Made by a program: the position numbers and the translations under genes
Shown here: positions 1 to 64,000 of the stretch, piece after piece
How the letters are laid out: every line of letters begins with the position of its first letter
How positions within the stretch are numbered: the first letter of the stretch is position 1
The notes under the pieces: model-generated
Told to the model about the DNA's origin: nothing
Seen by the model: only the letters and a program-made list of their open reading frames with translations
The model's database searches: none
Assembly (NCBI RefSeq): GCF_048268965.1
Contig: NZ_JBLWUK010000015.1
Coordinates: 14,575-78,574, forward strand
Length of the DNA: 64,000 nt
Direction: 5' to 3'
DNA from: Oceanisphaera sp.
GTDB taxonomy: Bacteria; Pseudomonadota; Gammaproteobacteria; Enterobacterales; Aeromonadaceae

Positions 1-385
1 CGGTCAGCTGCGTCACCTTGTCGTGCACCGCAGCGGGTAAGTCCTCTTGCTGCAATAACTGCTCGAGAATGGCAGCCAGCATGGCACGCCAGGCGTCATC
101 CCGAGGGTGGGTGCTGGCACTGAACAGGGGCATGCCATGGGCCTGAGCCTGGGCAAGCTCCAGTTCATTAATCGGGGGCAATGACCAGTCTTGCTCAAAG
201 GCCTGATGCTGCGCCTCGGCCAGCAGGGCAATCAGCAACAGGTAATCCTGCACAGGATTGTCGGTGGCCAGGTCTCTCAGCCGTTGGGCCCGGGTGCTGA
301 AGGTATCTGATTTGGGAAGAATGAGACGAGGAATGCTGGTGCGATCCAGGGTTTCTATTTCGCCACGGGTAAGAATTCGCTGCAT
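1..385 (-). CDS. fdhE: Formate dehydrogenase maturation protein FdhE (5' part; runs off window edge)
   Basis: Not in the ORF track. Manual translation from ATG at 385 (RBS AAGGAG upstream) gives MQRILTRGEIETLDRTSIPRLILPKSDTFSTRAQRLRDLATDNPVQDYLLLIALLAEAQH..., open to the edge and resembling FdhE N-termini. Lies directly downstream of fdoGHI. Confidence 0.8.
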   Translation of the reverse strand, partial: MQRILTRGEIETLDRTSIPRLILPKSDTFSTRAQRLRDLATDNPVQDYLLLIALLAEAQHQAFEQDWSLPPINELELAQAQAHGMPLFSASTHPRDDAWRAMLAAILEQLLQQEDLPAAVHDKVTQLT

Positions 386-417
386 GATCACTCCTTTGAT
401 AACAACGGTAACTGAAT

Positions 418-454
418 ATAAAAGGCCGTCAAACGAACAACGTCATTTGACGGC
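418..454 (-). terminator. Putative intrinsic terminator between fdoI and fdhE
   Basis: Inverted repeat GCCGTCAAA (425-433)/TTTGACGGC (446-454), followed on the minus strand by CTTTTATATT. Confidence 0.45.
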
Positions 455-504
455 AAGTTGCGGTATCGGCGATCAGAACCAACTGTCTGCTTACTTCAAG
501 CCGC

Positions 505-1137
505 TTACTTCAGGCTGGAATCGCGCATCTTCTTGCGATACCACTTTCGGTGATGCTTCCAGGCCCATCCCGGTGAAACCGTACCCCGGGTCATGGCCCG
601 TACCGAGCCCTTGACCCAAATGCCCGCGTATATATGCACTATAATGGCGCAAATAATGGCAAAGGCAAACAGGGCATGCAGCAGCGATGACAGGCGTATC
701 AGGCCCACCGGAAAGCCGAAATAGGCTCGCCACATCACGATACCCGTCAACAGCAAACCAATCATCAGTACGATCAGTGACCAGAACAGCAGTTTCTGGC
801 CGCCGTTGTACCTGTCTGCTTCGGGCACGCCTTCCTCTTGATGAGAGATCACCTTGGGCACCGCTTTTAACCAGGCCTTGTCGTCGTCGGTGATCTTGTT
901 GTCTTTTCTAAGTTGCAGCGCAAAGCAGGCAAAGCTGACAAACATCACCACACCAATAAAGGGATGCAGGATGCGGGTCCAGGTACCGCCTCCCAACAGG
1001 TTGCTCAGCCAGAACAGGGCCGGATGAAATAACGCCAGGCCGGAAATGGCCAGTAGCACGAAGGTCAGCGCAATCAGCCAGTGATTAAGCCGCTGATTGG
1101 CCGTGTAGCGAACAATTTCCTTGTGGTCGTTAGCCAT
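505..1137 (-). CDS. fdoI: Formate dehydrogenase cytochrome b556 (gamma) subunit
   Basis: [11 protein letters not shown], four hydrophobic segments with heme-ligand His, YNGGQK, GWAWKHH tail. Third gene of the fdo/fdn operon. Confidence 0.95.
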
Positions 1138-2032
1138 TTCTTTCCTCCTTGGCCGCCTGTTCGTCAGCCTCCGTCACCTCTGAGGGCCGATTGCGGATAT
1201 AGTGCGCCGCCCCAACCAGCGCCGTCAGCACCATGGCCGCCACCCCAATGGGCTTGGCCGGCCCCTTCCACAGCGAGACAATGCCACTGATGGTGGGGGC
1301 CTTGGGCAAGTCACTGTATAGCTCGGGCTTGTCCGCGTGATGCAGAACATACATCACATGGGTGCCGCCTACGCCATCGGGATCGTACAGGCCCGCATTG
1401 TCGTAACCCCGGGATTGCAGATCGGCAATACGCTCGGCGGCGTGCTGCTTCATGTCATCCTTGGAGCCAAATACGATGGCACCTGTGGGGCAGGTTTTCA
1501 CACAGGCCGGCTCCTGTCCGACCGATACCCGGTCGACACACAAGTTGCACTTGTAGGCTTTCTTATCCGTCTTGGAAATACGCGGCACATCAAAGGGGCA
1601 CCCGGTGACACAGTAACCACAGCCGATGCAGTGCTCCTGGTTGAAGTCGACGATGCCGTTGGCATGCTGCACTATGGCACCGGGAGAAGGGCAGGCCTTT
1701 AAACAGCCCGGATCTTCACAGTGCATGCAGCCATCCTTGCGAATGAGCCACTCCAGATCGCCGTCATCTTTTTCGTGTTCGGCAAAGCGCATCAAAGTCC
1801 AGGTGTTTTCGGTCAAATCTGCCGGGTTGTCATAGACCCCCACGTTATGGCCGACCTCGTCACGCAGGTCGTTCCACTCCATGCAGGCCACCTGGCAGGC
1901 TTTGCAGCCGATACATTGCGAGGTATCGATGAGCTTGGCAACGCCCCCGCCTTGCACGGGGGACTGACGAACACTGGGTGAAGGAGTGGTGGTCGCCGAG
2001 CGACGTTTGATATCCATTGCTTCTGAAGCCAT
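1130..2032 (-). CDS. fdoH: Formate dehydrogenase iron-sulfur (beta) subunit
   Basis: [35 protein letters not shown] and CNLC...C ferredoxin motifs; C-terminal TM helix. Confidence 0.96.
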
Positions 2033-2042
2033 GATTTTCTCC

Positions 2043-5000
2043 TTACACCTTTTCGACGTTGACTAAAAAGGACTTGAACTCGGGTGTTTGCGAGTTGCCA
2101 TCCCCCACCGAAGGGGTGAGCGTATTGGCCAAAAAGCCGGGTTGGGTTACACCCACAAAGCCCCAGTGAATGGGAATACCGATGTGGTGCACCCGCTTGC
2201 CGTCGATATCCAGACCACGGATCCGCTTGGTAACCACCGCCTTGGCTTTGATGTAACCACGGTTGGAAGACACCTTGACCATGTCTCCCTGGTCAATGCG
2301 CAGCTCTTTCGCCAGCTCGGCCCCAATTTCAACGAACTGTTCCGGCTGAATGATGCTGTTGAGCAGCACATGTTTGCTCCAGTAGTGGAAGTGCTCGGTC
2401 AGGCGATAGGTGGTGCCCACATAGGGGAACTGGTCCGCCTTGCCAAACTCGGCCTTGTCATCATCAAACAGACGGGCCGCCGGGTTGCTGGTCGCCTTGT
2501 CATTGTCTTTAAACAAGGGGTTATAACCCAGTGGCGTTTCGAAAGGCTCGTAGTGAGTGGGGAAGGGGCCTTCGGCCATGCCACCGCGGGCAAAAAAGCG
2601 CGCCACGCCCTCGGGGTTCATGATAAAGGGACCCATACCCTCACCCGGTGCCTCGTCTGCCTTATAGTCGGGCACATCGGCTCCGGTCCACTTGCTGCCA
2701 TTCCAGTGAATGAGCGAGCGGCTGGGGTCGAACGGATTCCCCTGACTATCACATGAGGCGCGGTTATACATGACGCGGCGGTTGGCCGGCCATGCCCATG
2801 CCCAGTTCAGCGTCTGACCTATGCCGGTGGGGTCACTGCTGTCCCGACGCGCCATCATGTTGCCTTCCTGGGTCCAGGAGCCGGAATAAATCCAGCAACC
2901 CCCCAGGGTCGAGCCGTCGTCCCGCATTTCGCCAAAGCCGGCCAACTGCTCGCCGGCCTTGCGAATGACGTTACCCCTGTTATCGGTCAAATCCCTCAGG
3001 GCCCGGCCATTCAGTTCTTTGGCCAATTCCTCGGCCGTGGGGGCGTAAGGGTTGGCGTAAGGCCAGGACAGCTGAGTGATGGGCTCGGCAAAGGTGCCGC
3101 CTTCCTGCTCGTACAGTTGGCGAATATGCTGATACAGGGTGGCCATGATCTCGATATCGGTCTTGGCTTCTCCCGGTGGCTCGGCGGCTTTCCAGTGCCA
3201 TTGCAACCAGCGTCCGGAGTTGACCAGGGTGCCGTCCTCTTCGGCAAAGCAGGAAGTCGGTAAGCGGAATACCTCGGTTTGAATGTCGGCTGAGTTGACG
3301 TCATTGGACTCGCCCGCGTTGCGCCAAAACTCGGAGGTTTCGGTCACCAGAGGGTCCATGATCACCATGAACTTAAGCTGGGACAGGGACTTGATCATCT
3401 TGGCCTTGTTGGGCGCCGCCGCCAAGGGGTTAAAGCCCTGACAGATATAGCCATTCATCTTGCCCTGGTTCATCAGCTCGTAAACCTGGAGCATGTCGTA
3501 GGGTTTATCCAGCTTGGGCAGGAAGTTGTACCCGAAGTTGTTTTCCTGACTGGCGTGCTCGCCCCACCAGGCCTTGCCCAGGCTGGCGTAGAACTTTTTG
3601 TAGTTCTGCCAGTAGCTCAGCTGGTTGTCTCGCAGCGGTTTGGGTGAACGTTTGGCAATGTACTGATCGAAGTCCTGCTCCGACTCATTGGGCAGGGTGA
3701 GGTAGCCCGGCAGCAGGTTGCTCATCAGGCCCAGATCCGTCAACCCCTGGATATTGGAGTGGCCGCGTAGCGCGTTCATGCCACCACCGGCAATCCCGAT
3801 ATTCCCCAGCAGCAGCTGCACCATGGCGCCGGTACGAATGATTTGCGAGCCAATGGAGTGCTGAGTCCAACCCAGAGCATAGAGTATGGTCCCGGCCCTG
3901 TCGGGCGTATGAGTGGAGGCCAGCAGTTCACACACCTGCAGGAATTTAGGAATGGGGGTGCCACAAACCCGCGCCACCATCTCGGGGGTATAACGGTCGT
4001 AATGTTTCTTCAACAGCTGATAAACACAGCGGGGGTGCTGCAGGCTGGGATCGGACGCGACCTTGCCCTGGGCATCCAGCTGGTAATCCCAGGAGGATTT
4101 ATCATAGCTGCGACTTTCTTCGTCATAACCGGAGAAAATACCATCGTCGAAGGCGTAGTCTTCATGGACGATGAATGACAGATCGGTGTAGTTTTTTACG
4201 TACTCATGCTGGACCTTGTTGTTATCAATCAGGTACTTGATAACCCCGCCCAGGAAGACGATATCGGTACCGGTACGAATGGGCGCATACAGATCGGCGA
4301 CCGAAGCGGAGCGGTTAAAGCGCGGATCCACCACGATCAACTTGGCGTTGTTATGTGCCTTGGCTTCCGTTACCCATTTAAAACCACAAGGATGCGCTTC
4401 GGCAGCGTTCCCTCCCATGATCAGCACGACGTCGGCATTTTTAATGTCGACCCAATGATTCGTCATAGCGCCACGGCCAAAAGTTGGGGCAAGACCTGCC
4501 ACCGTAGGACCGTGTCAAACGCGTGCTTGGTTATCGAATGCCAATATGCCCAGGGGGCGTATTACCTTGTGGGTGATATAGCCCACTTCGTTACTGCTGG
4601 CCGATGCTGCCAGCATGCCGGTAGTCAGCCAGCGGTTAACGGTTTTGCCATCGTCTGTCTGCTGAATGAAGTTCGCGTCGCGATCATCCTTCATCAATTT
4701 GGCGATGCGGCTGTAGGCCTGCTCCCAGGAGATGCGTTGCCAGGTATCCGAACCCGGAGCACGATATTCAGGATAGGTCAGGCGGTTGGGGCTGTGAATG
4801 AAGTCCACCAATCCGGCCCCTTTCGGGCACAGGGTACCGCGGTTGACCGGGTGATCATGGTCCCCTTCAATGTGCATGACGCTGGGTCTGGCATTTTTTG
4901 CGCCGTCCCCCATGCTGTAGACCAGAATGCCGCAGGCAACAGAGCAGTAAGGGCAGGTACTGCGGGTTTCTTTCGCGCGCGACAGCTTGTATTGCCGGGC

Positions 5001-5105
5001 GGCTGCCACGGCCGGGGTGGGTGTCATACCCAGCATCGCCATGCTCGAACTGGCTAGCGTTGCCCCCGTTATCTTGAAAAAATCGCGCCGACTCAGGTTA
5101 CTCAT
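2043..5105 (-). CDS. fdoG: Formate dehydrogenase-O/N catalytic alpha subunit, selenocysteine-containing (in-frame TGA at 4515-4517); ~1020 aa
   Basis: ORFs 4515..5111 and 2043..4502 are in the same frame, joined by ...[29 protein letters not shown]. Tat signal SRRDFFK and CPYCSVACG Fe-S motif. ATG at 5105 has GGAGA 6 nt upstream. fdnG is an equally possible name. Confidence 0.95.
4480..4517 (-). other. Selenocysteine UGA plus bacterial SECIS hairpin
   Basis: Minus strand reads TGA CAC GGT CCT ACG GTG GCAGGTCTTGCC CC. The GGCA/TGCC stem with a GGTCT apex starts ~11 nt after TGA, the position and form of enterobacterial fdh SECIS elements. Confidence 0.85.
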
Positions 5106-5310
5106 GGACACTCTCCTTGTAACACAAAGTTCCAGTGGTCGTTATGGTGCGATAGCTGACGACTATCGCACGTCATTAGCATTATATGGGTAACATGGAT
5201 GGGCAAGATGAATCCCATCGAGCTACCCAGTCAGCCTAGACCAGTTCATTAGGCTCCGCCATGGGTCCACCATAGCAGGGCGTAAAAGGGTTTCAAGAGG
5301 CTCTGCCTAC

Positions 5311-8300
5311 TTAGCCTTCACCCAACGACAACAGGGTGGCGTTGCCGCCAATGGCGGTGGTGTTGTTACTGATGGTTTTTTCGGTAATAAAGCGGGTGAG
5401 GTAGTGCGGCCCACCTGCTTTGGGGCCGGTGCCAGACAAGCCTTGTCCGCCAAAAGGCTGTACCCCCACCATGGCACCAATCTGGTCACGGTTGATGTAG
5501 ATGTTACCCGCATTGACGCGTTGCGCTATCTCATCGGCAAACGAGGCATTACGGCTGTGAATACCCAGCGTCAGGCCGTAGCCGGTGTTGTTGATATCGT
5601 CTATCACCTTGCCGATATCTTTCGCCTTGAAGCGCACCACATGCAAGATGGGACCAAACTGCTCTTTTTTCAGCTCGCCGATGGCGCTTATCTCCAGCGC
5701 CGTGGGGGGTATATAGAAGCCCTTGTCACAGCCGTTGCTTAATGATGTTTGAGCAATAACGGTGTTGCCGGCGGCTTGCATGGCAGCCAGGTGGGCCATG
5801 AGTCCGGCCTGAGCATCCTTATCGATAACCGGGCCCACGTCGGTAGACCACAAGGCGGGATCGGCCACACTAAGTTCATTCATGGCGCCCTTGAGTATCT
5901 CCAGCACCCGCTCGGCGATGTCTTCCTGCAAATACAAAACCCGTAGCGCCGAGCAACGCTGGCCTGCACTTTGAAAGGCAGCGCGCACCACGTCCCGCAC
6001 CACCTGCTCGGGCAGGGCGGTTGAGTCAACTATCATGGCATTTTGACCACCGGTTTCGGCAATCAGCGGAATAATGGCGCCCTGGCGTTGGGCAAGGGTT
6101 TGGTTGATGCGCATGGCGGTGTCGGTTGAGCCGGTAAAGCAGACGCCGGCAATGCGCGGATCGGCGGTCAGTGCCGCGCCAACCGTGGCGCCATCCCCCG
6201 GCAAGAGTTGCAATACTTCGGGCGGAATACCGGCCTGATGCGCCAGCGAAGTGGCAAGTTGCGCGATCAGGCTGGTCTGTTCGGCCGGTTTGGCCAGCAC
6301 CGTATTACCGGTAACCAGGGCCGCGCTCACTTGCCCCAGAAAGATGGCCAGCGGGAAGTTCCAGGGGCTGATACAGACGAAGGGCCCCCGGCCTTGCGCC
6401 AGCAGCTGGTTATGCTCTCCGGTGTAGCCGGGCAGGGTACGGGGCGTCATCAGGCTGCGGGCCTCGTTGGCATAATAACGGCAAAAATCAACGGCTTCCC
6501 GCACCTCGTCTATGCCATCTTGCAGTAACTTGCCGGCTTCGCGGGTACACAAAGAGATAAACTCGGCTTGATGGGCCTCCAGCAAGTCGGCCAGTTTTTC
6601 CACTGCCTGTGCCCGTGCCTCTACCGGCGTATTGCGCCAGGCGACAAAGGCGTTCTGGGCGATGCCCACAGCCTGCTCAACGGTGGCCTGGTCGGCGAAG
6701 TAGACCTTACCAACGGTTTGCTCATGATCCTGCGGGCTGAATACCGTGGTGGGGGTGCCGCTGGTTCTGGCTTTGCCCCCTACCAGTGCACTGGCCTGCC
6801 AGTGCTTGTCGTTCAGTTTATGCAGCGCACTAAAAAAGGGGGTGCGAATGCCTTCTATGTTGATGTTCAGGCCACGAGAGTTCAGGCGATCGGCAAAGAT
6901 GGCCAGCGGCAAGGGGATCCTGTCATTCGCCAGGCTGTCATATTCGGCCAGGGTCTCTCTGGGGTGAGTCACCAGGCTATCGATGGGGGTTTTCGGGTCC
7001 ACCAGCTTATGCACAAACGAGGTGTTGGCGCCGTTTTCCAGCAGGCGACGCACCAGATAGGGCAAGAGGTCTTTATGGGCACCGACCGGGGCATAAATAC
7101 GGCACGTTAGTCCCGGGTGTTCGGCCAGAACCGCGTTATACAGCTCTTCGCCCATGCCATGCAGACGTTGAAATTCGTAATCCCGATTGTTGGCCATGGC
7201 CATCACGGATACCACGGTATGAGCGTTGTGGGTGGCAAACTGCGGATAAATGGCGCCATCGGTGGCGTCACTCAGCAGGTAGCGGGCACAGGCCAGATAA
7301 GAGATATCGGTGCCGGCTTTGCGGGTAAACACCGGATAACCGTCGATGCCGCCTTGCTGGCAGAGCTTGATCTCGCTGTCCCAATACGCGCCTTTCACCA
7401 GTCGCAACGGAATTTCATCGCCTTGCTCTCGGGCGAGGGCCGTCAGCCAGCACAGTACCGGCAGAGCCCGTTTGGAGTAGGCCTGGATCACTATGCCCAG
7501 TCCTCCCCACCCCTGATTCACCGGATCCCGATACAGGGATTCGAACAAGTCGAGCGAGAGCTCGAGACGGTCCATCTCTTCGGCGTCTATGGTGACAAAC
7601 ACGTTTAACTTGCGTGCCAGCTCAAGCAGTTTGAGCACGGTGGCCTTCAGTTCGGTGAGTACGCGCTCGCGGTTGGCTTCTTCGTATCTGGGGTGGAGTG
7701 CCGACAGCTTGATCGAAATGGAAGGGCGAGGAACCGAGCTGTTCTCCAGTGATTCGCCCCCCACGGCGGCAATGGCGTTGGCGTAGTCCTGATAATATTT
7801 GTCGGCATCGGTGGCGGTCATGGCCGCTTCGCCCAGCATGTCGTAAGAGTGGGTATAACCTTGCTGGCGTGCCTTGCGGCTGGCTTTGAGTGCTTCCTTG
7901 ATGTCGCGACCCAGCACAAACTGTTTGCCCATGATCTTCATGGCGGCATACATGCCCGAGCGCACCATGGGCTCGCCCATGCGGTTGATCATCCGGTTGA
8001 GCACATTGGCGGGGTTGCCATCCAGCTTCTTGTCCATGCGAATCACCTTGCCGGTGAGCATCAGGCCCCAGGTGGAGGCGTTGACCAGCGTCGAGTCACT
8101 TTGGCGGAAATATTTGGCCCAGTCGGCACCGGATAACCGGTCTTTAATCAGCTCATCGGCGGTGTGGCTGTCGGGAATGCGCAGCAGGGCCTCGGCCAGA
8201 CACATTAAAATGATGCCTTCCTGGGTGTCCAGGCTGTATTGCTGCAAGAAGGCATCGATGCTATCACCGCCATCGCTTTCTTTACGCACCCGGGTCACCA

Positions 8301-8478
8301 GATTGTGAGCCTGTTCCTGAACCTGCGCCAGAGCCTGGCGGCTGGCAGGCACCTGCTCGAGCAAGGCGGCCAGATAGGTATTCTCGTCAACGATATAGTT
8401 CCGGGTGATGGCTTGACGCAGGGCCGGTAAATCGCTGGGGGCGTAACGGGGGGCAAAAGCATCGGCAACGGTAAACAT
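5311..8478 (-). CDS. putA: Bifunctional proline dehydrogenase / P5C dehydrogenase (no N-terminal DNA-binding domain)
   Basis: SIKLSALHPRY, RLVKGAYWDSE, FATHNAHT, YEFQRLHGMGE, RRLLENGANTSF; aldehyde dehydrogenase motifs ETGGQNA and GQRCSALR. Confidence 0.97.
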   Translation of the reverse strand: MFTVADAFAPRYAPSDLPALRQAITRNYIVDENTYLAALLEQVPASRQALAQVQEQAHNLVTRVRKESDGGDSIDAFLQQYSLDTQEGIILMCLAEALLRIPDSHTADELIKDRLSGADWAKYFRQSDSTLVNASTWGLMLTGKVIRMDKKLDGNPANVLNRMINRMGEPMVRSGMYAAMKIMGKQFVLGRDIKEALKASRKARQQGYTHSYDMLGEAAMTATDADKYYQDYANAIAAVGGESLENSSVPRPSISIKLSALHPRYEEANRERVLTELKATVLKLLELARKLNVFVTIDAEEMDRLELSLDLFESLYRDPVNQGWGGLGIVIQAYSKRALPVLCWLTALAREQGDEIPLRLVKGAYWDSEIKLCQQGGIDGYPVFTRKAGTDISYLACARYLLSDATDGAIYPQFATHNAHTVVSVMAMANNRDYEFQRLHGMGEELYNAVLAEHPGLTCRIYAPVGAHKDLLPYLVRRLLENGANTSFVHKLVDPKTPIDSLVTHPRETLAEYDSLANDRIPLPLAIFADRLNSRGLNINIEGIRTPFFSALHKLNDKHWQASALVGGKARTSGTPTTVFSPQDHEQTVGKVYFADQATVEQAVGIAQNAFVAWRNTPVEARAQAVEKLADLLEAHQAEFISLCTREAGKLLQDGIDEVREAVDFCRYYANEARSLMTPRTLPGYTGEHNQLLAQGRGPFVCISPWNFPLAIFLGQVSAALVTGNTVLAKPAEQTSLIAQLATSLAHQAGIPPEVLQLLPGDGATVGAALTADPRIAGVCFTGSTDTAMRINQTLAQRQGAIIPLIAETGGQNAMIVDSTALPEQVVRDVVRAAFQSAGQRCSALRVLYLQEDIAERVLEILKGAMNELSVADPALWSTDVGPVIDKDAQAGLMAHLAAMQAAGNTVIAQTSLSNGCDKGFYIPPTALEISAIGELKKEQFGPILHVVRFKAKDIGKVIDDINNTGYGLTLGIHSRNASFADEIAQRVNAGNIYINRDQIGAMVGVQPFGGQGLSGTGPKAGGPHYLTRFITEKTISNNTTAIGGNATLLSLGEG

Positions 8479-8928
8479 AATGGCACTCCTAACATGGCGG
8501 TGGCGAGCGAGCTAAACAAAATCAACGCTTGATAATGTATACGATTTTAAGGCGGTTAATAGCTTTTCATTGGCTGGTAACCAAAAAATGCGATCTTAAT
8601 AGCACATATATGCAGCATTACGGCTTTGGATGCCACCTTTCGTATACGATATGGGTGCGGCGAGCTGTTGTTAATATAGTAGAGTTCTGCTGGGGCGGCT
8701 GACTGGCTCACCCTGGCCGGGCGTGGCCTCGGCGCCGAGCGTGTGGTGAGGCTGTCTCTGAGTGGGAGAGGAGGCGACAGCTTTTTTGGGGGGGCGAGCG
8801 GAGTGCCGCTGGGTGTCGTAGAGCGGCTCTGTCCCCGACAACCGGCAAGGGCAAATGGTGGGCGCATTGTTTGCGTGGCGCGTACCGCCTATAATGCGCG
8901 CTCATTTTATCTGTGGTAAGCAAGCTCT

Positions 8929-9903
8929 GTGCACTATCAACGTCTTCCTAAAGGGCATTTTGCCTTATCTGTGGTTTATCTGATCACCGGCGCCTCCATT
9001 GCCGCCTCTATGGTCTTTTCTTTGCTGCTGTTTCTTTCTCTGGAGCAAGGCCTGCTGATGAAGCTGATGTTTGGCGGCCTGGCCCTGGTGTTTGAGGTGG
9101 GCAAGTTTTATATCTGGTACGAAATGGGCGAACGCGTCAGTCGACGCGACTCTATCGGGGCGGCCAAGGCATTGTGTTTTTACGCCGTGCTGGCCGGGTT
9201 ATCCATCGCCGGCAGTGTGGGCGGTATTAATGCTGCGACCAATACCCTGATGGAAAGCGACGCCGCCAAGGCGGCCGAGGTGCAAAGCTATACCGACAAG
9301 ATTGTTGGCCTGGAAAGAGAAATAGAAATCAACGAACAGGCGGCACAGGCTTACATCGATATGAAGCGCATCGCCAACGGCATGACGGCAATGCTGGCGC
9401 GCAATGCCGAGTTGCGCGCGCGCCAGGATGAGTTGCGCCGTGAACGGGATCAGGTGGCCATCACCAGCCAAAGTTCGCTGATGGGGCTGATGACCAGCCT
9501 GGCCGATGGCCTGGGCTGGCCGCTATCGCGGGTGCAGTTTGGAATAGTGGCGGCCTTGTCTATCTTGCTGGATTTCTTTGCGGCCTTCTTTATTGCCTTG
9601 CTGGGTGACGAAATTCGTTTTCGACGCAGCCAGAAGAAGCAAGCGCTGCCCGCTACGGCCGAGGCTGACAGCGAACAAGAAACAGCCGAGCCTTTGCTAC
9701 CGGTTCGTCCCGATTACTATCATGAGGTGGTGAACAAGCTACGGACAGGCGAGCTGCGTTGTGCCAAGGGCGCGGTATCGCGCATGCTGGAAAAGCCGCT
9801 GGAAGAAGTGGAAGATATTTTTCACTGGCTGCTGCAAGACGGTGTCGTGTATCGCAAACCCAACCGGCACTTTGCCCTGAGCCAGAAAACCGACCAGTCT
9901 TAA
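8929..9903 (+). CDS. Uncharacterised membrane protein: 3 TM + coiled coil + TM + putative C-terminal winged helix
   Basis: 324-aa ORF with GTG start and host-like codon use; hydrophobic segments and a heptad-rich middle. Function not recognised. Confidence 0.75.
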   Translation: MHYQRLPKGHFALSVVYLITGASIAASMVFSLLLFLSLEQGLLMKLMFGGLALVFEVGKFYIWYEMGERVSRRDSIGAAKALCFYAVLAGLSIAGSVGGINAATNTLMESDAAKAAEVQSYTDKIVGLEREIEINEQAAQAYIDMKRIANGMTAMLARNAELRARQDELRRERDQVAITSQSSLMGLMTSLADGLGWPLSRVQFGIVAALSILLDFFAAFFIALLGDEIRFRRSQKKQALPATAEADSEQETAEPLLPVRPDYYHEVVNKLRTGELRCAKGAVSRMLEKPLEEVEDIFHWLLQDGVVYRKPNRHFALSQKTDQS

Positions 9904-9917
9904 AGGCAGCTATAAGC

Positions 9918-10122
9918 CTGCCTCTTAGTCACAACTATATTAGTGTGGCTTGTCAGGCAGAGGTCACTACTCCCCCGACTCGCCGTAAAGACGGTCCCTG
10001 TAGGCTCAGCAGGGACGGCATTTGCCGAGCGTCGCAGGGATGCGGCTTAGCGCGTTGGCGGAGGCAACCCTACTGTCTCTGTGCACTATTTACGTACTGA
10101 CAAACTTGTGGCTAAGAGACAG
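9918..10122. mobile_element. 205-bp MITE-like element with IS50/Tn5-like 19-bp ends
   Basis: Left end CTGCCTCTTAGTCACAACT (9918-9936); right end read inward CTGTCTCTTAGCCACAAGT (10104-10122). Flanked by near-identical 9-mers GCTATAAGC (9909-9917) and GCCATAAGC (10123-10131). No transposase. Confidence 0.7.
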
Positions 10123-10149
10123 GCCATAAGCTATAAGCCTGAGTGTTGA

Positions 10150-10260
10150 TGGGAATGTGAGGAATGAGGGGGAAGCGATAACTTCCTTGTCAGCAGGTTC
10201 GGAGTTTGACACCTGACTCCTAACTCCTCACTCCTAACGACTTACTCCTCACTCTTCTTC
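10150..10260. repeat. Degenerate heptamer inverted-arm repeat (GTGAGGA.../CTCCTCA, CTCCTAA)
   Basis: G-rich arm atgtgaggaatgaggggg followed by C-rich arm actcctaactcctcactcctaac...actcctcactc at the 3' end of ygiM. Confidence 0.6.
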
Positions 10261-10266
10261 CGTGGC

Positions 10267-10884
10267 TTAGTTCATCCAGCGGCCGTTATTGCGCTTGCGG
10301 CGTAGTGGCACCATGGGCAGCAGTATGCCAAACAGGAGGCCGGCACCGGCCACGACGCCCCCGTTTACCAGCCAGTCCAGTCGCATCTGGTGCTCCCTGT
10401 CGTCCATCAGGCTGGTGAGGCGCTGGTTTTCACTTTCAAGCAGGGCATGCTGCTGGCGCAGCGCATGCAATTGCTCGTTCACCTGGGTCAGCTCCTGCTC
10501 TTGTTGCTCCAGGCGCGTACTTTTATCCCGTATATCCTGTTGATGACGCTCATCCGCCGATCCCAGCAGCTGTTTGGTGTGCTCCAGCTCGGCTTCCAGC
10601 AGAGGCAGTCTGGAACGAAAGCTCTCGTTGCCTTGTACAAACTGACCGTCTACCCAGCCGGTGCGTCCCTTGGCATCCCGAATCTGCACATATTTGGTCT
10701 GCGCATCACGGCTCAGCTCCACCACGGGCTCGCCCGCTTTAACGGTGCCAATAATACGAAATTTGTTGCTGGAGCCAGCGTGCAGATAGGCGTACACATC
10801 ATCAGAAATATAACGGTTGGCCGCTTCTGCCATGCCAAGCCAGGGCAGGTAGCATAACAGTGCTACAAGAAGTTTCGCTTTCAC
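10267..10884 (-). CDS. ygiM: SH3-domain membrane protein (YgiM/HtrG, TIGR04211 type)
   Basis: Signal peptide, RYISDDVYAYLHAGSSNKFRIIG SH3 region, coiled coil, C-terminal TM (GGVVAGAGLLFGILLP) and RRKR..RWM tail. Confidence 0.9.
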   Translation of the reverse strand: MKAKLLVALLCYLPWLGMAEAANRYISDDVYAYLHAGSSNKFRIIGTVKAGEPVVELSRDAQTKYVQIRDAKGRTGWVDGQFVQGNESFRSRLPLLEAELEHTKQLLGSADERHQQDIRDKSTRLEQQEQELTQVNEQLHALRQQHALLESENQRLTSLMDDREHQMRLDWLVNGGVVAGAGLLFGILLPMVPLRRKRNNGRWMN

Positions 10885-10948
10885 CTAGGGTTCCTTCAAT
10901 CTCAACGATGAAGTCATGGTAAAGGGTGCAGGGAAAGAGGACAAGAAG

Positions 10949-10970
10949 AAGGGGGCAAGATTGCCCCCTT
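10949..10970 (-). terminator. Hairpin after pitA
   Basis: AAGGGGGCAA-GA-TTGCCCCCTT perfect stem; pyrimidine run follows on the minus strand. Confidence 0.55.
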
Positions 10971-10980
10971 GAAGTGCTGT

Positions 10981-12246
10981 TTAGCTAAAGAGCCACTTGA
11001 TAATGTAGTAAAAGATAATGGACAGAATAGCGCCGGCGGGCAGCGTGACTATCCAGGAAACCACTATATTACGCAGTACGTTAAGGTTGAGTGCCGCAAT
11101 ACCGCGCGCCAGGCCGACCCCCATGACGGCACCCACCAGGGTCTGGGTGGTGGAGATGGGCAGTCCGGTGCCGGATGCGATCACCACTGTCGCAGCAGTA
11201 GCAAGCTGAGCGGCAAAGCCGCGGCTGGGCGTGAGATGGGTAATACCCGTGCCTACCGTGGCCATTACCTTGTGGCCCAAGGAGGCCAGGCCAATCACAA
11301 TACCAATGCCGCCCAGAGGCAGTATCCACCAGGCAATGCTGGATTTAGCGGCAATTTCACCCGAGCTTTGTACTATGCTCACCACGGCAGACAGCGGGCC
11401 AATGGCGTTGGCCACGTCGTTGGAGCCGTGAGCAAAGGCCATGGCACAGGCGGTGACCACCATCAGAATGCCGAACACTTTCTCTACGTTAGAGTAGTGC
11501 ATGTCCTTGTCATCCTGGGGATCGTATTGCTTGCGCTTGATGTAGATGCTACTCAGTACGGCGGCCAGCAAGGAGACGCTGATCGAGAGTATCCAGCCTT
11601 GCACCTCGCTCATTTCCAGACCCACGTGCTTGAGACCCTTCTTCAGGGTGACCAGGCACAGCACCATCACGGTAAAGAAAATGTAGGCAGGAACGTATTT
11701 CTTGGCGGCAGCTAACGGGTTGTCGGCGTTGAAAATCAGTCGTTGCACACTGATAAAGGTAAAGTAGGCCAACACGCCGGAGAGCGCCGGGGTGATAATC
11801 CAGGAGCCGACCACACCGGCCACCTTGTTCCAATGCACGGCATCCGAGCCCAGAGAAACCAGGGCAAAGCCAATAATGGCACCTATGATGGAGTGGGTAG
11901 TAGAAACCGGCCAACCGTAGTAAGAGGCCAGTAACAGCCAGGTACCTGCAGCCAGCAGAGAGGCAATCATGCCAAAGACCAATAGGTCGGGCGTATCGGA
12001 AAAGGCGGCGGAATCTATGATGCCATTCTTGATGGTAGAGGTAACTTCCCCCCCGGCCAGATAAGCGCCGGCAAATTCGAAGATCATGGCGATGATGATC
12101 GCCTGTTTGATGGTCAGCGAACGCGTTCCCACCGAGGTGCCCATGGCATTCGCCACATCGTTTGCACCTATGCCCCAGGCCATGAAAAAGCCGAAGAGCG
12201 CCGCCACCAGAATAAGCATGGTGCCGTAGTTAGCGATGATATCCAT
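10981..12246 (-). CDS. pitA: Inorganic phosphate transporter, PiT family
   Basis: Duplicated GANDVANAMG / GSNDVANAIG signature; PVSTTH and PISTTQ motifs. Confidence 0.93.
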   Translation of the reverse strand: MDIIANYGTMLILVAALFGFFMAWGIGANDVANAMGTSVGTRSLTIKQAIIIAMIFEFAGAYLAGGEVTSTIKNGIIDSAAFSDTPDLLVFGMIASLLAAGTWLLLASYYGWPVSTTHSIIGAIIGFALVSLGSDAVHWNKVAGVVGSWIITPALSGVLAYFTFISVQRLIFNADNPLAAAKKYVPAYIFFTVMVLCLVTLKKGLKHVGLEMSEVQGWILSISVSLLAAVLSSIYIKRKQYDPQDDKDMHYSNVEKVFGILMVVTACAMAFAHGSNDVANAIGPLSAVVSIVQSSGEIAAKSSIAWWILPLGGIGIVIGLASLGHKVMATVGTGITHLTPSRGFAAQLATAATVVIASGTGLPISTTQTLVGAVMGVGLARGIAALNLNVLRNIVVSWIVTLPAGAILSIIFYYIIKWLFS

Positions 12247-12267
12247 TTGTATACCTTGTTATTTCGC

Positions 12268-12948
12268 TCAGGAGCGGGAAAGCATCAGCTCTAAACGGGA
12301 ACCGACCCGTTCGGCCTGATCTGCCAGATCACCGACCCACTCAAGGATCTTGTACAAGAACATGATGTCGATAGGGTTATAACCCTCTTCAATGTCCTGC
12401 AGCTGCCTACGCAGTTTAGCCTGCATGACATCGGTGTCATCTTCTATGAGGTCGAGTTGATGGATCATTTCGGAAACCAAATCCATTTCCCGCCCTTTAA
12501 AGCCGATTTCCAGCAGCTCGTCGAGCTCGTCAATGGCCTTGGCTGCCTGGGCGGTGGCGTCGATGCACCGGTTGAGATAAACCATAAAGTCAGGTTTGAG
12601 TTCGAGCGGTATCAGCATCTGACGACCGACTATGCGTCCCGAAATATCTTTTGCCTTGTTGGCGATCTTGTCTTGCTGCGTGAGCAACTCCAGCATGTCG
12701 GTGCGTTCCACCGGCATGAACAGGCCACGAGGAAGTTTGAGGCGGATTTCCCGCTTCAGGGTATCGGCTTCTCGTTCGAGTTGGGATATACGTCGCTGAA
12801 TCAGTGCGGCTTGTTCCCAGTCCTTTTCCCACATGGCGTCGAAGAATGGAACCAATTGCTGCGCAGCTTCGTGCACTTTTACGACATGTTTTTGCAGCGG
12901 TTTGATAGGGGACTTGGCAAAGAGCCCCAAAATAGTATTTACTGACAT
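12268..12948 (-). CDS. TIGR00153/DUF47 family phosphate-transport accessory protein
   Basis: LFAKSPIKPLQKH, LEREADTLKREIR...LPRGLFMPV, DLADQAERVG; typical partner upstream of PiT genes. Confidence 0.9.
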   Translation of the reverse strand: MSVNTILGLFAKSPIKPLQKHVVKVHEAAQQLVPFFDAMWEKDWEQAALIQRRISQLEREADTLKREIRLKLPRGLFMPVERTDMLELLTQQDKIANKAKDISGRIVGRQMLIPLELKPDFMVYLNRCIDATAQAAKAIDELDELLEIGFKGREMDLVSEMIHQLDLIEDDTDVMQAKLRRQLQDIEEGYNPIDIMFLYKILEWVGDLADQAERVGSRLELMLSRS

Positions 12949-13115
12949 GGCTAACCCTGTGTCGGTGAAAAAACACTCGATACATAAATGTGGCGCGAAT
13001 GGTAACTTAACTACAATAGCAAGAAAACAGCATTTTTATGAGTACACTTGTATTTGCTGCTACTTTTTAAGTATTTAACTATAAAAATCAAAAGGTTGGA
13101 GATTTAAGGCACCCT

Positions 13116-14630
13116 ATGGATACTGAAATTGAGCTTAAGTTTCTTGTCTCATCCGACATGGGTAGCCGATTGCCCACTCTGTTGCAATCTTACAAGATTA
13201 GTCAGCACGACCAGCAACACCTGGCCAATACTTACTTCGACACCGCCGACCTGGCATTAGGCAAGATAAAAGCCGGGCTGCGGATCCGCAGCCAAAACGG
13301 CAAAATGGAGCAAACCGTCAAGCTGGCCGGCAGCCAGGTGGGGGGTTTGCATCAGCGTCCTGAATACAATGTGCCGCTGACCGTTCATAGTCCGGACTTG
13401 TCACTGTTTCCGGCCCACATCTGGCCCGAAGCATTGAATGTTAATCGGGTACAGCAGTCCTTACAGCCGCTGTTCAGCACCGATTTTTTGCGTCGGCGCT
13501 GGCTGTTGACCATCGAAGACACCGACATCGAGCTGGCGCTGGATGAAGGAGAGGTACAGTCCGGAGAGCAGCGTGAAACCATTCATGAACTGGAGCTGGA
13601 GCTGGTAAAGGGCGATGTGTCACAGCTGTTTGAGCTGGCCGATGAGCTGGTCAAGGCGGGCGGCCTCCGTTTGGGCACGGTTTCCAAGGCGCAGCGGGGC
13701 TATCGCCTGGCCGGTTTTAGTACGCCTTCCCGGCTGCAGATGCTGGAGCCCTTGCCATTAACGGCCGCCGACAACTGCGAACAAACCATGATAGCCCTGC
13801 TGCACAAGGGCCTGTATCACTGGCAATACCATGAAGAAGGCTGGCTGGCCGAGCCGGGCGACCGGCTCGACTGGTTGATGCAGTTGCGCGAAGGCGTGTC
13901 TCTGGTGCATCAAACCCTGCTGCTGTTTGGCGACCAGGTATCGCGCCATGTTAACAGTGGTTGGGTAGACGATTTATTGTGGCTACAGCAACAGCTTTCC
14001 TGGCTGGATCGGGCGCAAATGCTGGCGTACCTGACCGCAGACAAGGGGCACTACCTGCGCCGCCTGGATTGCCAGAAGTCGGTGCTTACTCACTTGCAGG
14101 AGCAGCAACAAAGGCTACCTGACGAAGCCCGGCTGGAAGCGCTGTTTTACAGTGCCCGCTATGGGCGCCTGATGCTGGGGCTGACGCATTGGTTGTACCG
14201 ACAAGACTGGCGAGCCGGGTTGGCCGCTACACAAACGGCGCAACTGGCGGCCCCCGTGGGTGAACTGGCTCGGCAGCGACTGGAAGACAGCTGGCATATA
14301 TTGCGCCACAGTGCCCTGGGCGAGCCCAGCCTCGACGGGGAACGTTATATTCAGCAGAAGGGCAAACTCAGGCGCAACCTGATGATAGGGCTGTGTTTTA
14401 GCTCTCTGTATCCTGAAGCGGATCGTATCGGGTTTCGTATGCCCTGGCTTGATATTCTGCGCGGCATAGAAGATTTGGATATGCTGTCGCCGTTACAGGA
14501 TGTCAGTGAACAACTGGATGCCACCGAGAAAGACGAGCTGGAGCAGTGGCTGGCTCGCAAGCAACAGTTTCTGCTGGAGGCGCTGGAGCAATCCCGTGCC
14601 CAGGCCTTGCAGATGAAGCCATACTGGTAA
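13116..14630 (+). CDS. ygiF: CYTH + CHAD domain inorganic triphosphatase (YgiF)
   Basis: EIELKF, NTYFDT, LRIR, EQTVK, ELELELVKG, SKAQRGYRL CYTH motifs; helical C-terminal half. Confidence 0.9.
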   Translation: MDTEIELKFLVSSDMGSRLPTLLQSYKISQHDQQHLANTYFDTADLALGKIKAGLRIRSQNGKMEQTVKLAGSQVGGLHQRPEYNVPLTVHSPDLSLFPAHIWPEALNVNRVQQSLQPLFSTDFLRRRWLLTIEDTDIELALDEGEVQSGEQRETIHELELELVKGDVSQLFELADELVKAGGLRLGTVSKAQRGYRLAGFSTPSRLQMLEPLPLTAADNCEQTMIALLHKGLYHWQYHEEGWLAEPGDRLDWLMQLREGVSLVHQTLLLFGDQVSRHVNSGWVDDLLWLQQQLSWLDRAQMLAYLTADKGHYLRRLDCQKSVLTHLQEQQQRLPDEARLEALFYSARYGRLMLGLTHWLYRQDWRAGLAATQTAQLAAPVGELARQRLEDSWHILRHSALGEPSLDGERYIQQKGKLRRNLMIGLCFSSLYPEADRIGFRMPWLDILRGIEDLDMLSPLQDVSEQLDATEKDELEQWLARKQQFLLEALEQSRAQALQMKPYW

Positions 14631-14644
14631 TCATTGACGTAAAA

Positions 14645-14722
14645 AGAGGTGAAGAGTAAGGGGGAAGAGTTCAGTATTCACCCTTCACCCTTCACCCTTC
14701 ACCCTTCACCCTTCACCTTCAC
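14645..14722. repeat. Heptamer tract (TTCACCC)x5 with G-rich counter-arm
   Basis: Five perfect TTCACCC units at 14677-14711, preceded by gaggtgaagagtaaggggga, between convergent genes. The stop codon of the minus gene (14719-14721) lies inside the tract. Confidence 0.85.
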
Positions 14723-15048
14723 TTATCCAGCGACTGACTGTAGCTGAGCAATTCGTCCATCACCTTGTGTTTTATTTCCAGCTGCTGGCTGGGCTGCAGC
14801 CCATAACGTTCGGCCAGAAAAGCATAATCCTCTGGGCTCAGCGACACCGTCAGCCGAGGCCGCTTGGGTTTGCTGGCAACGGGCAGGGTGAGAATATGGC
14901 GAATTTGATCCGAGGGGCTCAGGCCGTTATCCAGCGCCTGACGTCGAATTTGATATTGCAGCGTTTCTTCCATGTCGAAGGCCACCTGTACCGCCTTGGC
15001 GGCGCGTGCCGAGCTCTGCCATTTTTGCGGCAGCTTGCGCGAACTCAT
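14719..15048 (-). CDS. Small protein with two ribbon-helix-helix-like halves (109 aa)
   Basis: Likely start is ATG at 15048, overlapping the upstream stop (ATGA). VQVAFDM-EETLQYQIRRQALDNG-SPSDQIRHIL and RLTVSL-SPEDYAFLAERYG show strand-helix-helix patterns. The fold is inferred. Confidence 0.7.
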   Translation of the reverse strand: MSSRKLPQKWQSSARAAKAVQVAFDMEETLQYQIRRQALDNGLSPSDQIRHILTLPVASKPKRPRLTVSLSPEDYAFLAERYGLQPSQQLEIKHKVMDELLSYSQSLDK

Positions 15049-15671
15049 GAACGCGCCTCCAGCCGTTGTTTCAGCCGGGCCAGGACCTGCTCGGTACTCG
15101 ATCTCTCGGCGGTGGACGGCAGGACATCGGGCTCGGCATCTGCCGCCTGTTGCCGCTCTCGCGCCCGAATATCGGTCAGCGCCTGTTTGGCATTGACCGG
15201 CGTTAATTCCGAGTGATGCTGGCGGATGGTGGTCAGGGTTTTGCGCACACATGCGGTATTGTTGGCCATGGTCAGCTGTCGGCACAGGTCATGATAATGA
15301 CGTTCGGCCCCCGAGCTGCGCTGTTGGTAATAGGCTTGTTGCTTGAGTCGGCGAGCCAGGGTCTGTTGGGCCATCTCCAGCTGATTTTCGACCTCGGCGA
15401 GCGCCGTGGCCAGCAGATGTGCCTGCTGTGGCTGGCCATCGGCCAACGCCTGCAAGGTGGCTTGCTCTTGACTGATTTGTTGCTGCTGCAGTGATGCCTG
15501 GTGCCGGCGCAGTTGGGCTATCTCGAGACTCAATTGTTGATGTTGTCGCTCCAGCCCCTGCATATGCAGCCTGGCATGACGGCAATCGCGCTCTAGCTGC
15601 ACCCGAACATCATTCGCATCCTGATGCTCATCGCCATGCAGGCTGCGCAGTACCTGACCTAATACACTCAT
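15045..15671 (-). CDS. PspA/IM30 family (YjfJ-like) coiled-coil protein, divergent
   Basis: All-helical and Gln-rich; C-terminal SSTEQVLARLKQR resembles the YjfJ/PspA tail; directly downstream of a yjfI-like gene. Confidence 0.7.
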   Translation of the reverse strand: MSVLGQVLRSLHGDEHQDANDVRVQLERDCRHARLHMQGLERQHQQLSLEIAQLRRHQASLQQQQISQEQATLQALADGQPQQAHLLATALAEVENQLEMAQQTLARRLKQQAYYQQRSSGAERHYHDLCRQLTMANNTACVRKTLTTIRQHHSELTPVNAKQALTDIRARERQQAADAEPDVLPSTAERSSTEQVLARLKQRLEARS

Positions 15672-15681
15672 CAGCCGGCCC

Positions 15682-16095
15682 TCATAATAAAAACTCTGCC
15701 ATATCTTCGATGACTTCCAGGCAGTTATCGCTCAACACCGCCAATTCGTGTTCAATATCGTGCAGGCTGGAATTAAGCGACAGGGCGCCGAACACCACAT
15801 ACCAGTCATCAAGGCGGGCAAAGGCCGACAGCGGCATGGGAATGTTCATGTCGAGCATGGCTTCCAGCATGGCGAGACGACGCTGAGGATCAACCTGACT
15901 TTCGTCCCACAAATAGCTGATGCACAGTAATTGATCATCGGAGGCCGAAATAAATAACGGCAGCTCTTCCCGGCCTTCTACGGCGACTTTAAGTACCTCT
16001 ACATCGCCCGAGATGGGAAAACACTGAAAACGAAACCCCGTGCTCGACGGTGTATCACGCCGTTCGAGGTGAAGGGCGATAACTGAAAGATCCAT
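15682..16095 (-). CDS. YjfI family (DUF2170) protein
   Basis: REELPLFISASDDQLLCISYLW, EAMLDMNIPMPLSAF, YVVFGALSLNS...IEHELAVLSDN match my recollection of YjfI. AGGA RBS before ATG at 16095. Confidence 0.85.
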   Translation of the reverse strand: MDLSVIALHLERRDTPSSTGFRFQCFPISGDVEVLKVAVEGREELPLFISASDDQLLCISYLWDESQVDPQRRLAMLEAMLDMNIPMPLSAFARLDDWYVVFGALSLNSSLHDIEHELAVLSDNCLEVIEDMAEFLL

Positions 16096-16118
16096 CAATA
16101 TATCCTGACATAATAAGA

Positions 16119-16389
16119 CTAGGGTCTGTTGACCTTTCGAGATGATTTTTGCAGCAGTTTGTGGTGTCTTTATACAAGGCAGCGCTTATGCCATGTAGTT
16201 ATTCTCCATAAATAAGCGCTAACACCGTAGAAAGGCGCCACAAACGCTGCCCTTCGGGTTCGGCTAAACGCGTTTTTCTCTTTGTTGAGCGGGGTCTTGC
16301 TTAGAGCGACTAGGCTACAACCCGCTCGCCGCGATAAAAACGCGTTTAACTCGAACAAAATTTAACCGCGAAAGGTCAACAGACCCTAG
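16119..16389. mobile_element. 271-bp MITE-like element with perfect terminal inverted repeats and CTAG flanks
   Basis: CTAG-GGTCTGTTGACCTTTCG (16119-16139) is the exact reverse complement of CGAAAGGTCAACAGACC-CTAG (16369-16389). No coding capacity. Confidence 0.8.
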
Positions 16390-16523
16390 GACAGACTAAA
16401 GCAGCCTTGGGCCTCGGCGCAAGCCCGGGTGAAAATGCCTTATCGGGATCAGGGTGCGCTGTGCAAGGGCGACAACAATGATAATCTGCAGTGAGATGCC
16501 TGCAGACGTAAAAGGATAAAGAG

Positions 16524-19391
16524 ATGGTCGAGATGCCCCCCCTGCTTGTGAACCAAGCCGACAAGCACTGGTCCCGTTTTGCCGAGCGTGCCGCCGAGGT
16601 GGTGGCACAGCTTGACGAGTCGCGGCGTGCCCGGCTGCATGCGTTATTTGCCTGCAGCGACTTTGCGGCCGACAGCCTGTGCCGGCAACCCGAGCTGGCG
16701 CTGGAACTGGACGATACCCGGGACTTGCATAACAGCGACCGGGCCGCCGGTTATTCCTCTGCCCTGGCGCAACAGTTGTCCGGCGTCACGGATGAAGCGG
16801 CCTTGCTGCGCACGCTGCGCCGCTTTCGTCGGCGTGAGCTGTTGCTGATTGCCTGGCGCGAGATGCTGCTGGGCGCCGAGGTGGAAGAAAGCTTTGTGCA
16901 TATCTCGGCGCTGGCCGATGCCTTGATAATGGCGGCCTATCACTGGCTGTATCAGCATCAATGCAGCACTTTGGGTACCCCCACCGATGCCGAGGGCAAT
17001 GGGGTGCCCATGCTGATTTTGGGTATGGGCAAACTGGGTGGCCACGAGCTGAATTTTTCTTCCGATATCGATCTTATTTTTACCTTTCCCCATAACGGCG
17101 TTACGCGGGGAGGGCGCCGCGAGCTGGCCAACCAGCAGTTTTTTATCCGTTTGGGGCAAAAACTGGTGAATGCGCTGCATCAGACGACCGCCGACGGCCA
17201 GGTGTATCGGGTGGATATGCGGCTGCGCCCGTTTGGCGAGTCGGGACCGTTGGCGGTCAGCTTTGCCGCCATGGAGGATTACTACCAGCACCATGGCCGC
17301 ACCTGGGAGCGTTATGCCATGGTCAAGGCGCGGGTGATTAACGACGAGGGGACCTACAACCGCGAGCTGCAGGCCATGCTCAAACCCTTCGTGTTTCGCC
17401 GCTATATCGATTTTGGCGTGATCGACTCCCTGCGCCAGATGAAGGCGATGATTGCCGCCGAAGTGCGTCGCAAGGGCCTGCACGATAACATCAAGCTGGG
17501 TGCCGGCGGGATCCGTGAAATTGAGTTTATTGCCCAGGTATTTCAGCTGATCCGCGGTGGCCGAGAGCCGGCGTTGCAGGTGCGGCATTTGCCGAGCGCG
17601 CTGGCTGCAGCGTGCGAGTCCGGGGCGCTGACGGCGGCCGAAGCCGAACAATTGCATCAAAGTTATCGTTTCTTACGTCGGGTCGAGAACTTCTTACAAG
17701 CGTTTGATGATCAGCAAACGCAAACGCTGCCTACTGACGAGCTGAATCGCAGCCGGCTCGCCTGGCTGATGGGACATTCAAACTGGGATGATTTTTACCA
17801 GGCGCTACGCCAGGCCATGGAGCAGGTTCGTCTGCAATTTGATGGCCTGATTGGTGACAATACCGAGGCGGAAGAAGAAGGCGCGCCACAAATCTGGTTC
17901 GATCTCTGGCAAACCGACCTGGATGAATCGGAATTGATTCCCTTGTTGCAAGAGCAGGGCATTAACGAAGAAAAAGCCACCCGCCTGGCTCGTACCCTGT
18001 ATCACTTTAAAGAGGAATGTCCGCGCCGGGCAATGGGGCCTCAGGGCAGGCAGGCGCTGGACAAATTGATGCCGGTGTTGCTCGACAAGATTAATCAGTC
18101 CGAGACGCCGGGCCTGCTGTTTGCCCGCCTGCAAAATCTGCTGCTTAAAATCGCGACCCGTACCGCTTACTTGCAGTTACTGGTAGAAAACGCCGGCGCA
18201 CTCACCCAGCTGATCCGGCTGTGTGAAGCCAGTTCGCTGGTGGCGGAGCAATTGGCGCGTTACCCGATTTTGCTGGATGAACTGCTGGTGCCGCAGGTGT
18301 TGTACAACCCCATTCCCCTCGAAGAATACCGGGATGAATTGCGGCAGTTCTTGCTGCGGGTGCCGGAAGACGATGTCGAGCAGCAAATGGAGGCGCTGCG
18401 TCAGTTCAAGCAGGTGCATCTGCTGCGCATTGCCGCCGCGGACATTGCCGGCGCCTTGCCCCTGATGAAGGTCAGCGATCACCTGACCTGGCTGGCAGAA
18501 GCCATCGTCGAGGAAGTCGTCAACCAGGCCTGGACGCAGATCAGCGCGCGACACGGCGTGCCCGCCATGCTGGCAGACAGCCCGCACCGCGGGTTTGGCG
18601 TAGTGGCCTATGGCAAACTGGGGGGCATAGAGCTGGCCTACAGCTCGGATCTGGACTTGGTATTTGTGCACGAGGCGGGGCTGAAAGGCCAGACCAATGG
18701 TGATAAACCACTGGATGTAAGGCAGTTTTATCTGCGTTTGGCGCAACGCATCATTCATTTGTTCAGCACCCGCACCGCCAGTGGCGTGCTCTATGAGTTG
18801 GACATGCGCCTGCGGCCCAGCGGCAATTCGGGCCTGATGGTGAGCCCCCTGGATGCCTACCAGAACTACCTGCAAAATGAGGCCTGGACCTGGGAGCATC
18901 AGGCGCTGGTACGCAGCCGCCTGATCGTCGGTAACAGCACCTTGCATCGGGAGTTTGAGCGGGTGCGTCGTGAGGTACTGGGCAAGCGGCGCGACAAGGT
19001 GGCACTGGCCGAAGAGGTGGTCAGGATGCGCGAGAAGATGCGCCAGCATATGCTCAAGGCCGGTGCCGGAGAGTTCCATCTCAAGCAGTCGGTGGGCGGC
19101 CTGGCCGATATCGAATTTTTAACCCAGTACCTGGTGCTGGCCTACGGAGATGAGTACCCGGATGCGCTGATCCGCTGGTCGGACAATATTCGCATTCTGG
19201 AAGCCGCAGTAGAGGTTGGCTTGCTTGAGGAAGAGGAAGCCCAACAGTTAAAAGTCGCGTATTGCGCCATCAGAAACCGGGGCCACAGGTTAAGCCTGCT
19301 GGATCAACCCGGCCGGGTACCGGATACCGAGCTGGTTCAGGAAAGAGACTGGGTGATCGCCAGCTGGAATAAATGGCTGCAAACCCCGTGA
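16524..19391 (+). CDS. glnE: Bifunctional glutamine synthetase adenylyltransferase/adenylyl-removing enzyme
   Basis: Two nucleotidyltransferase domains: GMGKLGGHELNFSSDIDLIF and AYGKLGGIELAYSSDLDLVF; DMRLRP twice; WEHQALVR. Confidence 0.97.
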   Translation: MVEMPPLLVNQADKHWSRFAERAAEVVAQLDESRRARLHALFACSDFAADSLCRQPELALELDDTRDLHNSDRAAGYSSALAQQLSGVTDEAALLRTLRRFRRRELLLIAWREMLLGAEVEESFVHISALADALIMAAYHWLYQHQCSTLGTPTDAEGNGVPMLILGMGKLGGHELNFSSDIDLIFTFPHNGVTRGGRRELANQQFFIRLGQKLVNALHQTTADGQVYRVDMRLRPFGESGPLAVSFAAMEDYYQHHGRTWERYAMVKARVINDEGTYNRELQAMLKPFVFRRYIDFGVIDSLRQMKAMIAAEVRRKGLHDNIKLGAGGIREIEFIAQVFQLIRGGREPALQVRHLPSALAAACESGALTAAEAEQLHQSYRFLRRVENFLQAFDDQQTQTLPTDELNRSRLAWLMGHSNWDDFYQALRQAMEQVRLQFDGLIGDNTEAEEEGAPQIWFDLWQTDLDESELIPLLQEQGINEEKATRLARTLYHFKEECPRRAMGPQGRQALDKLMPVLLDKINQSETPGLLFARLQNLLLKIATRTAYLQLLVENAGALTQLIRLCEASSLVAEQLARYPILLDELLVPQVLYNPIPLEEYRDELRQFLLRVPEDDVEQQMEALRQFKQVHLLRIAAADIAGALPLMKVSDHLTWLAEAIVEEVVNQAWTQISARHGVPAMLADSPHRGFGVVAYGKLGGIELAYSSDLDLVFVHEAGLKGQTNGDKPLDVRQFYLRLAQRIIHLFSTRTASGVLYELDMRLRPSGNSGLMVSPLDAYQNYLQNEAWTWEHQALVRSRLIVGNSTLHREFERVRREVLGKRRDKVALAEEVVRMREKMRQHMLKAGAGEFHLKQSVGGLADIEFLTQYLVLAYGDEYPDALIRWSDNIRILEAAVEVGLLEEEEAQQLKVAYCAIRNRGHRLSLLDQPGRVPDTELVQERDWVIASWNKWLQTP

Positions 19392-19535
19392 AGGGGTAGA
19401 GGTGAGGCGTGAGGAGAACAAACCAGCCCCGAACCTGCCAGAAGGGTTGTTCACCTCACACCTCACACCTCACACCTCACACCTTACACCTTACACCTTA
19501 CACCTTACACCTTACACCTCACCCTTCACTCCTTA
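19388..19535. repeat. Heptamer microsatellite (CACCTCA)4(CACCTTA)5(CACCTCA) with G-rich counter-arm
   Basis: Ten consecutive CACCTYA units at 19452-19521; gtgaaggggtagaggtgaggcgtgagg arm starts at the glnE stop codon. Confidence 0.9.
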
Positions 19536-19541
19536 CGGATA

Positions 19542-20477
19542 TTAATACCGGTAAGGCACCCCTTCGGGGGTGGTCTTGAAGCGGCGGTGCAGCCACATGT
19601 ATTGCTCGGGGGCCAGGCGGATGGCGGCTTCAATGACCTGGTTGCTGGTGATGGCGTCTGTCACGTCGTCACCGACCGGGAAGTTCGCGATGGGCGGCTG
19701 GATCAACAAACGGTAGCCGTCTTTTTCACGCAGCGTAAAACAGGGCAGGGTCACGGTTTTTTTCACCCGCGCCAGGGTGGCGGTACCGGTAATGGTGGCG
19801 GCCTGCTCGACGGCAAAGAAGGGGACAAATACGCTGGCATGACGGCCGTAGTCGTGATCCGGTGCATACCAGAGGGCATCACCCTGGCGCAGCGCCTTGA
19901 GCATACCCTTGATGTTGAGCCGGTCCACCAGATACTTGTTGGAGCGGCAGCGGCCCTGTACCTGTGCATATTCCAGCACCGCATTGGTATTGGGGCGATA
20001 GACACCGACGCCGGGCCTATACAGGCCAAACTGGCGCGCGTTAAGCTCCAGCGTTAAAAAGTGTGCCGAGAGCAACAGCATGCCCTGGCCCTTGGCCACG
20101 GCGGCATCCACGTGCTCGGTGCCTTCCATGCGGGTAATGGCGCGCATGCGCCAGTGTGGCCAGAACCAGGCCATGCCGGTTTCAAAGATGGCGCAGCCTA
20201 CGCTCTCGAAATTGGCTTTCAGGGTGTGTTCCCGCTCCCTTTCGCTCTGCTCGGGCAGTGCCAGCTCCAGATTACGGCGTGCGATGTTAACGCGGGACTT
20301 GAGCAGGCGCATGGACAGCCGGCCCAAACCGCGGCCCAATGCCATTTGCAGGCGCCAGGGCAGCAGGGTCACCAATAGCCACAGCAGGCCAAGTCCCAGC
20401 CAGTTGAATGCATAGCGTGGATGTAATAGCGCCAGGGTAAAAGGGGGAATCCGAGAGTCTTGCATAACAGTCGCCAT
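19542..20477 (-). CDS. lpxL: Lipid A lauroyl acyltransferase (LpxL/HtrB family)
   Basis: LLSAHFLTLE (HX4D/E acyltransferase motif), YAPDHDYG, VFVPFF, PEQYMWLHRRFKT. Confidence 0.93.
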   Translation of the reverse strand: MATVMQDSRIPPFTLALLHPRYAFNWLGLGLLWLLVTLLPWRLQMALGRGLGRLSMRLLKSRVNIARRNLELALPEQSEREREHTLKANFESVGCAIFETGMAWFWPHWRMRAITRMEGTEHVDAAVAKGQGMLLLSAHFLTLELNARQFGLYRPGVGVYRPNTNAVLEYAQVQGRCRSNKYLVDRLNIKGMLKALRQGDALWYAPDHDYGRHASVFVPFFAVEQAATITGTATLARVKKTVTLPCFTLREKDGYRLLIQPPIANFPVGDDVTDAITSNQVIEAAIRLAPEQYMWLHRRFKTTPEGVPYRY

Positions 20478-20537
20478 GATCAATTAGTGTCGGAATTCTA
20501 ATTAACTTGGCCGCGAATGACCACCAATACAAAAACC

Positions 20538-20629
20538 GTGAAGAGTGAGGTGTCAGGCGTGAGTGGTTAAAACACAGAATCGACAGATCTGGATGTTATT
20601 CCTCACCCCTCACGCTTCACTCCTCACCC
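20538..20629. repeat. Degenerate heptamer inverted-arm repeat
   Basis: gtgaagagtgaggtgtcaggcgtgag ... cctcacccctcacgcttcactcctcaccc in the lpxL/hldE divergent gap. Confidence 0.7.
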
Positions 20630-20696
20630 AGACCCGTGTTTTTACCATCGATTGTGATAATATTTCGACTTTCCCCTGTTCAAAAGAGTCGGAACC

Positions 20697-22124
20697 ATGA
20701 AGATCAAGTTACCGGAATTCGATAGTGCCAAGGTGTTGGTGGTAGGAGATGTGATGCTGGATCGTTACTGGTCCGGCCCCACTGGGCGTATCTCACCCGA
20801 GGCACCGGTACCTGTGGTCAAGGTCGAGCACAATGAAGAACGGCCGGGCGGCGCGGCTAACGTGGCACTGAACGTGGCGGCCCTGGGTGGCAAGGGGCGC
20901 TTGCTGGGCCTGACCGGTAACGATGAGGCGGCTACCGCGCTGCAGGATAAAATGCAGGGCGTCGGCGTGGAGTGCGACTTTGTACGCTTATCGACTCACC
21001 CTACCATTACCAAGTTGCGGGTAATGAGCCGTAATCAGCAACTGCTGCGCCTGGACTTTGAAGACAGCTTCGCCCCCGACGATGCCGCGCCGCTGACCGA
21101 GAAAACCCGGGCGGCATTAAGCCAGGCTGGGGTAGTGGTGTTATCGGATTATGCCAAGGGGGCGCTTACCCAGGTACAAACCCTGATCCAGGCCGCCAAT
21201 CAGGCGGGTGTGCCTGTGCTGGTCGACCCGAAAGGCACCGACTTTGAAAAGTATCGCGGTGCCACCCTGCTCACCCCCAACATGAGTGAGTTTGAAGCCG
21301 TGGTGGGCAAGGTGAAAGACGAGCAGGAGCTGGTCGCCCGTGGCCGTGAGCTGATCAATAAATTCGAGTTCAAGGCGCTGCTGGTCACTCGCTCCGAGCA
21401 CGGCATGACCCTGATCCATGCGGATGGTGACGAGCTGCATCTGCCCGCTCAGGCCCATGAAGTGTTCGACGTGACCGGTGCCGGCGATACCGTCATCGCG
21501 ACCCTGGCCACCAGCCTGGCCGCCGGCTTGCCGCTGGATGAAGCCTGTGCCCTGGCCAACGTGGCCGCCAGCATAGTGGTTGGCAAGCTGGGAACGTCCA
21601 CTGTGTCCGCCATCGAACTGGCCAATGTGCTGTATGGTTCGCCCGAGTCCGGCATGGGGGTGGTGAGCGAGCAGCAGTTGAAATACGTGATGGATGCGGC
21701 CCGTCGTCGCGGCGAAAAAATCGTGATGACCAACGGTTGTTTCGATATTTTGCACGCCGGTCATGTGTCTTACCTCAGTCACGCCCGTCAACTGGGTGAT
21801 CGCCTGATAGTGGCGGTGAATACCGATGCCTCGGTACGGGCGCTTAAAGGCGACGGCCGGCCGGTGAATACCGTAGACAGACGCATGGCGGTATTGGCCG
21901 GCCTGGGCGCGGTAGACTGGGTGGTCCCCTTTGCCGAAGACACGCCGCAGCGCCTGATTGCCGAAACCCTGCCCGATGTACTGGTGAAAGGCGGCGATTA
22001 CAAGCCGGAAGAAATAGCCGGCTTCGAAGAGGTCACCGCCAACGGTGGCGAGGTTAAGGTACTGAACTTCGAAGAAGGCTGCTCTACCACGGCCATCATT
22101 CAGGCTATTCGTACTCGCGGATAA
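20697..22124 (+). CDS. hldE: Bifunctional heptose 7-phosphate kinase / heptose 1-phosphate adenylyltransferase
   Basis: [28 protein letters not shown] (pfkB) and [12 protein letters not shown] (cytidylyltransferase-like). Confidence 0.97.
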
Positions 22125-22161
22125 AAAACAACGGTCAGCGCTAAGCAAACAGCCTGAAAAC

Positions 22162-22199
22162 AAGCCCACAACAGACGCCGTCTGTTGTGGGCTTTTTCT
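22162..22199. terminator. Bidirectional intrinsic terminator
   Basis: AAGCCCACAACAGAC-GCC-GTCTGTTGTGGGCTT perfect 15-bp stem with T-run, between convergent genes. Confidence 0.85.
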
Positions 22200-22208
22200 T
22201 TCCCTTCA

Positions 22209-23273
22209 CTATTCTGGCTCTGGCACAGTGAGAATGGAGTTGGACCAGGCATCAATAAAATGTTGTTTGACCAAGGGGTCCTGGGGCGGCAGTAGCGCGG
22301 GCGTCAGCGGGATCAGCGTGACCGGGCCTTGAGCCTGAATGGCGGGGCGTAGTTGTCCTGAGTCGGGTTCCAGCACCGGGTGCAGGCCGCCTTGTGCCAG
22401 TAATGCCTGGCCCTGATCCGACAGCATCAAGTCGATGAACTCGCCGGCCAGAGTGGCATGAGCTGCGGTTTTGGGGATCAGAGCCAGCCGCATCAGCATC
22501 AGGGTATAGTCGTCGGGCGCCATGGCCGCCAGCTGGGGGTAACCTGGTAACACCGAGGCCACATAAGAGCCCAGCAGGTTATAACCGATGGCCGCCTCAC
22601 CTTTGGCAAGACGATCCAGCATATCGTTACTGCTGTCATCAATCTGCACCTTAAGGCTGCCGAAGGCTTCCAGCAGCCGGCCATACATCAGCCCCTGCTG
22701 GCTGTCTTGACTGGCCAGCAAATACCCCACGCCGCTGGCCGCAATATCATAGGTAATAATGTGATTGGCAAAACGGTTGGGATCTTGTCGCAACAGGGTG
22801 AGCAGTTGCTGGCGACTGTGCGGCAGCGGGTGAGGGCCAAGCTGCTCTCGGTTGAAAACGGTCAGTATCGGCTCGAAGGTAAAGGCGAACAGCTCGTGTC
22901 GCCAGTGTACCTGGCTGGGTAAAGACAAGGTTTGGGCCGAGCGATAGGGGCGAGCAAAACCGTCGTTGACCAGTTTAAGCTGTAAATCCATGGCCGAACT
23001 CAGCAACAGGTCCGCCGGTGAGTGGGGGGATTCCTGTAAAAAGCGCTCGTATAACTCTTGTGAATTGAGATCCACAAAACGGATGCCTAATTGGGGATGT
23101 TGCTGCTGAAAGTGACGGAGCAGCGGTTGCAGGTGGCGGTAGTCGGTGGCGCTGTAAATAACCAGTTGCTGCTGCATGGGGGCGGCGGCGGGTTTTAAAA
23201 ACTCCTCCGTCGCTTGTGTGGTTGCGGTTAATAATAGCGATAGCCACAGCAAGCCTAAACGAAGCCGATTCAT
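22209..23273 (-). CDS. Periplasmic solute-binding protein (ABC-type fold) co-transcribed with tctDE
   Basis: Signal peptide, LVIYSATD, ADLLLSSAMDLQLKLVNDG, YNLLGSY; overlaps the tctE stop; no permease or ATPase nearby. Confidence 0.85.
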   Translation of the reverse strand: MNRLRLGLLWLSLLLTATTQATEEFLKPAAAPMQQQLVIYSATDYRHLQPLLRHFQQQHPQLGIRFVDLNSQELYERFLQESPHSPADLLLSSAMDLQLKLVNDGFARPYRSAQTLSLPSQVHWRHELFAFTFEPILTVFNREQLGPHPLPHSRQQLLTLLRQDPNRFANHIITYDIAASGVGYLLASQDSQQGLMYGRLLEAFGSLKVQIDDSSNDMLDRLAKGEAAIGYNLLGSYVASVLPGYPQLAAMAPDDYTLMLMRLALIPKTAAHATLAGEFIDLMLSDQGQALLAQGGLHPVLEPDSGQLRPAIQAQGPVTLIPLTPALLPPQDPLVKQHFIDAWSNSILTVPEPE

Positions 23274-24679
23274 GGGGCGCTCCTGTCAGTGTTAAAACGG
23301 ATTTCGACTTCCAGCCCGCCAGGCTCATTGTCATGCAGATGAATGTGGGCGCCGTGATGTTCGGCTACATCTCGTGCTATGGCCATGCCCAGGCCCGACC
23401 CCAAATAGCGATGCTGGCTGCCCCGATAGAAGCGGGCGAATACCTTTTCTCGCTCGCCAAGGGGAATGCCAGGGCCGGAGTCGCGAATGAGTATGGCCGG
23501 TGCCGGCGAGGTGCGCAGTATTATGTCTACCCGGGTGTGGGCGGGCGCATGGGCAACGGCATTATCGATAAGGTTGTTCAGCATCTGGGTGATCGCTATC
23601 TCGTCTCCCTGGATCCACAAGGGCGAGGCGGCCGGCTCGAAAGAAAGCTCGACCTGCCGTTGCAACGCCGGTACCGCCAGCGCCAGACATACCTTTCTAG
23701 CGGTGGCGTTCAGCTCTAGCGGGAGCAGTTCCTGGCTGTGAAAACGATGATCCAGCATGGCCTGATTCAATAGATGATTTACCGTCAACGACAGTTGATC
23801 GCATTGTTCAATCAGCCCGGCCAGCAGTCGCTGTCTTTTCTCTGTATCTGGCTCGTCCCGGGCATTTTCGCTCAAGGCGCGCAGGCTGGCGAGGGGCGTA
23901 CGCAACTGATGGGCGGTCACCGAGGTGGTGGACTCCATGCGCTCCAGCATTTGCTGTTGGCGCGCGATAAAGTGATTGATGGTGTGCAGCAGCGGCAGCG
24001 TTTCTTTGGGGACCGGTAACGACAGCGGGGTCAGATCTCGTGGGCGACGTCTGGCCAGAGCGCGGGCAATCAGGGTAAAAGGACGCAGGGCATAATAGAT
24101 ACCCAGCCACAATAGCAGCAGGGCGCTGAATAACAGCCCCAGAATAAGCTCCAGTGCCGGGTACAAAATCTCATCGCTGAGCTGCTCACGAGCGAGACGG
24201 GTTTGTGCCAGCTCGATTTGAATTTCATCGAAGGGCTGCCGTTCGGTATTCAGGCGGGTCAAGCGCGCCACCCGTACCGGCTCACCGGAAAAGTGAGCAT
24301 CAAAGAAGTCAGGCTGTTGCTGGGTCAGTGGCCGTTGTGCCGGCGTTTTCGGCGGTGGCGAGGGTAAAGATCGGTAGCCGGTCAAGAAGTTGCCGTTGAT
24401 ACTGATGCGATAAAAAACACGATCCTGGGGAGCCTGGGCCAGGGTGGCAAAAGCGGACACAGGTATATCGACAATAAAGCCTTGCTCACCGTGGCGCACC
24501 GCATTGGCCAGTTGCAGTATGGCGCTGTTGAGCATGATGTCGTAACTGCGGTCGGCGGTTTTTTTGCTGTAAGACACCATCAGTCCGGTGGCCAGCAGGC
24601 TCAGGCCGATGAGGACCACGGTACTGAGTAACAGCAGCCGTCGGCGCAGGGGGGGATGGTGGCCAGGCTGCCCACTCAC
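23270..24679 (-). CDS. tctE: Sensor histidine kinase TctE
   Basis: N-terminal TM, ADRSYD.ML and DRVFYRI periplasmic motifs, H-box TAHQLRTPL, N-box NNLIDNAV, G-boxes DSGPGIP and GSGLGMAI. Confidence 0.85.
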   Translation of the reverse strand: MSGQPGHHPPLRRRLLLLSTVVLIGLSLLATGLMVSYSKKTADRSYDIMLNSAILQLANAVRHGEQGFIVDIPVSAFATLAQAPQDRVFYRISINGNFLTGYRSLPSPPPKTPAQRPLTQQQPDFFDAHFSGEPVRVARLTRLNTERQPFDEIQIELAQTRLAREQLSDEILYPALELILGLLFSALLLLWLGIYYALRPFTLIARALARRRPRDLTPLSLPVPKETLPLLHTINHFIARQQQMLERMESTTSVTAHQLRTPLASLRALSENARDEPDTEKRQRLLAGLIEQCDQLSLTVNHLLNQAMLDHRFHSQELLPLELNATARKVCLALAVPALQRQVELSFEPAASPLWIQGDEIAITQMLNNLIDNAVAHAPAHTRVDIILRTSPAPAILIRDSGPGIPLGEREKVFARFYRGSQHRYLGSGLGMAIARDVAEHHGAHIHLHDNEPGGLEVEIRFNTDRSAP

Positions 24680-25347
24680 GAATCGACGACCCGTGCCACA
24701 TAGCCCAGACCGCGCAGCGTCTGTATCTGTAATGAGCTGCCGCTCAGCTTTTTGCGCAGCCGCGCCACATACAGCTCTATGGTATTGGCCGACGGAGTTT
24801 CATCGGCGTTAAACAGCTTTTCGGTCAACTCTTCCTTGCTCATCACCCGCTCTAATCCACTCAGGAAAATTTCCAGCAGCCTGAATTCGCGATTAACCAG
24901 AGGGCAGGGTAATTGATCGATGGTGACCGTTTTGGCATCTCGATTAAAAACGAGATTGCCGTGCTCACTGATGTTGGAGGCATAGCCCTGCTGGCGCCGT
25001 AACAGGGCGCGCACCCGGGCTTCGAGCTCACCAAAGTCGAAGGGCTTGGTGAGATAATCGTCAGCTCCCAGATCCAGCAGTTTGATGCGATCGTCAATTT
25101 GATCCCGGGCGGTAAGAATCAATACTGGCGTGTCGGTTTTGCGCTGGCGCAACTCTGCCAGCACCCCTTCGCCGCTAAGGCCGGGCAGGTTGAGATCCAG
25201 AATAATCAAATCGACTGCCTGATTGCGTAGCCAGTCGACGGCCTGGCGGCCATTGCCAATTAAATCTGTGCCATGGCCCAGTTTCTGTAGCCGATTGGCG
25301 ATGGCTTCACCCAGCACTGTGGTGTCCTCTATCACAAGAATACGCAC
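24676..25347 (-). CDS. tctD: OmpR-family response regulator TctD
   Basis: MRILVIED, DLIILDLNLPG, GADDYLTKPF, IELYVARLRKKL, IQTLRGLGY; divergent from tctCBA. Confidence 0.88.
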   Translation of the reverse strand: MRILVIEDTTVLGEAIANRLQKLGHGTDLIGNGRQAVDWLRNQAVDLIILDLNLPGLSGEGVLAELRQRKTDTPVLILTARDQIDDRIKLLDLGADDYLTKPFDFGELEARVRALLRRQQGYASNISEHGNLVFNRDAKTVTIDQLPCPLVNREFRLLEIFLSGLERVMSKEELTEKLFNADETPSANTIELYVARLRKKLSGSSLQIQTLRGLGYVARVVDS

Positions 25348-25368
25348 GATTTTATCCTCAGTTTCGCC

Positions 25369-25402
25369 ATGACAGCTTGGTGACAGCTTAGGGGGGTAAC
25401 AT
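25369..25402 (+). promoter_or_regulatory. Tandem direct repeat (candidate TctD site) plus -10 element for tctC
   Basis: TGACAGCTT at 25370-25378 and 25381-25389 (11-bp period); TAACAT at 25397-25402. Confidence 0.55.
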
Positions 25403-25471
25403 GTCAGATGTTAACAACTTGTTTCCTGATGAAACAAGTAATAGATGGAATCACCTCAAGGAGATAACGAG

Positions 25472-26461
25472 ATGAAATTACCCCCTCTGGTTCATGCTGT
25501 TCTGGGTGCCGGTTTACTCTTGATGGGCACCGGCGCAGCCCATGCCGATTTTACCCCCAAAAAACCGGAATGTATCGCACCGGCCAAACCGGGCGGCGGT
25601 TTCGATCTTACCTGCCGTATTTTAACGTCCAGTCTGGAGAAATCCGGCCTGCTGGATCAACCTATGCGAGTGACCTTTATGCCCGGTGGTGTAGGAGCGG
25701 TCGCTTATACCCACATGAACAGCAATCGACGTACCGATGACAATGCGGTGGTGGCGTTCAGCTCGGGATCGTCTCTTAACCTGGCACTCAGCAAGTTTGG
25801 CAAGAATCTGGACGTGGATGATGCACGCTGGTTAGGCGCCATTGGTACCGACTACGGCGCTATTATCGTCAAGGCCGACGCGCCCTGGAATAACCTGGCC
25901 GAGCTGGCTGCCGATATTCAGGCCAACCCGGGCAAGCAGGTCGTGGGCGCGGGTGGCACTGTGGGCAGCCAGGACTGGATGAAGGCGGCGTTCTTCTATC
26001 GTCAGCTGGGACTGGATCCACGCAGCATGCGTTATGTGGCCTACGAAGGCGGTGGCGATGCCATGGCGGCCGTGCTGGGTAACCATATTCAGGTTTATCC
26101 TGGTGACATGTCCGAAATCAAGGGGCAGCTGGATGCAGGAATAGTTCGGGTGTTGGCGGTGTTGGCGCCGGAGCGTCTGGATGGTGACTATGCCGAAATT
26201 CCGACCGCGACAGAGCAGGGCTTCGATGTTGAATGGCCGATCATGCGTGGTTTCTACATGGCACCAGAAGCGTCCGACGAAGCCTATCAGTACTGGGTGA
26301 AGCAGTTTAACGACCTGTATCAGACCGATGCCTTTACCGAGGTGCGTAACAACCAGGGTTTGTTCCCGTTATCCATGTCTGGCGACGAGTTTGAAGCCTA
26401 TATCAAGGCTGAAGTTGGGAAGTTTCAGGAATTATCTCGTGAAATGGGTCTACTTAAATAA
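25472..26461 (+). CDS. tctC: Tripartite tricarboxylate transporter substrate-binding protein
   Basis: ECIAPAKPGGGFDLTCR, MPGGVGAVA, GGGDAMAAVLG; AGGAGA RBS before ATG at 25472. Confidence 0.93.
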   Translation: MKLPPLVHAVLGAGLLLMGTGAAHADFTPKKPECIAPAKPGGGFDLTCRILTSSLEKSGLLDQPMRVTFMPGGVGAVAYTHMNSNRRTDDNAVVAFSSGSSLNLALSKFGKNLDVDDARWLGAIGTDYGAIIVKADAPWNNLAELAADIQANPGKQVVGAGGTVGSQDWMKAAFFYRQLGLDPRSMRYVAYEGGGDAMAAVLGNHIQVYPGDMSEIKGQLDAGIVRVLAVLAPERLDGDYAEIPTATEQGFDVEWPIMRGFYMAPEASDEAYQYWVKQFNDLYQTDAFTEVRNNQGLFPLSMSGDEFEAYIKAEVGKFQELSREMGLLK

Positions 26462-26472
26462 GGAATGACATC

Positions 26473-26907
26473 ATGGCCGATCGTCTTTTTTCACTGGTCT
26501 TGATGTTGGCAGCGGTGGCCCTGGGGGCCGCCGCCTGGCAGCTTGAAGTGCCTTTTCAATATGAACCTGTTGGGCCCAAGGCGATACCTTTGATCCTGGC
26601 GGTATTGCTGTTTGCCTGCTCGGCGTGGCTGGTCATCAAACCCAGCCGCTTCAAGGGCGAGTACGGACGCAGCATCTTTGTCCGCCACCTGCTGGTGGTC
26701 TTGGGTTTGGTGGCGTATGCCTGGAGTTTCGAAATTCTGGGTTTCATTCTATCTACCTGTCTGGTGGGTACCGTATTTGCTCGGCTTTTTGGCCTGGCCT
26801 TGGGTAAAGCCGTGTTGTACTCGGTGGCGCTTGGCGCCGTGGGTTATGTGCTGCTGAGTGTGGTGCTGGAGCTGAACGTGCCGGCCGGCACCCTGTTTGG
26901 AGGTTGA
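26473..26907 (+). CDS. tctB: Tripartite tricarboxylate transporter small membrane subunit
   Basis: Four TM segments, YEPVGPKAIP, LNVPAG tail; between tctC and tctA. Confidence 0.9.
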   Translation: MADRLFSLVLMLAAVALGAAAWQLEVPFQYEPVGPKAIPLILAVLLFACSAWLVIKPSRFKGEYGRSIFVRHLLVVLGLVAYAWSFEILGFILSTCLVGTVFARLFGLALGKAVLYSVALGAVGYVLLSVVLELNVPAGTLFGG

Positions 26908-26911
26908 TGGT

Positions 26912-28435
26912 ATGGATGTGTTGACTAGTTTAGCCATGGGGTTTGCCGTTGCCTTGACGCCAATGAATTTGGCGCTGGTACTGGCAGGCTGTTTTTTTGG
27001 CACCCTGATGGGAGCACTGCCGGGCATAGGGCCGATTAATGGCATCGCCATTTTATTACCCTTGGCCTATTCCATGGGCCTGGAGCCGGCCTCCGCCATC
27101 ATTTTGCTGGCGGGTGTCTATTATGGCGCCGAATACGGTGGTCGAATTTCCAGTATCTTGCTTAACGTACCCGGTGATGCAGGGGCCATCATGACCACTC
27201 TCGACGGTTATCCCATGGCCAAACGGGGCGAGGGCGGTCGAGCGCTGGCGTTGTCGGCGGTTTCCTCTTTCGCAGGCTCCATGGGCGCCCTGATCTTGCT
27301 GGTTATTTTTGCCCCTGTGCTCACGCGGGTGGCGGTGACCTTTGGCCCGTCAGAGTTTGTGGCATTAATGGTATTTGCACTGTGTTGCCTGGCCTCCATG
27401 GTCGGCTCTCGACCGATAAAAACCGTGGTGGGCACCGTCATTGGTCTGGTGCTGGCGACCGTGGGCGTAGACTCGGGAACCGGTGTATTACGCTTTACCT
27501 TTGGTTTAACCAGCCTGTTCGATGGCGTCGACTTTTTGGTGGTGGTCATCGGCATGTTTGCCATCAGCGAAATCTTGTTGTTGGTCGAACATCACTATGG
27601 TGGTAGCAGCAAAATAGACAAGGTAGGCAAGTCGTTCGTCAAGGTTGCCGATCTGGTGGCGGTGCGCTGGGTTGTGCTGCGCTCTACCCTGGTTGGCTTT
27701 GTGATTGGCGTATTGCCAGGCACAGGCGCCTCCGTGGCCAGTGCCGTGGCCTATGGCACCGAAAAGCGCATGGCTGGCGAGAATAACGAGTTTGGCCAGG
27801 GCGATATACGGGGCCTGGCGTCACCGGAAGCGGCCAATAACTCGGCGGCGGTGGGGTCCATGGTGCCCATGCTGACCTTAGGGATCCCGGGTTCGGGCAC
27901 CACAGCCATTCTGCTGGGCGCGCTCTTGCTGTTTGATGTAACGCCGGGTCCCTTGCTGTTCAGTCAGCAGCCCGATATTGCCTGGGGTCTGATTGCCTCC
28001 ATGTTTTTGGGCAACATTGCCTTGTTGGTCATGAACTTGCCGCTGGTGGGTATTTTCGTGCGCATGCTGAGCGTACGCCAGGCCTATCTGGTGCCGGTGA
28101 TCGTGATGTTGACCTTCGTGGGTATCTACTCGATTCACGGTGCCAGCTTCGACCTGTTCTTCATGATTTTGCTCGGCGTGTTTGGCTTTATCTTGCGCAA
28201 ACTGGACTTCTCACTGGCACCGGTGATTCTTGGTCTGGTGTTGGGTGGAGTGCTGGAAGACAACTTGCGCCGCGCCTTGTCGATCAGTGCCGGTGACTGG
28301 AGCATCCTGTTTAACAATGGCGTGACTCTCAGCCTGTGGGTGTTCAGCGTACTGGTGCTGGTGCTGCCGTTGTTAATGGGCTGGCGCAAACGCCGCCGTG
28401 CCGCCTTTTTGCAGAGTGAAGCAGGACAGGCATGA
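26912..28435 (+). CDS. tctA: Tripartite tricarboxylate transporter large membrane subunit
   Basis: GALPGIGP, YYGAEYGG.ISSILLNVPG, PEAANN, LTLGIPGS; start taken at ATG 26912. Confidence 0.95.
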   Translation: MDVLTSLAMGFAVALTPMNLALVLAGCFFGTLMGALPGIGPINGIAILLPLAYSMGLEPASAIILLAGVYYGAEYGGRISSILLNVPGDAGAIMTTLDGYPMAKRGEGGRALALSAVSSFAGSMGALILLVIFAPVLTRVAVTFGPSEFVALMVFALCCLASMVGSRPIKTVVGTVIGLVLATVGVDSGTGVLRFTFGLTSLFDGVDFLVVVIGMFAISEILLLVEHHYGGSSKIDKVGKSFVKVADLVAVRWVVLRSTLVGFVIGVLPGTGASVASAVAYGTEKRMAGENNEFGQGDIRGLASPEAANNSAAVGSMVPMLTLGIPGSGTTAILLGALLLFDVTPGPLLFSQQPDIAWGLIASMFLGNIALLVMNLPLVGIFVRMLSVRQAYLVPVIVMLTFVGIYSIHGASFDLFFMILLGVFGFILRKLDFSLAPVILGLVLGGVLEDNLRRALSISAGDWSILFNNGVTLSLWVFSVLVLVLPLLMGWRKRRRAAFLQSEAGQA

Positions 28436-29463
28436 TGATTTGGCTGCGCACCTGTATCTTGGGTGCGGCCGGTGGTTGGCTGGCTCATAGCGCCGGCTTT
28501 CCATCGGACTGGCTGCTGGGGGCCATGCTGGTTGTGGCCCTGGCTGCCATGCTCGGATTAGATGTGCGTTTGCCCAAACGTTTGCTGGCGCCGATTCAGG
28601 CCTGTTTAGGTGTGGCCGTCGGCCTGCGTCTGGAGTTTGATTTCCCCGGGCCCGGCTCGTTACTGTTTAGCGTGACCGGGCTGTTATTGTGTTTGGCTAC
28701 CCAAATCCCGCTGGGGCAGTATGTGTTGCGGCGTTTGGGATGGTCGTCCCAAGAAGCGGTGATGGGGGCGTCGCCAGGTGCCTTGTCGATCATGGCGGCA
28801 CTGGCTACCCAGCTGGATAACCCGATACGGGTGATACTGTCGCAAACGGTGCGGGTCATTGCCCTGGTGGCTTTGGTGAGCGTCATTATGTTGCTGGAGT
28901 GGGTGCCCACCCTGGCAGCGCCGGCCAGCCAGGAGTTGTCTTTGGTCACGACCGCCTTGTTAGTGTTGGTGGCCTGGGTGGTGGGCAAGGGGGCGGAACG
29001 GTTAAGGATCCCTGCCAGTTATATTCTGGCCGGGGTGGCCGTATCTGCAGGTTATGCGGCCTGGACTGGCGTGTCGGCCGTGCCGGTGACGGGCCTTATT
29101 CCGGTGAGCATGATACTGCTGGGTGCCTTGGTAGGCAGCAGGTTAAAGCCCTTGCCGGCTAAAGAGATGGGCCAGCTGCTGCTGGTTGGCTTGCTGATCA
29201 GCCTGTCGAGCTCGGTGATTGCCCTCGGCTGGGCGGCATTGGTGGCCTGGTGGTTACAATTGCCGGTCTTTCAGGTGTGGCTGGCCTATGCCCCCGGTGC
29301 GGTAGAAGCGATGATTTATCTGGCCTTGGTGACGGGGTTGGAGCCCTCCTGGGTTATCTTCCATCATGTGTTGCGTATCTTGCTGCTCGGATTATGTGCC
29401 GGTTGGCTGATGCGACGAGCCGGAGCCGGTGAAAAAATAGCGAACGAAAAAGGGAAGGCGTAA
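28432..29463 (+). CDS. AbrB-family (E. coli aidB-regulator-like) duplicated membrane protein
   Basis: Two internal halves with WLLGAM/YILAGV, SPGAL/APGAVEAM and QTVRV/HHVLRI motifs; highly hydrophobic. Confidence 0.8.
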   Translation: MMIWLRTCILGAAGGWLAHSAGFPSDWLLGAMLVVALAAMLGLDVRLPKRLLAPIQACLGVAVGLRLEFDFPGPGSLLFSVTGLLLCLATQIPLGQYVLRRLGWSSQEAVMGASPGALSIMAALATQLDNPIRVILSQTVRVIALVALVSVIMLLEWVPTLAAPASQELSLVTTALLVLVAWVVGKGAERLRIPASYILAGVAVSAGYAAWTGVSAVPVTGLIPVSMILLGALVGSRLKPLPAKEMGQLLLVGLLISLSSSVIALGWAALVAWWLQLPVFQVWLAYAPGAVEAMIYLALVTGLEPSWVIFHHVLRILLLGLCAGWLMRRAGAGEKIANEKGKA

Positions 29464-29479
29464 CGCCTTCCCTTTTTTC
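29447..29479 (+). terminator. Intrinsic terminator of the tct operon
   Basis: AAAAAGGGAAGGCG-TAA-CGCCTTCCCTTTTT; the stop codon forms the loop. Confidence 0.85.
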
Positions 29480-29567
29480 ATTCCTAAGCAGTAGCGGATG
29501 TGGATGCTGTGGCCAGTTTGCTTAAAAGGCCAACGACTTCTTTGCCACGGAATACACGGAAGATTCA

Positions 29568-29640
29568 TCCTTCACTTCACCCTTCACTCTTCTCCTTCAC
29601 CCTTCTCCTTCACCCTTCTCCTTCACCCTTCTCCTTCACG
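29568..29640. repeat. 13-bp tandem repeat (TTCTCCTTCACCC) x~4, related to the heptamer family
   Basis: Units at 29590, 29603, 29616 and 29629 (last one partial), immediately after the sulP stop on the minus strand. Confidence 0.85.
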
Positions 29641-29641
29641 T

Positions 29642-31345
29642 TTACTTACCCAATGCCTGCCAGGCGTCAAACTGGCTCAGGAATACCTGGCCGGTTAGTT
29701 GTTCCAGAAAGTCACTCTGTTTCAGGCGGTCCATGACCGGGCCTTTTACTTCCGACAAGTGAAAGGTCACCCCGCTGTCGTGCAGCCGGTGGTTAATGGC
29801 TTCCAGGCTCTCCAGTGCCGAGGCATCAATCAGATTGACCGCCGGGCACATCAACACGAAATGCTTGATTTGAGGCTGCTGTACTATGAGGGCGTAAATG
29901 CGGTCTTCCAGGTGGCGAGCATTGGCAAAATACAGACTTTCATCGATGCGCAAGGTCATCAGCTTTGAGCTGGTTTCTACCTGATGACGGTCGATATTGC
30001 GAAAGTGTTCACTGTTCGGTACCCGGCCCACCACGGCACTGTGCGGCTTGCTGGTGCGATATAAAAACAGCAGCAAAGACAGGCTGACGCCGGCAATAAT
30101 GCCCAATTCTACTCCCTGGATCAGGGTGAGCAGTATGGTGGCCAGCATGGCGGAAAAATCACTGCGAGAATACTGCCAGGTGCGCTTGAGCGCTCCCAGA
30201 TCAATCAAGGATAACACCGCCACTATGATGGTGGCGGCCAGGGTCGCCTGAGGCAGGTAATACATTAATGGCGTAAGAAACAGGGCGGCAAGGGCGATGC
30301 CCAGCGCCGTGAAAGCCCCCGCCGCCGGTGTTTGGGCACCGGCATCAAAGTTGACCACGGAGCGTGAAAAGCCACCGGTCACCGGAAAGCCGCCAGCCAG
30401 TGCCGAGCCTATATTGGCCGCCCCCAGGCCAATCAGCTCCTGATTGGGCTCGATGCGCTGGCGCCGTTTGGCCGCCAGGGTTTGCGCCACCGACACCGAC
30501 TCCACAAAGCCCACCAGGCTGATGAACCCGGCTGACACCAGCAATTGCTGCCACAGCTCACTATTGAAGGAGGGCAGGGCAAAACCGGGCAAACCGGCAG
30601 GAATGATGCCGACCACTCGCACCCCGGATTCGGTCAGGTCGCCGGCCCACACCACCGCAATGGTCGTGATCACCGCCAGTATGGGGGCGGTTTTAGACAC
30701 CAGAGTCGCGATATGGGCTGCCAGCCCACAGCGAGTCAACAAGGGGGTTAGCCCCTTTCGCGACCAGAACAGAAACAGCAGGGCACCACCACCTATGCTC
30801 AGGGTGAAAAGATTGGTGTGCTGCAGGTTACTAGCCAGTGCCAGCAGCATATCCAGCAGATTGTGGCCGCTGGCGCTGATGCCCAGTAAATGCTGCAGCT
30901 GACTGGCAGCAATCAATAGGCCGGATGCGGTAATAAAGCCGGAAATAACCGGGTGACTTAAAAAGTTGGCCAGCAGGCCCAGTTTAAAGATGCCCATCAG
31001 CAGCAGGATAATGCCAGACAGCAAGGCCAGTACCACGGCCGCTGCAATATATTCGCTGGTGTTTGTCAGCCCCAGCCTGCCCACGGCGGCGGCCGTCATC
31101 AACGAAATGACCGCCACCGGCCCCACCGACAGCGTGCGGCTGCTGCCAAACAGGGTATATGCCAGCAAGGGCAAGATACTGGCATAAAGGCCGATCTCGG
31201 GAGGCAAGCCTGCCAGCATGGCATAGGCCAGCGATTGGGGGATCAGCATGATAGTGACGATAACGGCCGCTATCATGTCACTGGCCAGAGTGTGCCTGTT
31301 ATAGACACCGAGCCAGCTTGTAAGGGGCAAATAGCGTGAGATCAT
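29642..31345 (-). CDS. sulP: SulP/SLC26 family anion permease with STAS domain
   Basis: LIPQSLAYAMLAGLP..GLYAS, NQELIGLGAAN, FPVTGGFSRS, LRIDESLYFANA. RBS AAGGG fits ATG at 31345 better than 31351. Confidence 0.93.
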   Translation of the reverse strand: MISRYLPLTSWLGVYNRHTLASDMIAAVIVTIMLIPQSLAYAMLAGLPPEIGLYASILPLLAYTLFGSSRTLSVGPVAVISLMTAAAVGRLGLTNTSEYIAAAVVLALLSGIILLLMGIFKLGLLANFLSHPVISGFITASGLLIAASQLQHLLGISASGHNLLDMLLALASNLQHTNLFTLSIGGGALLFLFWSRKGLTPLLTRCGLAAHIATLVSKTAPILAVITTIAVVWAGDLTESGVRVVGIIPAGLPGFALPSFNSELWQQLLVSAGFISLVGFVESVSVAQTLAAKRRQRIEPNQELIGLGAANIGSALAGGFPVTGGFSRSVVNFDAGAQTPAAGAFTALGIALAALFLTPLMYYLPQATLAATIIVAVLSLIDLGALKRTWQYSRSDFSAMLATILLTLIQGVELGIIAGVSLSLLLFLYRTSKPHSAVVGRVPNSEHFRNIDRHQVETSSKLMTLRIDESLYFANARHLEDRIYALIVQQPQIKHFVLMCPAVNLIDASALESLEAINHRLHDSGVTFHLSEVKGPVMDRLKQSDFLEQLTGQVFLSQFDAWQALGK

Positions 31346-31359
31346 CGACATCCCTTGGG

Positions 31360-31727
31360 TTATACCAATCTAAGTAAAAACATGATCTATTTTAAAGCTG
31401 AGTACCAGAGGAAACAGAGTCAACTCCCACGACACGCCATAAACCCATCCCTGGGGGCTCGGGAAATGACATCCCTGTCATTTCACGGTCGTGGGAGCCG
31501 AACTCTGTTGCCTCTCCACAAGCACTGAGTTGTCTGTAGATAGCACCTACAGGTAACTCCGCAGCTTGGGGCGGATGAAGGGATCTACTCCACCGACCAT
31601 CACATGACAAGGATGTCATGTGCTTGAGCGCCACAGGGAAGTGCTTGCAGCGTGTCGGTGGAGTAGACCCTTCGTTCGGCCTTACTGAGCAGCCAAATAG
31701 ACCAGTTACTTACTCAGTTTGGTATTA
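31360..31727. mobile_element. 362-bp structured MITE-like element, copy 1
   Basis: About 97% identical to 48781-49149. Imperfect 31-bp terminal inverted repeats (24/31), TTA on both flanks, several long internal hairpins. Confidence 0.8.
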
Positions 31728-31847
31728 GGCGCAAACAGAACAAGGCAGTCAAGCTGACGCTTAACTACCCTGAAGCCGTCATGATAAAGGCCAGTTCCAT
31801 CGACAAGAACGGTGCCGATGTCTGATTGCTTGCGGCCTGTATTCGCC

Positions 31848-33152
31848 TTACTTTCTCATCAGGCCGTTATTAATGTCGACCAGATCTTGCATGGTTAAAT
31901 TACCGGCCGCCTGTCTGAGCTGCAACTGGCTGATAATGTAGTTGTAGCGAGCGGTAGACAGGTTTTGTTTGGCGTTATAAAGCTGGCGCGTGGCATCAAG
32001 CACATCGACTATGGTGCGGGTTCCCACTTCATAACCGGCTTCGGTGGCATCCAGGGCACTTTGTGCCGAAATAACAAATTGCTCGAAGGCACGTACCGAG
32101 CCGGCTGCCGCGCTCACGTCGTTATAAGAGGAGTACACCTGGCTTTGCACCGCACGAAAGCTGCGCTCCAGCTGCTCGCTGGCGGCCACATAGCCGAACT
32201 GGGCCTGCTTCACCTGAGAGGTGGTGGCACCGCCACTATAAATCGGCAGATTGAAAGATAATCCCACCAGGCCTTCGTTCACGGTGCCATCCTGAGTACT
32301 AACGCCGGTATTGCCTCTGATATCCGTGTAGTTGCTGCTTACACCAGCATTGAGGTCCAGGGTGGGGTGATGACCGGATTGAGCCAGGCCAATTTGTTCG
32401 TTGGCAATGTCTTTGGCAATCCGCTGCTGATGTAGCTCCAGGTTTTGCTCGAGGGCGATTTCCAGCCACTTATCGGCGGCAATCACCGATTTTTGCGGGC
32501 TAAAGGAGTCGGTATTGAGTTTGTTGAGCTGGGTATAGCTCATGTTGGTGAGCTCGCGCAACGCTTCCTTGGCATTGTTTACCGCGTTTTCGGCGCTGAT
32601 TTCTTCGGCTAATGCCTGATCATATTGCGCCTGTGCTTCGTGCACGTCTGTCATGGCGCTTAAGCCCACTTCAAACCGCTGTTTGGTTTGGTCGAGCTGG
32701 CGGCTCACCGCTTCCTTGTTGGCCTGCACAAAGCTTAAGGCATCCTCAGCACTCAAGACGTTAAAATAAGCCTGAGTGGCGCGCAAAATCAAATTTTGTT
32801 GGACCTGGTTGTAGATCACATCGGCCTGAGTGGCCTGCTTTTCGGTGATGTCGAGGTTGACCCAGGCCGACTTGCGATACAAGGCCTGACCCAGTTGCAG
32901 GTTGGCACTGGCCGTATTACGGTCGCTGCGGCTACTTTGTATGTAGTTGGCATCGGCGCCTAAATTAATCTGTGGCAATAACGGGGCGCGAGATTCGTTC
33001 ACTTTCTCGAAGGCGGCATCACGCACGGCCTTGGCCTGGCGCACCTGCGGGTCATTACTGGTCGCCTGCTGGTAGATATCAAGCAAATCTTCGGCCTGGA
33101 CCGAGCCTGCCGCGCAAAGCAATATTAGGGACGATAACAGCGTTTTTTTCAT
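31848..33152 (-). CDS. tolC: Outer membrane channel TolC
   Basis: Start at MKKTLLSSLIL (33152); LLPQINLGA, RFEVGLSAMTDV.EAQA, GYEVGTRTIVDVLDA; divergent from nudF. Confidence 0.96.
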   Translation of the reverse strand: MKKTLLSSLILLCAAGSVQAEDLLDIYQQATSNDPQVRQAKAVRDAAFEKVNESRAPLLPQINLGADANYIQSSRSDRNTASANLQLGQALYRKSAWVNLDITEKQATQADVIYNQVQQNLILRATQAYFNVLSAEDALSFVQANKEAVSRQLDQTKQRFEVGLSAMTDVHEAQAQYDQALAEEISAENAVNNAKEALRELTNMSYTQLNKLNTDSFSPQKSVIAADKWLEIALEQNLELHQQRIAKDIANEQIGLAQSGHHPTLDLNAGVSSNYTDIRGNTGVSTQDGTVNEGLVGLSFNLPIYSGGATTSQVKQAQFGYVAASEQLERSFRAVQSQVYSSYNDVSAAAGSVRAFEQFVISAQSALDATEAGYEVGTRTIVDVLDATRQLYNAKQNLSTARYNYIISQLQLRQAAGNLTMQDLVDINNGLMRK

Positions 33153-33365
33153 TGGTTTTGCCTTACATAACAGATGAGCAAGGATCGCCGTGCTGGGGGC
33201 TGGCAGCCGGGAATGGTTGGTTAAGTGTAAGAGTAACATCACTATTCTGGTTGGACATTGTATAAAACAATCCCTTTTTAATGCAGAGTTACCCATGAAT
33301 GAACGTTCATTCACTTTTAGCGCTAGTCTAAAATTTACCGGTTAAAAGTCAAGAAAGGAGTCGAA

Positions 33366-33983
33366 ATGAGTATAAACAAACCCGCCCAGTTTGGGCATCA
33401 GGACGTCAAACTGCTGGCGGAAGAGGTCGGCTATCAAGGTTTTTTTCGGCTGCTGCGGCTACGATTACAACACAAACTCTTTGCCGGTGGCTGGAGCCAG
33501 GAGATCACGCGAGAGTTGTTCGACCGTGGCCATGCGGCGGCCGTGTTGCCTTACGACCCGGTGCGGGATGAAGTTATCTTGATCGAGCAGTTCAGGGTAG
33601 GGGCTGTGTATAGTGAAGCCAGCCCCTGGCTGCTGGAAGTGGTGGCCGGCATAGTGGAAGAGGGGGAGTCGGAAGAAGAAGTGGTACGGCGCGAGGCCCA
33701 GGAAGAAGCCGGCCTCACGCTGAATACTCTGACCCGGGTAATGAGCTATTTCCCGAGCCCGGGTGGCTGTGGCGAGCGCATCACCCTGTTCGTGGGCGAG
33801 GTGGATGCCAGCGAGGCGGTGCTTCATGCGGGATTGGCCAGCGAGGGTGAAGATATTCGCGTGCATCGCGTGCCTCGAGAGCAGGCCATGCAGTGGCTGG
33901 CCGAAGGCAAGATAGACAACGCCAGTAGTATCATAGCGCTGCAGTGGCTGGCGCTGCAGCGAACGAACGGCCAGGGAGCATAA
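33366..33983 (+). CDS. nudF: ADP-ribose pyrophosphatase
   Basis: RELFDRGHAAAVLPYDP, Nudix box AGIVEEGESEEEVVRREAQEEAG, SPGGCGER. Confidence 0.95.
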   Translation: MSINKPAQFGHQDVKLLAEEVGYQGFFRLLRLRLQHKLFAGGWSQEITRELFDRGHAAAVLPYDPVRDEVILIEQFRVGAVYSEASPWLLEVVAGIVEEGESEEEVVRREAQEEAGLTLNTLTRVMSYFPSPGGCGERITLFVGEVDASEAVLHAGLASEGEDIRVHRVPREQAMQWLAEGKIDNASSIIALQWLALQRTNGQGA

Positions 33984-34142
33984 CGCCAACCGGGCCAGCT
34001 CCCTCGGTACTGTGCTGTGTAATACTTGGCCGAACGGATAAAAAACTGGTGTAATAGGGGTAGTAGCGCTAGTCCACCGCCTTTGGTGATTATAAAGGCG
34101 GATAAACTGATGTCAGCCGAGGTTGCTGGCAAGGAGATAAAT

Positions 34143-34586
34143 TTGACAGCCAAGGTGAGCGCCCGCAAACACGTACCCGATTTAAAGTCGCTGCAGCGCA
34201 CCTGTGATGTGAACTACATGTCCTTGATGAGGTTGTTGCCATCAGGAGCCATGGTGGGTGAGAGCGTGTCGGTTGGCATTAGCGAACAGGTGTTGTTTGT
34301 ATTGAAGGTGCTGGAGACCGCGCCTTACACCTGGCATGTGTCCATCGAGCAATGCACGCCACGCTTGCCTTCCTTTATGCGAATGAAGATTACCGTCAGG
34401 CTTTATCATGACGTAAGAATGGCCGAAGTGTGTGCCAGCCAGCAGACATTAACCCTGCGTTCGAGTTATCATTACCCTAATGCCAAGATGCATCATCGCA
34501 ATGAAAAAGAGCAGGTAAACCTCTTTCTGGCCGAATGGCTGAAATGTTGCCTACAACACGGATTTAGTACGGTCAAACAGATTTGA
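34143..34586 (+). CDS. yqiB: DUF1249 (YqiB) family protein
   Basis: HVPDL..L...CDVNY..L.RLLP, VRLYHDVRMAEV, EKEQVNLFLAEWL..CL. TTG at 34143 follows AAGGAG. Confidence 0.88.
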   Translation: MTAKVSARKHVPDLKSLQRTCDVNYMSLMRLLPSGAMVGESVSVGISEQVLFVLKVLETAPYTWHVSIEQCTPRLPSFMRMKITVRLYHDVRMAEVCASQQTLTLRSSYHYPNAKMHHRNEKEQVNLFLAEWLKCCLQHGFSTVKQI

Positions 34587-35443
34587 ATCAAACTCGTCTT
34601 CAGTTAGATACCATTGATATCACACCACACCGCCCCGACGGCGTGGTGGAGCTGTTGCAAATTACCGATACCCACCTTTTTGCCGACAAAGACGCCGACT
34701 TTCTGGGGATTGCCCCCTGGCACAGCGGACGAGCGGTGGTGGACGCCATCATCGAAAATGAGCAGCTGGCGCAGGCGCCGCCTCATGATCTGATTTTGGC
34801 AACCGGTGATTTATCACAAGATCATACCCCTGATTCTTATCGTCATTTCGGTGAGCTAATGAGTCGGCTGGCACCGCCGGTATTCTGGTTGCCGGGCAAC
34901 CATGACGATGCGGCTTTAATGCAGGCCGAGCTGGATCGGGCCGGCATCAGCAACGCCAAGCATCTGCTCTGTGGCCAGTGGCAAATATTGCTGCTGGATA
35001 CCCAGCTTGCAGAGCAAACCCACGGCGAGTTGTCAGCGGCGCAACTATCCTTGCTTGAGCAAGCCATTGAGCAATACCCTCGGCACCATCTGCTGCTGGC
35101 GGTGCATCATCAGGCAATACCCGTGGGCTGTGCCTGGCTGGATCAGCATAACCTGCGCAATGCCGGGGCCATGCAGGCACTGCTTGCCCGGCACCAGGCC
35201 TCAAAAGTGGTGCTGTGCGGCCATGTGCATCAGGGATTTGATCAACGCCACCAGGGCGTTCGTTATCTGGCCAGCCCCGCCACCTGTATTCAGTTCAAGC
35301 CCCTGTCTGACGACTTTGCCCTCGACAGCATGGCGCCAGGCTGGCGTGCCATTTCGCTGTACCCCGATGGCCGCTTGAGCACCCAGGTGTGGCGATTGCC
35401 ACCTCATAGTTTCGAACCCGACTTTAGTGCCACCGGATATTAA
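34583..35443 (+). CDS. cpdA: 3',5'-cyclic-AMP phosphodiesterase
   Basis: QITDTHL, TGDLSQD, PGNHD, HH, CGHVHQ metallophosphoesterase motifs in the nudF-yqiB-cpdA-yqiA-parE context. Confidence 0.94.
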   Translation: MNQTRLQLDTIDITPHRPDGVVELLQITDTHLFADKDADFLGIAPWHSGRAVVDAIIENEQLAQAPPHDLILATGDLSQDHTPDSYRHFGELMSRLAPPVFWLPGNHDDAALMQAELDRAGISNAKHLLCGQWQILLLDTQLAEQTHGELSAAQLSLLEQAIEQYPRHHLLLAVHHQAIPVGCAWLDQHNLRNAGAMQALLARHQASKVVLCGHVHQGFDQRHQGVRYLASPATCIQFKPLSDDFALDSMAPGWRAISLYPDGRLSTQVWRLPPHSFEPDFSATGY

Positions 35444-35444
35444 G

Positions 35445-36014
35445 ATGTCTACCCTTCTGTATTTGCATGGCTTTAATTCGTCGCCAAAATCCATTAAAGC
35501 GCAGCAGATGCTGCAATATCTGCAACAAAAACGGCCGGACATTGATTTTATCTGTCCGCAACTGGCTACCACGCCGGCCGCAGCCTGGGCACAGATACAG
35601 GCGATTTGTGACCAGATCAGCGGGCCATTTGGCGTGGCCGGCAGCTCCCTGGGCGGCTTTTTTGCCACCCGGGTAGCCGAGCAGTATGGCGTGCGCGCCG
35701 TGGTCATCAACCCCGCGGTCAATCCGCATATTTTGCTGCAGGATTATCTGGGCGAGCAGCTTAATCCGTATACCGATGAGCGATACCAGCTTGGCGAACA
35801 GCATATGCAGGAGCTGAGCACGCTGCGTCTGGATGCTCCCGGCTGCATGGAGCGCATCTGGCTGTTGCAACAGCAAGACGATGAAGTGCTGGACTATCGC
35901 GAAGCCCTCGACTATTACCGCTTCGCCCGAGTCTGCATTCAAAAAGGCGGCGATCACTCCTTTGTCGGCTTCAATCATTACTGCGCACAAATCATCCGCT
36001 TTCTGCAGCTGTAG
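35445..36014 (+). CDS. yqiA: Esterase YqiA
   Basis: LYLHGFNSSP.S.KA, GSSLGG nucleophile elbow, INPAV, DEVLDY, GGDHSF. Confidence 0.93.
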   Translation: MSTLLYLHGFNSSPKSIKAQQMLQYLQQKRPDIDFICPQLATTPAAAWAQIQAICDQISGPFGVAGSSLGGFFATRVAEQYGVRAVVINPAVNPHILLQDYLGEQLNPYTDERYQLGEQHMQELSTLRLDAPGCMERIWLLQQQDDEVLDYREALDYYRFARVCIQKGGDHSFVGFNHYCAQIIRFLQL

Positions 36015-36021
36015 AAATACC

Positions 36022-36143
36022 GTGATGGGTCAGGCGTGAAGCGTGAGGTGTGCACAGGGACTGGCGCAGTGAGCGGTTAGGCACAGGGTGTCAGACGCCG
36101 GTGTGGTTTCTTCCTGTTCGTCCTTCACGCCTTGCCCCTCACC
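36022..36143. repeat. Degenerate heptamer inverted-arm repeat
   Basis: gtgatgggtcaggcgtgaagcgtgagg ... ccttcacgccttgcccctcacc between yqiA and parE. Confidence 0.6.
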
Positions 36144-36216
36144 GCGCTTAAAGCTGACAGCCACTAGCGGTAGGTAGTAAGATGCAGATCACGAATTCTG
36201 ATTATTTAGGGTCAAT

Positions 36217-38112
36217 ATGACATCGAGTCAATATACTGCTGATGCCATTGAGGTACTCAATGGCCTGGAGCCGGTGCGTCGTCGTCCCGGCATGTATACC
36301 GATACTACTCGCCCTAATCACCTCGGCCAGGAGGTCATCGACAACAGCGTTGATGAGGCACTCGCCGGCCACGCCAGCAAGATTGAAGTGATACTGCATG
36401 CCGACCAGTCACTGGAAGTGATCGACAACGGTCGCGGCATGCCGGTCGACATTCATCCGGAAGAAGGCATTTCGGGCGTTGAGCTGATTTTCTGCAAGCT
36501 GCATGCGGGGGGCAAGTTCTCCAATAAAAACTACCAGTACTCTGGCGGCCTGCATGGCGTCGGTATTTCGGTGGTCAGTGCCTTGAGTTCACGACTGGAC
36601 GTCACTATCCGTCGCGGCGGCCAGGTCTACGAGATGGCCTTCGAGCACGGCAACAAGGTGAACGAGCTGACTGTCACCGGCACCTGTGGCCAGCGTAATA
36701 CCGGTACCCGCGTCCATTTCTGGCCCGATGCCAGCTATTTCGATTCGGCCAAGTTTTCCGTTACCCGCCTCAAGCACCTGCTAAAAGCCAAGGCGGTACT
36801 GTGCCCGGGTCTCAGTATTCACTTCGTTGACAAGGTCAACGACGAAACCCAGGAGTGGTGCTATCAGGACGGCCTGCAGGATTACCTGCTGGAGTCGGTC
36901 AAGGATTATACCTGCCTGCCAGAGCAACCCTTTGTGGGCAACTTCAGCGCGGAACATTCGGCAGTGGAGTGGGCCCTGACCTGGCTGCCCGAGGGTGGCG
37001 AAGGACTGGGCGAGAGCTACGTCAACCTGATCCCGACCCCCCAGGGCGGCACCCACGTGAATGGTTTGCGCCAGGGGCTGCTGGATGCCATGCGGGAGTT
37101 TTGTGAATTCAGAAACCTGCTGCCCCGTGGCGTCAAGCTCACGCCGGACGATATCTGGGAGCGCTGTGCCTATATTCTGTCGGTAAAAATGCAAGACCCG
37201 CAGTTTGCCGGGCAAACCAAAGAGCGGCTGTCGTCGCGCCAATGTTCGGCCTTTGTCTCGGGTGTGGTTAAGGATGCATTCAGCCTGTGGCTCAACCAGC
37301 ATACCGATCTGGCCGAGCAAATTGCCGAGCTCTGTATCAGCAGTGCCCAGCGCCGCTTGCGTCAGGCAAAAAAGGTGGTGCGCAAAAAGGTCACCCAGGG
37401 GCCGGCCCTGCCGGGCAAACTCACCGATTGTGCCTGCTCGGATCCCATGCGTGGCGAGCTGTTTCTGGTTGAAGGTGATTCCGCCGGCGGCAGTGCCAAA
37501 CAGGCGCGGGATCGTGAGTTTCAGGCGATCATGCCGCTACGCGGCAAGATCCTGAACACCTGGGAAGTGGAGCCGGGCCAGGTACTGGCGTCGCAGGAAG
37601 TCCACGATATTTCGGTGGCCATCGGCCTGGATCCGGACTCGACCGACCTGAGCGATTTACGCTACGGCAAGATATGCATACTGGCGGATGCGGACTCGGA
37701 TGGTCTGCATATTGCCACCCTGCTGTGCGCCCTGTTTGTCCGCCACTTCCGCTTCCTGGTCGAACAAGGCCATGTCTATGTGGCCATGCCGCCCTTGTAT
37801 CGCATCGATTTGGGCAAAGAGGTGTATTACGCCCTGGATGAAGACGAGCGCGACGGCGTGCTGGAGCGGATTAAAGCCGAAAAGAAACGGGGCAAAGTAC
37901 AGGTGACTCGCTTTAAGGGACTGGGTGAAATGAACCCCAAGCAGTTGCGTGAAACCACCCTGGATCCCAACACCCGTCGACTGGTGCAGCTGACGGTGGA
38001 TGACATGGAGAGCACCACCAAACTGATGGATATGCTGCTGGCCAAAAAGCGCTCCGGCGATCGTCGTGAATGGCTGGAAGCCAAGGGTAACCTGGTCGAT
38101 CCCCTGGCCTGA
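36217..38112 (+). CDS. parE: DNA topoisomerase IV subunit B
   Basis: GLEPVRRRPGMY, EVIDNSVDE, GGLHGVG, EGDSAGGS, PLRGKILN, ADADSDG, RFKGLGEM. Confidence 0.98.
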   Translation: MTSSQYTADAIEVLNGLEPVRRRPGMYTDTTRPNHLGQEVIDNSVDEALAGHASKIEVILHADQSLEVIDNGRGMPVDIHPEEGISGVELIFCKLHAGGKFSNKNYQYSGGLHGVGISVVSALSSRLDVTIRRGGQVYEMAFEHGNKVNELTVTGTCGQRNTGTRVHFWPDASYFDSAKFSVTRLKHLLKAKAVLCPGLSIHFVDKVNDETQEWCYQDGLQDYLLESVKDYTCLPEQPFVGNFSAEHSAVEWALTWLPEGGEGLGESYVNLIPTPQGGTHVNGLRQGLLDAMREFCEFRNLLPRGVKLTPDDIWERCAYILSVKMQDPQFAGQTKERLSSRQCSAFVSGVVKDAFSLWLNQHTDLAEQIAELCISSAQRRLRQAKKVVRKKVTQGPALPGKLTDCACSDPMRGELFLVEGDSAGGSAKQARDREFQAIMPLRGKILNTWEVEPGQVLASQEVHDISVAIGLDPDSTDLSDLRYGKICILADADSDGLHIATLLCALFVRHFRFLVEQGHVYVAMPPLYRIDLGKEVYYALDEDERDGVLERIKAEKKRGKVQVTRFKGLGEMNPKQLRETTLDPNTRRLVQLTVDDMESTTKLMDMLLAKKRSGDRREWLEAKGNLVDPLA

Positions 38113-38125
38113 GGACAGAACTTAA

Positions 38126-40372
38126 ATGAGTAATAACGATTTTACGATGGAAGGCGTAGAACGCCTGCCGTTGCATACCTTTACCGAGCAGGCTTACCTT
38201 AATTACTCCATGTACGTCATCATGGATCGCGCCTTGCCCCATATAGGTGATGGCCTGAAACCGGTACAGCGCCGCATTATTTATGCCATGAGCGAGCTGG
38301 GGCTGTCGGCCCTGTCCAAGCATAAAAAGTCGGCCCGTACCGTGGGGGACGTGCTGGGTAAATATCACCCCCATGGTGACTCCGCCTGTTACGAAGCCAT
38401 GGTGTTGATGGCGCAGCCGTTTTCTTACCGTTATCCACTGGTGGACGGCCAGGGTAACTGGGGGGCGCCGGATGATCCCAAGTCGTTCGCCGCCATGCGT
38501 TATACCGAGGCCCGTCTGTCTCGCCATGCCGAGCTGCTGTTATCCGAGCTCGGTCAGGGCACGGTAGAGTGGATCCCCAACTTCGATGGCACCATGAAAG
38601 AGCCGCGCATGTTGCCGGCCCGCCTGCCGCATATTCTGCTCAATGGCGTCACCGGCATTGCCGTGGGCATGGCGACCGACATACCGCCCCATAACATTCG
38701 CGAACTGGCCGCCGCCTGCGTGCACTTATTGGCGAATCCCAAGGCGAGCGTGAGCGAGCTGATGGAGTTTGTGCACGGGCCGGATTACCCCACCCATGCC
38801 GAGATCATTACCCCCCGGGCGGATATTCAGAAAATATACGAAACCGGTCGTGGCAGCATCAAGATGCGCGCCGTCTACGAGATGGAACAAGGGGATATTA
38901 TCATTACCTCCTTGCCGCACCAGGCCAGCAGCGGCAAGATCCTGGAGCAGATAGCGGCCCAGATGCAGGCGAAAAAGCTGCCCATGGTAGCGGATTTGCG
39001 TGATGAGGCGGATCATGAAAACCCCACGCGGCTGGTGATTATTCCGCGCTCGAACCGGGTCGATGTCGAACAGCTGATGCAGCACCTGTTTGCCAGCACC
39101 GATCTGGAGAAGAGCTACCGCGTAAACCTGAACATGCTGGGACTGAACAACAAGCCCCAGGTGAAAAGTCTGGATATGATTCTGGACGAATGGCTGACCT
39201 TTCGCCGGCAAACCGTGCGTAACCGCCTGCAGCACCGGCTGGATAAAGTGGAAGCGCGGCTGCACATTCTGGAAGGCTTGTTGGCCGCGTTTTTGAACAT
39301 TGATGAAGTCATCGAGATCATTCGCCGCGAAGACGAACCCAAGCCGGTGTTAATGGCGCGTTTCGAGCTCACCGAGATACAGGCTGAAGCCATTCTGGAG
39401 CTGAAATTACGCCACTTGGCCAAGCTGGAAGAAGTGAAGATCCGCGGTGAGCAGGATGAGCTGGCTGCCGAGCGGGACAAGCTGACCTTACTGCTGAGCT
39501 CCGAGCGTCGCTTGAATACCCTGATCAAGAAAGAGATCCTGGCCGATGCCGAAAAGTACGGGGACGATCGTCGCTCGCCGCTTATTGAGCGAGCAGAAGC
39601 CAGGGCATTGAGCGAGAAAGAGCTGATCCCCAGTGAGGCGATCACGGTTGTGCTCTCGGAAAAAGGCTGGATCCGGTCGGCCAAGGGGCACGATATCGAT
39701 GGTGCCAGCCTGAGCTATCGGGCCGGGGACGGCTTTCTGGATGCGGTTAATGGACGCAGTAACCAGATGGCGGTGTTCCTGTCCAGCATAGGCCGGGCCT
39801 ATGGCCAGGATGCCCATGGCTTGCCCTCGGCCCGCAGCCAGGGCGAACCCCTGTCGGGGCGTTGTAACTTGAGCCCCGGCGAGCAGGCCAGTTTTGTGCT
39901 GATGGGCGACGACGAACGGCTGTTCCTGCTGGCGTCCGATGCGGGTTATGGCTTTGTGTGCCGCTTTGCTGACATGGTAAGCCGCAATAAAAACGGCAAG
40001 GCGTTGCTCACCGTGCCCGCCGGCGGTCAGGTGTTGAAGCCGGTGCTCATAGAGCAGCTGGCCAGCAGTCAGTGTTTGGCGGTGACCAATGAAGGCCGCA
40101 TGTTGTTGTTTCCACTGCAGGACTTGCCGCTGTTGGGCAAGGGCAAGGGCAACAAGATCATCGGCATTCCTTCGGCCAAGGTGCAGGCCCGGGAAGACTT
40201 CATCAAGCAGCTGGTGGTGGTGCCGGAAGGTGCCAGCGTGACCCTGTATGCCGGCAAGCGTAAACTCACCCTCAAGCCTGCCGATCTGGCTCACTACCAG
40301 GGTGAAAGGGGCCGCCGCGGTGCCTTGTTGCCCCGAGGGTTGCAACGGGTAGACAGTCTGGAAGTCGAATAA
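38126..40372 (+). CDS. parC: DNA topoisomerase IV subunit A
   Basis: [38 protein letters not shown]. Confidence 0.98.
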
Positions 40373-40376
40373 AAAC

Positions 40377-40439
40377 GTGAGGGGTGAGGGGGGAAGGCGT
40401 GAGGAAAAACAGACCCCTCACCCTTCATTCACCCCTCAT
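40377..40439. repeat. Heptamer inverted-arm repeat between convergent parC and mutT
   Basis: gtgaggggtgaggggggaaggcgtgagg-aaaaacagac-ccctcacccttcattcacccctca. Confidence 0.75.
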
Positions 40440-40843
40440 GCCTTTTGCAATGTCTCGACTATCGGGCTGTTGGCGGCGGGAAAGTCGTACTGGCCTAGTT
40501 CGTCTACCGGTACCCAGCGGCTGGGTTGGCCTTCAAGCCCACTCGGTTCGCCGCTGAAGGCGGTCACTTTACGGATGGCCAGGGTGACGAGCTTGTCGCC
40601 GTAGTCGTGCTCTATCTGCATCAACGGCTGGCAGGCCTGCACTATGATGCCCACTTCTTCTGCCAGCTCCCGGGCCAGTGCCTGAGCCACAGTTTCGCCG
40701 GCTTCGACCTTGCCGCCGGGAAACTCCCACTTGTTTGCCTGGTGCTGACTGGCGCCACGGCGGCAGATAAAAATTTCGCCCTCGGTATTTTCAATCACCC
40801 CCACCGCTACCAGTACCGATTTCTTGACGGTATCAGTACTCAT
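40436..40843 (-). CDS. mutT: 8-oxo-dGTP diphosphatase
   Basis: [41 protein letters not shown]. Confidence 0.92.
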
Positions 40844-41024
40844 TTTCATTATCCTGATCCGGTAGCCAGGCCGGGTCACCGGGAATACGCTTTTCTTCGT
40901 CTGCCCACTCGCCCAAATCAATCAGTTGGCAACGCTTGCTGCAAAACGGACGAAACGGGCTTTGCTCGCTCCATTCCACAGGCGTCTTGCAGGTGGGGCA
41001 GGTAACGGTGAGAACTTTATTCAT
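40833..41024 (-). CDS. yacG: DNA gyrase inhibitor YacG
   Basis: CPTC...[20 protein letters not shown] zinc motif. Confidence 0.95.
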
Positions 41025-41755
41025 TTAATATTCGCCAATTCAAATTCAACATTACCGATTTCATGATTATCAACCGGCATAAAGCGGATGGTATAGCGGT
41101 ACTTGTTACCACTGACTACCGGGTAAATGGCCTGATCGGCCGGCAGACGCAAGCGGATAATATGGGTGTGTGCCGCATCGTCCTGAAAAAAGCCGTTGTT
41201 GGCTACCTGAGACTGAAACTGGCCGGTTTCGCGCCACAGGGTAAGTTGTAGCTCCAGCCCTTGTTGTAACAGCTGTAGCTGGGCCAGCCAGCCATCAATG
41301 TCTTGCTGCTGGTTTTCCCGGGGCTGATGCAGCCAGTAATGCAACTGCGGCACATCAAAGGAGCACAGGCCACCGGGTATGGCAAAGCGGCTACGAATGG
41401 CCGTGAGCAGCTTGTCTTCACGCAGTTGCTGGCCAAAACGTGACGCTCTGGGGAGTTGCTGGCTTAACTCGGCCAGCTGTTGCTCCAGCTGGGCCAGTGC
41501 GGCGGCATCGATCCCCGGCACCTGGGCCCAGGCGGCCAGCTTTTCTTTTTGAATGGACAGATCTTTGGCCAGATCGGTGCGAATATCGCAGCGTTCCAGC
41601 AGCTCAATAATATCGAGCAGTGCTTTAAAGAGGGCAATGGTCTGGCCGCTGGCAGTCAGACTGCGGCATTGCTTGATTTGTTGCAGCAAGTCGTTGAGGC
41701 GCAGGTAATTGCGACATTTTTCATTAAGCGGGTATTCGTAAACCAGTGATGACAT
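41021..41755 (-). CDS. zapD: Cell division protein ZapD
   Basis: Start [49 protein letters not shown]. Confidence 0.92.
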
Positions 41756-41805
41756 AAGGCTCCTGCCCACAGGTAAAGGCGATAATGGCGGCAATGTTAC
41801 CCGTA

Positions 41806-42951
41806 TCAGTCGGTAATAAACAAATCGAGCAAGCGGTTTAAAAAGCGTCGCCCCAGTGGCGTTACCTGCCAGTGAGTGTCGGTTTCGTCCAGCAGTTCTA
41901 GCCGCAAGGCCTCTGTCAGCGGGGTTTCCAGCAGGCTTGCAGACTGCCCGGTAAGCTGCGGGAATTCCTGTTTGGGAATCGCCTCGAACAGCCGCAACCG
42001 ATTCATGAAATATTCCAGCGACAGATCCTGCGTGGCTATCGGCCAATACTGATCCAGGTAAGGACGGTTGGCTTCTAGATACCCCTTGGGGTGCTTGACC
42101 TTGACGGTGCGAACCAGCTTTCCTTCTAACGGTAGGGTGATTTTACCGTGGGCGCCACAGCCAATGCCTAAATAATCGCCAAAGCGCCAGTAGTTCAGAT
42201 TATGCCGGGCCTCGAATCCGGGTTTGGCATAGGCCGACACTTCATACTGCAGGTAGCCGTTGGCCAACAGCAGGGCGTGACCCTGCTCATAAATATCGGC
42301 CAGCGTTTCGTCTTCTGGCAGGGCCGGCGGACGGGAGGCAAAGGGCGTATTGGGCTCTATGGTCAGCTGATACCAGGATAAGTGGGGCGGGGACAGGGCG
42401 ATGGCCTGTTCCAGATCCGACAAGGCGTCGCTCAGGCTTTGCTCGGGCAGGCCATGCATCAGGTCGATATTGAAGCTGTTTAGCCCCACGGTCGCCGCTT
42501 CCTGTGCGGCGAAGCGTGCCTGCTCGGGATCATGAATACGGCCCAGGCGGGCCAGTTTTTCTGGCTGAAAGCTTTGAATGCCAATCGAGATGCGGTTGAC
42601 CCCGGCTGCTTTAAAGCCGGCAAAACGACCGGCTTCTACCGTGCCCGGGTTGGCTTCCAGGGTGATTTCCATGGCGTCTGCAAACGGGATCAGTGCCTTG
42701 ATGCCATCGAGCAACCGCTTGATGGCCTCCGGGCTCATCAGGCTGGGGGTGCCGCCACCAATAAAAATACTGTGTAACGGACGGCCCTGGGCCAGGTGAA
42801 GATCCTGGCGCAGATCCTCAAGCAGGGCACTAATATACGCCTGCTCGGGAATCGCTTCTTTCAGGGGGTGAGAGTTAAAGTCGCAATAGGGGCATTTTTG
42901 CACACACCAGGGAATGTGCACATAGAGGCTGAGCGGGGGAAGATGCAGCAT
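41806..42951 (-). CDS. hemW: Radical SAM heme chaperone HemW (YggW)
   Basis: Start [62 protein letters not shown]. Confidence 0.95.
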   Translation of the reverse strand: MLHLPPLSLYVHIPWCVQKCPYCDFNSHPLKEAIPEQAYISALLEDLRQDLHLAQGRPLHSIFIGGGTPSLMSPEAIKRLLDGIKALIPFADAMEITLEANPGTVEAGRFAGFKAAGVNRISIGIQSFQPEKLARLGRIHDPEQARFAAQEAATVGLNSFNIDLMHGLPEQSLSDALSDLEQAIALSPPHLSWYQLTIEPNTPFASRPPALPEDETLADIYEQGHALLLANGYLQYEVSAYAKPGFEARHNLNYWRFGDYLGIGCGAHGKITLPLEGKLVRTVKVKHPKGYLEANRPYLDQYWPIATQDLSLEYFMNRLRLFEAIPKQEFPQLTGQSASLLETPLTEALRLELLDETDTHWQVTPLGRRFLNRLLDLFITD

Positions 42952-43562
42952 CACGATTGCTCTTGCGGCAAGGCTTGCAGCTGGTCTTGTAACTGGCGCA
43001 GCGCCTTGCCTCTGTGGCTGAGGCGGTTTTTCTCGGCGGCGCTGAGCTCGGCGGCGGTTTTGCCGGCCTCGGATACCCAGAACACGGGATCGTAGCCAAA
43101 GCCCTGTTCGCCCCGGGCGGCCGTGGTAATCTCGCCGTGCCATGAACCGCTGCAAATCAGGGGCGTGGGGTCGTCGGCATGGCGCATATACACCAGCACA
43201 CACCAAAAGGTAGCCTGACGCTGCCCGGCTGGCGTGTCTTGCAGCTGGGTCAGCAATAATTCCAGGTTTTGTTGATCGGTCGTCTGCTCGCCGGCAAAGC
43301 GTGCAGAGTACACGCCGGGACGGCCGTCCAGCGCGGCAACAGCCAGCCCTGAGTCATCGGCTATGGCAGGCAGGCCGGTAATGGCGGCGGCATGACGGGC
43401 CTTGATAATGGCGTTTTCCACGAAGGTGGTGCCGGTTTCATCGGCATCGGTCACGCCCAGTTTGCTCTGGGGAATGACGGTCATGTCCAGCTCGCCGAGT
43501 AGGCTTTGTAATTCGGCAACTTTTTTGGCGTTACCCGAGGCCAGTACTATCTGCTTGCTCAC
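42951..43562 (-). CDS. rdgB: XTP/dITP diphosphatase
   Basis: [47 protein letters not shown]. Confidence 0.96.
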
Positions 43563-43646
43563 CTGATACTCCCGTTAGGCTGAGGCGTGTGAGTGTGCAT
43601 AATAACACTGCTGCCCCCGGAAGTGAGTGCTCGGATGCGCGCAGGC

Positions 43647-44072
43647 TCAATCGGTATAAAAAGTATGGCGGAACGAGAACTCGCCACCCCGGTTCGGACC
43701 TTGAATATCGATGGTGAACAGCACATTGTCGACATTGCGATAGGGGTATTCGGCGATGTAATAGATGGCATCACCTTCGCGTATGGTTTGAAACTCCAGT
43801 TTGCGCACCGTGCCAATCAGCGTTTTGCCTTCTCCGGTCAGGTTCACCTGCAGAGACTTGCCGTTTTCATCGAGTACCGCAATATTCAGAATGCCGTTAT
43901 AGCGGCTGCGCTCGATGCGATTGGTGCGAGCCACTTCGGGGGTCAGAAAAGTGGAGGGCAGGGCGCTGTAATGCACGGTCCAGTCGCCCACCTTGGTTTC
44001 GTCGGCCTGAGCCTGGACCGAGAGCAAGAGCCCCAGACCAAGCCATAAGGTAGTCAGCATGCCTTTAAACAT
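43647..44072 (-). CDS. DUF4426 family exported protein
   Basis: Signal peptide, VHYSALPSTFLTPEVA, IREGDAIYYIAE; usual position between yggU and rdgB. Confidence 0.85.
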   Translation of the reverse strand: MFKGMLTTLWLGLGLLLSVQAQADETKVGDWTVHYSALPSTFLTPEVARTNRIERSRYNGILNIAVLDENGKSLQVNLTGEGKTLIGTVRKLEFQTIREGDAIYYIAEYPYRNVDNVLFTIDIQGPNRGGEFSFRHTFYTD

Positions 44073-44109
44073 CACTCTTCCTCTTTGTTTAAGCGTCTTA
44101 ATATTCAGT

Positions 44110-44412
44110 TTAGGTCAACAGCTCAGCCAGTACCGGCGGAATTTCTGTTGGCGATGCGATCACGACTTTCTTGTGCCGGCTGCTGGCGCCGGCAACCAAT
44201 TGCACCTGAGACTTGGCCACCCGGCACTGTTTGGCTAGCCATTTCAGCAGATGCGCATTGGCCTTGCCCTCGACAGGAGGCGCGGTAATGGCGATTTTGA
44301 GTTCGTCACCATGCAGACCAAGAAACTGGTCCCGGCTGGCCTTGGGCTGTAAATAGACGCGCAGGTAAAGCGCGTCATCCTTGAGTTGAACCGCCAGGCT
44401 TATATCCCCCAC
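44110..44412 (-). CDS. yggU: DUF167 family protein YggU
   Basis: [29 protein letters not shown]. Confidence 0.92.
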
Positions 44413-44951
44413 CAGAGGATGAAGATATCCCCCATCAGGGAGTTGAGCACCTGGAGTATGATAAAGAATACCAGCATGGACAGGTCGAGCCCGCCCAGAG
44501 AGGGAACCACGCGGCGTATGGGGGCCAGCAAGGGTTCGGTCAGCTGTACCATCAGATACTCAACCGGATTATTGCCCTGGCTTACCCAGCTCAGCAGCGC
44601 GCGTATAATCAGGATCCAGAACAGCATGGCGCCCGCTTTCTTGACGATGGTGAGCACGACCAGCAACAGCCAGTCGGACCAGATATCGGTTTCGAGGATT
44701 TTGAGTCCGTACAGCAGGCTGAGCTTGACCATCACCACCAGCACGGCCAGCAACAGGGCCGCGATGTCGATACCAAAATAGCCGGGAACAAAGCGGCGCA
44801 GGGGTTTCAATACCGGATTGGTCGCCTTGACCACAAACTGGCTGAAGGGATTGTAGAAGTCGGCCCTGGCCAGCTGCAGCCAGATACGCATCAGTACCAC
44901 CATCAGGTACAGGTTGCACAGGGTATTAATGAGATAGTAAGCGGTATTCAT
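44400..44951 (-). CDS. yggT: YggT family membrane protein
   Basis: [35 protein letters not shown]. Confidence 0.94.
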
Positions 44952-44960
44952 TTATTGTCC

Positions 44961-45782
44961 TTAGAGCTGAGTTTCTAGTTCGCGCGCCCGTGTTGCGGCG
45001 GCGGCCATGGCGTGTGCGACCAGTTGTTCCAGGCCTTGCTCTTGAAAGTGGCGAATGGCTTCGGCTGTGGTGCCTCCCTTGGAGGTGACCTGTGCTCTCA
45101 GCTCGCTCAGGCTGACATCCGGATTGGCGGCCACCATATGGGCGGCGCCCAATGCGGTTTGCTCTACCAGTAACCGGGCTTCCTGTTCACTAAAGCCCGA
45201 TTGCTGTGCCTGAGCCGCCATGGCTTCCATAAACAGAAAAAAATAGGCTGGTGCACTGCCGGCGGCGGCAATCACCTGGTTGATACCCTCTTCGTCGTTG
45301 ACCCACAGGGTTTTGCCCACGGCCTGCATCATCTGCTGGCAATAATCGCGGTCGGCCTGTTCGATGTGAGCACGGGCATACAGGCCCGTCATGCCCAGGC
45401 CGAGCAACGAGGGAGTATTGGGCATGGTACGAATAATGCGTTGCTGGCCGGTGAGTTGCTCCAGCCGCGATACCGAGATGCCGGCAGCAATCGAGATCAG
45501 CAGCTTGCCATCCAGCCCGGCGTTGTGCTGCTGCAGGTCGGTCAGCATGCCGGCCATCATCTGCGGCTTGACGGCCAGCACCAGGGCCTGGGCCCAGGCG
45601 ACCGCCTGGGTATTATCCTGGCTGGTGTGAATACCGAAGTCGGCAGCCAGTTGTTCCAGTTTTCCCGGTGAAGGGTTGGTTGCCATAATGGCATCGGCGG
45701 GATAACCCGATTTAATCAGCCCGGAGATCAGGCTGCGTGACATGTTTCCTGCGCCAATAAAGGCCAGTTTTCTATGTTCCAT
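44961..45782 (-). CDS. proC: Pyrroline-5-carboxylate reductase
   Basis: FIGAGNM, LAVKPQ, RTMPNTP, GSAPAY, VTSKGGTT. Confidence 0.96.
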   Translation of the reverse strand: MEHRKLAFIGAGNMSRSLISGLIKSGYPADAIMATNPSPGKLEQLAADFGIHTSQDNTQAVAWAQALVLAVKPQMMAGMLTDLQQHNAGLDGKLLISIAAGISVSRLEQLTGQQRIIRTMPNTPSLLGLGMTGLYARAHIEQADRDYCQQMMQAVGKTLWVNDEEGINQVIAAAGSAPAYFFLFMEAMAAQAQQSGFSEQEARLLVEQTALGAAHMVAANPDVSLSELRAQVTSKGGTTAEAIRHFQEQGLEQLVAHAMAAAATRARELETQL

Positions 45783-45792
45783 TACTGATTAC

Positions 45793-46485
45793 TCACGAGT
45801 TGCGAGAGCCAAATATAGCCGTGCCAACCCTAACCAGGGTACTGCCACAGGCCACTGCGAGTTCTAGATCGTTACTCATTCCCATGGATAACGTATCCAG
45901 GTCGGGATATTTTTCTGCCATTCTATCAAACAGTTGTCGTAACTCTAGTAATTGTGTCGTGAGTTTGTCGCTATCGTCGGTCGCCTCGGGAATCGCCATC
46001 AATCCGCGCAGGCATATGCCTGGCAACGAGTCGATTTTAGCGGCCAGCGCTGCTACGTCTTCGGGCAACAGACCCGACTTATTGGCTTCTTTGCTGATGT
46101 TGACCTGCAAACAAATATTCAGCGGACGCATGTTGCCGGGTCGCTGGGCGCTGAGGCGCTCGGCAATCTTGAGTCGGTCGACACTTTGCACCCAATCGAA
46201 GGCTTCTGCCACCTGCCGGGTTTTGTTCGATTGCAGCGGGCCTATCAGGTGCCAGCAAATATCGGGGCAATCGGACTTTAACGCCTGTATTTTATCGATG
46301 GCTTCTTGTACATAGTTTTCCCCGAACTGGCGCTGGCCGGCCTGGTAGGCGCTTAACAGATCGGCGACCGGTTTAGTCTTGCTAACGGCCAGGAGTTGTA
46401 TTTCATCGGGGTGGCGCTCACAGGCGGTGGCTGCGGCGGCAATTCTGTCGTGCACCAAGTGCAGCTGTTGTAGGATAGTATTCAT
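45793..46485 (-). CDS. yggS: PLP homeostasis protein YggS
   Basis: Start MNTILQQL; LLAVSKTKP, FGENYVQE, WHLIGPLQSNK, LSMGMSND, VRVGTAIFG. Confidence 0.96.
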   Translation of the reverse strand: MNTILQQLHLVHDRIAAAATACERHPDEIQLLAVSKTKPVADLLSAYQAGQRQFGENYVQEAIDKIQALKSDCPDICWHLIGPLQSNKTRQVAEAFDWVQSVDRLKIAERLSAQRPGNMRPLNICLQVNISKEANKSGLLPEDVAALAAKIDSLPGICLRGLMAIPEATDDSDKLTTQLLELRQLFDRMAEKYPDLDTLSMGMSNDLELAVACGSTLVRVGTAIFGSRNS

Positions 46486-46519
46486 ATGAGCAATAAACCA
46501 AGAGCAACAGGAAGGGATA

Positions 46520-47557
46520 ATGGATATTACGGAATTATTGGCCTTTAGTGTAAAACATAATGCCTCCGATCTGCATCTGTCTGCCGGGGTGCCGCCCCAG
46601 ATCCGCGTTGATGGTGAAGTGCGAAAAATAAACGTGCCGGTATTGGAGCACCGAGAGGTGCACCGTTTGGTGTACGACATCATGAATGATTACCAGCGCA
46701 AAGAATATGAAGACAACCTGGAAATCGACTTTTCTTTCGAGCTGTCCGGCCTGGCGCGCTTTCGGGTCAATGCCTATCATCAGGCACGCGGTGCGGCAGC
46801 GGTGTTTCGTGTGATCCCGAGCGAGGTACTAAGCCTGGAGCAACTCGGCGGACCCGAAATATTTCGGCGCATTGCCGAGTATTCACGCGGCCTGGTGCTG
46901 GTGACGGGTCCGACCGGCTCGGGCAAGTCCACCACCCTGGCGGCCATGGTCGATCATATCAACGAGCATGAACACAAGCACATTCTGACCATAGAAGATC
47001 CCATTGAATTTGTGCATGACAATAAAAAGTGCCTGATCAACCAGCGTGAAGTGCACAGAGACACCCATTCATTCAGTAATGCGTTGCGTTCGGCCCTGCG
47101 CGAAGATCCCGATATTATTCTGGTCGGCGAGCTGCGGGATCTGGAAACGATCCGCCTGGCACTGACCGCCGCCGAAACCGGGCACCTGGTGTTTGCCACC
47201 CTGCATACCTCGTCGGCGGCCAAAACCATCGACCGGATTGTCGATGTCTTTCCCGGAGCCGAAAAAGCCATGGTAAGATCCATGCTGTCCGAATCTCTGC
47301 GTGCGGTTATCTCGCAAACCCTGCTGAAAAAACCGAATGGCGGGCGCATTGCCGCGCACGAGATCATGCTGGGCACGCCGGCTATTCGTAACCTGATCCG
47401 GGAAGACAAGGTGGCGCAGATGTATTCGGTGATCCAGACCGGCATGGCCCATGGCATGCAAACCATGGATCAGTGTTTGAAGCTGCTGGTAAGCAGCGGC
47501 ATGGTCACAGCGGTAGAAGCACGTGCGAAGGCGACGGACCCGCAGAGCATTCAATAA
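46520..47557 (+). CDS. pilT: Type IV pilus retraction ATPase PilT
   Basis: ASDLHLS, GPTGSGKST, EDPIE, LREDPD, AETGHL, AIRNLIRE. Confidence 0.97.
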   Translation: MDITELLAFSVKHNASDLHLSAGVPPQIRVDGEVRKINVPVLEHREVHRLVYDIMNDYQRKEYEDNLEIDFSFELSGLARFRVNAYHQARGAAAVFRVIPSEVLSLEQLGGPEIFRRIAEYSRGLVLVTGPTGSGKSTTLAAMVDHINEHEHKHILTIEDPIEFVHDNKKCLINQREVHRDTHSFSNALRSALREDPDIILVGELRDLETIRLALTAAETGHLVFATLHTSSAAKTIDRIVDVFPGAEKAMVRSMLSESLRAVISQTLLKKPNGGRIAAHEIMLGTPAIRNLIREDKVAQMYSVIQTGMAHGMQTMDQCLKLLVSSGMVTAVEARAKATDPQSIQ

Positions 47558-47572
47558 TGGGAGAAGATAAGC

Positions 47573-48685
47573 ATGGAGTTAACGCCTTTATTGCAGGCAA
47601 TGGTGGATCAGCAGGCCTCGGATCTCTATGTCTCGGTCGGGGTGCCGCCCATGGTGAAAAGCCATGGCAAACTGGTGCCCCTGGGCGAGACCCGGCTGAC
47701 GGCAGCAGATACGCTGGCCCTGGTGGAATCTTGCATGACCGCCGACTGGCACGCGCATTTTCACCGTCATAAAGAAGCCAACTTCGCCATTAGCGACGAG
47801 CAGTGCGGGCGTTTTCGGGTGAGTGCCTTCTGGCAACAGGAAAAGGCCGGCATGGTGATCCGCCGCATCGAAAGCAGGATCCCGACCTTCGAAGAGCTGT
47901 ATCTGCCCGACAGCCTGCGTGACATCGCCATGACCAAGCGCGGTCTGGTGTTGTTTGTAGGGGGGACGGGAACCGGTAAGTCGACCACCCAGGCGGCCAT
48001 GATTGGCCATCGCAACCGCCATGCGGACGATCATATTCTGACCATAGAAGATCCGGTGGAATTTGTGCATCAGCACGATCGCTCCATTATTACCCAGCGC
48101 GAAGTGGGTATAGATACCGAATCTTTTGAAGCCGCACTGAAAAGCTCTCTGCGTCAGGCGCCCAACGTGATCCTGATTGGGGAAATTCGCAGCGAAGAAA
48201 CCATGGGCTATGCCCTGGCGTTTGCCGAAACCGGGCACCTGTGCATGGCTACCCTGCACGCCAACAACGCCAACCAGGCGCTGGACCGTATTATGCACCT
48301 GGTGCCGGAAAGCAAGCATCGGCAGCTGCAGTTTGATTTGTCGTTCAACCTCAAGGCGATAGTGGCCCAGCAGCTGATTCCAACCCGAGATGGCGGCAAG
48401 CGGCGGGCCGCCTTTGAAGTGCTGTTGAACACGCCCCTCATGGCCGACTTGATCCGCAAAGGCGAAATGCATCGTTTGAAGGAGCTGATGGGCAAGTCCC
48501 GAGAGCAGGGCATGCAGACCTTCGATCAGGCCTTGTTTGATCTCTATACCCAACAGCACATCGGCTATAGCGAAGCCCTGGCCTATGCCGACTCTCCCAA
48601 CGATTTACGCTTGATGATCAAGCTGCAAGCAGGCAACCGGGGGCTGGATGCCGGCTTGCTCGATAACGCGACCATAGAAGATTGA
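47573..48685 (+). CDS. pilU: Type IV pilus ATPase PilU
   Basis: GGTGTGKST, LRQAPNVILIGEIR, HANNANQALDRI; follows pilT. Confidence 0.96.
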   Translation: MELTPLLQAMVDQQASDLYVSVGVPPMVKSHGKLVPLGETRLTAADTLALVESCMTADWHAHFHRHKEANFAISDEQCGRFRVSAFWQQEKAGMVIRRIESRIPTFEELYLPDSLRDIAMTKRGLVLFVGGTGTGKSTTQAAMIGHRNRHADDHILTIEDPVEFVHQHDRSIITQREVGIDTESFEAALKSSLRQAPNVILIGEIRSEETMGYALAFAETGHLCMATLHANNANQALDRIMHLVPESKHRQLQFDLSFNLKAIVAQQLIPTRDGGKRRAAFEVLLNTPLMADLIRKGEMHRLKELMGKSREQGMQTFDQALFDLYTQQHIGYSEALAYADSPNDLRLMIKLQAGNRGLDAGLLDNATIED

Positions 48686-48780
48686 GTGTGCTTTCAGCAG
48701 CGCCCAGCGCCTGGCACCAAGCGCCCAGAAAAAGATACACACAGTTCCTGTAGGCCGGCGCTTTAGCGGCCGGTTCTGCG

Positions 48781-49149
48781 TTATACCAATCTAAGTAAAA
48801 ATATGATCTATTTTAAAGCTGAGTACCAGAGGAAACAGAGTCAACTCCCACGACACGCCATAAACCCATCCTTGGGGGCTCGGGAAATGACATCCCTGTC
48901 ATTTCACGGTCGTGGGAGCCGAACTCTGTTGCCTCTCCACAAGCACCGAGTTGTCTGTAGATAGCACCTACAGGCAACTCCGCAGCTTGGGGCGGATGAA
49001 GGGATCTACTCCACCGACCATCACATGACAAGGAGGTCATGTGTTTGAGCGCCACAGGGAAGTGCTTGCAGCGTGTCGGTGGAGTAGACCCTTCGTTCGG
49101 CCTTTCCAGAGCAGCTAAATAGACCAGTTACTTACTCAGTTTGGTATTA
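48781..49149. mobile_element. 363-bp structured MITE-like element, copy 2
   Basis: Same orientation as, and ~97% identical to, 31360-31727; TTA flanks at 48781-48783 and 49147-49149. Confidence 0.8.
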
Positions 49150-49317
49150 GCAGAATATGTTTTATGTCAGACCCTAATAGCTGACCGCTTTATTTTATGC
49201 CTCGCCTGTGGATTTCGTAGGGGCCGTGGCAAAATGGCTGTAAAGGTTGGATGTTTGTTCGCCATGACGCTGTTGTTGTGATGGCGGGTTTTTATAATAG
49301 TTATTTAGAGGTAACTC

Positions 49318-50091
49318 ATGCTGATAGTGGTTTCTCCTGCCAAGACACTCGATTTTGATACGCCACCGGTTATTGCCGACTTCACTCAGCCTGAGTTATT
49401 AGCCGAATCGGCGCTGTTGATCGAGCGGGCTCGCCAGCTAAGCCCGGCCGACATTGGCAAGCTGATGAAGATCAGCGACAAGCTCGCCGGGCTGAATGCC
49501 GCCCGTTTTGCCGACTGGCAGCCTGATTTTACTCCGGACAACGCCAAGCAGGCGCTTCTGGCGTTTAAAGGCGATGTGTATACCGGGCTGGATGCCGAAA
49601 GCCTGAGTCCGGCGGACTTTGCCTTTGCTCAACAACATTTTCGTATGCTGTCGGGCTTGTACGGCCTGCTGCGGCCACTGGATCTGATGCAGCCTTACCG
49701 GCTGGAGATGGGCACCAAGCTGGATAACGAGCGCGGTAAAGACCTGTATGCCTTCTGGGGGGACATTATTACCGACAAGCTCAATCAGGCTCTGGAAGAG
49801 CAGGGCGATAATGTGCTGATCAACCTGGCATCCAACGAGTACTTCAAGGCGGTTAAACCCAAGCGCCTGGCCGGACAGATTATTACCCCGGTATTCAAGG
49901 ACTGTAAGAACGGCCAGTACAAAATCATCAGCTTTTACGCCAAGAAGGCACGAGGCATGATGGCGCGTTATATTATTCAGCATCAGCTGACCGAGGTGAG
50001 CCAGCTAACCGCCTTTGACACCGCGGGTTACTACTTCGTTGAAGCCGAGTCGACCGCGACCGAGCTGGTGTTCAAGCGCGAAGAGCAGTAA
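49318..50091 (+). CDS. yaaA: Peroxide stress / DNA-binding protein YaaA
   Basis: [55 protein letters not shown]. Confidence 0.96.
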
Positions 50092-50278
50092 TGCCCTCTG
50101 GGCAGCGGTACGTTTTAAGCCATACGCAGTAAGCCAAAGGCCAACACTGGATCCGCAGGTCTGGTTTTCTGCCTTAAAGTGGACAGAGCATAGAGGCGAC
50201 AAAAGGCGGAGCGGCTCTTTAACCGACAGCGTACAGCGTATGACCTACGGCGTTTTAACGTTTTTTCGCAAAAAGTGT

Positions 50279-50305
50279 GAACCTTTTGCCCTGGGGCTGC
50301 TCTTA
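50279..50305 (+). promoter_or_regulatory. SigmaE (RpoE/AlgU)-type promoter, copy 1
   Basis: GAACCT-N16-TCTTA with an upstream A-tract. Confidence 0.65.
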
Positions 50306-50311
50306 ACTAGT

Positions 50312-50377
50312 GTGCTTACTGAATTTGAATACTCTCTCTTCTTCCTTTTTAACCGGTCCCGATGGGCCGGTTTTTTT
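50312..50377 (+). ncRNA. Candidate small RNA, copy 1 (~66 nt)
   Basis: GTGCTTACTGAATTTGAATACTCTCTCTTCTTCCTTTTTA + ACCGGTCC-CGAT-GGGCCGGT-T7 terminator; no ORF. Confidence 0.65.
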
Positions 50378-50476
50378 ATGGGGCCGGTATCGGCGGCGGC
50401 ACGTCACTGCGTCTTCGGCCAAAACAGGGCCTTGAGCTAAAAAAGGGCCTTTAGCCAAAAAAAAAGTAAAAAGCCG

Positions 50477-50503
50477 GAACCTTTTGCTCCGGCTGTGCTC
50501 TTA
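50477..50503 (+). promoter_or_regulatory. SigmaE-type promoter, copy 2
   Basis: (G)GAACCT-N16-TCTTA; the spacer has diverged from copy 1 while the boxes are unchanged. Confidence 0.65.
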
Positions 50504-50509
50504 ATGAGT

Positions 50510-50574
50510 ATGCTTACTGAATTTGAATACTCTCTCTTCTTCATTTTGACCGGTCCCGATGGGCCGGTTTTTTT
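50510..50574 (+). ncRNA. Candidate small RNA, copy 2 (~65 nt)
   Basis: ATGCTTACTGAATTTGAATACTCTCTCTTCTTCATTTTG + the same terminator hairpin and T7. Confidence 0.65.
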
Positions 50575-50690
50575 ATGGGGTACCGGTACTTTTTTATGAG
50601 GTACCGCTACCGGCGGTGGCGCATAACGGCGCTTTCAGCCTAAAAAAGTGCCATCAGATCAAAAAATAGCCATTGGCCAAAAAAAAACCG

Positions 50691-50717
50691 GAACCTTTCG
50701 GTCCGGCCGTGCTCTTA
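50691..50717 (+). promoter_or_regulatory. SigmaE-type promoter, copy 3
   Basis: (G)GAACCT-N16-TCTTA preceded by an A9 tract. Confidence 0.65.
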
Positions 50718-50723
50718 CCTAGT

Positions 50724-50786
50724 GTGCTTACTGAATTTTACTACTCTCTTCTTCTTTTTGACCGGTCCTGATGGGCCGGTTTTTTT
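50724..50786 (+). ncRNA. Candidate small RNA, copy 3 (~63 nt)
   Basis: GTGCTTACTGAATTTTACTACTCTCTTCTTCTTTTTG + ACCGGTCC-TGAT-GGGCCGGT-T7; the hairpin differs from copies 1-2 only in the loop. Confidence 0.65.
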
Positions 50787-50819
50787 ATCGGCACTTTTTT
50801 AGCGGTACTGTGGGGCGGA

Positions 50820-50981
50820 TTATTGCCCCCACAGGCTTTTGGCCTGATCCACTTTGCGCCGTCCCGGGCTTTGCATGCGGCGTTCCTGATCTTCCGGGGG
50901 CCAGCGCAGCAGATCGCGTCGGTCCAGAATGCGTCGTCTTTGCTGTTGGCGCCGCTCGGGGCCCGAATAATGTTTTAGCAT
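50820..50981 (-). CDS. Unannotated 53-aa arginine-rich protein with YSGPERR and repeated DRR/ERR motifs
   Basis: Below the ORF-track cutoff. Manual translation: MLKHYSGPERRQQQRRRILDRRDLLRWPPEDQERRMQSPGRRKVDQAKSLWGQ*. AAGGCGG lies upstream of the ATG. Confidence 0.7.
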   Translation of the reverse strand: MLKHYSGPERRQQQRRRILDRRDLLRWPPEDQERRMQSPGRRKVDQAKSLWGQ

Positions 50982-51080
50982 ACTGCCGCCTTGACGGGTG
51001 TTAACGAGGCTTTATACCGTTAAGCATAGCCGAGCCAGGCTGGCTTGTGCCGGCAGGCATCTGCAAAATACCGTGAGCAT

Positions 51081-51120
51081 AAAAAGAAAAGGGGGAAGAG
51101 TTATTGCTAACTCTTCCCCC
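51081..51120 (-). terminator. Intrinsic terminator of srmB
   Basis: GGGGGAAGAGTTA-TTGC-TAACTCTTCCCCC stem, followed on the minus strand by TTTTCTTTTT. Confidence 0.85.
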
Positions 51121-51157
51121 TGACGATTCACTGCTCCCCCCTCACAGGGGATGGGTA

Positions 51158-52507
51158 TTATTCGTTATTATCACTGGCTGCGGGTTTGCGACCGGGCTTT
51201 TTCGCCTGGCTGGCCTCGGCTTTACCCGTTGCCCACTTCGGCTTGCCCTTGCTCTTGGTGTCTCTTAAACGCACTTTCTCTTTCTTGACCGGCGCCAGCT
51301 TTTTCTTGCTCTTGCGTTCGCCGTCTTTTTTCTTGCGTGTCGTTACCCGGGCTTCTTTATGCTGCGGCCTTAGCCCCTCGATAAAGCGACGCTTCAGCGG
51401 CTCTTCGGTGTATTTTTCCACTTTCACCAGCAATGGCATGTCGTGGGCTTCAACCAGGCTGATGGCGGTGCCTTTTTGTCCGGCACGACCGGTACGGCCG
51501 ATACGATGCACATACACATCGGCGGTACGCGGCATATCATAGTTAATGACGTGGCTGACCTGTGGCAAGTCGATACCGCGAGAGGCCACATCGGTCGCCA
51601 CCAGAATATTGACTCGGCCAATACGGAAACGCCCCAGGGCTTCGTTACGCTTTTCCTGCTCCATTTCACCGCGCAGCCAGGCATTGTGCAGGCCTTCTTG
51701 CTGTAGCCGGCTGGCCAGCTCCATCAGGCGCTCGCGGGTTTTCACGAAGATGATGCTGCGAGTGACCTCGGGCTGGCGCAACAAGCTGACCAGCAGCGCA
51801 AATTTATGCTCCGGGTTATCAGCCATGTGAACCCACTGATTGATTTTCTTGCGCTCGCTGCGTGGCGGCTCGGCGCTGACCTCGACCGGGTCTTTCAGCA
51901 AATCGGCGGCAAACTTCATCAAGCCGTGGCCTTCAAGGGTGGCCGAAAACAGCATGGTCTGGCGGCGCCAGCGGGCCTCGGCGGCAATGCGGTCTACTTC
52001 TTTGATAAAGCCCATGTCCAGCATGCGGTCGGCTTCATCCAGCACCAGCATTTCGATGTCGCGACAGTCAAACGACTCTTCCTCAATGTATTGCAGCAGT
52101 CGTCCCGGGGTTGCCACCACTATGTCCGTGGTTTTGGTCAGGGCCGGCAGGTGCTGACTTTCGTGCACACCGCCGGTGATCACCTCAACGCGCAGCTTGG
52201 TGCCTTTGGCGATGGCAATGGCATCGTTGCCTATTTGCATCGCCAGTTCGCGGGTGGGCGTTAAAATCAGAATACGGGCAGGGCCCGCCTGGCGGCGTGG
52301 AAAGTCCAGCAGGTGTTGGCAAATAGGCACTAAAAAAGCCGCCGTTTTGCCGGTGCCGGTAGGGGCAGAGGCCATTATGTCCCTTCCGCTCATGGCTTCG
52401 GGGATAACTTGGCTCTGAATGGTGGTCGGTTTTGCATAGCCCATGTCGGTCAATGCGCGGACCAGGATGGGATCCAGTTCCAGTTGCTCGAAGGTCATAC
52501 TGCTCAT
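51158..52507 (-). CDS. srmB: DEAD-box RNA helicase SrmB
   Basis: APTGTGKT, ILILTPTRELA, DEADRMLDMGF, RWRRQTMLFSATL, HRIGRTGRAG, Lys-rich tail; divergent from yfiC. Confidence 0.95.
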   Translation of the reverse strand: MSSMTFEQLELDPILVRALTDMGYAKPTTIQSQVIPEAMSGRDIMASAPTGTGKTAAFLVPICQHLLDFPRRQAGPARILILTPTRELAMQIGNDAIAIAKGTKLRVEVITGGVHESQHLPALTKTTDIVVATPGRLLQYIEEESFDCRDIEMLVLDEADRMLDMGFIKEVDRIAAEARWRRQTMLFSATLEGHGLMKFAADLLKDPVEVSAEPPRSERKKINQWVHMADNPEHKFALLVSLLRQPEVTRSIIFVKTRERLMELASRLQQEGLHNAWLRGEMEQEKRNEALGRFRIGRVNILVATDVASRGIDLPQVSHVINYDMPRTADVYVHRIGRTGRAGQKGTAISLVEAHDMPLLVKVEKYTEEPLKRRFIEGLRPQHKEARVTTRKKKDGERKSKKKLAPVKKEKVRLRDTKSKGKPKWATGKAEASQAKKPGRKPAASDNNE

Positions 52508-52577
52508 GATCGGTCTCGTCAGCCTAAAAGGCAGGTATTATAGGGGAATTCGGATAAAAAAACCTGTCAGGATCAGC

Positions 52578-53285
52578 ATGAGTCGTCGTGGATTTACTTT
52601 TAAGCAGTTTCATATCAATCATGACCAATGTGCCATGAAGGTGGGCACAGACGGAATTCTCCTCGGCGCCTGGGCCAACACGGGGGCGGCCCGGCGCATT
52701 CTCGACATAGGAACGGGCTCGGGGCTGGTCGCCTTGATGCTGGCCCAGCGCACAAATCCGGAGGTCAGTATCACGGGGCTGGAGCTGGATGAGGCCGCCG
52801 CCTTGCAGGCAGCCGACAATGTGCAGGCCTCGCCGTGGCCAGAAAAAGTCGACATAGTGCAGGGGGCCTTGCAGCAGTACCAGGCGACCCCCTTCGATCT
52901 GATCGTAAGCAACCCGCCTTACTTTACCCATGGACAAGACTTCGAGAATCCGGCCCGGGGTCAGGCTCGTCATACGGGGAGCCTATCCCTGGCCGAGCTG
53001 TTCAGTCACAGCCGGCGATTGCTGAGCCCCGAGGGCAGTCTGATGCTGGTCTTGCCCGGGCAGGCGATGGATGAAGCATTGGCGCAAGCTGCTGAAAATG
53101 GTTTTTATGTAGCAGAAAAGCTGGCGGTGATCACCAAAGAAGGAAAAGTGGCGGGTCGTTTTTTATTATGCCTGACTAGAATTAAATGCTGCACTTTGGA
53201 AGATGAGCTTGTCATTAACACTAAGCATAATGCTTATAGTGATGCATATGTATCGTTGGTTTCTCCCTTCTATTTGAAGATGTAA
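52578..53285 (+). CDS. yfiC: tRNA1(Val) (adenine37-N6)-methyltransferase
   Basis: Start MSRRGFTFKQF; AMKVGTDGILLGAW, LDIGTGSG, DLIVSNPPYF, ARHT. Confidence 0.94.
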   Translation: MSRRGFTFKQFHINHDQCAMKVGTDGILLGAWANTGAARRILDIGTGSGLVALMLAQRTNPEVSITGLELDEAAALQAADNVQASPWPEKVDIVQGALQQYQATPFDLIVSNPPYFTHGQDFENPARGQARHTGSLSLAELFSHSRRLLSPEGSLMLVLPGQAMDEALAQAAENGFYVAEKLAVITKEGKVAGRFLLCLTRIKCCTLEDELVINTKHNAYSDAYVSLVSPFYLKM

Positions 53286-53449
53286 ATTTTGCCTTGAATC
53301 TCTTTTTCACATCATTATGCTACTCACTTGCTCGGCGACCGTCAGAAAATAGCATTTTACTGCATTTAGCTGGTGGCCAGTCGCCCCGTTATTATCGTTT
53401 GTTTTCAAACGAAGCTAGCATTATGCCGGCTGCCGCAATGAGGTCTGTA

Positions 53450-54772
53450 GTGAACAAGTCATTATCCACGTTTGATGTGCTGGGCTTAGGTTTTATGACC
53501 TTTGCCTTCTTTTTGGGTGCCGGAAATATCATCTTTCCCCCGCTGGCGGGTTTTTTGGCCGGTGAAAACATCACCAGCGCCATGAGCGGCTTTTTGCTGA
53601 CCGCCGTTGGTTTACCCCTGGTGACGCTGATTGCGGCCGCCCTGGCCGGCGGCGGTTTGCCGACCATGGGCCGCTACCTGCCCACCGGCGTGGTGACCGT
53701 GATGGCGACCGCCATTTTTATTATTATCGGCCCCGCCTTTGCTGCGCCCCGTACCGGTCTGGTGGCCTATGAAATGGGCATAAAGCCCTTTTTGGAAAAC
53801 CCCACCCAGTTCACCCTGACCTTGTTCACCATAGGTTTCTTTGCCCTGGTTTTACTGCTGTCGTTGAATCAGGGGCAGTTGCTGGACGCCGTCGGCAAGG
53901 TACTGACTCCTATTTTGCTGCTGTTGCTGGTAGGACTGGCGGTGGCGGTGTTTGTCAGCCCGCAGGGAACCCAGCCCGCGGTGAACGAGGCCTATATGGC
54001 GCAGCCCTTCGTCAAGGGGTTCATAGAAGGCTATAACACCATGGACACCTTTGCCGCCCTGATGTTCGGCATGTTGATCCTGGACCTGCTGCGCCAGAAA
54101 GGCGTGACCGACAAGCGTGCCCAGTCCCGCTATTTGATGATAGCGGCGCTGATAGCGGCGCTGGGTCTGGGTTTTGTCTATGTGTCGCTGTTTATTCTGG
54201 GCGGCACCAGCCTGGGTGTGGTGGAGTCGGCAACGAATGGCGGCGAAATCATCAGCGCCTATGTGTTGTCGCTGTTTGGCGCCCCCGGTTTGTGGATACT
54301 GGCGGCCATCGTCTCGCTGGCCTGCCTGACCACGGCCGTGGGCCTGGTATCGGCCTGTGCCGATTACTTTCATCGCTTAACCGGCAAGGCCAGCTATCGC
54401 CTGTGGGTGGTCATTAATGCACTGGCGTGCATGCTGGTGGCCAACGTTGGCCTGAATGCGCTGATCACGCTGTCCATTCCGGTGCTGGTGGCCTTTTATC
54501 CGGTGGCCGTCGCCCTGGTGCTGGCCACCTACCTGCGGCCCCTGATGCGCGCCCCTGTCTTTGCTTTTCGCCTGACTCTGACGGTGGCCCTGGTATTTGG
54601 TATTCTTGACGGCATGCAGGCGGCCGGCCTGAATATGAGCGCCTTCGCCTTGTTGCCCATGTTTGATATCGGCATGGCATGGGTACTGCCCACCTGTGTA
54701 GCAACTGTGATTGGTTTGAGCATGCCCGCCTCCAAAGCGGCGCCCAGCGCCCGGCAGCAAGCTGCGGGTTAA
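53450..54772 (+). CDS. brnQ: Branched-chain amino acid:cation symporter
   Basis: GFMTFAFFLGAGNIIFPP, GYNTMDTFAALMFG, ACLTTAVGL; GTG start at 53450. Confidence 0.95.
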   Translation: MNKSLSTFDVLGLGFMTFAFFLGAGNIIFPPLAGFLAGENITSAMSGFLLTAVGLPLVTLIAAALAGGGLPTMGRYLPTGVVTVMATAIFIIIGPAFAAPRTGLVAYEMGIKPFLENPTQFTLTLFTIGFFALVLLLSLNQGQLLDAVGKVLTPILLLLLVGLAVAVFVSPQGTQPAVNEAYMAQPFVKGFIEGYNTMDTFAALMFGMLILDLLRQKGVTDKRAQSRYLMIAALIAALGLGFVYVSLFILGGTSLGVVESATNGGEIISAYVLSLFGAPGLWILAAIVSLACLTTAVGLVSACADYFHRLTGKASYRLWVVINALACMLVANVGLNALITLSIPVLVAFYPVAVALVLATYLRPLMRAPVFAFRLTLTVALVFGILDGMQAAGLNMSAFALLPMFDIGMAWVLPTCVATVIGLSMPASKAAPSARQQAAG

Positions 54773-54786
54773 CACAACACCGCCCT

Positions 54787-54811
54787 CACTCCCACGCGCT
54801 GCGTGGGAGTG
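54787..54811. terminator. Hairpin after brnQ
   Basis: CACTCCCACGC-GCT-GCGTGGGAGTG perfect stem; no clear U-tract. Confidence 0.5.
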
Positions 54812-54892
54812 TATACGTTGCGGCTTTGCTGGCTGTTGCTTTCGAAGGTTAGGGTCGAATTTATGCGACCGCTTTCAGAGGGTGCGGAGGGT

Positions 54893-54982
54893 AAGGCATA
54901 AGTAGTGAGGCGTGAGGTGGAAAACACCGAGTCTTCAGGCGTGCTTTTACTCCTTACCCTTTACTCCTTTCCCCTCACTCAA
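54893..54982. repeat. Degenerate heptamer inverted-arm repeat between brnQ and fldB
   Basis: gtaaggcataagtagtgaggcgtgagg ... ttactccttaccctttactcctttcccctcact. Confidence 0.65.
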
Positions 54983-54991
54983 CACACTAAC

Positions 54992-55507
54992 TTACAACGC
55001 CGAGATTTCTTCCAGCAGTTGCGCTACCCAGCTTTCGATGCGGGTATCCGTGTCGTCGTACTGGTTGGCTTCATCCAGTGACAGGCCGACAAAGTAGTCG
55101 CCGTCGGCGGTGAGTGCCTTGGACGCTTCAAACTCGTAACCCTTGTTGGGCCAGTAGCCCACCAGGGTAGCCCCCCGGGCCGCGACCTTGTCGTGCAGCA
55201 GGCCCAGAGCATCCTGAAACCACTCGCCATAACCCAGCTGATCGCCCATGCCAAACAGTGCCACTACGTGGCCTTCCAGGTCGAGGCTGTCGATATCATC
55301 CCAGTGCGATTCCCAGTCTTCTTGCAGTTCGCCAAAATCCCAGGTGGAAATGCCGAAAATCAGAATCGGGTAGTCTTGGGCGCGCGAGAGCGGCACATCC
55401 TTGATATTATGCAAATCGACCAGTTCGGCGCCGAGCTGGTGACCAATCTTTTCGGCGGCGATCTCGGTATAACAGGTCGTTGAGCCGTAAAATAAACCGA
55501 TATTCAT
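54992..55507 (-). CDS. fldB: Flavodoxin 2
   Basis: [40 protein letters not shown]; divergent from xerD. Confidence 0.95.
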
Positions 55508-55581
55508 GGAATTCCGTTATCGTTTCAGACAATGGAACTATCATAACAGAAGCTTTTCTGTGAGCAGAGCCTGGAGTAGTG

Positions 55582-56469
55582 ATGGGTTATCCGTTAATCG
55601 AACAGTTTGTTGATGCCCTCTGGCTGGAAAAGGGGCTGTCGGATAATACGCTGGCATCCTATCGCAGCGATCTGTCGCATTTTGCCGTCTGGCTGGACAA
55701 GACCGGCAACAGTTTGCTGGCGGTAGATGGTCTGACGTTGCAACAGTACCTGGCGCATCGGCTCGATCTGGGTTTTAAAGCCAGCAGTACGGCGCGCATG
55801 CTCAGCGTGCTGCGACGGTTTTTTCAGTACCTGCATCGCGAGCAATTGCGAGACGACGATCCCAGCATACTGATTGCCGGCCCCAAGCTGGCCAAGCGCT
55901 TGCCCAAAGACCTGAGCGAGCAGCAGGTTTTAAACCTGCTGCAGGCCCCCCAAGTGGAAGACCCGCTGGAGCTGCGCGACAAGGCCATGCTGGAGTTACT
56001 CTATGCCACCGGTTTGCGGGTGACCGAGCTGGTCAGCCTGTCGATGGAAAGCATCAGCGTGCGCCAGGGCCTGGTGCGGGTGACGGGCAAGGGCAACAAG
56101 GAGCGGCTGGTGCCCATGGGCGAAGAAGCACTGCACTGGCTGGAGCGGTACTTGAAAGAGGCCCGGGCCAGTTTGCTGGGCGAGCAGCCCTCGGACGTGG
56201 TGTTTCCGTCGCGCCGGGCACGGCAGATGACCCGGCAAACCTTCTGGCATCGCATCAAGCTGTACGCCCAGCGTGCCGGCATCAGCGGGGAGTTGTCGCC
56301 CCACACCCTGCGCCATGCCTTTGCCACCCACCTGCTTAATCACGGTGCCGACCTGCGGGTGGTACAAATGCTGCTCGGCCATTCCGACCTGTCCACCACC
56401 CAGATTTATACCCATGTGGCGACTCACCGCCTTAACGCCCTGCACGAAGAGCACCATCCGCGGGGGTAA
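55582..56469 (+). CDS. xerD: Site-specific tyrosine recombinase XerD
   Basis: LEKGLSDNTLASYRSDL, LYATGLRVTEL, GKGNKER, SPHTLRHAFATHLL, LLGHSDLSTTQIYTHV. Confidence 0.97.
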   Translation: MGYPLIEQFVDALWLEKGLSDNTLASYRSDLSHFAVWLDKTGNSLLAVDGLTLQQYLAHRLDLGFKASSTARMLSVLRRFFQYLHREQLRDDDPSILIAGPKLAKRLPKDLSEQQVLNLLQAPQVEDPLELRDKAMLELLYATGLRVTELVSLSMESISVRQGLVRVTGKGNKERLVPMGEEALHWLERYLKEARASLLGEQPSDVVFPSRRARQMTRQTFWHRIKLYAQRAGISGELSPHTLRHAFATHLLNHGADLRVVQMLLGHSDLSTTQIYTHVATHRLNALHEEHHPRG

Positions 56470-56558
56470 GGATGCAAGAGGGTGAAGAGTGAAGGGGAGT
56501 GGGTGCAGAGGTAGATAGCACAAGGCATCCTCTTTACGCCTCACCCTTCACCCCTCAC
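56466..56558. repeat. Degenerate heptamer inverted-arm repeat after xerD
   Basis: gtaaggatgcaagaggggtgaagagtgaaggggag ... tcctctttacgcctcacccttcacccctcacc. Confidence 0.65.
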
Positions 56559-56632
56559 CGACTTCAAGCGCCGTTGCAAATTCTGCGCACGGCGGTTAGT
56601 GTTGCCTTCCTGTTTAAATAACCAGTATCTGC

Positions 56633-58381
56633 ATGCCAGCCACCAAGATGACACCTTCTCGATTAGCCATTCGGCGCCGTGTGAGCGCCCCCCATCAACT
56701 GCCTGCCGACTTGTCGCCCATTCTGCAGCGGCTGTATGCCAGTCGCGGTGTGGTGCGCGCCGAGCAGCTTGATCTGACCGCCAATACCCTGCTCAAGCCG
56801 ACCTTCAAGGGCATGGGCGAGGCGGTGCAGATACTCGAGCACGCCCTGGCGGCGCAGCGCAAGATCGTGATAGTGGGGGATTTTGACTGTGACGGCGCCA
56901 CCAGCTCGGCGCTGATGGTGCATGGCTTGCGGGCCATGGGGGCCAGACAGGTGGATTACCTGGTGCCCAATCGTTTCGACTACGGTTACGGGTTAAGCCC
57001 GCAAGTAGTCGACGAAGTCGCGAAAATGAACGGTGAACTACTGATTACCGTGGATAACGGTATTTCCAGTGTGGCCGGCGTGGCAGCCGCCAATGCACTG
57101 GGCATGCAGGTGATTATTACCGATCACCACCTGCCCGGGGAGCAGATCCCCGATGCCGCCGCCATAGTGAACCCCAATCAGCACGGCTGTGATTTTCCGT
57201 CCAAGAACCTGGCGGGGGTGGGGGTGGCCTTTTATCTGTTGCTGGCGCTGCGTGCGGCACTCAGCAAGCAGGGCTGGTTTGCCAGTCAGGGCATAACGGC
57301 CCCCAACATGGGCGAATATCTGGATTTGGTGGCGCTGGGCACGGTGGCCGACGTGGTGGCACTGGATGCCAACAACCGGGTATTGGTGCATCAGGGTCTA
57401 CAACGCATGCGCGCCGGGCGGCTGCGCCCCGGTATTCAGGCGCTGATCGATATTTCGGCCCGCAATCAGTCGCGGCTGGTGGCCAGCGATCTGGGCTTTG
57501 CTCTGGGCCCACGGCTGAATGCGGTGGGGCGGCTGGACGATATGTCGATGGGCGTGGCCTGCTTGCTGAGTGAAAACCTGGACGAAGCCCGCAAGCTGGC
57601 CGCCATGATGGATGATCTCAACCGCGAGCGTAAGGCCATAGAGGCCAGCATGCAGCATGAGGCGCTGGCCAGCCTGACCAAGGTGCGGATCAGCGAGGGC
57701 GAGCTGCCCAGTGGTTTGGTATTGCATCAGGATGATTGGCATCAGGGCGTGGTCGGCCTGGTGGCCTCGCGCATCAAGGAGCGTTATTACCGACCCGTGA
57801 TTGCCTTTGCCGAAGCCGGCGACGACGAGCTGAAAGGCTCGGGGCGTTCCATACCCGGCGTGCATTTGCGCGACTTGCTGGAAGCGGTCGACCGCCAGCA
57901 TCCGGGGCTGATTGACAAGTTTGGCGGCCATGCCATGGCGGCGGGGTTATCGTTGCAGAAGGCGGCTCTGGCGCCCTTCAAGGCGGCGTTTGAACAAACC
58001 GTGGCCGAGTGGGTCAGCCCGGAATTACTGGCCGGCGAAGTCTTGAGTGACGGCGAGCTGAGTGCCGCCGAGCTTACGCTGCCCCTGGCCGAGCAGCTGC
58101 GCTTTGCCGGGCCCTGGGGGCAGGCCTTTCCCGAGCCGCTGTTTGATGGTGACTTTAGAATCATCAAACAACGGCTGGTCGGCGAAAAACACCTGAAACT
58201 GGTGCTGAGCCCGGACGAAGGTCGCACCCTGATCGATGCCATCGCCTTTAACGTCGATCTTGCGGTGTGGCCCAATGCCGCCATTAACCAGGTGCAACTG
58301 GTGTACAAGCTGGATGTCAACGAATGGCAGGGCAAGCAATCGCTGCAATTGCTGGTAGAAAAAATCGCCCCGCTGAGCTGA
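56633..58381 (+). CDS. recJ: ssDNA-specific exonuclease RecJ
   Basis: GDFDCDGATS, ITVDNGI, ITDHH (DHH), ALGTVADVV, GSGRS, FGGHAMAAG. Start could be 56648. Confidence 0.97.
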   Translation: MPATKMTPSRLAIRRRVSAPHQLPADLSPILQRLYASRGVVRAEQLDLTANTLLKPTFKGMGEAVQILEHALAAQRKIVIVGDFDCDGATSSALMVHGLRAMGARQVDYLVPNRFDYGYGLSPQVVDEVAKMNGELLITVDNGISSVAGVAAANALGMQVIITDHHLPGEQIPDAAAIVNPNQHGCDFPSKNLAGVGVAFYLLLALRAALSKQGWFASQGITAPNMGEYLDLVALGTVADVVALDANNRVLVHQGLQRMRAGRLRPGIQALIDISARNQSRLVASDLGFALGPRLNAVGRLDDMSMGVACLLSENLDEARKLAAMMDDLNRERKAIEASMQHEALASLTKVRISEGELPSGLVLHQDDWHQGVVGLVASRIKERYYRPVIAFAEAGDDELKGSGRSIPGVHLRDLLEAVDRQHPGLIDKFGGHAMAAGLSLQKAALAPFKAAFEQTVAEWVSPELLAGEVLSDGELSAAELTLPLAEQLRFAGPWGQAFPEPLFDGDFRIIKQRLVGEKHLKLVLSPDEGRTLIDAIAFNVDLAVWPNAAINQVQLVYKLDVNEWQGKQSLQLLVEKIAPLS

Positions 58382-58423
58382 AGGGCGGTGAGGCGTAAGG
58401 GTGAGAAGTGAGGAGTGAGGGAG
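58379..58423 (+). repeat. G-rich heptamer arm starting at the recJ stop
   Basis: tgaagggcggtgaggcgtaagggtgagaagtgaggagtgaggg; no C-rich partner arm seen. Confidence 0.6.
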
Positions 58424-58691
58424 AAGATACCGAGCAGTCAGTATGGCTCTTCGTGCTCCGCCATCCTGGCGCCCGTTTCCCCCGCAGTGCGCCAGCCGGC
58501 TTGCACCCGTCGTCATACCAGGGTGTTTTCATCGCGCGCCGTTAATCGGATTATGGCTTAAGGTTAAAGTGGCTCAATTATCGAAATGTAGCCGCTTACT
58601 GCTGCGTTTGTGCTCGGCTTTCGGTAGAATCGGGCTCCTGATGTTGGCGCAGCGCCACATACACTCAGCACAAAAGAGAGTCATTAGACCC

Positions 58692-59790
58692 ATGTTAGAA
58701 GTAAACCCTGTGAATAATAAACTTAAGGAGTTGTCTGAACGGGCACAGCTTCTTAGGGGGTACCTTTGACTATGATGCCAAGAAAGAGCGTCTGGAAGAG
58801 GTAAACGCCGAGCTGGAACAGCCGGATGTATGGAATCAGCCCGAGCGCGCCCAAGCACTGGGTAAAGAAAGATCCACGCTGGAAGGCGTGGTTGGCACCC
58901 TGGACGAGCTGGATCAGGGCATAGTCGACATTGCCGAGCTGGTTGAGCTGGCAGTGGATGAAGACGACGAAGAGACCTTCGAAGAAGCCAAGGCCGATCT
59001 GGAACTGCTGGACAAGAAGCTGGCGGATCTGGAATTCAGACGCATGTTCTCCGGCGAGAATGACGAATCTGACTGCTATCTCGATCTGCAGTCGGGCTCT
59101 GGCGGCACCGAAGCACAAGACTGGTGCAGCATGGTGCTGCGTATGTATTTGCGCTGGGGCGAAGCGAGCGGCTTTAAAACCGAAATTATCGAATTGTCCG
59201 ATGGCGATGTGGCCGGTGTTAAATCGGCGACCGTCAAGTTCAGCGGTGAATATGCCTTTGGCTGGCTGCGTACCGAATCGGGCGTACACCGGTTGGTGCG
59301 TAAGTCACCGTTCGACTCCGGCGGCCGTCGTCATACGTCATTCTGCTCCGCCTTCGTGTATCCGGAAATCGACGACAATATCGAGATTGATATCAACCCG
59401 TCCGATCTGCGCGTAGACACCTACCGTGCCTCGGGTGCCGGTGGTCAGCACGTTAACCGGACCGACTCGGCGGTGCGAATTACCCACGAGCCAACCGGTA
59501 TTGTGGTGCAGTGTCAAAACGACCGCTCCCAGCATAAAAACCGCGATCAGGCGATGAAGCAGCTGAAGGCCAAGCTGTATGAGTTTGAGCTGCAAAAGCA
59601 GAATGCAGAAAAGCAGATGATGGAAGACAGCAAGTCCGACATTGGCTGGGGCAGCCAGATCCGCTCGTATGTGTTAGACGACTCGCGCATTAAAGATTTG
59701 CGCACCGGGGTAGAAACAAGTAACACCCAAGCGGTACTAGACGGTGATCTGGACAAGTTTATTGTGGCCAGCCTCAAGTCCGGACTTTAA
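58692..59790 (+). CDS. prfB: Peptide chain release factor 2, programmed +1 frameshift; 365 aa
   Basis: [25 protein letters not shown] (58692-58766), then CTT TGA C with internal SD AGGGGG; +1 frame continues [11 protein letters not shown]... SPF anticodon-mimic and GGQ motifs present. Confidence 0.97.
58755..58770 (+). other. prfB frameshift site
   Basis: AGGGGG-TAC-CTT-TGA-C at codons 25/26. Confidence 0.95.
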
Positions 59791-59814
59791 ATCAGTTTTA
59801 TACAAGGCTTTATC

Positions 59815-61302
59815 ATGACAGAGCAGTTACCAGACGAAAACAAGCTGATCGCCGAGCGCCGTGCCAAGCTTGATCACATTCGTAAGAATTGTCCGGCCAA
59901 TGGCCACCCCAACGATTTTCAGCGCGAACATCTGGCCGCCGATCTACAAGCCGAATTTGGCGGGCAAGACAAAGAAGCCCTTGCCGAGCTGGGCAAGGTG
60001 GTGTCGGTAGCCGGCCGTATTATGGCCAAGCGGGGCCCGTTTTTGGCGTTGCAGGACATGAGTGGCCGCATTCAGGCCTATGCCACCAAAGACGCACAAA
60101 AGATCATTAAAGAGCAGTATACCGGCCTGGATATCGGCGACATCGTCGGCGTGACCGGCGTGCTGCACAAATCGGGCAAGGGCGACCTGTATGTGAGCAT
60201 GGATCAATTCCAGCTGCTGACCAAGGCACTGCGTCCGCTGCCAGAAAAATTCCACGGTTTGTCGGATCAGGAAACCCGCTATCGTCAGCGCTATCTTGAC
60301 CTGATCACCAACGAAGACTCGCGCCGTACCTTTCAGGTGCGCTCTCAGGTGATGGCGGCTATTCGCCAGTTCATGAACGGCCACGGCTTCATGGAAGTAG
60401 AAACGCCCATGATGCAGGTGATCCCGGGTGGTGCCTCGGCCCGTCCGTTTATCACCCATCATAATGCGCTGGATATGGACATGTATCTGCGTATTGCGCC
60501 CGAGCTGTACCTGAAGCGTTTGGTGGTCGGTGGTTTCGAGAAGGTGTTCGAAATCAACCGTAACTTCCGTAACGAAGGCCTGTCGCCGCGTCATAACCCG
60601 GAATTCACCATGATGGAATTCTACTGGGCTTATGCCAACTATCAGGATCTGATGGACTTCACCGAAGAGATGCTGCGCACCGTGACCACCCAGGTGCTGG
60701 GCAGCTCGACCGTACAATACGGTGAAGAGACCTTCGAATTTGGTCAGCCCTTTGCGCGCCTGAGCATGAAAGACTCGATTCTGGAATACAACCCGGAAGT
60801 GACGCTGGACCAGCTGGCCACCTACGAGGGTGCCTGTGAAGTGGCGAAAGACCTGAAGATCAAGGTCGAGAAAAGCTGGGGCCTGGGCCGCGTGATCACC
60901 GAGATCTTCGAAGAAACCGTTGAGCATCGTTTGATCCAGCCGACCTTCATTACCGAGTATCCGGCGGAAGTTTCTCCGCTGGCGCGCCGTAATGACAAGG
61001 ATCCGAGCATTACCGAGCGCTTCGAGTTCTTCATTGGCGGCCGCGAAATTGCCAATGGTTTTGCCGAGTTGAATGACGCGGAAGATCAGGCGCAGCGCTT
61101 TAAAGATCAGGTTGATCAAAAAGAAGCCGGCGACGATGAAGCCATGTTCTACGACGAAGACTACGTAGCGGCGCTGGAGCACGGCCTGCCACCCACAGCA
61201 GGCCAGGGCATCGGCATCGACCGTCTGGTGATGTTGCTGACCGACTCGCACACCATTCGTGACGTGATCCTGTTCCCGACTTTGCGCCCAACCGCGAAGT
61301 AA
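59815..61302 (+). CDS. lysS: Lysyl-tRNA synthetase class II
   Basis: [28 protein letters not shown]...[17 protein letters not shown]. Confidence 0.98.
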
Positions 61303-61330
61303 GTTTTAGAACGGATTAGCCGTAAAAAAC

Positions 61331-61365
61331 AAGGCGTGAGGGGTAAAACCCTTCACGCCTTTTTT
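61331..61365 (+). terminator. prfB-lysS terminator built from heptamer-family units
   Basis: AAGGCGTGAGGGGT-AAA-ACCCTTCACGCCTT-TTTT. Confidence 0.8.
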
Positions 61366-61542
61366 GATCCCGCCTTTTACCGTCATCCTGACGAATGTCA
61401 GGAGCTTTGTTTGTTGTTGCTCCGCTCAGTAGCGTGACCGTGAAACCGTGATTGCCTGACATGGCTCCCAGAGGCGGGGCAGGAACTATCATTAAAGTGT
61501 TAACACAGGTCAGAAATCATCGCACAGCAAGGGGTAACCAGC

Positions 61543-61791
61543 ATGATGAATATTTCGCAATTAACCGAGCTGTTAGGGTGGGCATCCGTCATCAATATTG
61601 GCTATCTCTTGCTGGCTACCCTCATCATTGTTTTTATGAGGGGAACCCTCTCTGCTCTTCATGGCAAGCTATTTGATATGGACGAACAGACATTAAGCGG
61701 CAAGTATTTTGATTTTTTGAGTCATTACAAAATAGTGACCCTGGTGTTTATGGTGGCGCCCTATCTGGCTTTGAAAATCATGGGCCATTAA
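61543..61791 (+). CDS. Small two-TM protein (DUF6868-like)
   Basis: LGWASVINIGYLL...HGKLF...Y.FL..YKI.TLVF...PYLALKIM pattern; AAGGGG RBS. Confidence 0.75.
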   Translation: MMNISQLTELLGWASVINIGYLLLATLIIVFMRGTLSALHGKLFDMDEQTLSGKYFDFLSHYKIVTLVFMVAPYLALKIMGH

Positions 61792-61918
61792 CACTGAGCC
61801 TAACCCGCAAGTGGCTCTCTTTGTGCTTCGAGTCGCACTGGCTTGACCTTGGCCTTCCTCAAGGGCAAGGTTCAGTACAGTAGGTGGTAAATGGACACAG
61901 CCCAGCAAGGAGAGTGAC

Positions 61919-62200
61919 ATGCATATCGGTATCCTGACCTTGACCTTTTCCCTGCCGGGCTGCGGCTCTCTGAAAGAAAAACGCCAACGCATGGGCGGCA
62001 TGCACGAACGCTTCGGCCGTAGCCCCTCGGTGGCCGTCTGCGAGAGTGGTGAACACGACCGGCACGACGCCAGCGAGTGGTCATTCGTGGTGGTGGCCGC
62101 CTCGAAACGTGAGCTCGAATCCCAGTGCAGCCAGATTGAAGACAAGATACAGCGCACCGTAGAAGGGCGCCTGATAAACGTTACGCGAGAATACCTCTAA
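61919..62200 (+). CDS. DUF503 family protein
   Basis: IGILTLTF.LPG..SLKEKR, SVAVCE...HD.H, GGAGAG RBS. Confidence 0.85.
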   Translation: MHIGILTLTFSLPGCGSLKEKRQRMGGMHERFGRSPSVAVCESGEHDRHDASEWSFVVVAASKRELESQCSQIEDKIQRTVEGRLINVTREYL

Positions 62201-62246
62201 TAAAATATAACAAGTAGAGCTGGCGTTCAGTTTTCTTTCAATAAAT

Positions 62247-62279
62247 AACACAAACCTACCGGAACGGTAGGTTTGTGTT
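62247..62279. terminator. Long hairpin between convergent genes
   Basis: AACACAAACCTACCG-GAA-CGGTAGGTTTGTGTT perfect 15-bp stem. Confidence 0.75.
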
Positions 62280-62287
62280 GAGCTATA

Positions 62288-63241
62288 TTAAAGAACTATA
62301 TTTTCTTGTTCGCCTTTTTCCCATTTAACAATGTTTGCAAATGTAATTTCGGCTCTTCTTACCATAGCTTCTTCAGTTGCAAATCCGATATGCGGAAGGA
62401 GAACTGTATTCGGAGCATCCAGGATCGGGTAATCTGCGGGAACCGGTGGTTCCATATCTACTCTATCTAACCCAGCGCCGGCGATTGTTCCATTGCGCAG
62501 CGCTTCTGCCAGTGCATCATTATCAATAATCGGGCCAACTGCTGTATTGATTAAGAATGAGCTGGTTTTCATCAATGCCAGCTTATCTTTATCAATCAAG
62601 TGTTTAGTTTCATCCGTTAGTGGCGTATGAATGGTAACAATATCACTCGCCTTTAAAACTTCATCTAACGACTTGTATTCTACACCTTTACTTATCAATG
62701 CTGGCTTTTCACTTCTGTTATAGGCAATGACCTTACAGCCGAAAGCTAAACCTAATTCAGCTACAGCACCACCTATGTCTCCAGTGCCTAATACACCCAA
62801 GGTTTTACCTTTTAAATCAATCTGCCGGTAGCCATCCTTTGTACCTCCGTTTCTGACGACTTCCTCTAAAGGTACAATATTACGCAACAGTGAAATGATT
62901 AGCCCGAAAGTAATTTCAGCTACGGAGTTCGTGCTGTAACCCGCAGCATTTGAAACTTTAATCCCTTTCTCTTTACACATCTCTAAATCGATGTGGTTAT
63001 AACCAGTGAAGGCTACTGAAATATATTTTAATTTTTCTGCAGTAGCGATCACTTCACCACTCAGTGGTGTGTTGGCAATCACTATAACATCTGCGTCTTT
63101 GATCCTCGATTTAAGAGTCTCATCATCTAATTTACCATCGTCATATACAACTAACTCATGGTTGTTGTCAGCTAAAGGTTTTGATATTGCATTTAACTCT
63201 TCTTTGCTAATACCTAGAGACTCTAAAATTACAATTTTCAT
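62288..63241 (-). CDS. D-isomer-specific 2-hydroxyacid dehydrogenase family protein, AT-rich
   Basis: FTGYNHID, VSNAAGYSTNSVAE, GVLGTGDIG Rossmann motif, IHTPLTDET, PHIG; markedly lower GC than the flanking genes. Confidence 0.9.
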   Translation of the reverse strand: MKIVILESLGISKEELNAISKPLADNNHELVVYDDGKLDDETLKSRIKDADVIVIANTPLSGEVIATAEKLKYISVAFTGYNHIDLEMCKEKGIKVSNAAGYSTNSVAEITFGLIISLLRNIVPLEEVVRNGGTKDGYRQIDLKGKTLGVLGTGDIGGAVAELGLAFGCKVIAYNRSEKPALISKGVEYKSLDEVLKASDIVTIHTPLTDETKHLIDKDKLALMKTSSFLINTAVGPIIDNDALAEALRNGTIAGAGLDRVDMEPPVPADYPILDAPNTVLLPHIGFATEEAMVRRAEITFANIVKWEKGEQENIVL

Positions 63242-64000
63242 TTTTTATCTTCCCTCTTATTATTATGGTTACACCTAATAATGCTGTTATCCAAGCATAA
63301 CCAACATTCTGTACCTGATTTTATTACTTGTTTTTATTAACACGATTCGGCGCTTTATCTGAGGCGGTATTCTCTATGGTTTACAAGGAGGCTATCCATT
63401 AATCTGGGCTCCTCCCAAGGTAGTCATCCAGCTTGCTTAAAAATGCTGGTTCTAAGTATTGTATGTGTACCCTAAACAGTGCGGACCCAATAGGCTACCT
63501 CAACTACAGCCATGATACATCTTTAGGCCACAGAGCTTAAATTTTGGCAAAAAGCCAAAACGGAACCTCCGTGTTGGCTAAAATTAAGCGAGTCACCCAT
63601 GTTACAGAACTCATTCTCTAAACTCAATGTAACCAGCAGGTTTTTCTAGTAATATCAGTGGTTTATGGTTGGTAAAATAATGATCAATGGTAATTAGATT
63701 AGTGTGTGGTTGATTTTTAGCCAGGTGTCTGCATTTAAAGGTTCTGGTTTGGATTTTTTAGAAGGCACGGATGCCATGGCCAGGTTATAGCCAAATTAGA
63801 TACGCCACCTAATTATTGGTTCAGCTGCCAGTCCCGTCCCGGCGGGATTTATTGCTGGCACCCTGAACGTCAGGATCTGCTTTTAGCCTGGTGTTTGATG
63901 GTAGTAAATGTAGCCGCCGCTTTAGCTGGCGGGCCTGCGAAGCAGGATGATCTCTGTGATTACCCGGTAAAAGCCGGACAAAGGGCCTGCTCCGACTCTC

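Follow-up and report, generated by a model that had tools for sequence, protein, structure and literature searches.

A degenerate miniature element with IS50/Tn5-type ends in an Oceanisphaera intergenic region

Introduction

What kind of sequence is the short stretch with inverted ends that lies between two convergent genes in the 64-kb window (the whole stretch of Oceanisphaera DNA analysed here, 64,000 nucleotides in length), and by what route may it have come to lie there? The original prediction, made from the letters of the DNA, interpreted it as a non-autonomous miniature element (MITE) of the IS50 subgroup flanked by a 9-bp target duplication. MITEs are a well-known class of sequences, and an element of this sort is not a new kind of thing. 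Within the IS4 family, MIC231 is a MITE whose partner is IS231. Other bacterial MITEs with an IS partner are RUP, which is paired with IS630-Spn1, and the Correia/NEMIS repeats (PMC2229807, PMC10969869). The present analysis supports the reading of the element as a non-autonomous MITE of an IS4-family, IS50/Tn5-type insertion sequence in Oceanisphaera, with a probability of about 0.92. The evidence comes from other copies of the element, from 9-bp duplications in its relatives and from a matching transposase. The competing explanations are weighed below, each together with the evidence that bears on it.

Results

Anatomy of the element

The features of the element and of its surroundings are collected in Table 1. 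On re-reading, the coordinates and the letters that the original prediction had given for the ends and the flanking 9-mers proved exact. The two ends are alike at 16/19 positions, the mismatches falling at positions 4, 12 and 18, and the 9-mers that flank them are identical at 8/9. A recount against the Tn5 outside end CTGACTCTTATACACAAGT returned the same scores as before, 15/19 and 16/19; the strings used here for this end and for the mosaic end CTGTCTCTTATACACATCT are those of PMC3347997 and PMC2566895. Compared with the family consensus CTGTCTCTTAGTCACAAGT, the left end differs at positions 4 and 18 and the right end carries T12C. The C at position 18 of the left end is common to a subfamily, and T4C is private to the window copy. 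A degenerate end motif occurs twice in the 64-kb window, exclusively at these two ends and in inverted orientation; shuffled windows held 0.04 matches, and none of 100 shuffles contained two. The element is crossed by a single open reading frame, which starts with TTG, encodes 113 aa and overlaps the terminal part of the adjacent gene.

Table 1. Positions of the element, its parts and its neighbours in the window
Feature	Positions	Strand	Remarks
Upstream flanking ORF, 324 aa	8929..9903	+	no Pfam family; membrane-like N-terminus
Left copy of putative 9-bp target duplication, GCTATAAGC	9909..9917	.	fits family target consensus A-GCYNWNRGC
Whole non-autonomous MITE	9918..10122	.	205 bp including ends; without credible coding capacity
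Left 19-bp terminal inverted repeat, CTGCCTCTTAGTCACAACT	9918..9936	+	
Left interior	9937..10009	+	8-bp deletion directly inside the repeat relative to L075
Remnant of YPAL/RU-2-like module, CAGGCAG ... CGCCGTAAAGACGGTCCCTGTAGGCTCAG	9955-10009		within left interior
Internal-deletion junction	10009..10010	.	between two CAG triplets
Right interior module	10010..10103	+	best conserved part across the MITE family
Right 19-bp terminal inverted repeat, minus-strand reading CTGTCTCTTAGCCACAAGT	10104..10122	-	
Right copy of putative 9-bp target duplication, GCCATAAGC	10123..10131	.	
Extra heptamer TATAAGC	10132..10138	.	continues the GCYATAA 7-bp repeat of the target
Inverted Shine-Dalgarno-like heptamer arrays (GTGAGGA... 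/ ...CCTCACT)	10157..10257	.	between element and SH3 gene; outside the MITE
Convergent flanking gene, TIGR04211-type SH3-domain protein	10267..10884	-	

The element is set in a 7-bp repeat that reads GCTATAA-GC[element]GCCATAA-GCTATAA-GCC, and a perfect 13-mer, AGCTATAAGCCTG, which spans flank and tip, is present at 9908-9920 and 10129-10141. Because of the 8/9 match and of this heptamer context, the duplication of the window copy is ambiguous on its own and is settled only by other members of the family. The best match to the window copy is a locus of O. sediminis (L075), with 94.7% identity over 113 bp and 82.5% over a further 80 bp. In a multiple alignment the window copy is 154 bp shorter than this relative, a figure that includes the 8-bp deletion on the left and is mostly due to one internal deletion, whose junction reads GGCTCAG/CAGGGACGG. 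The window copy is thus a decayed deletion derivative and not a pristine element.

The locus in related genomes

The 324-aa ORF terminates 14 bp upstream of the element, and orthologues of this ORF, of 305-320 aa, occupy the same position in relatives. The homologues of the convergent SH3-domain protein assign the window to an Oceanisphaera species; the closest is 92% identical, and those of named species are 77-79% identical. A look-up of the exact products of the two flanking window proteins returned none on record. The gap between the two convergent genes measures 363 bp in the window and 103-122 bp in five relatives that lack the element, namely O. litoralis (L005) and the metagenomic L006/L007 and L094 (87%) and L095 (86%). 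In these element-free relatives the gap holds a classical bidirectional terminator, AAAAAGCCATNAG...CTNATGGCTTTTT, whose place is occupied in the window by the heptamer arrays that lie between the element and the SH3 gene. None of the five yielded an exact empty site, since the window lineage has remodelled the gap, the heptamer arrays replacing the terminator, and this prevents a base-by-base alignment. The search of metagenome contigs gave 0 empty-site matches, and a control pattern that fits a filled as well as an empty site likewise gave 0; the species is therefore absent from that collection and the negative is uninformative.

The element is found at the same site in near-identical relatives (L004 and contigs of run X3). 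In the lineage with 92% identity (L001-L003), a different family member lies elsewhere in the gap, after GCTTAAAGC; the contigs of this lineage break at the element, as repeats do. A scan of positions 9700-10400 detected no promoter-like site, and no terminator-like site in the element or the intergenic gap.

Copies in other genomes and in the host strain

The family was explored by an end-motif scan with CTGYCTCTTAGYCACAAST over one genome per species, covering 185,579 species. The scan returned 78 loci, against some 35 chance matches by our own estimate from the degeneracy of the pattern and the size of the collection. The loci are not randomly distributed, and about 50 of the 78 belong to Oceanisphaera, Oceanimonas marisflavi and Zobellella maritima. 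Within Oceanisphaera, loci are present in marina, sediminis, litoralis, arctica, psychrotolerans, pacifica, ostreae, W20_SRM_FM3, Ca. merdipullorum and MAGs, and the remaining loci cluster in Legionella, Buttiauxella/Dryocola, Endozoicomonas, Psychromonas, Pseudoalteromonas and one deltaproteobacterial MAG. Other Oceanisphaera genomes carry 4-11 loci apiece with the exact 19-mer.

When ends were paired within 2.5 kb, about 40 short elements were obtained, 164-582 bp in length and mostly 344-368 bp, which combine the same ends with a homologous interior and come from 12 or more genomes of Oceanisphaera, Oceanimonas and Zobellella. Thirteen of the short elements are bounded by perfect 9-bp duplications and four others by duplications matching at 8/9; the perfect cases at non-repetitive sites include GCTCAGAGC, GCTTGAAAC and CATTAATAC. 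The window element is homologous to the short family elements along its whole length, and its positions 93/96-205 match more than 30 loci at 74-99%. Apart from L075, over 30 further loci match at 74-88%. A plasmid collection queried with a full-length family member yielded one Yersinia YPAL copy only and no annotated element.

The element is also repeated in the host strain. A public sequencing run (X1) contains 94% of the region's sampled words and matches it nearly base for base. In this run the flanks have a depth of about 428 and the element bins reach 5,500-11,100, which corresponds to some 13-26 copy-equivalents at an identity of at least 85%. The contigs of the strain break inside the element and several branch there. 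Loose contig ends at 10010 run into undeleted interior (…CCAACCGTCAAATGC and CGCGCCATCCCTGG…), and full-length copies therefore coexist in the same genome.

A YPAL/RU-2-like module in the interior

The fold-back that had been described for the left end is present in the DNA fold, where it uses the orphaned arm CAGGCAG of a conserved stem; the right end also folds back, with CTGTCTCT...AGAGACAG. Compared with shuffled sequences, a full-length copy folds with z = -8.1, whereas the window copy is unremarkable (z = -1.9). The element together with its flanks (9895-10270) is predicted to form a long hairpin, with z = -4.2. Compensatory differences were detected in 21/88 predicted pairs, mostly between two subfamilies.

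At the gathering threshold, Rfam models run over the whole window identified only a SECIS element elsewhere and none in the element. A full-length relative scored 28.7 bits against Ysr224 (RF02770), the gathering score of which is 70 (E 1e-4), and the window matched neither the Ysr224 model nor the 168-bp YPAL consensus. By our reading, the Ysr224 consensus appears to be part of the reverse complement of YPAL/RU-2, the 168-bp Yersinia repeat whose sequence is printed in PMC2759123. In a BLAST search against the collected loci, YPAL nucleotides 67-117 matched more than 30 MITE copies at 80-96%, with one copy (L043) reaching 96% over 51 bp. This shared 51-bp block reads ACGCCGTAAA..CC.TG.AGGCTC.AGCCGCGCCATCC.TGGCGCGGA. 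In global alignments, full-length MITEs are roughly colinear with the whole of the 168-bp YPAL over about 150 bp, and the YPAL part abuts the left terminal repeat. Of this part the window copy retains only some 55 bp, and several of the conserved stems lack one arm in it.

YPAL itself has no terminal inverted repeats, is flanked by duplications of 3-26 bp and inserts by dyad symmetries near stop codons (PMC2229807). Hidden Tn5-type ends were also looked for on Yersinia YPAL, and none was present in the one copy read (L088), which is devoid of CTGTCTCTTAG ends; this copy sits directly in a terminator-like hairpin. The MITE family is therefore a chimera, in which Tn5-type ends are joined to a YPAL-like module and to a second one of about 110-290 bp.

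These similarities raise the question of whether the element is in the main a YPAL/RU-2-like (Ysr224) module, either a structured 3'-UTR or a small RNA, kept for a hairpin that would stabilise or terminate the flanking transcripts, while the ends would be incidental. The match and rough colinearity with YPAL/RU-2, the marked fold of the full-length form, the compensatory differences and the position of the element directly after a stop codon, where the canonical terminator is gone, all fit with this idea. However, the window copy is without most of the shared block and without one arm of the conserved stems, its fold is ordinary, and the Rfam score, which stays far below the threshold, was obtained with a full-length relative only. 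The compensatory pairs separate only two or three subfamilies and hence amount to few independent events, which hairpin-templated repair could also yield. Moreover, a role of this kind is compatible with a MITE identity and does not exclude it. As an account that would take the place of transposition it is improbable. The element may nevertheless influence the 3' ends of the transcripts on either side, because a long hairpin is predicted and no canonical terminator is left in the gap.

An autonomous partner with a Tn5-like transposase

The partner that a non-autonomous element calls for was found as a complete 1567-bp IS, which makes up a 1569-bp contig of Oceanimonas marisflavi (L015). Its ends are CTGTCTCTTGGTCACAAGT and CTGTCTCTTAGTCACAAGT, and it encodes a transposase of 470 aa, the stop codon of which lies inside the right end; the partner-IS transposases range from 465 to 470 aa. 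The protein contains the Pfam domains Tnp_DNA_bind (PF14706) and DDE_Tnp_1 (PF01609) and matches the NCBIfam model 'IS4 family transposase' (NF033590). It aligns with the Tn5 transposase structures 1MUH/4DM0 over residues 8-461 (E 5e-78), with conservation of the D/D/E and YREK-region motifs (DTT, CDREADI, RWRIEEFH..WK). An Oceanisphaera MAG (L062) carries a partial IS, cut by the end of the contig, of which the left end and the first 258 aa of the transposase remain; this transposase is 94% identical to that of L015.

Marine gammaproteobacteria commonly carry homologues of the transposase (50-73% identity), for the most part on contigs of some 1.5 kb, and those listed at 54-60% include proteins of Vibrio breoganii, Colwellia and Thalassomonas. 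The IS type with 70% identity (P0056; metagenomic L090-L093) likewise measures 1567 bp, and P0056/P0057 represent an Oceanisphaera transposase type, 68-70% identical. The ends of the P0056-type IS are asymmetric, with CTGTCTCTTAGTCACATCT on the left and ...CACAAGT on the right, and one metagenomic copy (L093) is flanked by a perfect 9-bp duplication, GCTTCAAGC. In this way the search for a transposase with matching ends, which the original prediction had put forward as a check, led to a 1567-bp IS that shares the 19-bp ends, makes a 9-bp duplication and encodes a homologue of the Tn5 transposase. In the window itself, a similarity search revealed no transposase, and the strain's own contigs hold nothing at 80% nucleotide identity or above to the O. 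marisflavi IS.

One MITE (L072) and the 1567-bp IS share their first 27 bp exactly and also their last 19 bp; the right 19-21 bp of MITE and IS are identical or near-identical. The possibility that the MITE interior is a deleted form of the IS was rejected, because the two resemble each other over 19-35 bp at the ends and no further. Simple deletion of the IS therefore does not account for the MITEs, whose interior is unrelated to that of the IS.

This comparison also bears on the reading of the window element as the in-situ remnant of a full-length IS50-like IS that lost its transposase gene here and never moved as a small unit. Such an origin would explain why the ends match those of the 1567-bp IS, and the window copy does have deletions. 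The interior argues against it: the roughly 165 bp between the ends are not IS sequence, and they are common, at 74-99%, to dozens of short elements at unrelated loci in other species, many of which have perfect 9-bp duplications of their own. It follows that the short form is what spread. The remnant reading is thereby largely refuted and is very improbable.

Target choice and heptamer arrays

Target preference was derived from the 15 bp outside 101 unique ends. The resulting logo shows A at position -10 followed by G (.79), C (.74), Y, N, W, N, R, G (.75) and C (.75), with a further GC/T signal 7 bp upstream. The family thus inserts at A-GCYNWNRGC, often inside 7-bp arrays. This preference is a stricter natural version of the Tn5 rule A-GNTYWRANC-T, which was reportedly set out by Goryshin et al. 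in 1998; the string GNTYWRANC is present in the literature as the Tn5 target. Full-length IS copies have the same target habit, with one located after (GCTGTAA)3 (L062) and another before GCTGACG-GCTTATA-GCTTACA (L017), and many of the MITEs are found within or next to (GCNNNNN)n arrays, such as (GCCGTAA)6 in L032. From the logo, the habit of the IS and the MITEs in arrays, it can be concluded that the ATAAGCY repeat of the window is a preferred kind of target and no alternative to transposition. The caveat in the original prediction, that the 9-mers may just belong to such a local repeat, is itself correct for this copy.

A chance inverted repeat in a heptamer-rich intergenic region is hardly credible at all and is refuted, for even though a GCYATAA heptamer repeat includes the flanking 9-mers and other heptamer arrays occur in the same region, the end motif is expected only 0.04 times in the window, and many other genomes contain these ends together with this interior, of which the host itself has about 13-26 copies.

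The arrays also have a distribution of their own. The notion that strict (GCYNNNR)n arrays are confined to the sides of elements was rejected, as 4/15 arrays in 629 kb abut an end and several lie kilobases off.

Discussion

Proposed movement and decay of the window copy

By analogy with Tn5, a Tn5-like transposase acting in trans would bind both 19-bp ends of the MITE, excise it through hairpin intermediates and integrate it with a 9-bp stagger. Integration would take place at preferred A-GCYNWNRGC sites, which are common in 7-bp (GCNNNNN)n arrays just 3' of genes. The window copy would have landed in this manner 14 bp past the stop of the 324-aa ORF, between the convergent genes. After insertion it would have undergone the 8-bp deletion, one substitution per tip relative to the subfamily and one in the duplication; the internal deletion may have arisen either at this locus or before insertion. 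The mutated tips, the imperfect duplication, the deletions and the fixation of the element in close relatives suggest that it is now probably immobile, and the window copy is probably a fixed, old relic that is poorly mobile or immobile.

Relation to known systems

Like IS50/Tn5, the family has 19-bp ends that begin CTG.CTCTTA..CACA, and the family end CTGTCTCTTAGTCACATCT scores 17/19 against the Tn5 mosaic end. A 9-bp duplication at a palindromic target, with G1, C9, Y/T at 3 and R/A at 7, is also shared with IS50/Tn5, as is a transposase that, in the partner IS, aligns end to end with that of Tn5. Unlike IS50, the window element is only 205 bp long and without a transposase, its interior is unrelated both to IS50 and to the partner IS, and mismatches with the IS50 ends fall at positions 4, 11, 12 and 18. 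The family target also departs from that of Tn5, in that C2/G8 is strongly preferred and 7-bp arrays are favoured.

A second relationship is that with YPAL/RU-2 (De Gregorio et al. 2006, Delihas 2007). Members of the MITE family also form G+C-rich long hairpins that follow closely on stop codons and are inserted at or beside dyad symmetries (for YPAL, PMC2229807). Nevertheless, in contrast to YPAL, they possess Tn5-type 19-bp ends, strict 9-bp duplications and the second module of about 110-290 bp. Finally, the family resembles RUP, Correia/NEMIS and MIC231 in being short and non-coding, with terminal repeats shared with an IS and target duplications, as well as in its many intergenic copies, hairpin-forming transcripts and presumed mobilisation in trans. 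It differs from those MITEs in that its parent belongs to another IS subgroup, that the duplication is 9 bp instead of TA or other lengths, and that the interior is chimeric. In the searchable literature, which does not take in ISfinder, no MITE assigned to the IS50/Tn5 subgroup was found.

A tentative link to Yersinia repeats

We know of no means of movement or mobilising enzyme that has been put forward for YPAL/RU-2 since 2006. It is tempting to speculate that the Oceanisphaera family is the missing link for the Yersinia YPAL/RU-2 (Ysr224) repeats. Carried by Tn5-type MITEs as their core or cargo, the YPAL-type modules would have spread between orders of gammaproteobacteria; alternatively, they would have descended from such MITEs by loss of the ends. 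A bolder addition to this proposal is that the (GCNNNNN)n arrays might be footprints of excision. A 9-bp duplication of the form GCnnnnnGC, rejoined via a 2-bp GC microhomology, would leave 7 additional bp per cycle of insertion and excision, and each cycle would recreate the preferred target. Taken as a whole, this scheme is rather unlikely to be correct, and it is offered as a tentative suggestion.

Implications for the family and for annotation

The importance of the locus resides in the family to which it leads. The non-autonomous MITE reading of the window element is upheld by the other copies, the matching transposase and the 9-bp duplications of its relatives, and it connects this copy with a MITE family that is tied unusually clearly to a Tn5/IS50-type transposase, with 19-27-bp ends, a 9-bp duplication and a target preference in common. 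As the transposase of Tn5 is the best-understood bacterial transposase, mobilisation of the family is directly testable. Further value lies in its sharp target rule, A-GCYNWNRGC, often within 7-bp arrays right after genes, and in the links of the family core to the Yersinia YPAL/RU-2/Ysr224 repeats. With regard to annotation, the appropriate label here is that of a degenerate MITE copy within a 3' intergenic region, and neither that of a gene nor that of a regulator.

Insertions and Hairpin Stems of the MITE Family

The intergenic gap that holds the MITE of the window, downstream of the SH3 gene, has been targeted more than once. The 92%-identical lineage (loci L001, at 4873-5061, L002 and L003) carries another member of this family at another site in the gap, the result of a separate insertion into the same 3' region. 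At the level of the family, the right module (columns 303-413 of the alignment of family members, A3) distinguishes two MITE subfamilies: several of its hairpin stems differ between them at both paired positions in a compensatory manner, for example CAAATGCC/GGCATTTG in one subfamily vs CACATGAC/GTCATGTG in the other. Given these paired differences, the right-module stems seem to be preserved, or repaired one against the other.

Heptamer Arrays

The window carries a series of intergenic 7-bp tandem arrays of up to ~12 units, made of TTCACCC, CACCTCA, CCTCACC, GTGAGGA and similar units. Read in the sense of the gene, the arrays adjoining a stop codon become (UGAGGUG)n or (GAGGAGU)n, which are Shine-Dalgarno-like; to our knowledge, no function has been described for these arrays. 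The array that adjoins the SH3 gene is shorter by 14 bp, or two heptamers, in close relatives (locus L004 and sequencing runs X2 and X4; window region 10212-10229), and its length is therefore polymorphic. Elsewhere in the window, a match to the Rfam SECIS_3 model (4462-4520, minus strand; 80 bits vs a gathering score of 63) points to a selenoprotein gene, located upstream of the putA-like gene (5311-8478).

Heptamer arrays of the form (GCYNNNR)n are present in Oceanisphaera and Oceanimonas, often, although not always, with MITE or IS ends alongside. If the GC ends of a GCnnnnnGC 9-bp duplication were rejoined, exactly 7 bp would be gained, a consideration that leads to the idea that some of these arrays might be excision footprints.

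Heptamer arrays in the window and at loci of other genomes
Array	Location	Positions	Relation to stop codon
Intergenic 7-bp tandem	Window	10157-10257	Part 10212-10254 within a few to ~12 bp
Intergenic 7-bp tandem	Window	14677-14722	
Intergenic 7-bp tandem	Window	19452-19536	Within a few to ~12 bp
Intergenic 7-bp tandem	Window	20601-20629	
Intergenic 7-bp tandem	Window	29564-29639	Within a few to ~12 bp
Intergenic 7-bp tandem	Window	40377-40439	Part 40377-40404 within a few to ~12 bp
Intergenic 7-bp tandem	Window	54946-54980	Within a few to ~12 bp
Intergenic 7-bp tandem	Window	56539-56559	
Intergenic 7-bp tandem	Window	58388-58420	Within a few to ~12 bp
(GCYNNNR)n	L032	989-1067	
(GCYNNNR)n	L062	1025-1047	
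(GCYNNNR)n	L017	128-150	
(GCYNNNR)n	L030	7048-7077	
(GCYNNNR)n	L068	4385-4428	

Element Ends in Other Contexts and Taxa

Two element ends lie head to head in L092, a locus of the metagenomic IS type (21-67, separated by the 9 bp GCTAGGTGC), and in a contig of run X4 placed on L015, the complete partner IS (separated by the 7 bp GCTTTAA). These are neighbouring insertions with a common target or, possibly, an end-to-end junction.

The 19-bp end of the family also occurs at eight Legionella loci (L010, L012, L016, L056, L059, L060, L063 and L086), followed by ~45 bp of conserved sequence (TTAAAATTCTTGGGGAAAAGTCAGATTTGAGTGC) beyond which the sequence is unrelated. At these loci the search for a partner end within 2.5 kb, allowing up to 5 mismatches, was negative, and tblastn (E 1e-5) detected no transposase there; they may represent a distinct family of solo ends or very short MITEs. 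In Buttiauxella and Dryocola (L049, L058, L074, L071), Endozoicomonas (L047, L048, L084) and a deltaproteobacterial MAG (L022, L036, L046), short elements combine the identical 19-bp end with unrelated interiors. The same Tn5-type end seems to have given rise to different MITEs in the various taxa.

Follow-up and report, generated by a model that had tools for sequence, protein, structure and literature searches.

The window (the whole 64-kb stretch of Oceanisphaera DNA analysed) carries three tandem units, each made of a sigmaE-type promoter, a short predicted non-coding RNA and an intrinsic terminator. With a probability put at roughly 0.65, these units belong to a family of trans-acting small RNAs (sRNAs) that is undescribed and restricted to the genus, is driven by sigmaE and probably depends on Hfq, and is present in one to three tandem copies. 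The anatomy of the units and its conservation in related genomes were observed directly, and the class of the promoter was assigned by motif. The proposed action on envelope-protein mRNAs is drawn by analogy with known sRNAs.

Organization of the locus

The three direct repeats are found on the + strand at 50270-50376, 50468-50574 and 50682-50788 (spacing of 198 and 214 bp), between yaaA (+ strand) and a convergent gene encoding an SrmB-like helicase (- strand). Each unit includes, in this order, an A-run, GAACCT, 16 nt, TCTTA, 6 nt, a purine, TGCTTACTGAATTT, a variable patch, a CU tract, a U-run, a hairpin and T7. The 14-mer TGCTTACTGAATTT occurs exactly three times in the 64 kb (at 50313, 50511 and 50725); the chance expectation is about 0.24 matches even when two mismatches are allowed. 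The predicted transcription starts, located 6 nt past TCTTA, are 50312 (G), 50510 (A) and 50724 (G), and the predicted RNA bodies of units 1, 2 and 3 are 66, 65 and 63 nt long. The hairpin of each unit is GC-rich and has 9 bp (ACCGGTCC-YGAT-GGGCCGGT); it is followed by T7. The first-pass annotation had proposed three promoter-RNA-terminator units at this spacing, and the repeat, motif and terminator calls agree with it. Its description of the boxes, the spacer, the 5' end and the stem holds; a small correction applies to the CU tract of unit 3, which is 2 nt shorter than in the other units of the window.

The features are sorted according to their position. R1, covariance model built from the Oceanisphaera copies; D2, repeat family.

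49318-50091, + strand: yaaA, peroxide stress protein family, upstream flank (Pfam PF03883, E = 2e-94)
50261-50278, + strand: A/T-rich stretch, UP-element-like, upstream of the unit 1 -35 box (A-run conserved in 26/26 copies)
50279-50305, + strand: unit 1 sigmaE-type promoter, GAACCT at 50279-50284, N16, TCTTA at 50301-50305 (motif)
50312-50377, + strand: predicted sRNA copy 1, 66 nt, start G; terminator hairpin at 50351-50372, then T7 (R1, 94.1 bits)
50437-50476, + strand: phased A-tracts with a period of ~19 bp, upstream of unit 2 (D2)
50472-50494, - strand: predicted opposite-strand hairpin and T-run over the unit 2 -35 box and spacer (fold, -15.8 kcal/mol)
50477-50503, + strand: unit 2 sigmaE-type promoter, GAACCT-N16-TCTTA (motif)
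50510-50574, + strand: predicted sRNA copy 2, 65 nt, start A; terminator at 50548-50569 (R1, 90.4 bits)
50640-50690, + strand: phased A-tracts upstream of unit 3 (D2)
50685-50704, - strand: predicted opposite-strand hairpin and T-run over the unit 3 -35 box and spacer (terminator-like prediction)
50691-50717, + strand: unit 3 sigmaE-type promoter, GAACCT-N16-TCTTA (motif)
50724-50786, + strand: predicted sRNA copy 3, 63 nt, variant linker UUUUACUA; terminator at 50760-50781 (R1, 83.6 bits)
50820-50981, - strand: convergent small ORF, 53 aa, Arg-rich, adjoining the cluster in every species (tblastn, 60-87% identity, 11 loci)
51158-52507, - strand: srmB-like DEAD-box helicase gene, downstream flank (Pfam DEAD and Helicase_C)

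The triplication is genuine and is not an assembly artefact. In X1, a contig set obtained independently for this organism, the junction of units 1 and 2 and that of units 2 and 3 are spanned by separate unitigs at ~400x depth, and the words common to the units are found there at 2-3 times the unitig depth. The sequencing runs found to contain the sequence look like contig sets of genome projects, with no RNA-seq run among them. There is no + strand gene downstream of the units, which are thus not leaders.

Promoter class

The relaxed pattern GAACNT-N15-17-TCNNA matches each unit (50279-50305, 50477-50503 and 50691-50717). Only three other matches are found in the 64-kb window, all of them inside genes. 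The upstream region of the ygiM-like gene of the window has no sigmaE-type motif.

Two promoters of sigmaE-dependent sRNAs of Escherichia coli were fetched for comparison. That of rybB reads GAACTT-TTCCGCAGGGCATCAG-TCTTA-ATTAGT-G(+1)CCACUGC and that of micA reads GAACTC-TTTGTTCCCAGGCGAG-TCTGA-GTATAT-G(+1)AAAGACG; T/A-runs are found upstream of both. The unit 1 promoter reads GAACCT-TTTGCCCTGGGGCTGC-TCTTA-ACTAGT-G(+1)UGCUUACUG, and most of the Oceanisphaera copies have TCTGA-ATAGGT-G from the -10 box to the start. The end of the rybB promoter, which the first-pass annotation had given as TCTTAATTAGT, is correct according to the fetched sequence.

The sigmaE promoter of E. coli has been defined as GGAACTTTT, with a GGAACTT -35 box, a strongly preferred 16-nt spacer, a -10 box of the TCAAA type, a discriminator of 5 or 6 nt, a purine start and an A/T-rich UP-like region (Rhodius 2006, PMC1312014). 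The E. coli model failed in more distant gamma-proteobacteria, where the specificity drifts (Rhodius 2006, PMC1312014). All the features of the E. coli consensus are present in the Oceanisphaera units. Because the box sequences, the 16-nt spacer, the 6-nt discriminator and the purine start equal those of rybB and micA and fit the Rhodius consensus, the promoters are assigned to the sigmaE (RpoE, ECF02) type. This motif-based assignment, already made in the first-pass annotation, is strong, and transcription of the units would then depend on sigmaE.

Distribution and conservation

One genome per species (185,579 species) was scanned with the pattern TGCTTACTGAATTT-N3-8-CTCTCT. The matches comprise 13 loci that belong to Oceanisphaera species or to an Aeromonadales MAG, plus five unrelated loci. 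The model R1 was built from the Oceanisphaera copies, and the alignment set includes 26 copies from the window and 13 genomes. These 26 copies score 68-97 bits, versus at most 22 bits for the five unrelated loci, which were rejected as family members and are considered chance matches. Among the 185,579 species genomes scanned with this pattern, the unit is thus present only in the Oceanisphaera lineage. A metagenome scan with a pattern covering the promoter and the 5' end gave 12 matches, all due to chance according to the covariance model, and added no family member from outside Oceanisphaera. No match to the unit was found in viral contigs, in plasmids or in E. coli genomes, so that nothing points to a mobile element.

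The gene order is the same in all 14 genomes: pilT-pilU-yaaA-[units]-small ORF(-)-srmB(-)-yfiC-brnQ. The proteins of the window are ~93% identical to those of O. marina and O. ostreae, which indicates an Oceanisphaera distinct from the species representatives scanned. The number of tandem copies per locus is one, two or three according to the species, and a related strain of the same study (X5) has only one. The term multicopy proposed in the first-pass annotation therefore applies to the three copies of the window and not to every relative. In a neighbour-joining tree (promoter and body), the proximal and distal copies of related species form separate orthologous groups, and lineage-specific duplications are found in O. 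ostreae, in O. marina and for units 2 and 3 of the window. Since paralogues fall in orthologous groups that span species, duplicates have been kept through speciation.

In the 26-copy alignment, the information content approaches its maximum in the A-run that immediately precedes the -35 box and in GAACCTTT, is low over the 13 spacer nt that follow GAACCTTT, high again at C-TC-T-n-A and low in the 6-nt discriminator. Within the predicted RNA, it again comes close to the maximum over the ~20 nt at the 5' end, in the CTCTC-TTCTTC tract, in the U-run and in the hairpin, and it falls to background right past the T-run. The lengths of the spacer (16) and of the discriminator (6) are constant in the 26 copies. 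The bodies are 63-72 nt long and contain indels of 1, 2, 4 and 5 nt. Since these indels are not multiples of three and body length varies, there is no conserved reading frame and the unit is non-coding. The -35 box forms a palindrome with part of the spacer; the box never changes whereas the spacer arm does, and conservation therefore bears on the box sequence and not on pairing. Such a footprint, found across 26 copies and 14 genomes, is the signature of purifying selection on a promoter, a putative non-coding transcript and a predicted terminator, in agreement with the earlier proposal that selection acts on three functional transcription units.

Predicted RNA

In the computed folds, each predicted RNA of the window has only one hairpin, at its 3' end (-14.6 to -16.3 kcal/mol, z = -2.6 to -4.1), and its 5' 36-40 nt are unpaired. 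The consensus fold of the copies is the same single 3' hairpin. Pairing is kept in 96% of the alignment cells of the terminator helix, with a few compensatory changes (C-G to U-A); its covariation in the 26 copies is weak, the helix barely varying. Two conserved single-stranded blocks are found: nt 1-15 (GUGCUUACUGAAUUU) and the CU tract (CUCUC-UUCUUC). The sole variable patch of the body, nt 16-21 (GAAUAC, GAAUUC, GAAGAC, UACUAC and others), is located between them. The CU tract is followed on its 3' side by a U-rich stretch, the GC-rich terminator hairpin and a U7 tail. Hfq usually binds RNAs in which a U-rich stretch adjoins a GC-rich hairpin ending in a U7 tail. The predicted layout is thus compatible with that of Hfq-dependent trans-acting sRNAs, and the RNAs would be expected to bind Hfq.

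Targets were searched for in the ~50 translation-initiation regions of the 64-kb window. The RNAduplex scores of these regions were within background. A scan of the same regions for exact complements gave only two 8-nt matches, neither of them in an envelope gene.

Comparison with known sRNA families

Neither the window region nor five other Oceanisphaera loci gave a match to Rfam 15 at gathering level; the positive controls, RybB and MicA of E. coli, scored 105.3 and 83.9 bits. The sub-threshold matches obtained with permissive E-values (OmrA-B, RyhB on the minus strand, L20 leader, Burkholderia sRNAs) were rejected, as they are carried by the terminator or by T/A runs. The best of them, OmrA-B (RF00079), has 16.8-20.7 bits versus a gathering score of 40, and its alignment corresponds to the terminator and includes promoter bases. 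A relationship of the body with RybB or with MicA by descent was also rejected, the local alignments being no better than those of shuffled sequences. No paper describing an Oceanisphaera sRNA or the seed string was found in the literature. With the Rfam result, this agrees with the first-pass view that the family is undescribed.

The closest counterpart by anatomy is RybB (RF00110). Its promoter is almost superimposable on that of unit 1 (GAACTT-N16-TCTTA-ATTAGT-G versus GAACCT-N16-TCTTA-ACTAGT-G), and both have an A/T-rich upstream region, a single-stranded conserved 5' end from +1 and an intrinsic terminator, and are stand-alone intergenic genes for a short RNA. However, the bodies are unrelated: RF00110 does not match the region even at E<=10 (gathering 40 bits), and the internal hairpin of RybB is missing from the Oceanisphaera RNA. 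The loci also differ: rybB is a single copy located at ybjL-rcdA/ybjK, whereas the Oceanisphaera units are found at yaaA-small ORF-srmB in one to three tandem copies. The seed CRCUGCUUUU is common to RybB, MicV and VrrA (Peschek et al. 2019, PMC6694218). RybB carries GCCACUGCUUUU / CRCUGCUUUU, whereas the Oceanisphaera 5' end is GUGCUUACUGAAUUU. The seed is absent from the 26 Oceanisphaera bodies, in which UGCUU alone is present; the first-pass annotation had likewise judged the body to be unlike the RybB/MicV seed.

MicV (Vcr089) of Vibrio cholerae is a 68-nt RNA, dependent on sigmaE and Hfq, with a seed at its 5' end, and two sigmaE sRNAs of this species are redundant (PMC6694218). The Oceanisphaera RNA resembles MicV and VrrA in size, promoter class, layout with a 5' seed and the idea of redundant copies. 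It differs from them by CRCUGCUUUU, which is theirs, and by its locus, micV being located between vc2640 and argH; the distinction is made here by seed and locus. MicA (RF00078) has a sigmaE promoter of the same architecture and the TCTGA -10 box found in most Oceanisphaera copies, but RF00078 does not match (gathering 41 bits), the similarity is non-significant and the locus is luxS-gshA. OmrA/OmrB, PrrF1/2 and Qrr1-5 are near-identical sRNA genes, adjacent or in multiple copies, with conserved seeds and divergent flanks. The Oceanisphaera units share with them near-identical multiple copies with conserved seeds and divergent flanks; the regulators of OmrA/OmrB, PrrF1/2 and Qrr1-5, however, are OmpR, Fur and sigma54/LuxO.

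Two traits of the sigmaE sRNA class were found in silico: a consensus promoter, and a short stand-alone non-coding unit ending at an intrinsic terminator. By its predicted anatomy the Oceanisphaera RNA resembles regulators of the RybB/MicA/MicV type; it appears to be a member of none of these families. The family is new, and its kind (sigmaE-type promoter-sRNA-terminator cassette) is already known.

Proposed function

Each unit would be an independent gene for a non-coding RNA (63-66 nt in the window), transcribed from its RpoE-type promoter and stopped by its own intrinsic terminator. Their most likely role is that of a non-coding branch of the response to envelope stress. On release of sigmaE, the RNAs would accumulate, pair by means of either or both of the conserved blocks with translation-initiation regions of envelope-protein mRNAs, and repress these mRNAs. 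The one to three tandem copies would set the dose and would perhaps add slightly different specificities. Repression of envelope-protein mRNAs is the presumed role of the Oceanisphaera RNA; for outer-membrane proteins it is an analogy, because the body does not have the CRCUGCUUUU seed of RybB, MicV and VrrA.

Convergent small ORF and other explanations

The small ORF that faces the units is intact at 52-53 codons across species, with 58, 38 and 152 substitutions at the first, second and third codon positions, hence an excess at the third, and has no Pfam match. This gene is genuinely conserved. In most copies, the palindrome formed by the -35 box and the spacer is preceded by an A-run, so that the minus strand reads as an intrinsic terminator. 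It is unlikely that the units, or at least the srmB-proximal copy, are mainly cis-acting. In that scheme, transcription of the small ORF would cross unit 3 and end at the hairpin and T-run located within the unit 3 promoter, its 3'UTR would be fully complementary to the sRNA, and the pair would form an antisense, sponge or transcriptional-interference switch. Several observations point in this direction. Downstream of the small ORF, the first site of the minus strand that resembles a terminator (50704-50685) is located inside the unit 3 promoter, and the same geometry is found in O. litoralis and O. sediminis. The srmB-side (distal) copy has the strongest minus-strand hairpin in every species (-13 to -17 kcal/mol, then a U-run), and in most species no more than a few tens of nt separate the stop codon of the conserved small ORF from the sRNA terminator. 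However, the yaaA-proximal copies are distant from the ORF and equally conserved, and a promoter of the sigmaE type, conserved blocks that are single-stranded and one to three near-identical copies suit a trans-acting RNA; the small protein, hydrophilic and Arg-rich, is moreover unlike type I toxins. The mRNA of the small ORF may run antisense through the distal sRNA gene, which may correspond either to a simple insulation of convergent units or to an antisense/sponge circuit. In a more elaborate version, to which only small odds are given, this transcript would end in the sigmaE promoter of the distal sRNA itself, and its 3'UTR would be a perfect anti-sRNA for that copy and a near-perfect one for the others. 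It would then act as a sponge or mutual-exclusion switch gating the pool of envelope-stress sRNAs, in a family whose seed is unrelated to CRCUGCUUUU.

Three further explanations are less likely. The units could be real sRNA genes read by another sigma factor (an ECF sigma with a GAAC-type -35 box, or sigma70) and unrelated to envelope stress. Many ECF sigmas use AAC-containing -35 boxes, and the 64-kb window offers no second intergenic sigmaE-type promoter as an in-genome comparator, rpoE being outside the window. This is nevertheless quite improbable: GGAACYTT, 16 nt, TCTNA, 6 nt and a purine correspond box for box to validated sigmaE sRNA promoters of E. coli, and no sigma70-like (TTGACA/TATAAT-like) promoter is found on the + strand at the window region or in the O. 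litoralis and O. sediminis loci. T-run hairpins on both strands and phased A-tracts would also be found in untranscribed structural DNA between convergent genes (terminator array, curved A-tract DNA or REP/MITE-like repeat). Yet the strongest conservation lies in the ~35 unpaired nt between the boxes and the hairpin, superfluous in a terminator array; the srmB-like gene already has its own terminator (51121-51090); and there is a single fixed locus per genome, with no further copy in the 64 kb, in plasmids or in viral contigs. This structural interpretation is thus very improbable. A leaderless micro-peptide (e.g. MLTEFE...) is hardly credible. GTG or ATG is found at the predicted +1, and some species have a 13-codon frame with a TGA just before the hairpin, but neither frame nor stop is conserved, the body includes the 1-, 2-, 4- and 5-nt indels given above, the frame of the window copies runs through the terminator, and there is no Shine-Dalgarno sequence. 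The preferred explanation remains a family of sigmaE-driven, trans-acting sRNAs.

Significance

Within the envelope stress response, repression is the part played by the sigmaE-dependent sRNAs. To our knowledge, they have been characterised in few lineages only: RybB, MicA and MicL in enterics, MicV and VrrA in Vibrio. The Oceanisphaera units provide a clean and comparatively well-supported candidate from Aeromonadaceae, in which a promoter nearly identical to that of rybB is associated with a different seed. A common seed has been proposed as a means of recognising sigmaE sRNAs (PMC6694218); the Oceanisphaera family would test this proposal outside enterics and vibrios, and would show how evolution replaces the non-coding arm of the regulon. 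The copy number, from one to three, is a natural series for the study of dosage and of paralogue divergence, and the model R1 with the alignment A3 could serve as the starting point for a new entry among RNA families.

Convergent small gene and opposite-strand terminator-like palindromes

A conserved small ORF separates srmB from the sRNA cluster in all Oceanisphaera loci extending that far; it is convergent with the sRNA units. Its substitutions are distributed as 58/38/152 over codon positions 1/2/3, a pattern that identifies it as a coding gene; no Pfam family was found for its product. In most sRNA units, the -35 box and spacer form a palindrome which, together with the upstream A-run, corresponds to an intrinsic terminator when read on the opposite strand. 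This terminator-like structure is strongest in the srmB-side sRNA copy of each species (-13 to -17 kcal/mol). The promoter-embedded palindrome may stop the small-ORF transcript once that transcript has run antisense through the sRNA gene.

Features of the small gene and of the opposite strand of the sRNA units (window coordinates unless a locus is given)
50820-50981 (-): conserved small ORF, 52-53 aa, Arg-rich (MLKHYSGPERRQQQRRRILDRRDLLRW...)
51004-50977 (-): sigma70-like promoter motif at the small ORF, TTAACA-16-TATGCT
50472-50494 (-): terminator-like palindrome, -35 box/spacer plus A-run
50685-50704 (-): terminator-like palindrome, -35 box/spacer plus A-run
L019 (O. litoralis or O. sediminis) 6941-6960 and L018 (the other of these species) 5163-5176, opposite strand: terminator-like palindromes, -35 box/spacer plus A-run

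Five phased A6-8 tracts (CTAAAAAAGnGCC...; period ~18-19 bp) are found upstream of units 2 and 3 (50419-50466 and 50621-50688); they may correspond to curved DNA or to an extended UP region.

Other elements of the window

An element of ~375 nt is found in two intergenic copies (~31356-31728 and ~48777-49150; 98% identity). It is bounded by short inverted repeats (TTATACCAA...TTGGTATTA), carries strong internal inverted repeats and was not found in Rfam at gathering level. One copy occupies the spacer separating pilU from yaaA; in O. pacifica this spacer measures only ~66 nt, and the element therefore looks like a recent insertion, either MITE-like or a structured RNA.

The junction of two ORFs (4515-5111 and 2043-4502) of a formate-dehydrogenase-like gene carries a SECIS_3 element (80 bits; 4462-4520, -); this suggests a single selenocysteine-containing gene whose UGA codon is read through.

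Spacing and copy number among relatives

In L005, an Oceanisphaera MAG locus, ~4 kb (168-4130) separate the small ORF from a single sRNA copy, unlike in other Oceanisphaera species, where the two are close to each other; something is inserted between them in L005. The related strain of sequencing run X5, which belongs to the same sequencing study, lacks ~590 bp within 50091-50682 of the window and has one sRNA unit. The sRNA copy number is thus polymorphic among close relatives.

What the first reader, a model, noticed from the sequence alone, without database searches (positions are those of the whole stretch)
50820..50981. Unannotated 53-aa peptide resembling a stand-alone c-di-GMP-binding module
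Seen: an ORF missed by the track, MLKHYSGPERRQQQRRRILDRRDLLRWPPEDQERRMQSPGRRKVDQAKSLWGQ, with ERR/DRR/ERR/GRR motifs at ~10-aa intervals and a plausible RBS. Known: the [YF]xGPx[RK]R arginine-rich motif binds c-di-GMP in Caulobacter Cle proteins, and RxxxR motifs do so in PilZ domains. Here the motif has no attached domain. Inference: a natural c-di-GMP sponge or small adaptor. It converges on the triplicated sRNA cassette (stop 34 bp from terminator 3), so the yaaA-srmB gap may be a compact envelope-stress/lifestyle regulatory island.
Basis: partly seen in the sequence, partly recalled or inferred. Interest (0 to 1): 0.8.

Follow-up and report, generated by a model that had tools for sequence, protein, structure and literature searches.

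The report
Conserved arginine-rich 53-residue orphan protein
The 53-codon reading frame is a real, conserved gene for a tiny, very basic, probably unfolded protein that belongs to a large uncharacterised family; it carries one copy of a peptide motif known to bind the bacterial signal c-di-GMP, so that function is plausible but untested.

Summary
The ORF (window 50820-50981, minus strand, 53 aa) is there exactly as described. It is a genuine gene. It is intact, with a Shine-Dalgarno sequence and ATG, in 11 other Oceanisphaera and Zobellella genomes. It evolves under purifying selection (dN/dS 0.06-0.44, in-frame indels only). It belongs to a family of at least 687 protein clusters, nearly all 50-100 aa stand-alone proteins, with no Pfam, NCBIfam or PDB match.

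The family signature is Y-x-G-P-E-R-R-x3-RR-x3-DRR-x3-R-[FW]-E-P-x-K-x2-RR-x3/4-[GD]RR. Its first seven residues match the Cle/CSP c-di-GMP-binding heptad [YF]xGP[DE][RK]R exactly. The defining Cle features are absent: no tandem second heptad, no DRR-x11-[RK]RxxD spacing, no CheY domain. Gene neighbourhoods show no link to c-di-GMP enzymes. AlphaFold2 predicts mostly coil at low confidence.

A conserved -10 element of the RpoS type (CTATGCTT/CTACACTT) lies upstream in all 12 orthologues. The neighbouring sRNA-like cassettes occur without the ORF in relatives, so the "regulatory island" idea is not supported.

My best guess, at about 0.4, is a stationary-phase small protein that folds around c-di-GMP. 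RNA or ribosome binding is the main rival.

The parts
50820..50981 (-). CDS of the 53-aa arginine-rich protein (stop codon TAA at 50820-50822). pI about 11.5; 12 Arg; no Cys; no hydrophobic segment.
   Evidence: ORF list. Conserved with in-frame indels in 11 other genomes. dN/dS 0.06-0.44. Family HMM hit at 5.7e-23, the only one in the window.
50949..50969 (-). Codons for Y5-S-G-P-E-R-R11, the single Cle-type heptad [YF]xGP[DE][RK]R. With R15 it also forms an RRxxxR string.
   Evidence: Only occurrence of the heptad in the six-frame translation of the window. Column frequencies over 193 family members.
50986..50992 (-). Shine-Dalgarno-like AAGGCGG, 7 nt (AAGG) upstream of the ATG.
   Evidence: Sequence. 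An SD-like element at the same distance is present in all 12 orthologues.
51022..51029 (-). Conserved CTATGCTT, the presumed -10 element with C at -13 (RpoS-type; consensus CTACACTT). It predicts a 5' UTR of about 34 nt.
   Evidence: CTATGCTT or CTACACTT is present 24-45 nt upstream of the ATG in 12 of 12 orthologues, although the flanks have diverged. The sigma-38 consensus is quoted in PMC2759082. Function as a promoter is inferred.
51080..51121 (-). Intrinsic terminator of srmB (14-bp stem plus T-run). It separates srmB from the small gene, so the small gene needs its own promoter.
   Evidence: Terminator scan. srmB identified by NCBIfam NF008394, 682 bits.
50760..50788 (+). Terminator of sRNA-like cassette 3, convergent with the small gene. 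On the minus strand the hairpin is followed by an A-rich tail, not a U-rich one.
   Evidence: Terminator scan and sequence.
50676..50704 (-). Hairpin plus U9 on the minus strand. It is the first canonical terminator downstream of the small gene, so its mRNA may run antisense across cassette 3 before ending here (inferred).
   Evidence: Terminator scan. The same arrangement is present in Zobellella L015/L016.

Best explanation
Shown. Window 50820-50981 (-) is a monocistronic gene in an Oceanisphaera genome. It lies between the srmB terminator and the convergent sRNA-like cassettes. It encodes a 53-aa, highly basic protein. The protein belongs to a widespread, uncurated family of stand-alone 50-100-aa proteins with five invariant Arg-Arg pairs, most preceded by Asp/Glu, and three conserved aromatic positions (Y5, W/F27, W51).

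Inferred.
1. The gene is transcribed from its own promoter, which has an RpoS-type -10 element, so it is made mainly in stationary phase or under stress.
2. The free protein is disordered.
3. It folds on binding an intercalated c-di-GMP dimer, or two dimers. The N-terminal Y-x-G-P-E-R-R would work as in the Cle/CSP peptide: the acidic residue contacts the guanine Watson-Crick edge, the two Arg contact Hoogsteen edges, and the aromatic residue stacks. The further [DE]RR triads, W/F27 and the C-terminal RRxxD would supply the second half-site with a longer spacer.
4. Having no output domain, it would act as a c-di-GMP buffer or as a ligand-dependent adaptor for a partner protein.
For: Gene reality:
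- ORF present as described.
- 12 intact orthologues, each with SD + ATG.
- dN/dS 0.06-0.44 with synonymous variation at invariant Arg codons.
- 687 clusters at E<=1e-3 and 109 at E<=1e-10, nearly all 50-100 aa.

Own transcription unit:
- The srmB terminator lies upstream.
- A CTATGCTT/CTACACTT element is conserved in 12/12 orthologues and matches the sigma-38 -10 consensus CTACACTT (PMC2759082).
- CTAYRMT is also found in 5 of 9 low-GC metagenome members, against 0.36 expected from shuffles.

c-di-GMP reading:
- The heptad [YF]xGP[DE][RK]R matches exactly and is unique in the window.
- The conservation order Y, G, RR >> P parallels the CSP4 alanine scan, where Y163A, G165A, R168A and R169A are severe and P166A is mild (PMC7382256).
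- RRxxxR is present in 99% of members and a C-terminal [RK]Rxx[DE] in 71%.
- The family HMM scores CSP1 at 11.4 bits, reached by about 0.1% of shuffles.
- The AlphaFold2 model is mostly coil (pLDDT 64.6, pTM 0.18). Apo CSP1 is likewise unfolded.
Against: - No binding data exist.
- The CSP site needs DRR-x11-[R/K]RxxD and a second Y-x-G-P heptad. 0 of 193 family members have a second heptad and 2% have that spacing.
- Similarity to CSP1 does not extend beyond 9 residues, and the profile search of PDB found nothing at E<=10.
- There is no conserved neighbour. Only one GGDEF gene was seen in 386 kb of family contexts.
- No fusion to any signalling domain was seen among the best 150 hits.
- Arg-rich disordered peptides more often bind RNA.
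- The RpoS-type -10 element is absent from the high-GC members and was not tested experimentally.
- No RNA-seq is available for this strain.
Confidence: 0.4

Rival explanations
1. RNA- or ribosome-binding small protein. The Arg-rich disordered peptide would bind structured RNA (rRNA, mRNA or sRNA hairpins), as arginine-rich-motif peptides or small stationary-phase ribosome-associated proteins do. It would modulate translation or RNA stability in stationary phase.
For: - Composition: 23% Arg, pI 11.5, and aromatic residues interspersed among RR pairs.
- Predicted disorder.
- RpoS-type -10 element.
- The gene sits next to the RNA helicase gene srmB and next to sRNA-like hairpin cassettes in Oceanisphaera/Zobellella.
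- No link to c-di-GMP genes in any context.
- From general knowledge: lambda N, Rev/Tat-type ARMs and E. coli Sra are of similar size and charge.
Against: - The strict conservation of Y-x-G-P-E before the first RR, and of an acidic residue before most RR pairs, is not a feature of known RNA-binding arginine-rich motifs.
- There is no match to RMF, Sra, DUF1127 or any other Pfam/NCBIfam model.
- Adjacency to srmB and the cassettes is not conserved outside this clade.
- The cassettes exist without the ORF.
Confidence: 0.3
2. Binder of another polyanion or nucleotide ((p)ppGpp, polyphosphate, DNA, another cyclic dinucleotide), or a ligand-independent protein adaptor. The shared heptad would then be convergent or coincidental.
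For: - Five invariant RR pairs could coordinate phosphates generally.
- In the high-GC soil clade the gene lies next to the carbon-starvation gene cstA in 14 loci. This fits a starvation role without pointing to c-di-GMP.
Against: - The [DE]RR triads and aromatic residues are what a guanine-base reader needs, not a pure phosphate binder (structural logic from PMC7382256).
- The cstA synteny is limited to one clade.
Confidence: 0.2
3. Not a functional protein. The frame would be kept open by chance or by constraint on an overlapping RNA element, for example an antisense transcript or the 3' region of the sRNA locus.
For: - The ORF is short and Arg-rich in a GC-rich spacer.
- No expression data exist for this strain.
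Against: - dN/dS is well below 1 with saturated dS, and synonymous codon changes occur at invariant Arg positions.
- Only in-frame indels are seen.
- SD + ATG is conserved.
- Homologues at 40-60% identity occur in unrelated genomic contexts and GC contents.
- No Rfam match.
Confidence: 0.03

Closest known systems
[quoted passage not shown]
   Same: - Short, Arg-rich and unfolded on its own.
- Contains the heptad [YF]xGP[DE][RK]R (here YSGPERR).
- Has [DE]RR triads, aromatic residues and a C-terminal RRxxD (here RRKVD).
- The pattern of which heptad positions matter (Y, G, RR more than P) matches.
   Different: - One heptad, not two in tandem.
- ERR-x29-RRxxD instead of DRR-x11-[RK]RxxD.
- Three extra invariant RR/R elements.
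- Stand-alone, not a C-terminal tail of a receiver domain.
- Found in Gammaproteobacteria and high-GC soil bacteria, whereas 294 of the 302 reported ARR proteins are alphaproteobacterial.
- Profile similarity is limited to 9 residues.
PilZ domain c-di-GMP switch (RxxxR ... [D/N]xSxxG)
   Same: RRxxxR string (R10 R11 QQQ R15), present in 99% of family members. In PilZ proteins this segment is also a flexible Arg-rich N-terminal strand that wraps around c-di-GMP (general knowledge).
   Different: No [D/N]xSxxG (3% of members), no beta-barrel, no PF07238 match, and half the size of a PilZ domain.
Small basic stationary-phase or RNA-binding proteins (E. coli Sra/RpsV, RMF, DUF1127 proteins; phage and viral arginine-rich-motif peptides)
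   Same: Size (45-60 aa), high pI, likely disorder, and a likely stationary-phase promoter.
   Different: No sequence or profile similarity. The family-specific YxGPE and the acidic residue before each RR are not features of those proteins.

Membership tests
Cle-type ARR / CSP c-di-GMP-binding peptide | Heptad [Y/F]xGP[D/E][R/K]R | tested here: met
   YSGPERR at residues 5-11. It is unique in the window's six-frame translation. The strict motif is in 55% and a relaxed form in 90% of 193 family members.
Cle-type ARR / CSP c-di-GMP-binding peptide | Two heptads in tandem, about 13 residues apart | tested here: not met
   0 of 193 family members have a second heptad, even with a relaxed pattern. 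[FW]-E-P-x-K-x-D-R-R at residues 27-35 may be a degenerate second copy, but this is only an inference.
Cle-type ARR / CSP c-di-GMP-binding peptide | Ligand-contact motif DRR-x11-[R/K]RxxD (PMC7382256) | tested here: not met
   In the window protein the spacing is E9-R-R ... R41-R42-K-V-D45, a spacer of 29. The exact motif is in 2% of the family, and a 9-13 spacer in 8%.
Cle-type ARR / CSP c-di-GMP-binding peptide | C-terminal extension of a CheY-like receiver domain | tested here: not met
   The protein is 53 aa with no Pfam or NCBIfam domain. The best 150 family hits are nearly all 50-100 aa stand-alone proteins.
Cle-type ARR / CSP c-di-GMP-binding peptide | Detectable sequence homology to the CleD ARR | tested here: inconclusive
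   The family HMM scores CSP1 at 11.4 bits over 9 residues only. About 0.1% of 2000 shuffles reach that score. The PDB profile search at E<=10 returned nothing, although the CSP1 chain is deposited.
Cle-type ARR / CSP c-di-GMP-binding peptide | Binds an intercalated c-di-GMP dimer with nM-uM affinity and folds on binding | not testable with these tools
   Only the apo state could be modelled. AlphaFold2 gives pLDDT 64.6, mostly coil. This is compatible with the feature but not diagnostic.
PilZ domain | RxxxR motif | tested here: met
   RRQQQR at residues 10-15. RRxxxR is in 99% of members.
PilZ domain | [D/N]xSxxG motif and PilZ beta-barrel (PF07238) | tested here: not met
   The motif is in 3% of members. 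There is no PF07238 hit at E<=10.
RpoS (sigma-38)-dependent promoter | -10 element CTAYRCTT with C at -13 and a weak -35 | tested here: met
   CTATGCTT at 51029-51022. CTATGCTT or CTACACTT is present in 12/12 orthologues. The consensus CTACACTT is quoted in PMC2759082. Sigma-70 can use such sites too.
RpoS (sigma-38)-dependent promoter | Transcription start downstream of the element and dependence on rpoS | not testable with these tools
   No RNA-seq run holds this strain.
Known RNA families (Rfam 15), as an alternative to a CDS | Covariance-model match in 48500-52000 | tested here: not met
   0 matches at E<=1.

The most novel reading that the evidence does not exclude
The family is a widespread class of natural, genetically encoded c-di-GMP-sequestering peptides. 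These would be stand-alone disordered mini-proteins that fold around c-di-GMP using an expanded version of the Cle motif. They would be produced in stationary phase to buffer or redistribute the second messenger, or to hand it to a partner. That would be a natural counterpart of the engineered CSP peptides and a domain-less class of c-di-GMP effector in Gammaproteobacteria and soil bacteria.
Probability: 0.35. Interest if true: 0.85.

Novelty: new variant of a known kind. Interest (0 to 1): 0.6.

Why it matters
All established c-di-GMP receptors are domains or tails of larger proteins. The only stand-alone c-di-GMP-binding peptides are engineered ones (CSP1-4), which suppress Pseudomonas biofilm when over-expressed.

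This is a natural family of at least 687 clusters, each about 55 aa, carrying the same core heptad. If it binds c-di-GMP, it would add a buffering or adaptor layer to second-messenger signalling. It would also give a ready set of natural high-affinity peptide scaffolds.

If it does not bind c-di-GMP, it is still a large, strongly conserved small-protein family missing from Pfam and NCBIfam. It is often missed by gene callers and has a clear, cheap biochemical test.

Tried and rejected
1. Pfam and NCBIfam scans of the protein and of 40 family members gave only noise.
2. An Rfam scan of 48500-52000 at E<=1 found nothing, so neither the ORF region nor the cassettes are a described RNA.
3. A PDB profile search found nothing at E<=10.
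4. I tried to collect Cle ARR homologues for a profile-profile comparison. The comparison is therefore limited to an HMM against CSP1.
5. Gene-neighbourhood analysis for a functional partner covered 8 assemblies and 80 metagenome loci. It found no conserved partner and one GGDEF gene in 386 kb. The cstA and S9 peptidase synteny occurs only within one high-GC clade.
6. Expression data: no RNA run exists for this strain. One sediment metatranscriptome holds a low-depth contig over a family member, which is weak evidence.
7. The AlphaFold2 model has low confidence, so no fold search was run.
8. The sigma-70 promoter hit at 51004-50977 was rejected because its -10 hexamer overlaps the start codon.
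9. A sigma-54 reading of TGGCTCGGCTATGCTT was rejected because the GG-to-GC spacing is one base short (read from the sequence).
10. Literature searches for family-specific peptide strings found no relevant paper.
11. The alignment A2 was too divergent for the metagenome scan, so a sub-family alignment, A3, was used instead.

Full report
**1.

The ORF list gives 50820..50981 on the minus strand, with an ATG start, 53 aa and exactly the quoted translation. An AAGG(CGG) Shine-Dalgarno-like element sits 7 nt before the ATG.

The protein has ERR (9-11), RRR (15-17), DRR (20-22), ERR (33-35) and GRR (40-42).

The stop codon lies about 32-34 nt from the T-run of the third cassette terminator (stem 50760-50781).

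The flanking genes are yaaA (NF002541, 467 bits) and srmB (NF008394, 682 bits). YaaA-based retrieval of related loci identifies the organism as an Oceanisphaera species of the Aeromonadaceae.

**2. It is a real protein-coding gene**

- tblastn and frame extension find the ORF intact in nine other Oceanisphaera and two Zobellella genomes. It always lies between yaaA and srmB, and always has an SD-like element and an ATG.
- Length differences are whole codons.
- Nei-Gojobori estimates give dN/dS of 0.06-0.44 with pS of 0.4-0.85.
- The invariant arginines are written with CGG, CGA, CGC, CGT, AGA and AGG in different species. This is the signature of selection on the amino acid, not on an RNA.
- Rfam has no match anywhere in 48500-52000.

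**3. It belongs to a large, uncurated family**

- A profile of the orthologues retrieved 52 small "hypothetical" proteins. They include Ca. Thiodiazotropha, Acidiferrobacter and Dongshaea.
- An exhaustive HMM search of 1.84 billion representatives found 687 clusters at E<=1e-3 and 109 at E<=1e-10. Nearly all are 50-100 aa.
- One member (P0053) has two full copies of the module. One hit (P0055) is a spurious repeat protein.
- Over 193 members the signature is as follows: Y(0.87)-x-G(0.97)-P(0.67)-E(0.90)-R(0.85)-R(0.99)-x3-RR(0.99)-x3-D(0.86)-RR-x2-[IVL]-R(1.0)-[FWY](0.98)-E(0.85)-P(0.64)-x-K(0.76)-x2-RR(1.0)-x3/4-[GD](0.93)-RR(0.99)-x2-D(0.52)...W(0.68).
- No member matches any Pfam or NCBIfam model.
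- The profile finds nothing in the PDB.
- Searches of the literature for family-specific strings find nothing relevant.
- AlphaFold2 with the family alignment gives pLDDT 64.6 and pTM 0.18, mostly coil.

**4. Transcription unit**

srmB ends in a strong intrinsic terminator (51121-51090 plus T-run), so the small gene needs its own promoter.

In all 12 orthologues the otherwise diverged upstream region contains CTATGCTT(A) or CTACACTT(AA) 24-45 nt before the ATG. In the window it is at 51029-51022. This equals the sigma-38 -10 consensus CTACACTT with its C at -13 (quoted in PMC2759082).

Low-GC metagenomic members often have CTATAAT with the same C: 5 of 9, against 0.36 expected from shuffles. 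High-GC members do not have it: 0 of 45.

I infer stationary-phase or stress expression in this clade. This is not shown, because no RNA-seq run contains this strain.

Downstream, the cassette-3 terminator hairpin is followed on the minus strand by an A-rich tail. The first canonical minus-strand terminator is at 50704-50685 plus U9. The mRNA may therefore run antisense over cassette 3. This is an inference.

**5. Comparison with Cle/CSP**

- Cle proteins bind c-di-GMP through a C-terminal Arg-rich region with a tandem [Y/F]xGP[D/E][R/K]R.
- That region is sufficient when grafted onto another protein.
- 91% of the 302 proteins found with it are CheY-ARR proteins, almost all alphaproteobacterial (PMC5677366).

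The NMR and mutagenesis study (PMC7382256) defines the contacts:
- D154-R155-R156 of the first heptad contact the ligand, together with Y163 and [R/K]168-R169-x-x-D172. The motif is DRR-x11-[R/K]RxxD.
- The apo peptide is unfolded.
- Truncated peptides lacking D154 or the KAD tail lose binding.
- In the alanine scan Y163A, G165A, R168A and R169A are severe and P166A is mild.

Here YSGPERR matches the heptad exactly and is its only occurrence in the window's six frames. The family's conservation order (Y, G, RR well above P) mirrors the alanine scan. A C-terminal [RK]Rxx[DE] (RRKVD here) is present in 71% of members, and RRxxxR in 99%.

Against membership:
- No member has a second heptad, and the x11 spacing is present in 2%.
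- The family HMM aligns to CSP1 over only 9 residues, at 11.4 bits, reached by about 0.1% of shuffles.
- The protein is not attached to a receiver domain.

It therefore fails the membership test for the Cle ARR. It shares the chemistry that such a binder needs.

**6. Context gives no functional partner**

- Eight assemblies from other lineages show the gene alone, in unrelated neighbourhoods.
- 80 metagenome loci of a sub-family, totalling 386 kb together with those assemblies, contain one GGDEF gene and no recurrent partner. The only recurrent neighbours are cstA and an S9 peptidase within one high-GC clade.
- The sRNA-like cassette directly after yaaA is present in every Oceanisphaera, Oceanimonas and Zobellella locus, in 1-3 copies. 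The small ORF is missing in Oceanimonas smirnovii and three Zobellella species.

The two elements are therefore inherited independently, and the "regulatory island" reading is not supported.

**7. Verdict**

| Reading | Confidence |
|---|---|
| Stationary-phase, disordered mini-protein that folds around c-di-GMP with an expanded Cle-like site and acts as a buffer or adaptor | about 0.4 |
| RNA or ribosome binding | about 0.3 |
| Another polyanion, nucleotide or protein partner | about 0.2 |
| Non-coding | about 0.03 |

The family is new in the sense of being uncurated and unstudied. If it binds c-di-GMP it is a new, stand-alone variant of a known binding principle. One ITC or DRaCALA experiment with a synthetic peptide would decide.

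Noticed in passing
window 50270-50790 (+); also L001-L018 just after yaaA: There are three tandem sRNA-like cassettes. Each has an A-run, a 5' hairpin (CCGGAACC..GGTCCGG), a conserved GTGCTTACTGAATTT box, a C/U-rich CUCUCUUCUUC stretch and a terminator with T7. There is no Rfam match at E<=1. One to three copies are conserved right after yaaA in Oceanisphaera, Oceanimonas and Zobellella, so this looks like an undescribed sRNA family with variable copy number.
   Followed up: partly
window 50704-50685 and 50494-50472 (-): The 5' hairpin of cassettes 3 and 2 is followed by a U-run on the minus strand. Each cassette is therefore bracketed by terminators facing both ways. Which strand gives the stable RNA is not settled, and the small gene's mRNA may be antisense to cassette 3.
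   Followed up: no
P0053 (metagenome protein, 136 aa): One family member contains two complete copies of the Arg-rich module joined by a 40-residue linker. This is a natural tandem version.
   Followed up: no
L097, L099, L100, L103-L105, L108-L110, L112, L119 and others: In a high-GC soil clade the family gene lies next to the carbon-starvation gene cstA (14 loci) and an S9 prolyl-oligopeptidase gene (11 loci). This is probably synteny by descent, but it fits a starvation theme.
   Followed up: partly
L087 5171-5320 and L088 3735-3884: A 49-aa ORF with no Pfam hit starts 6 nt after the family gene's stop in two contigs. It may be a co-translated partner.
   Followed up: no
L094 4037-4177 (run X5): A sediment metatranscriptome holds a 151-nt contig that is 90-95% alike over a family member's ORF. 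This is a weak sign that a relative is transcribed.
   Followed up: partly
window 48686-49317: A 630-bp stretch between the pilT/pilU-family ATPase gene and yaaA has only short ORFs and no Rfam match. It was not examined further.
   Followed up: no
window 37916-38539 (-): A 208-aa open frame matches a crude HD...GYP regular expression. It was not verified with a profile, so it says nothing yet about c-di-GMP turnover in this organism.
   Followed up: no
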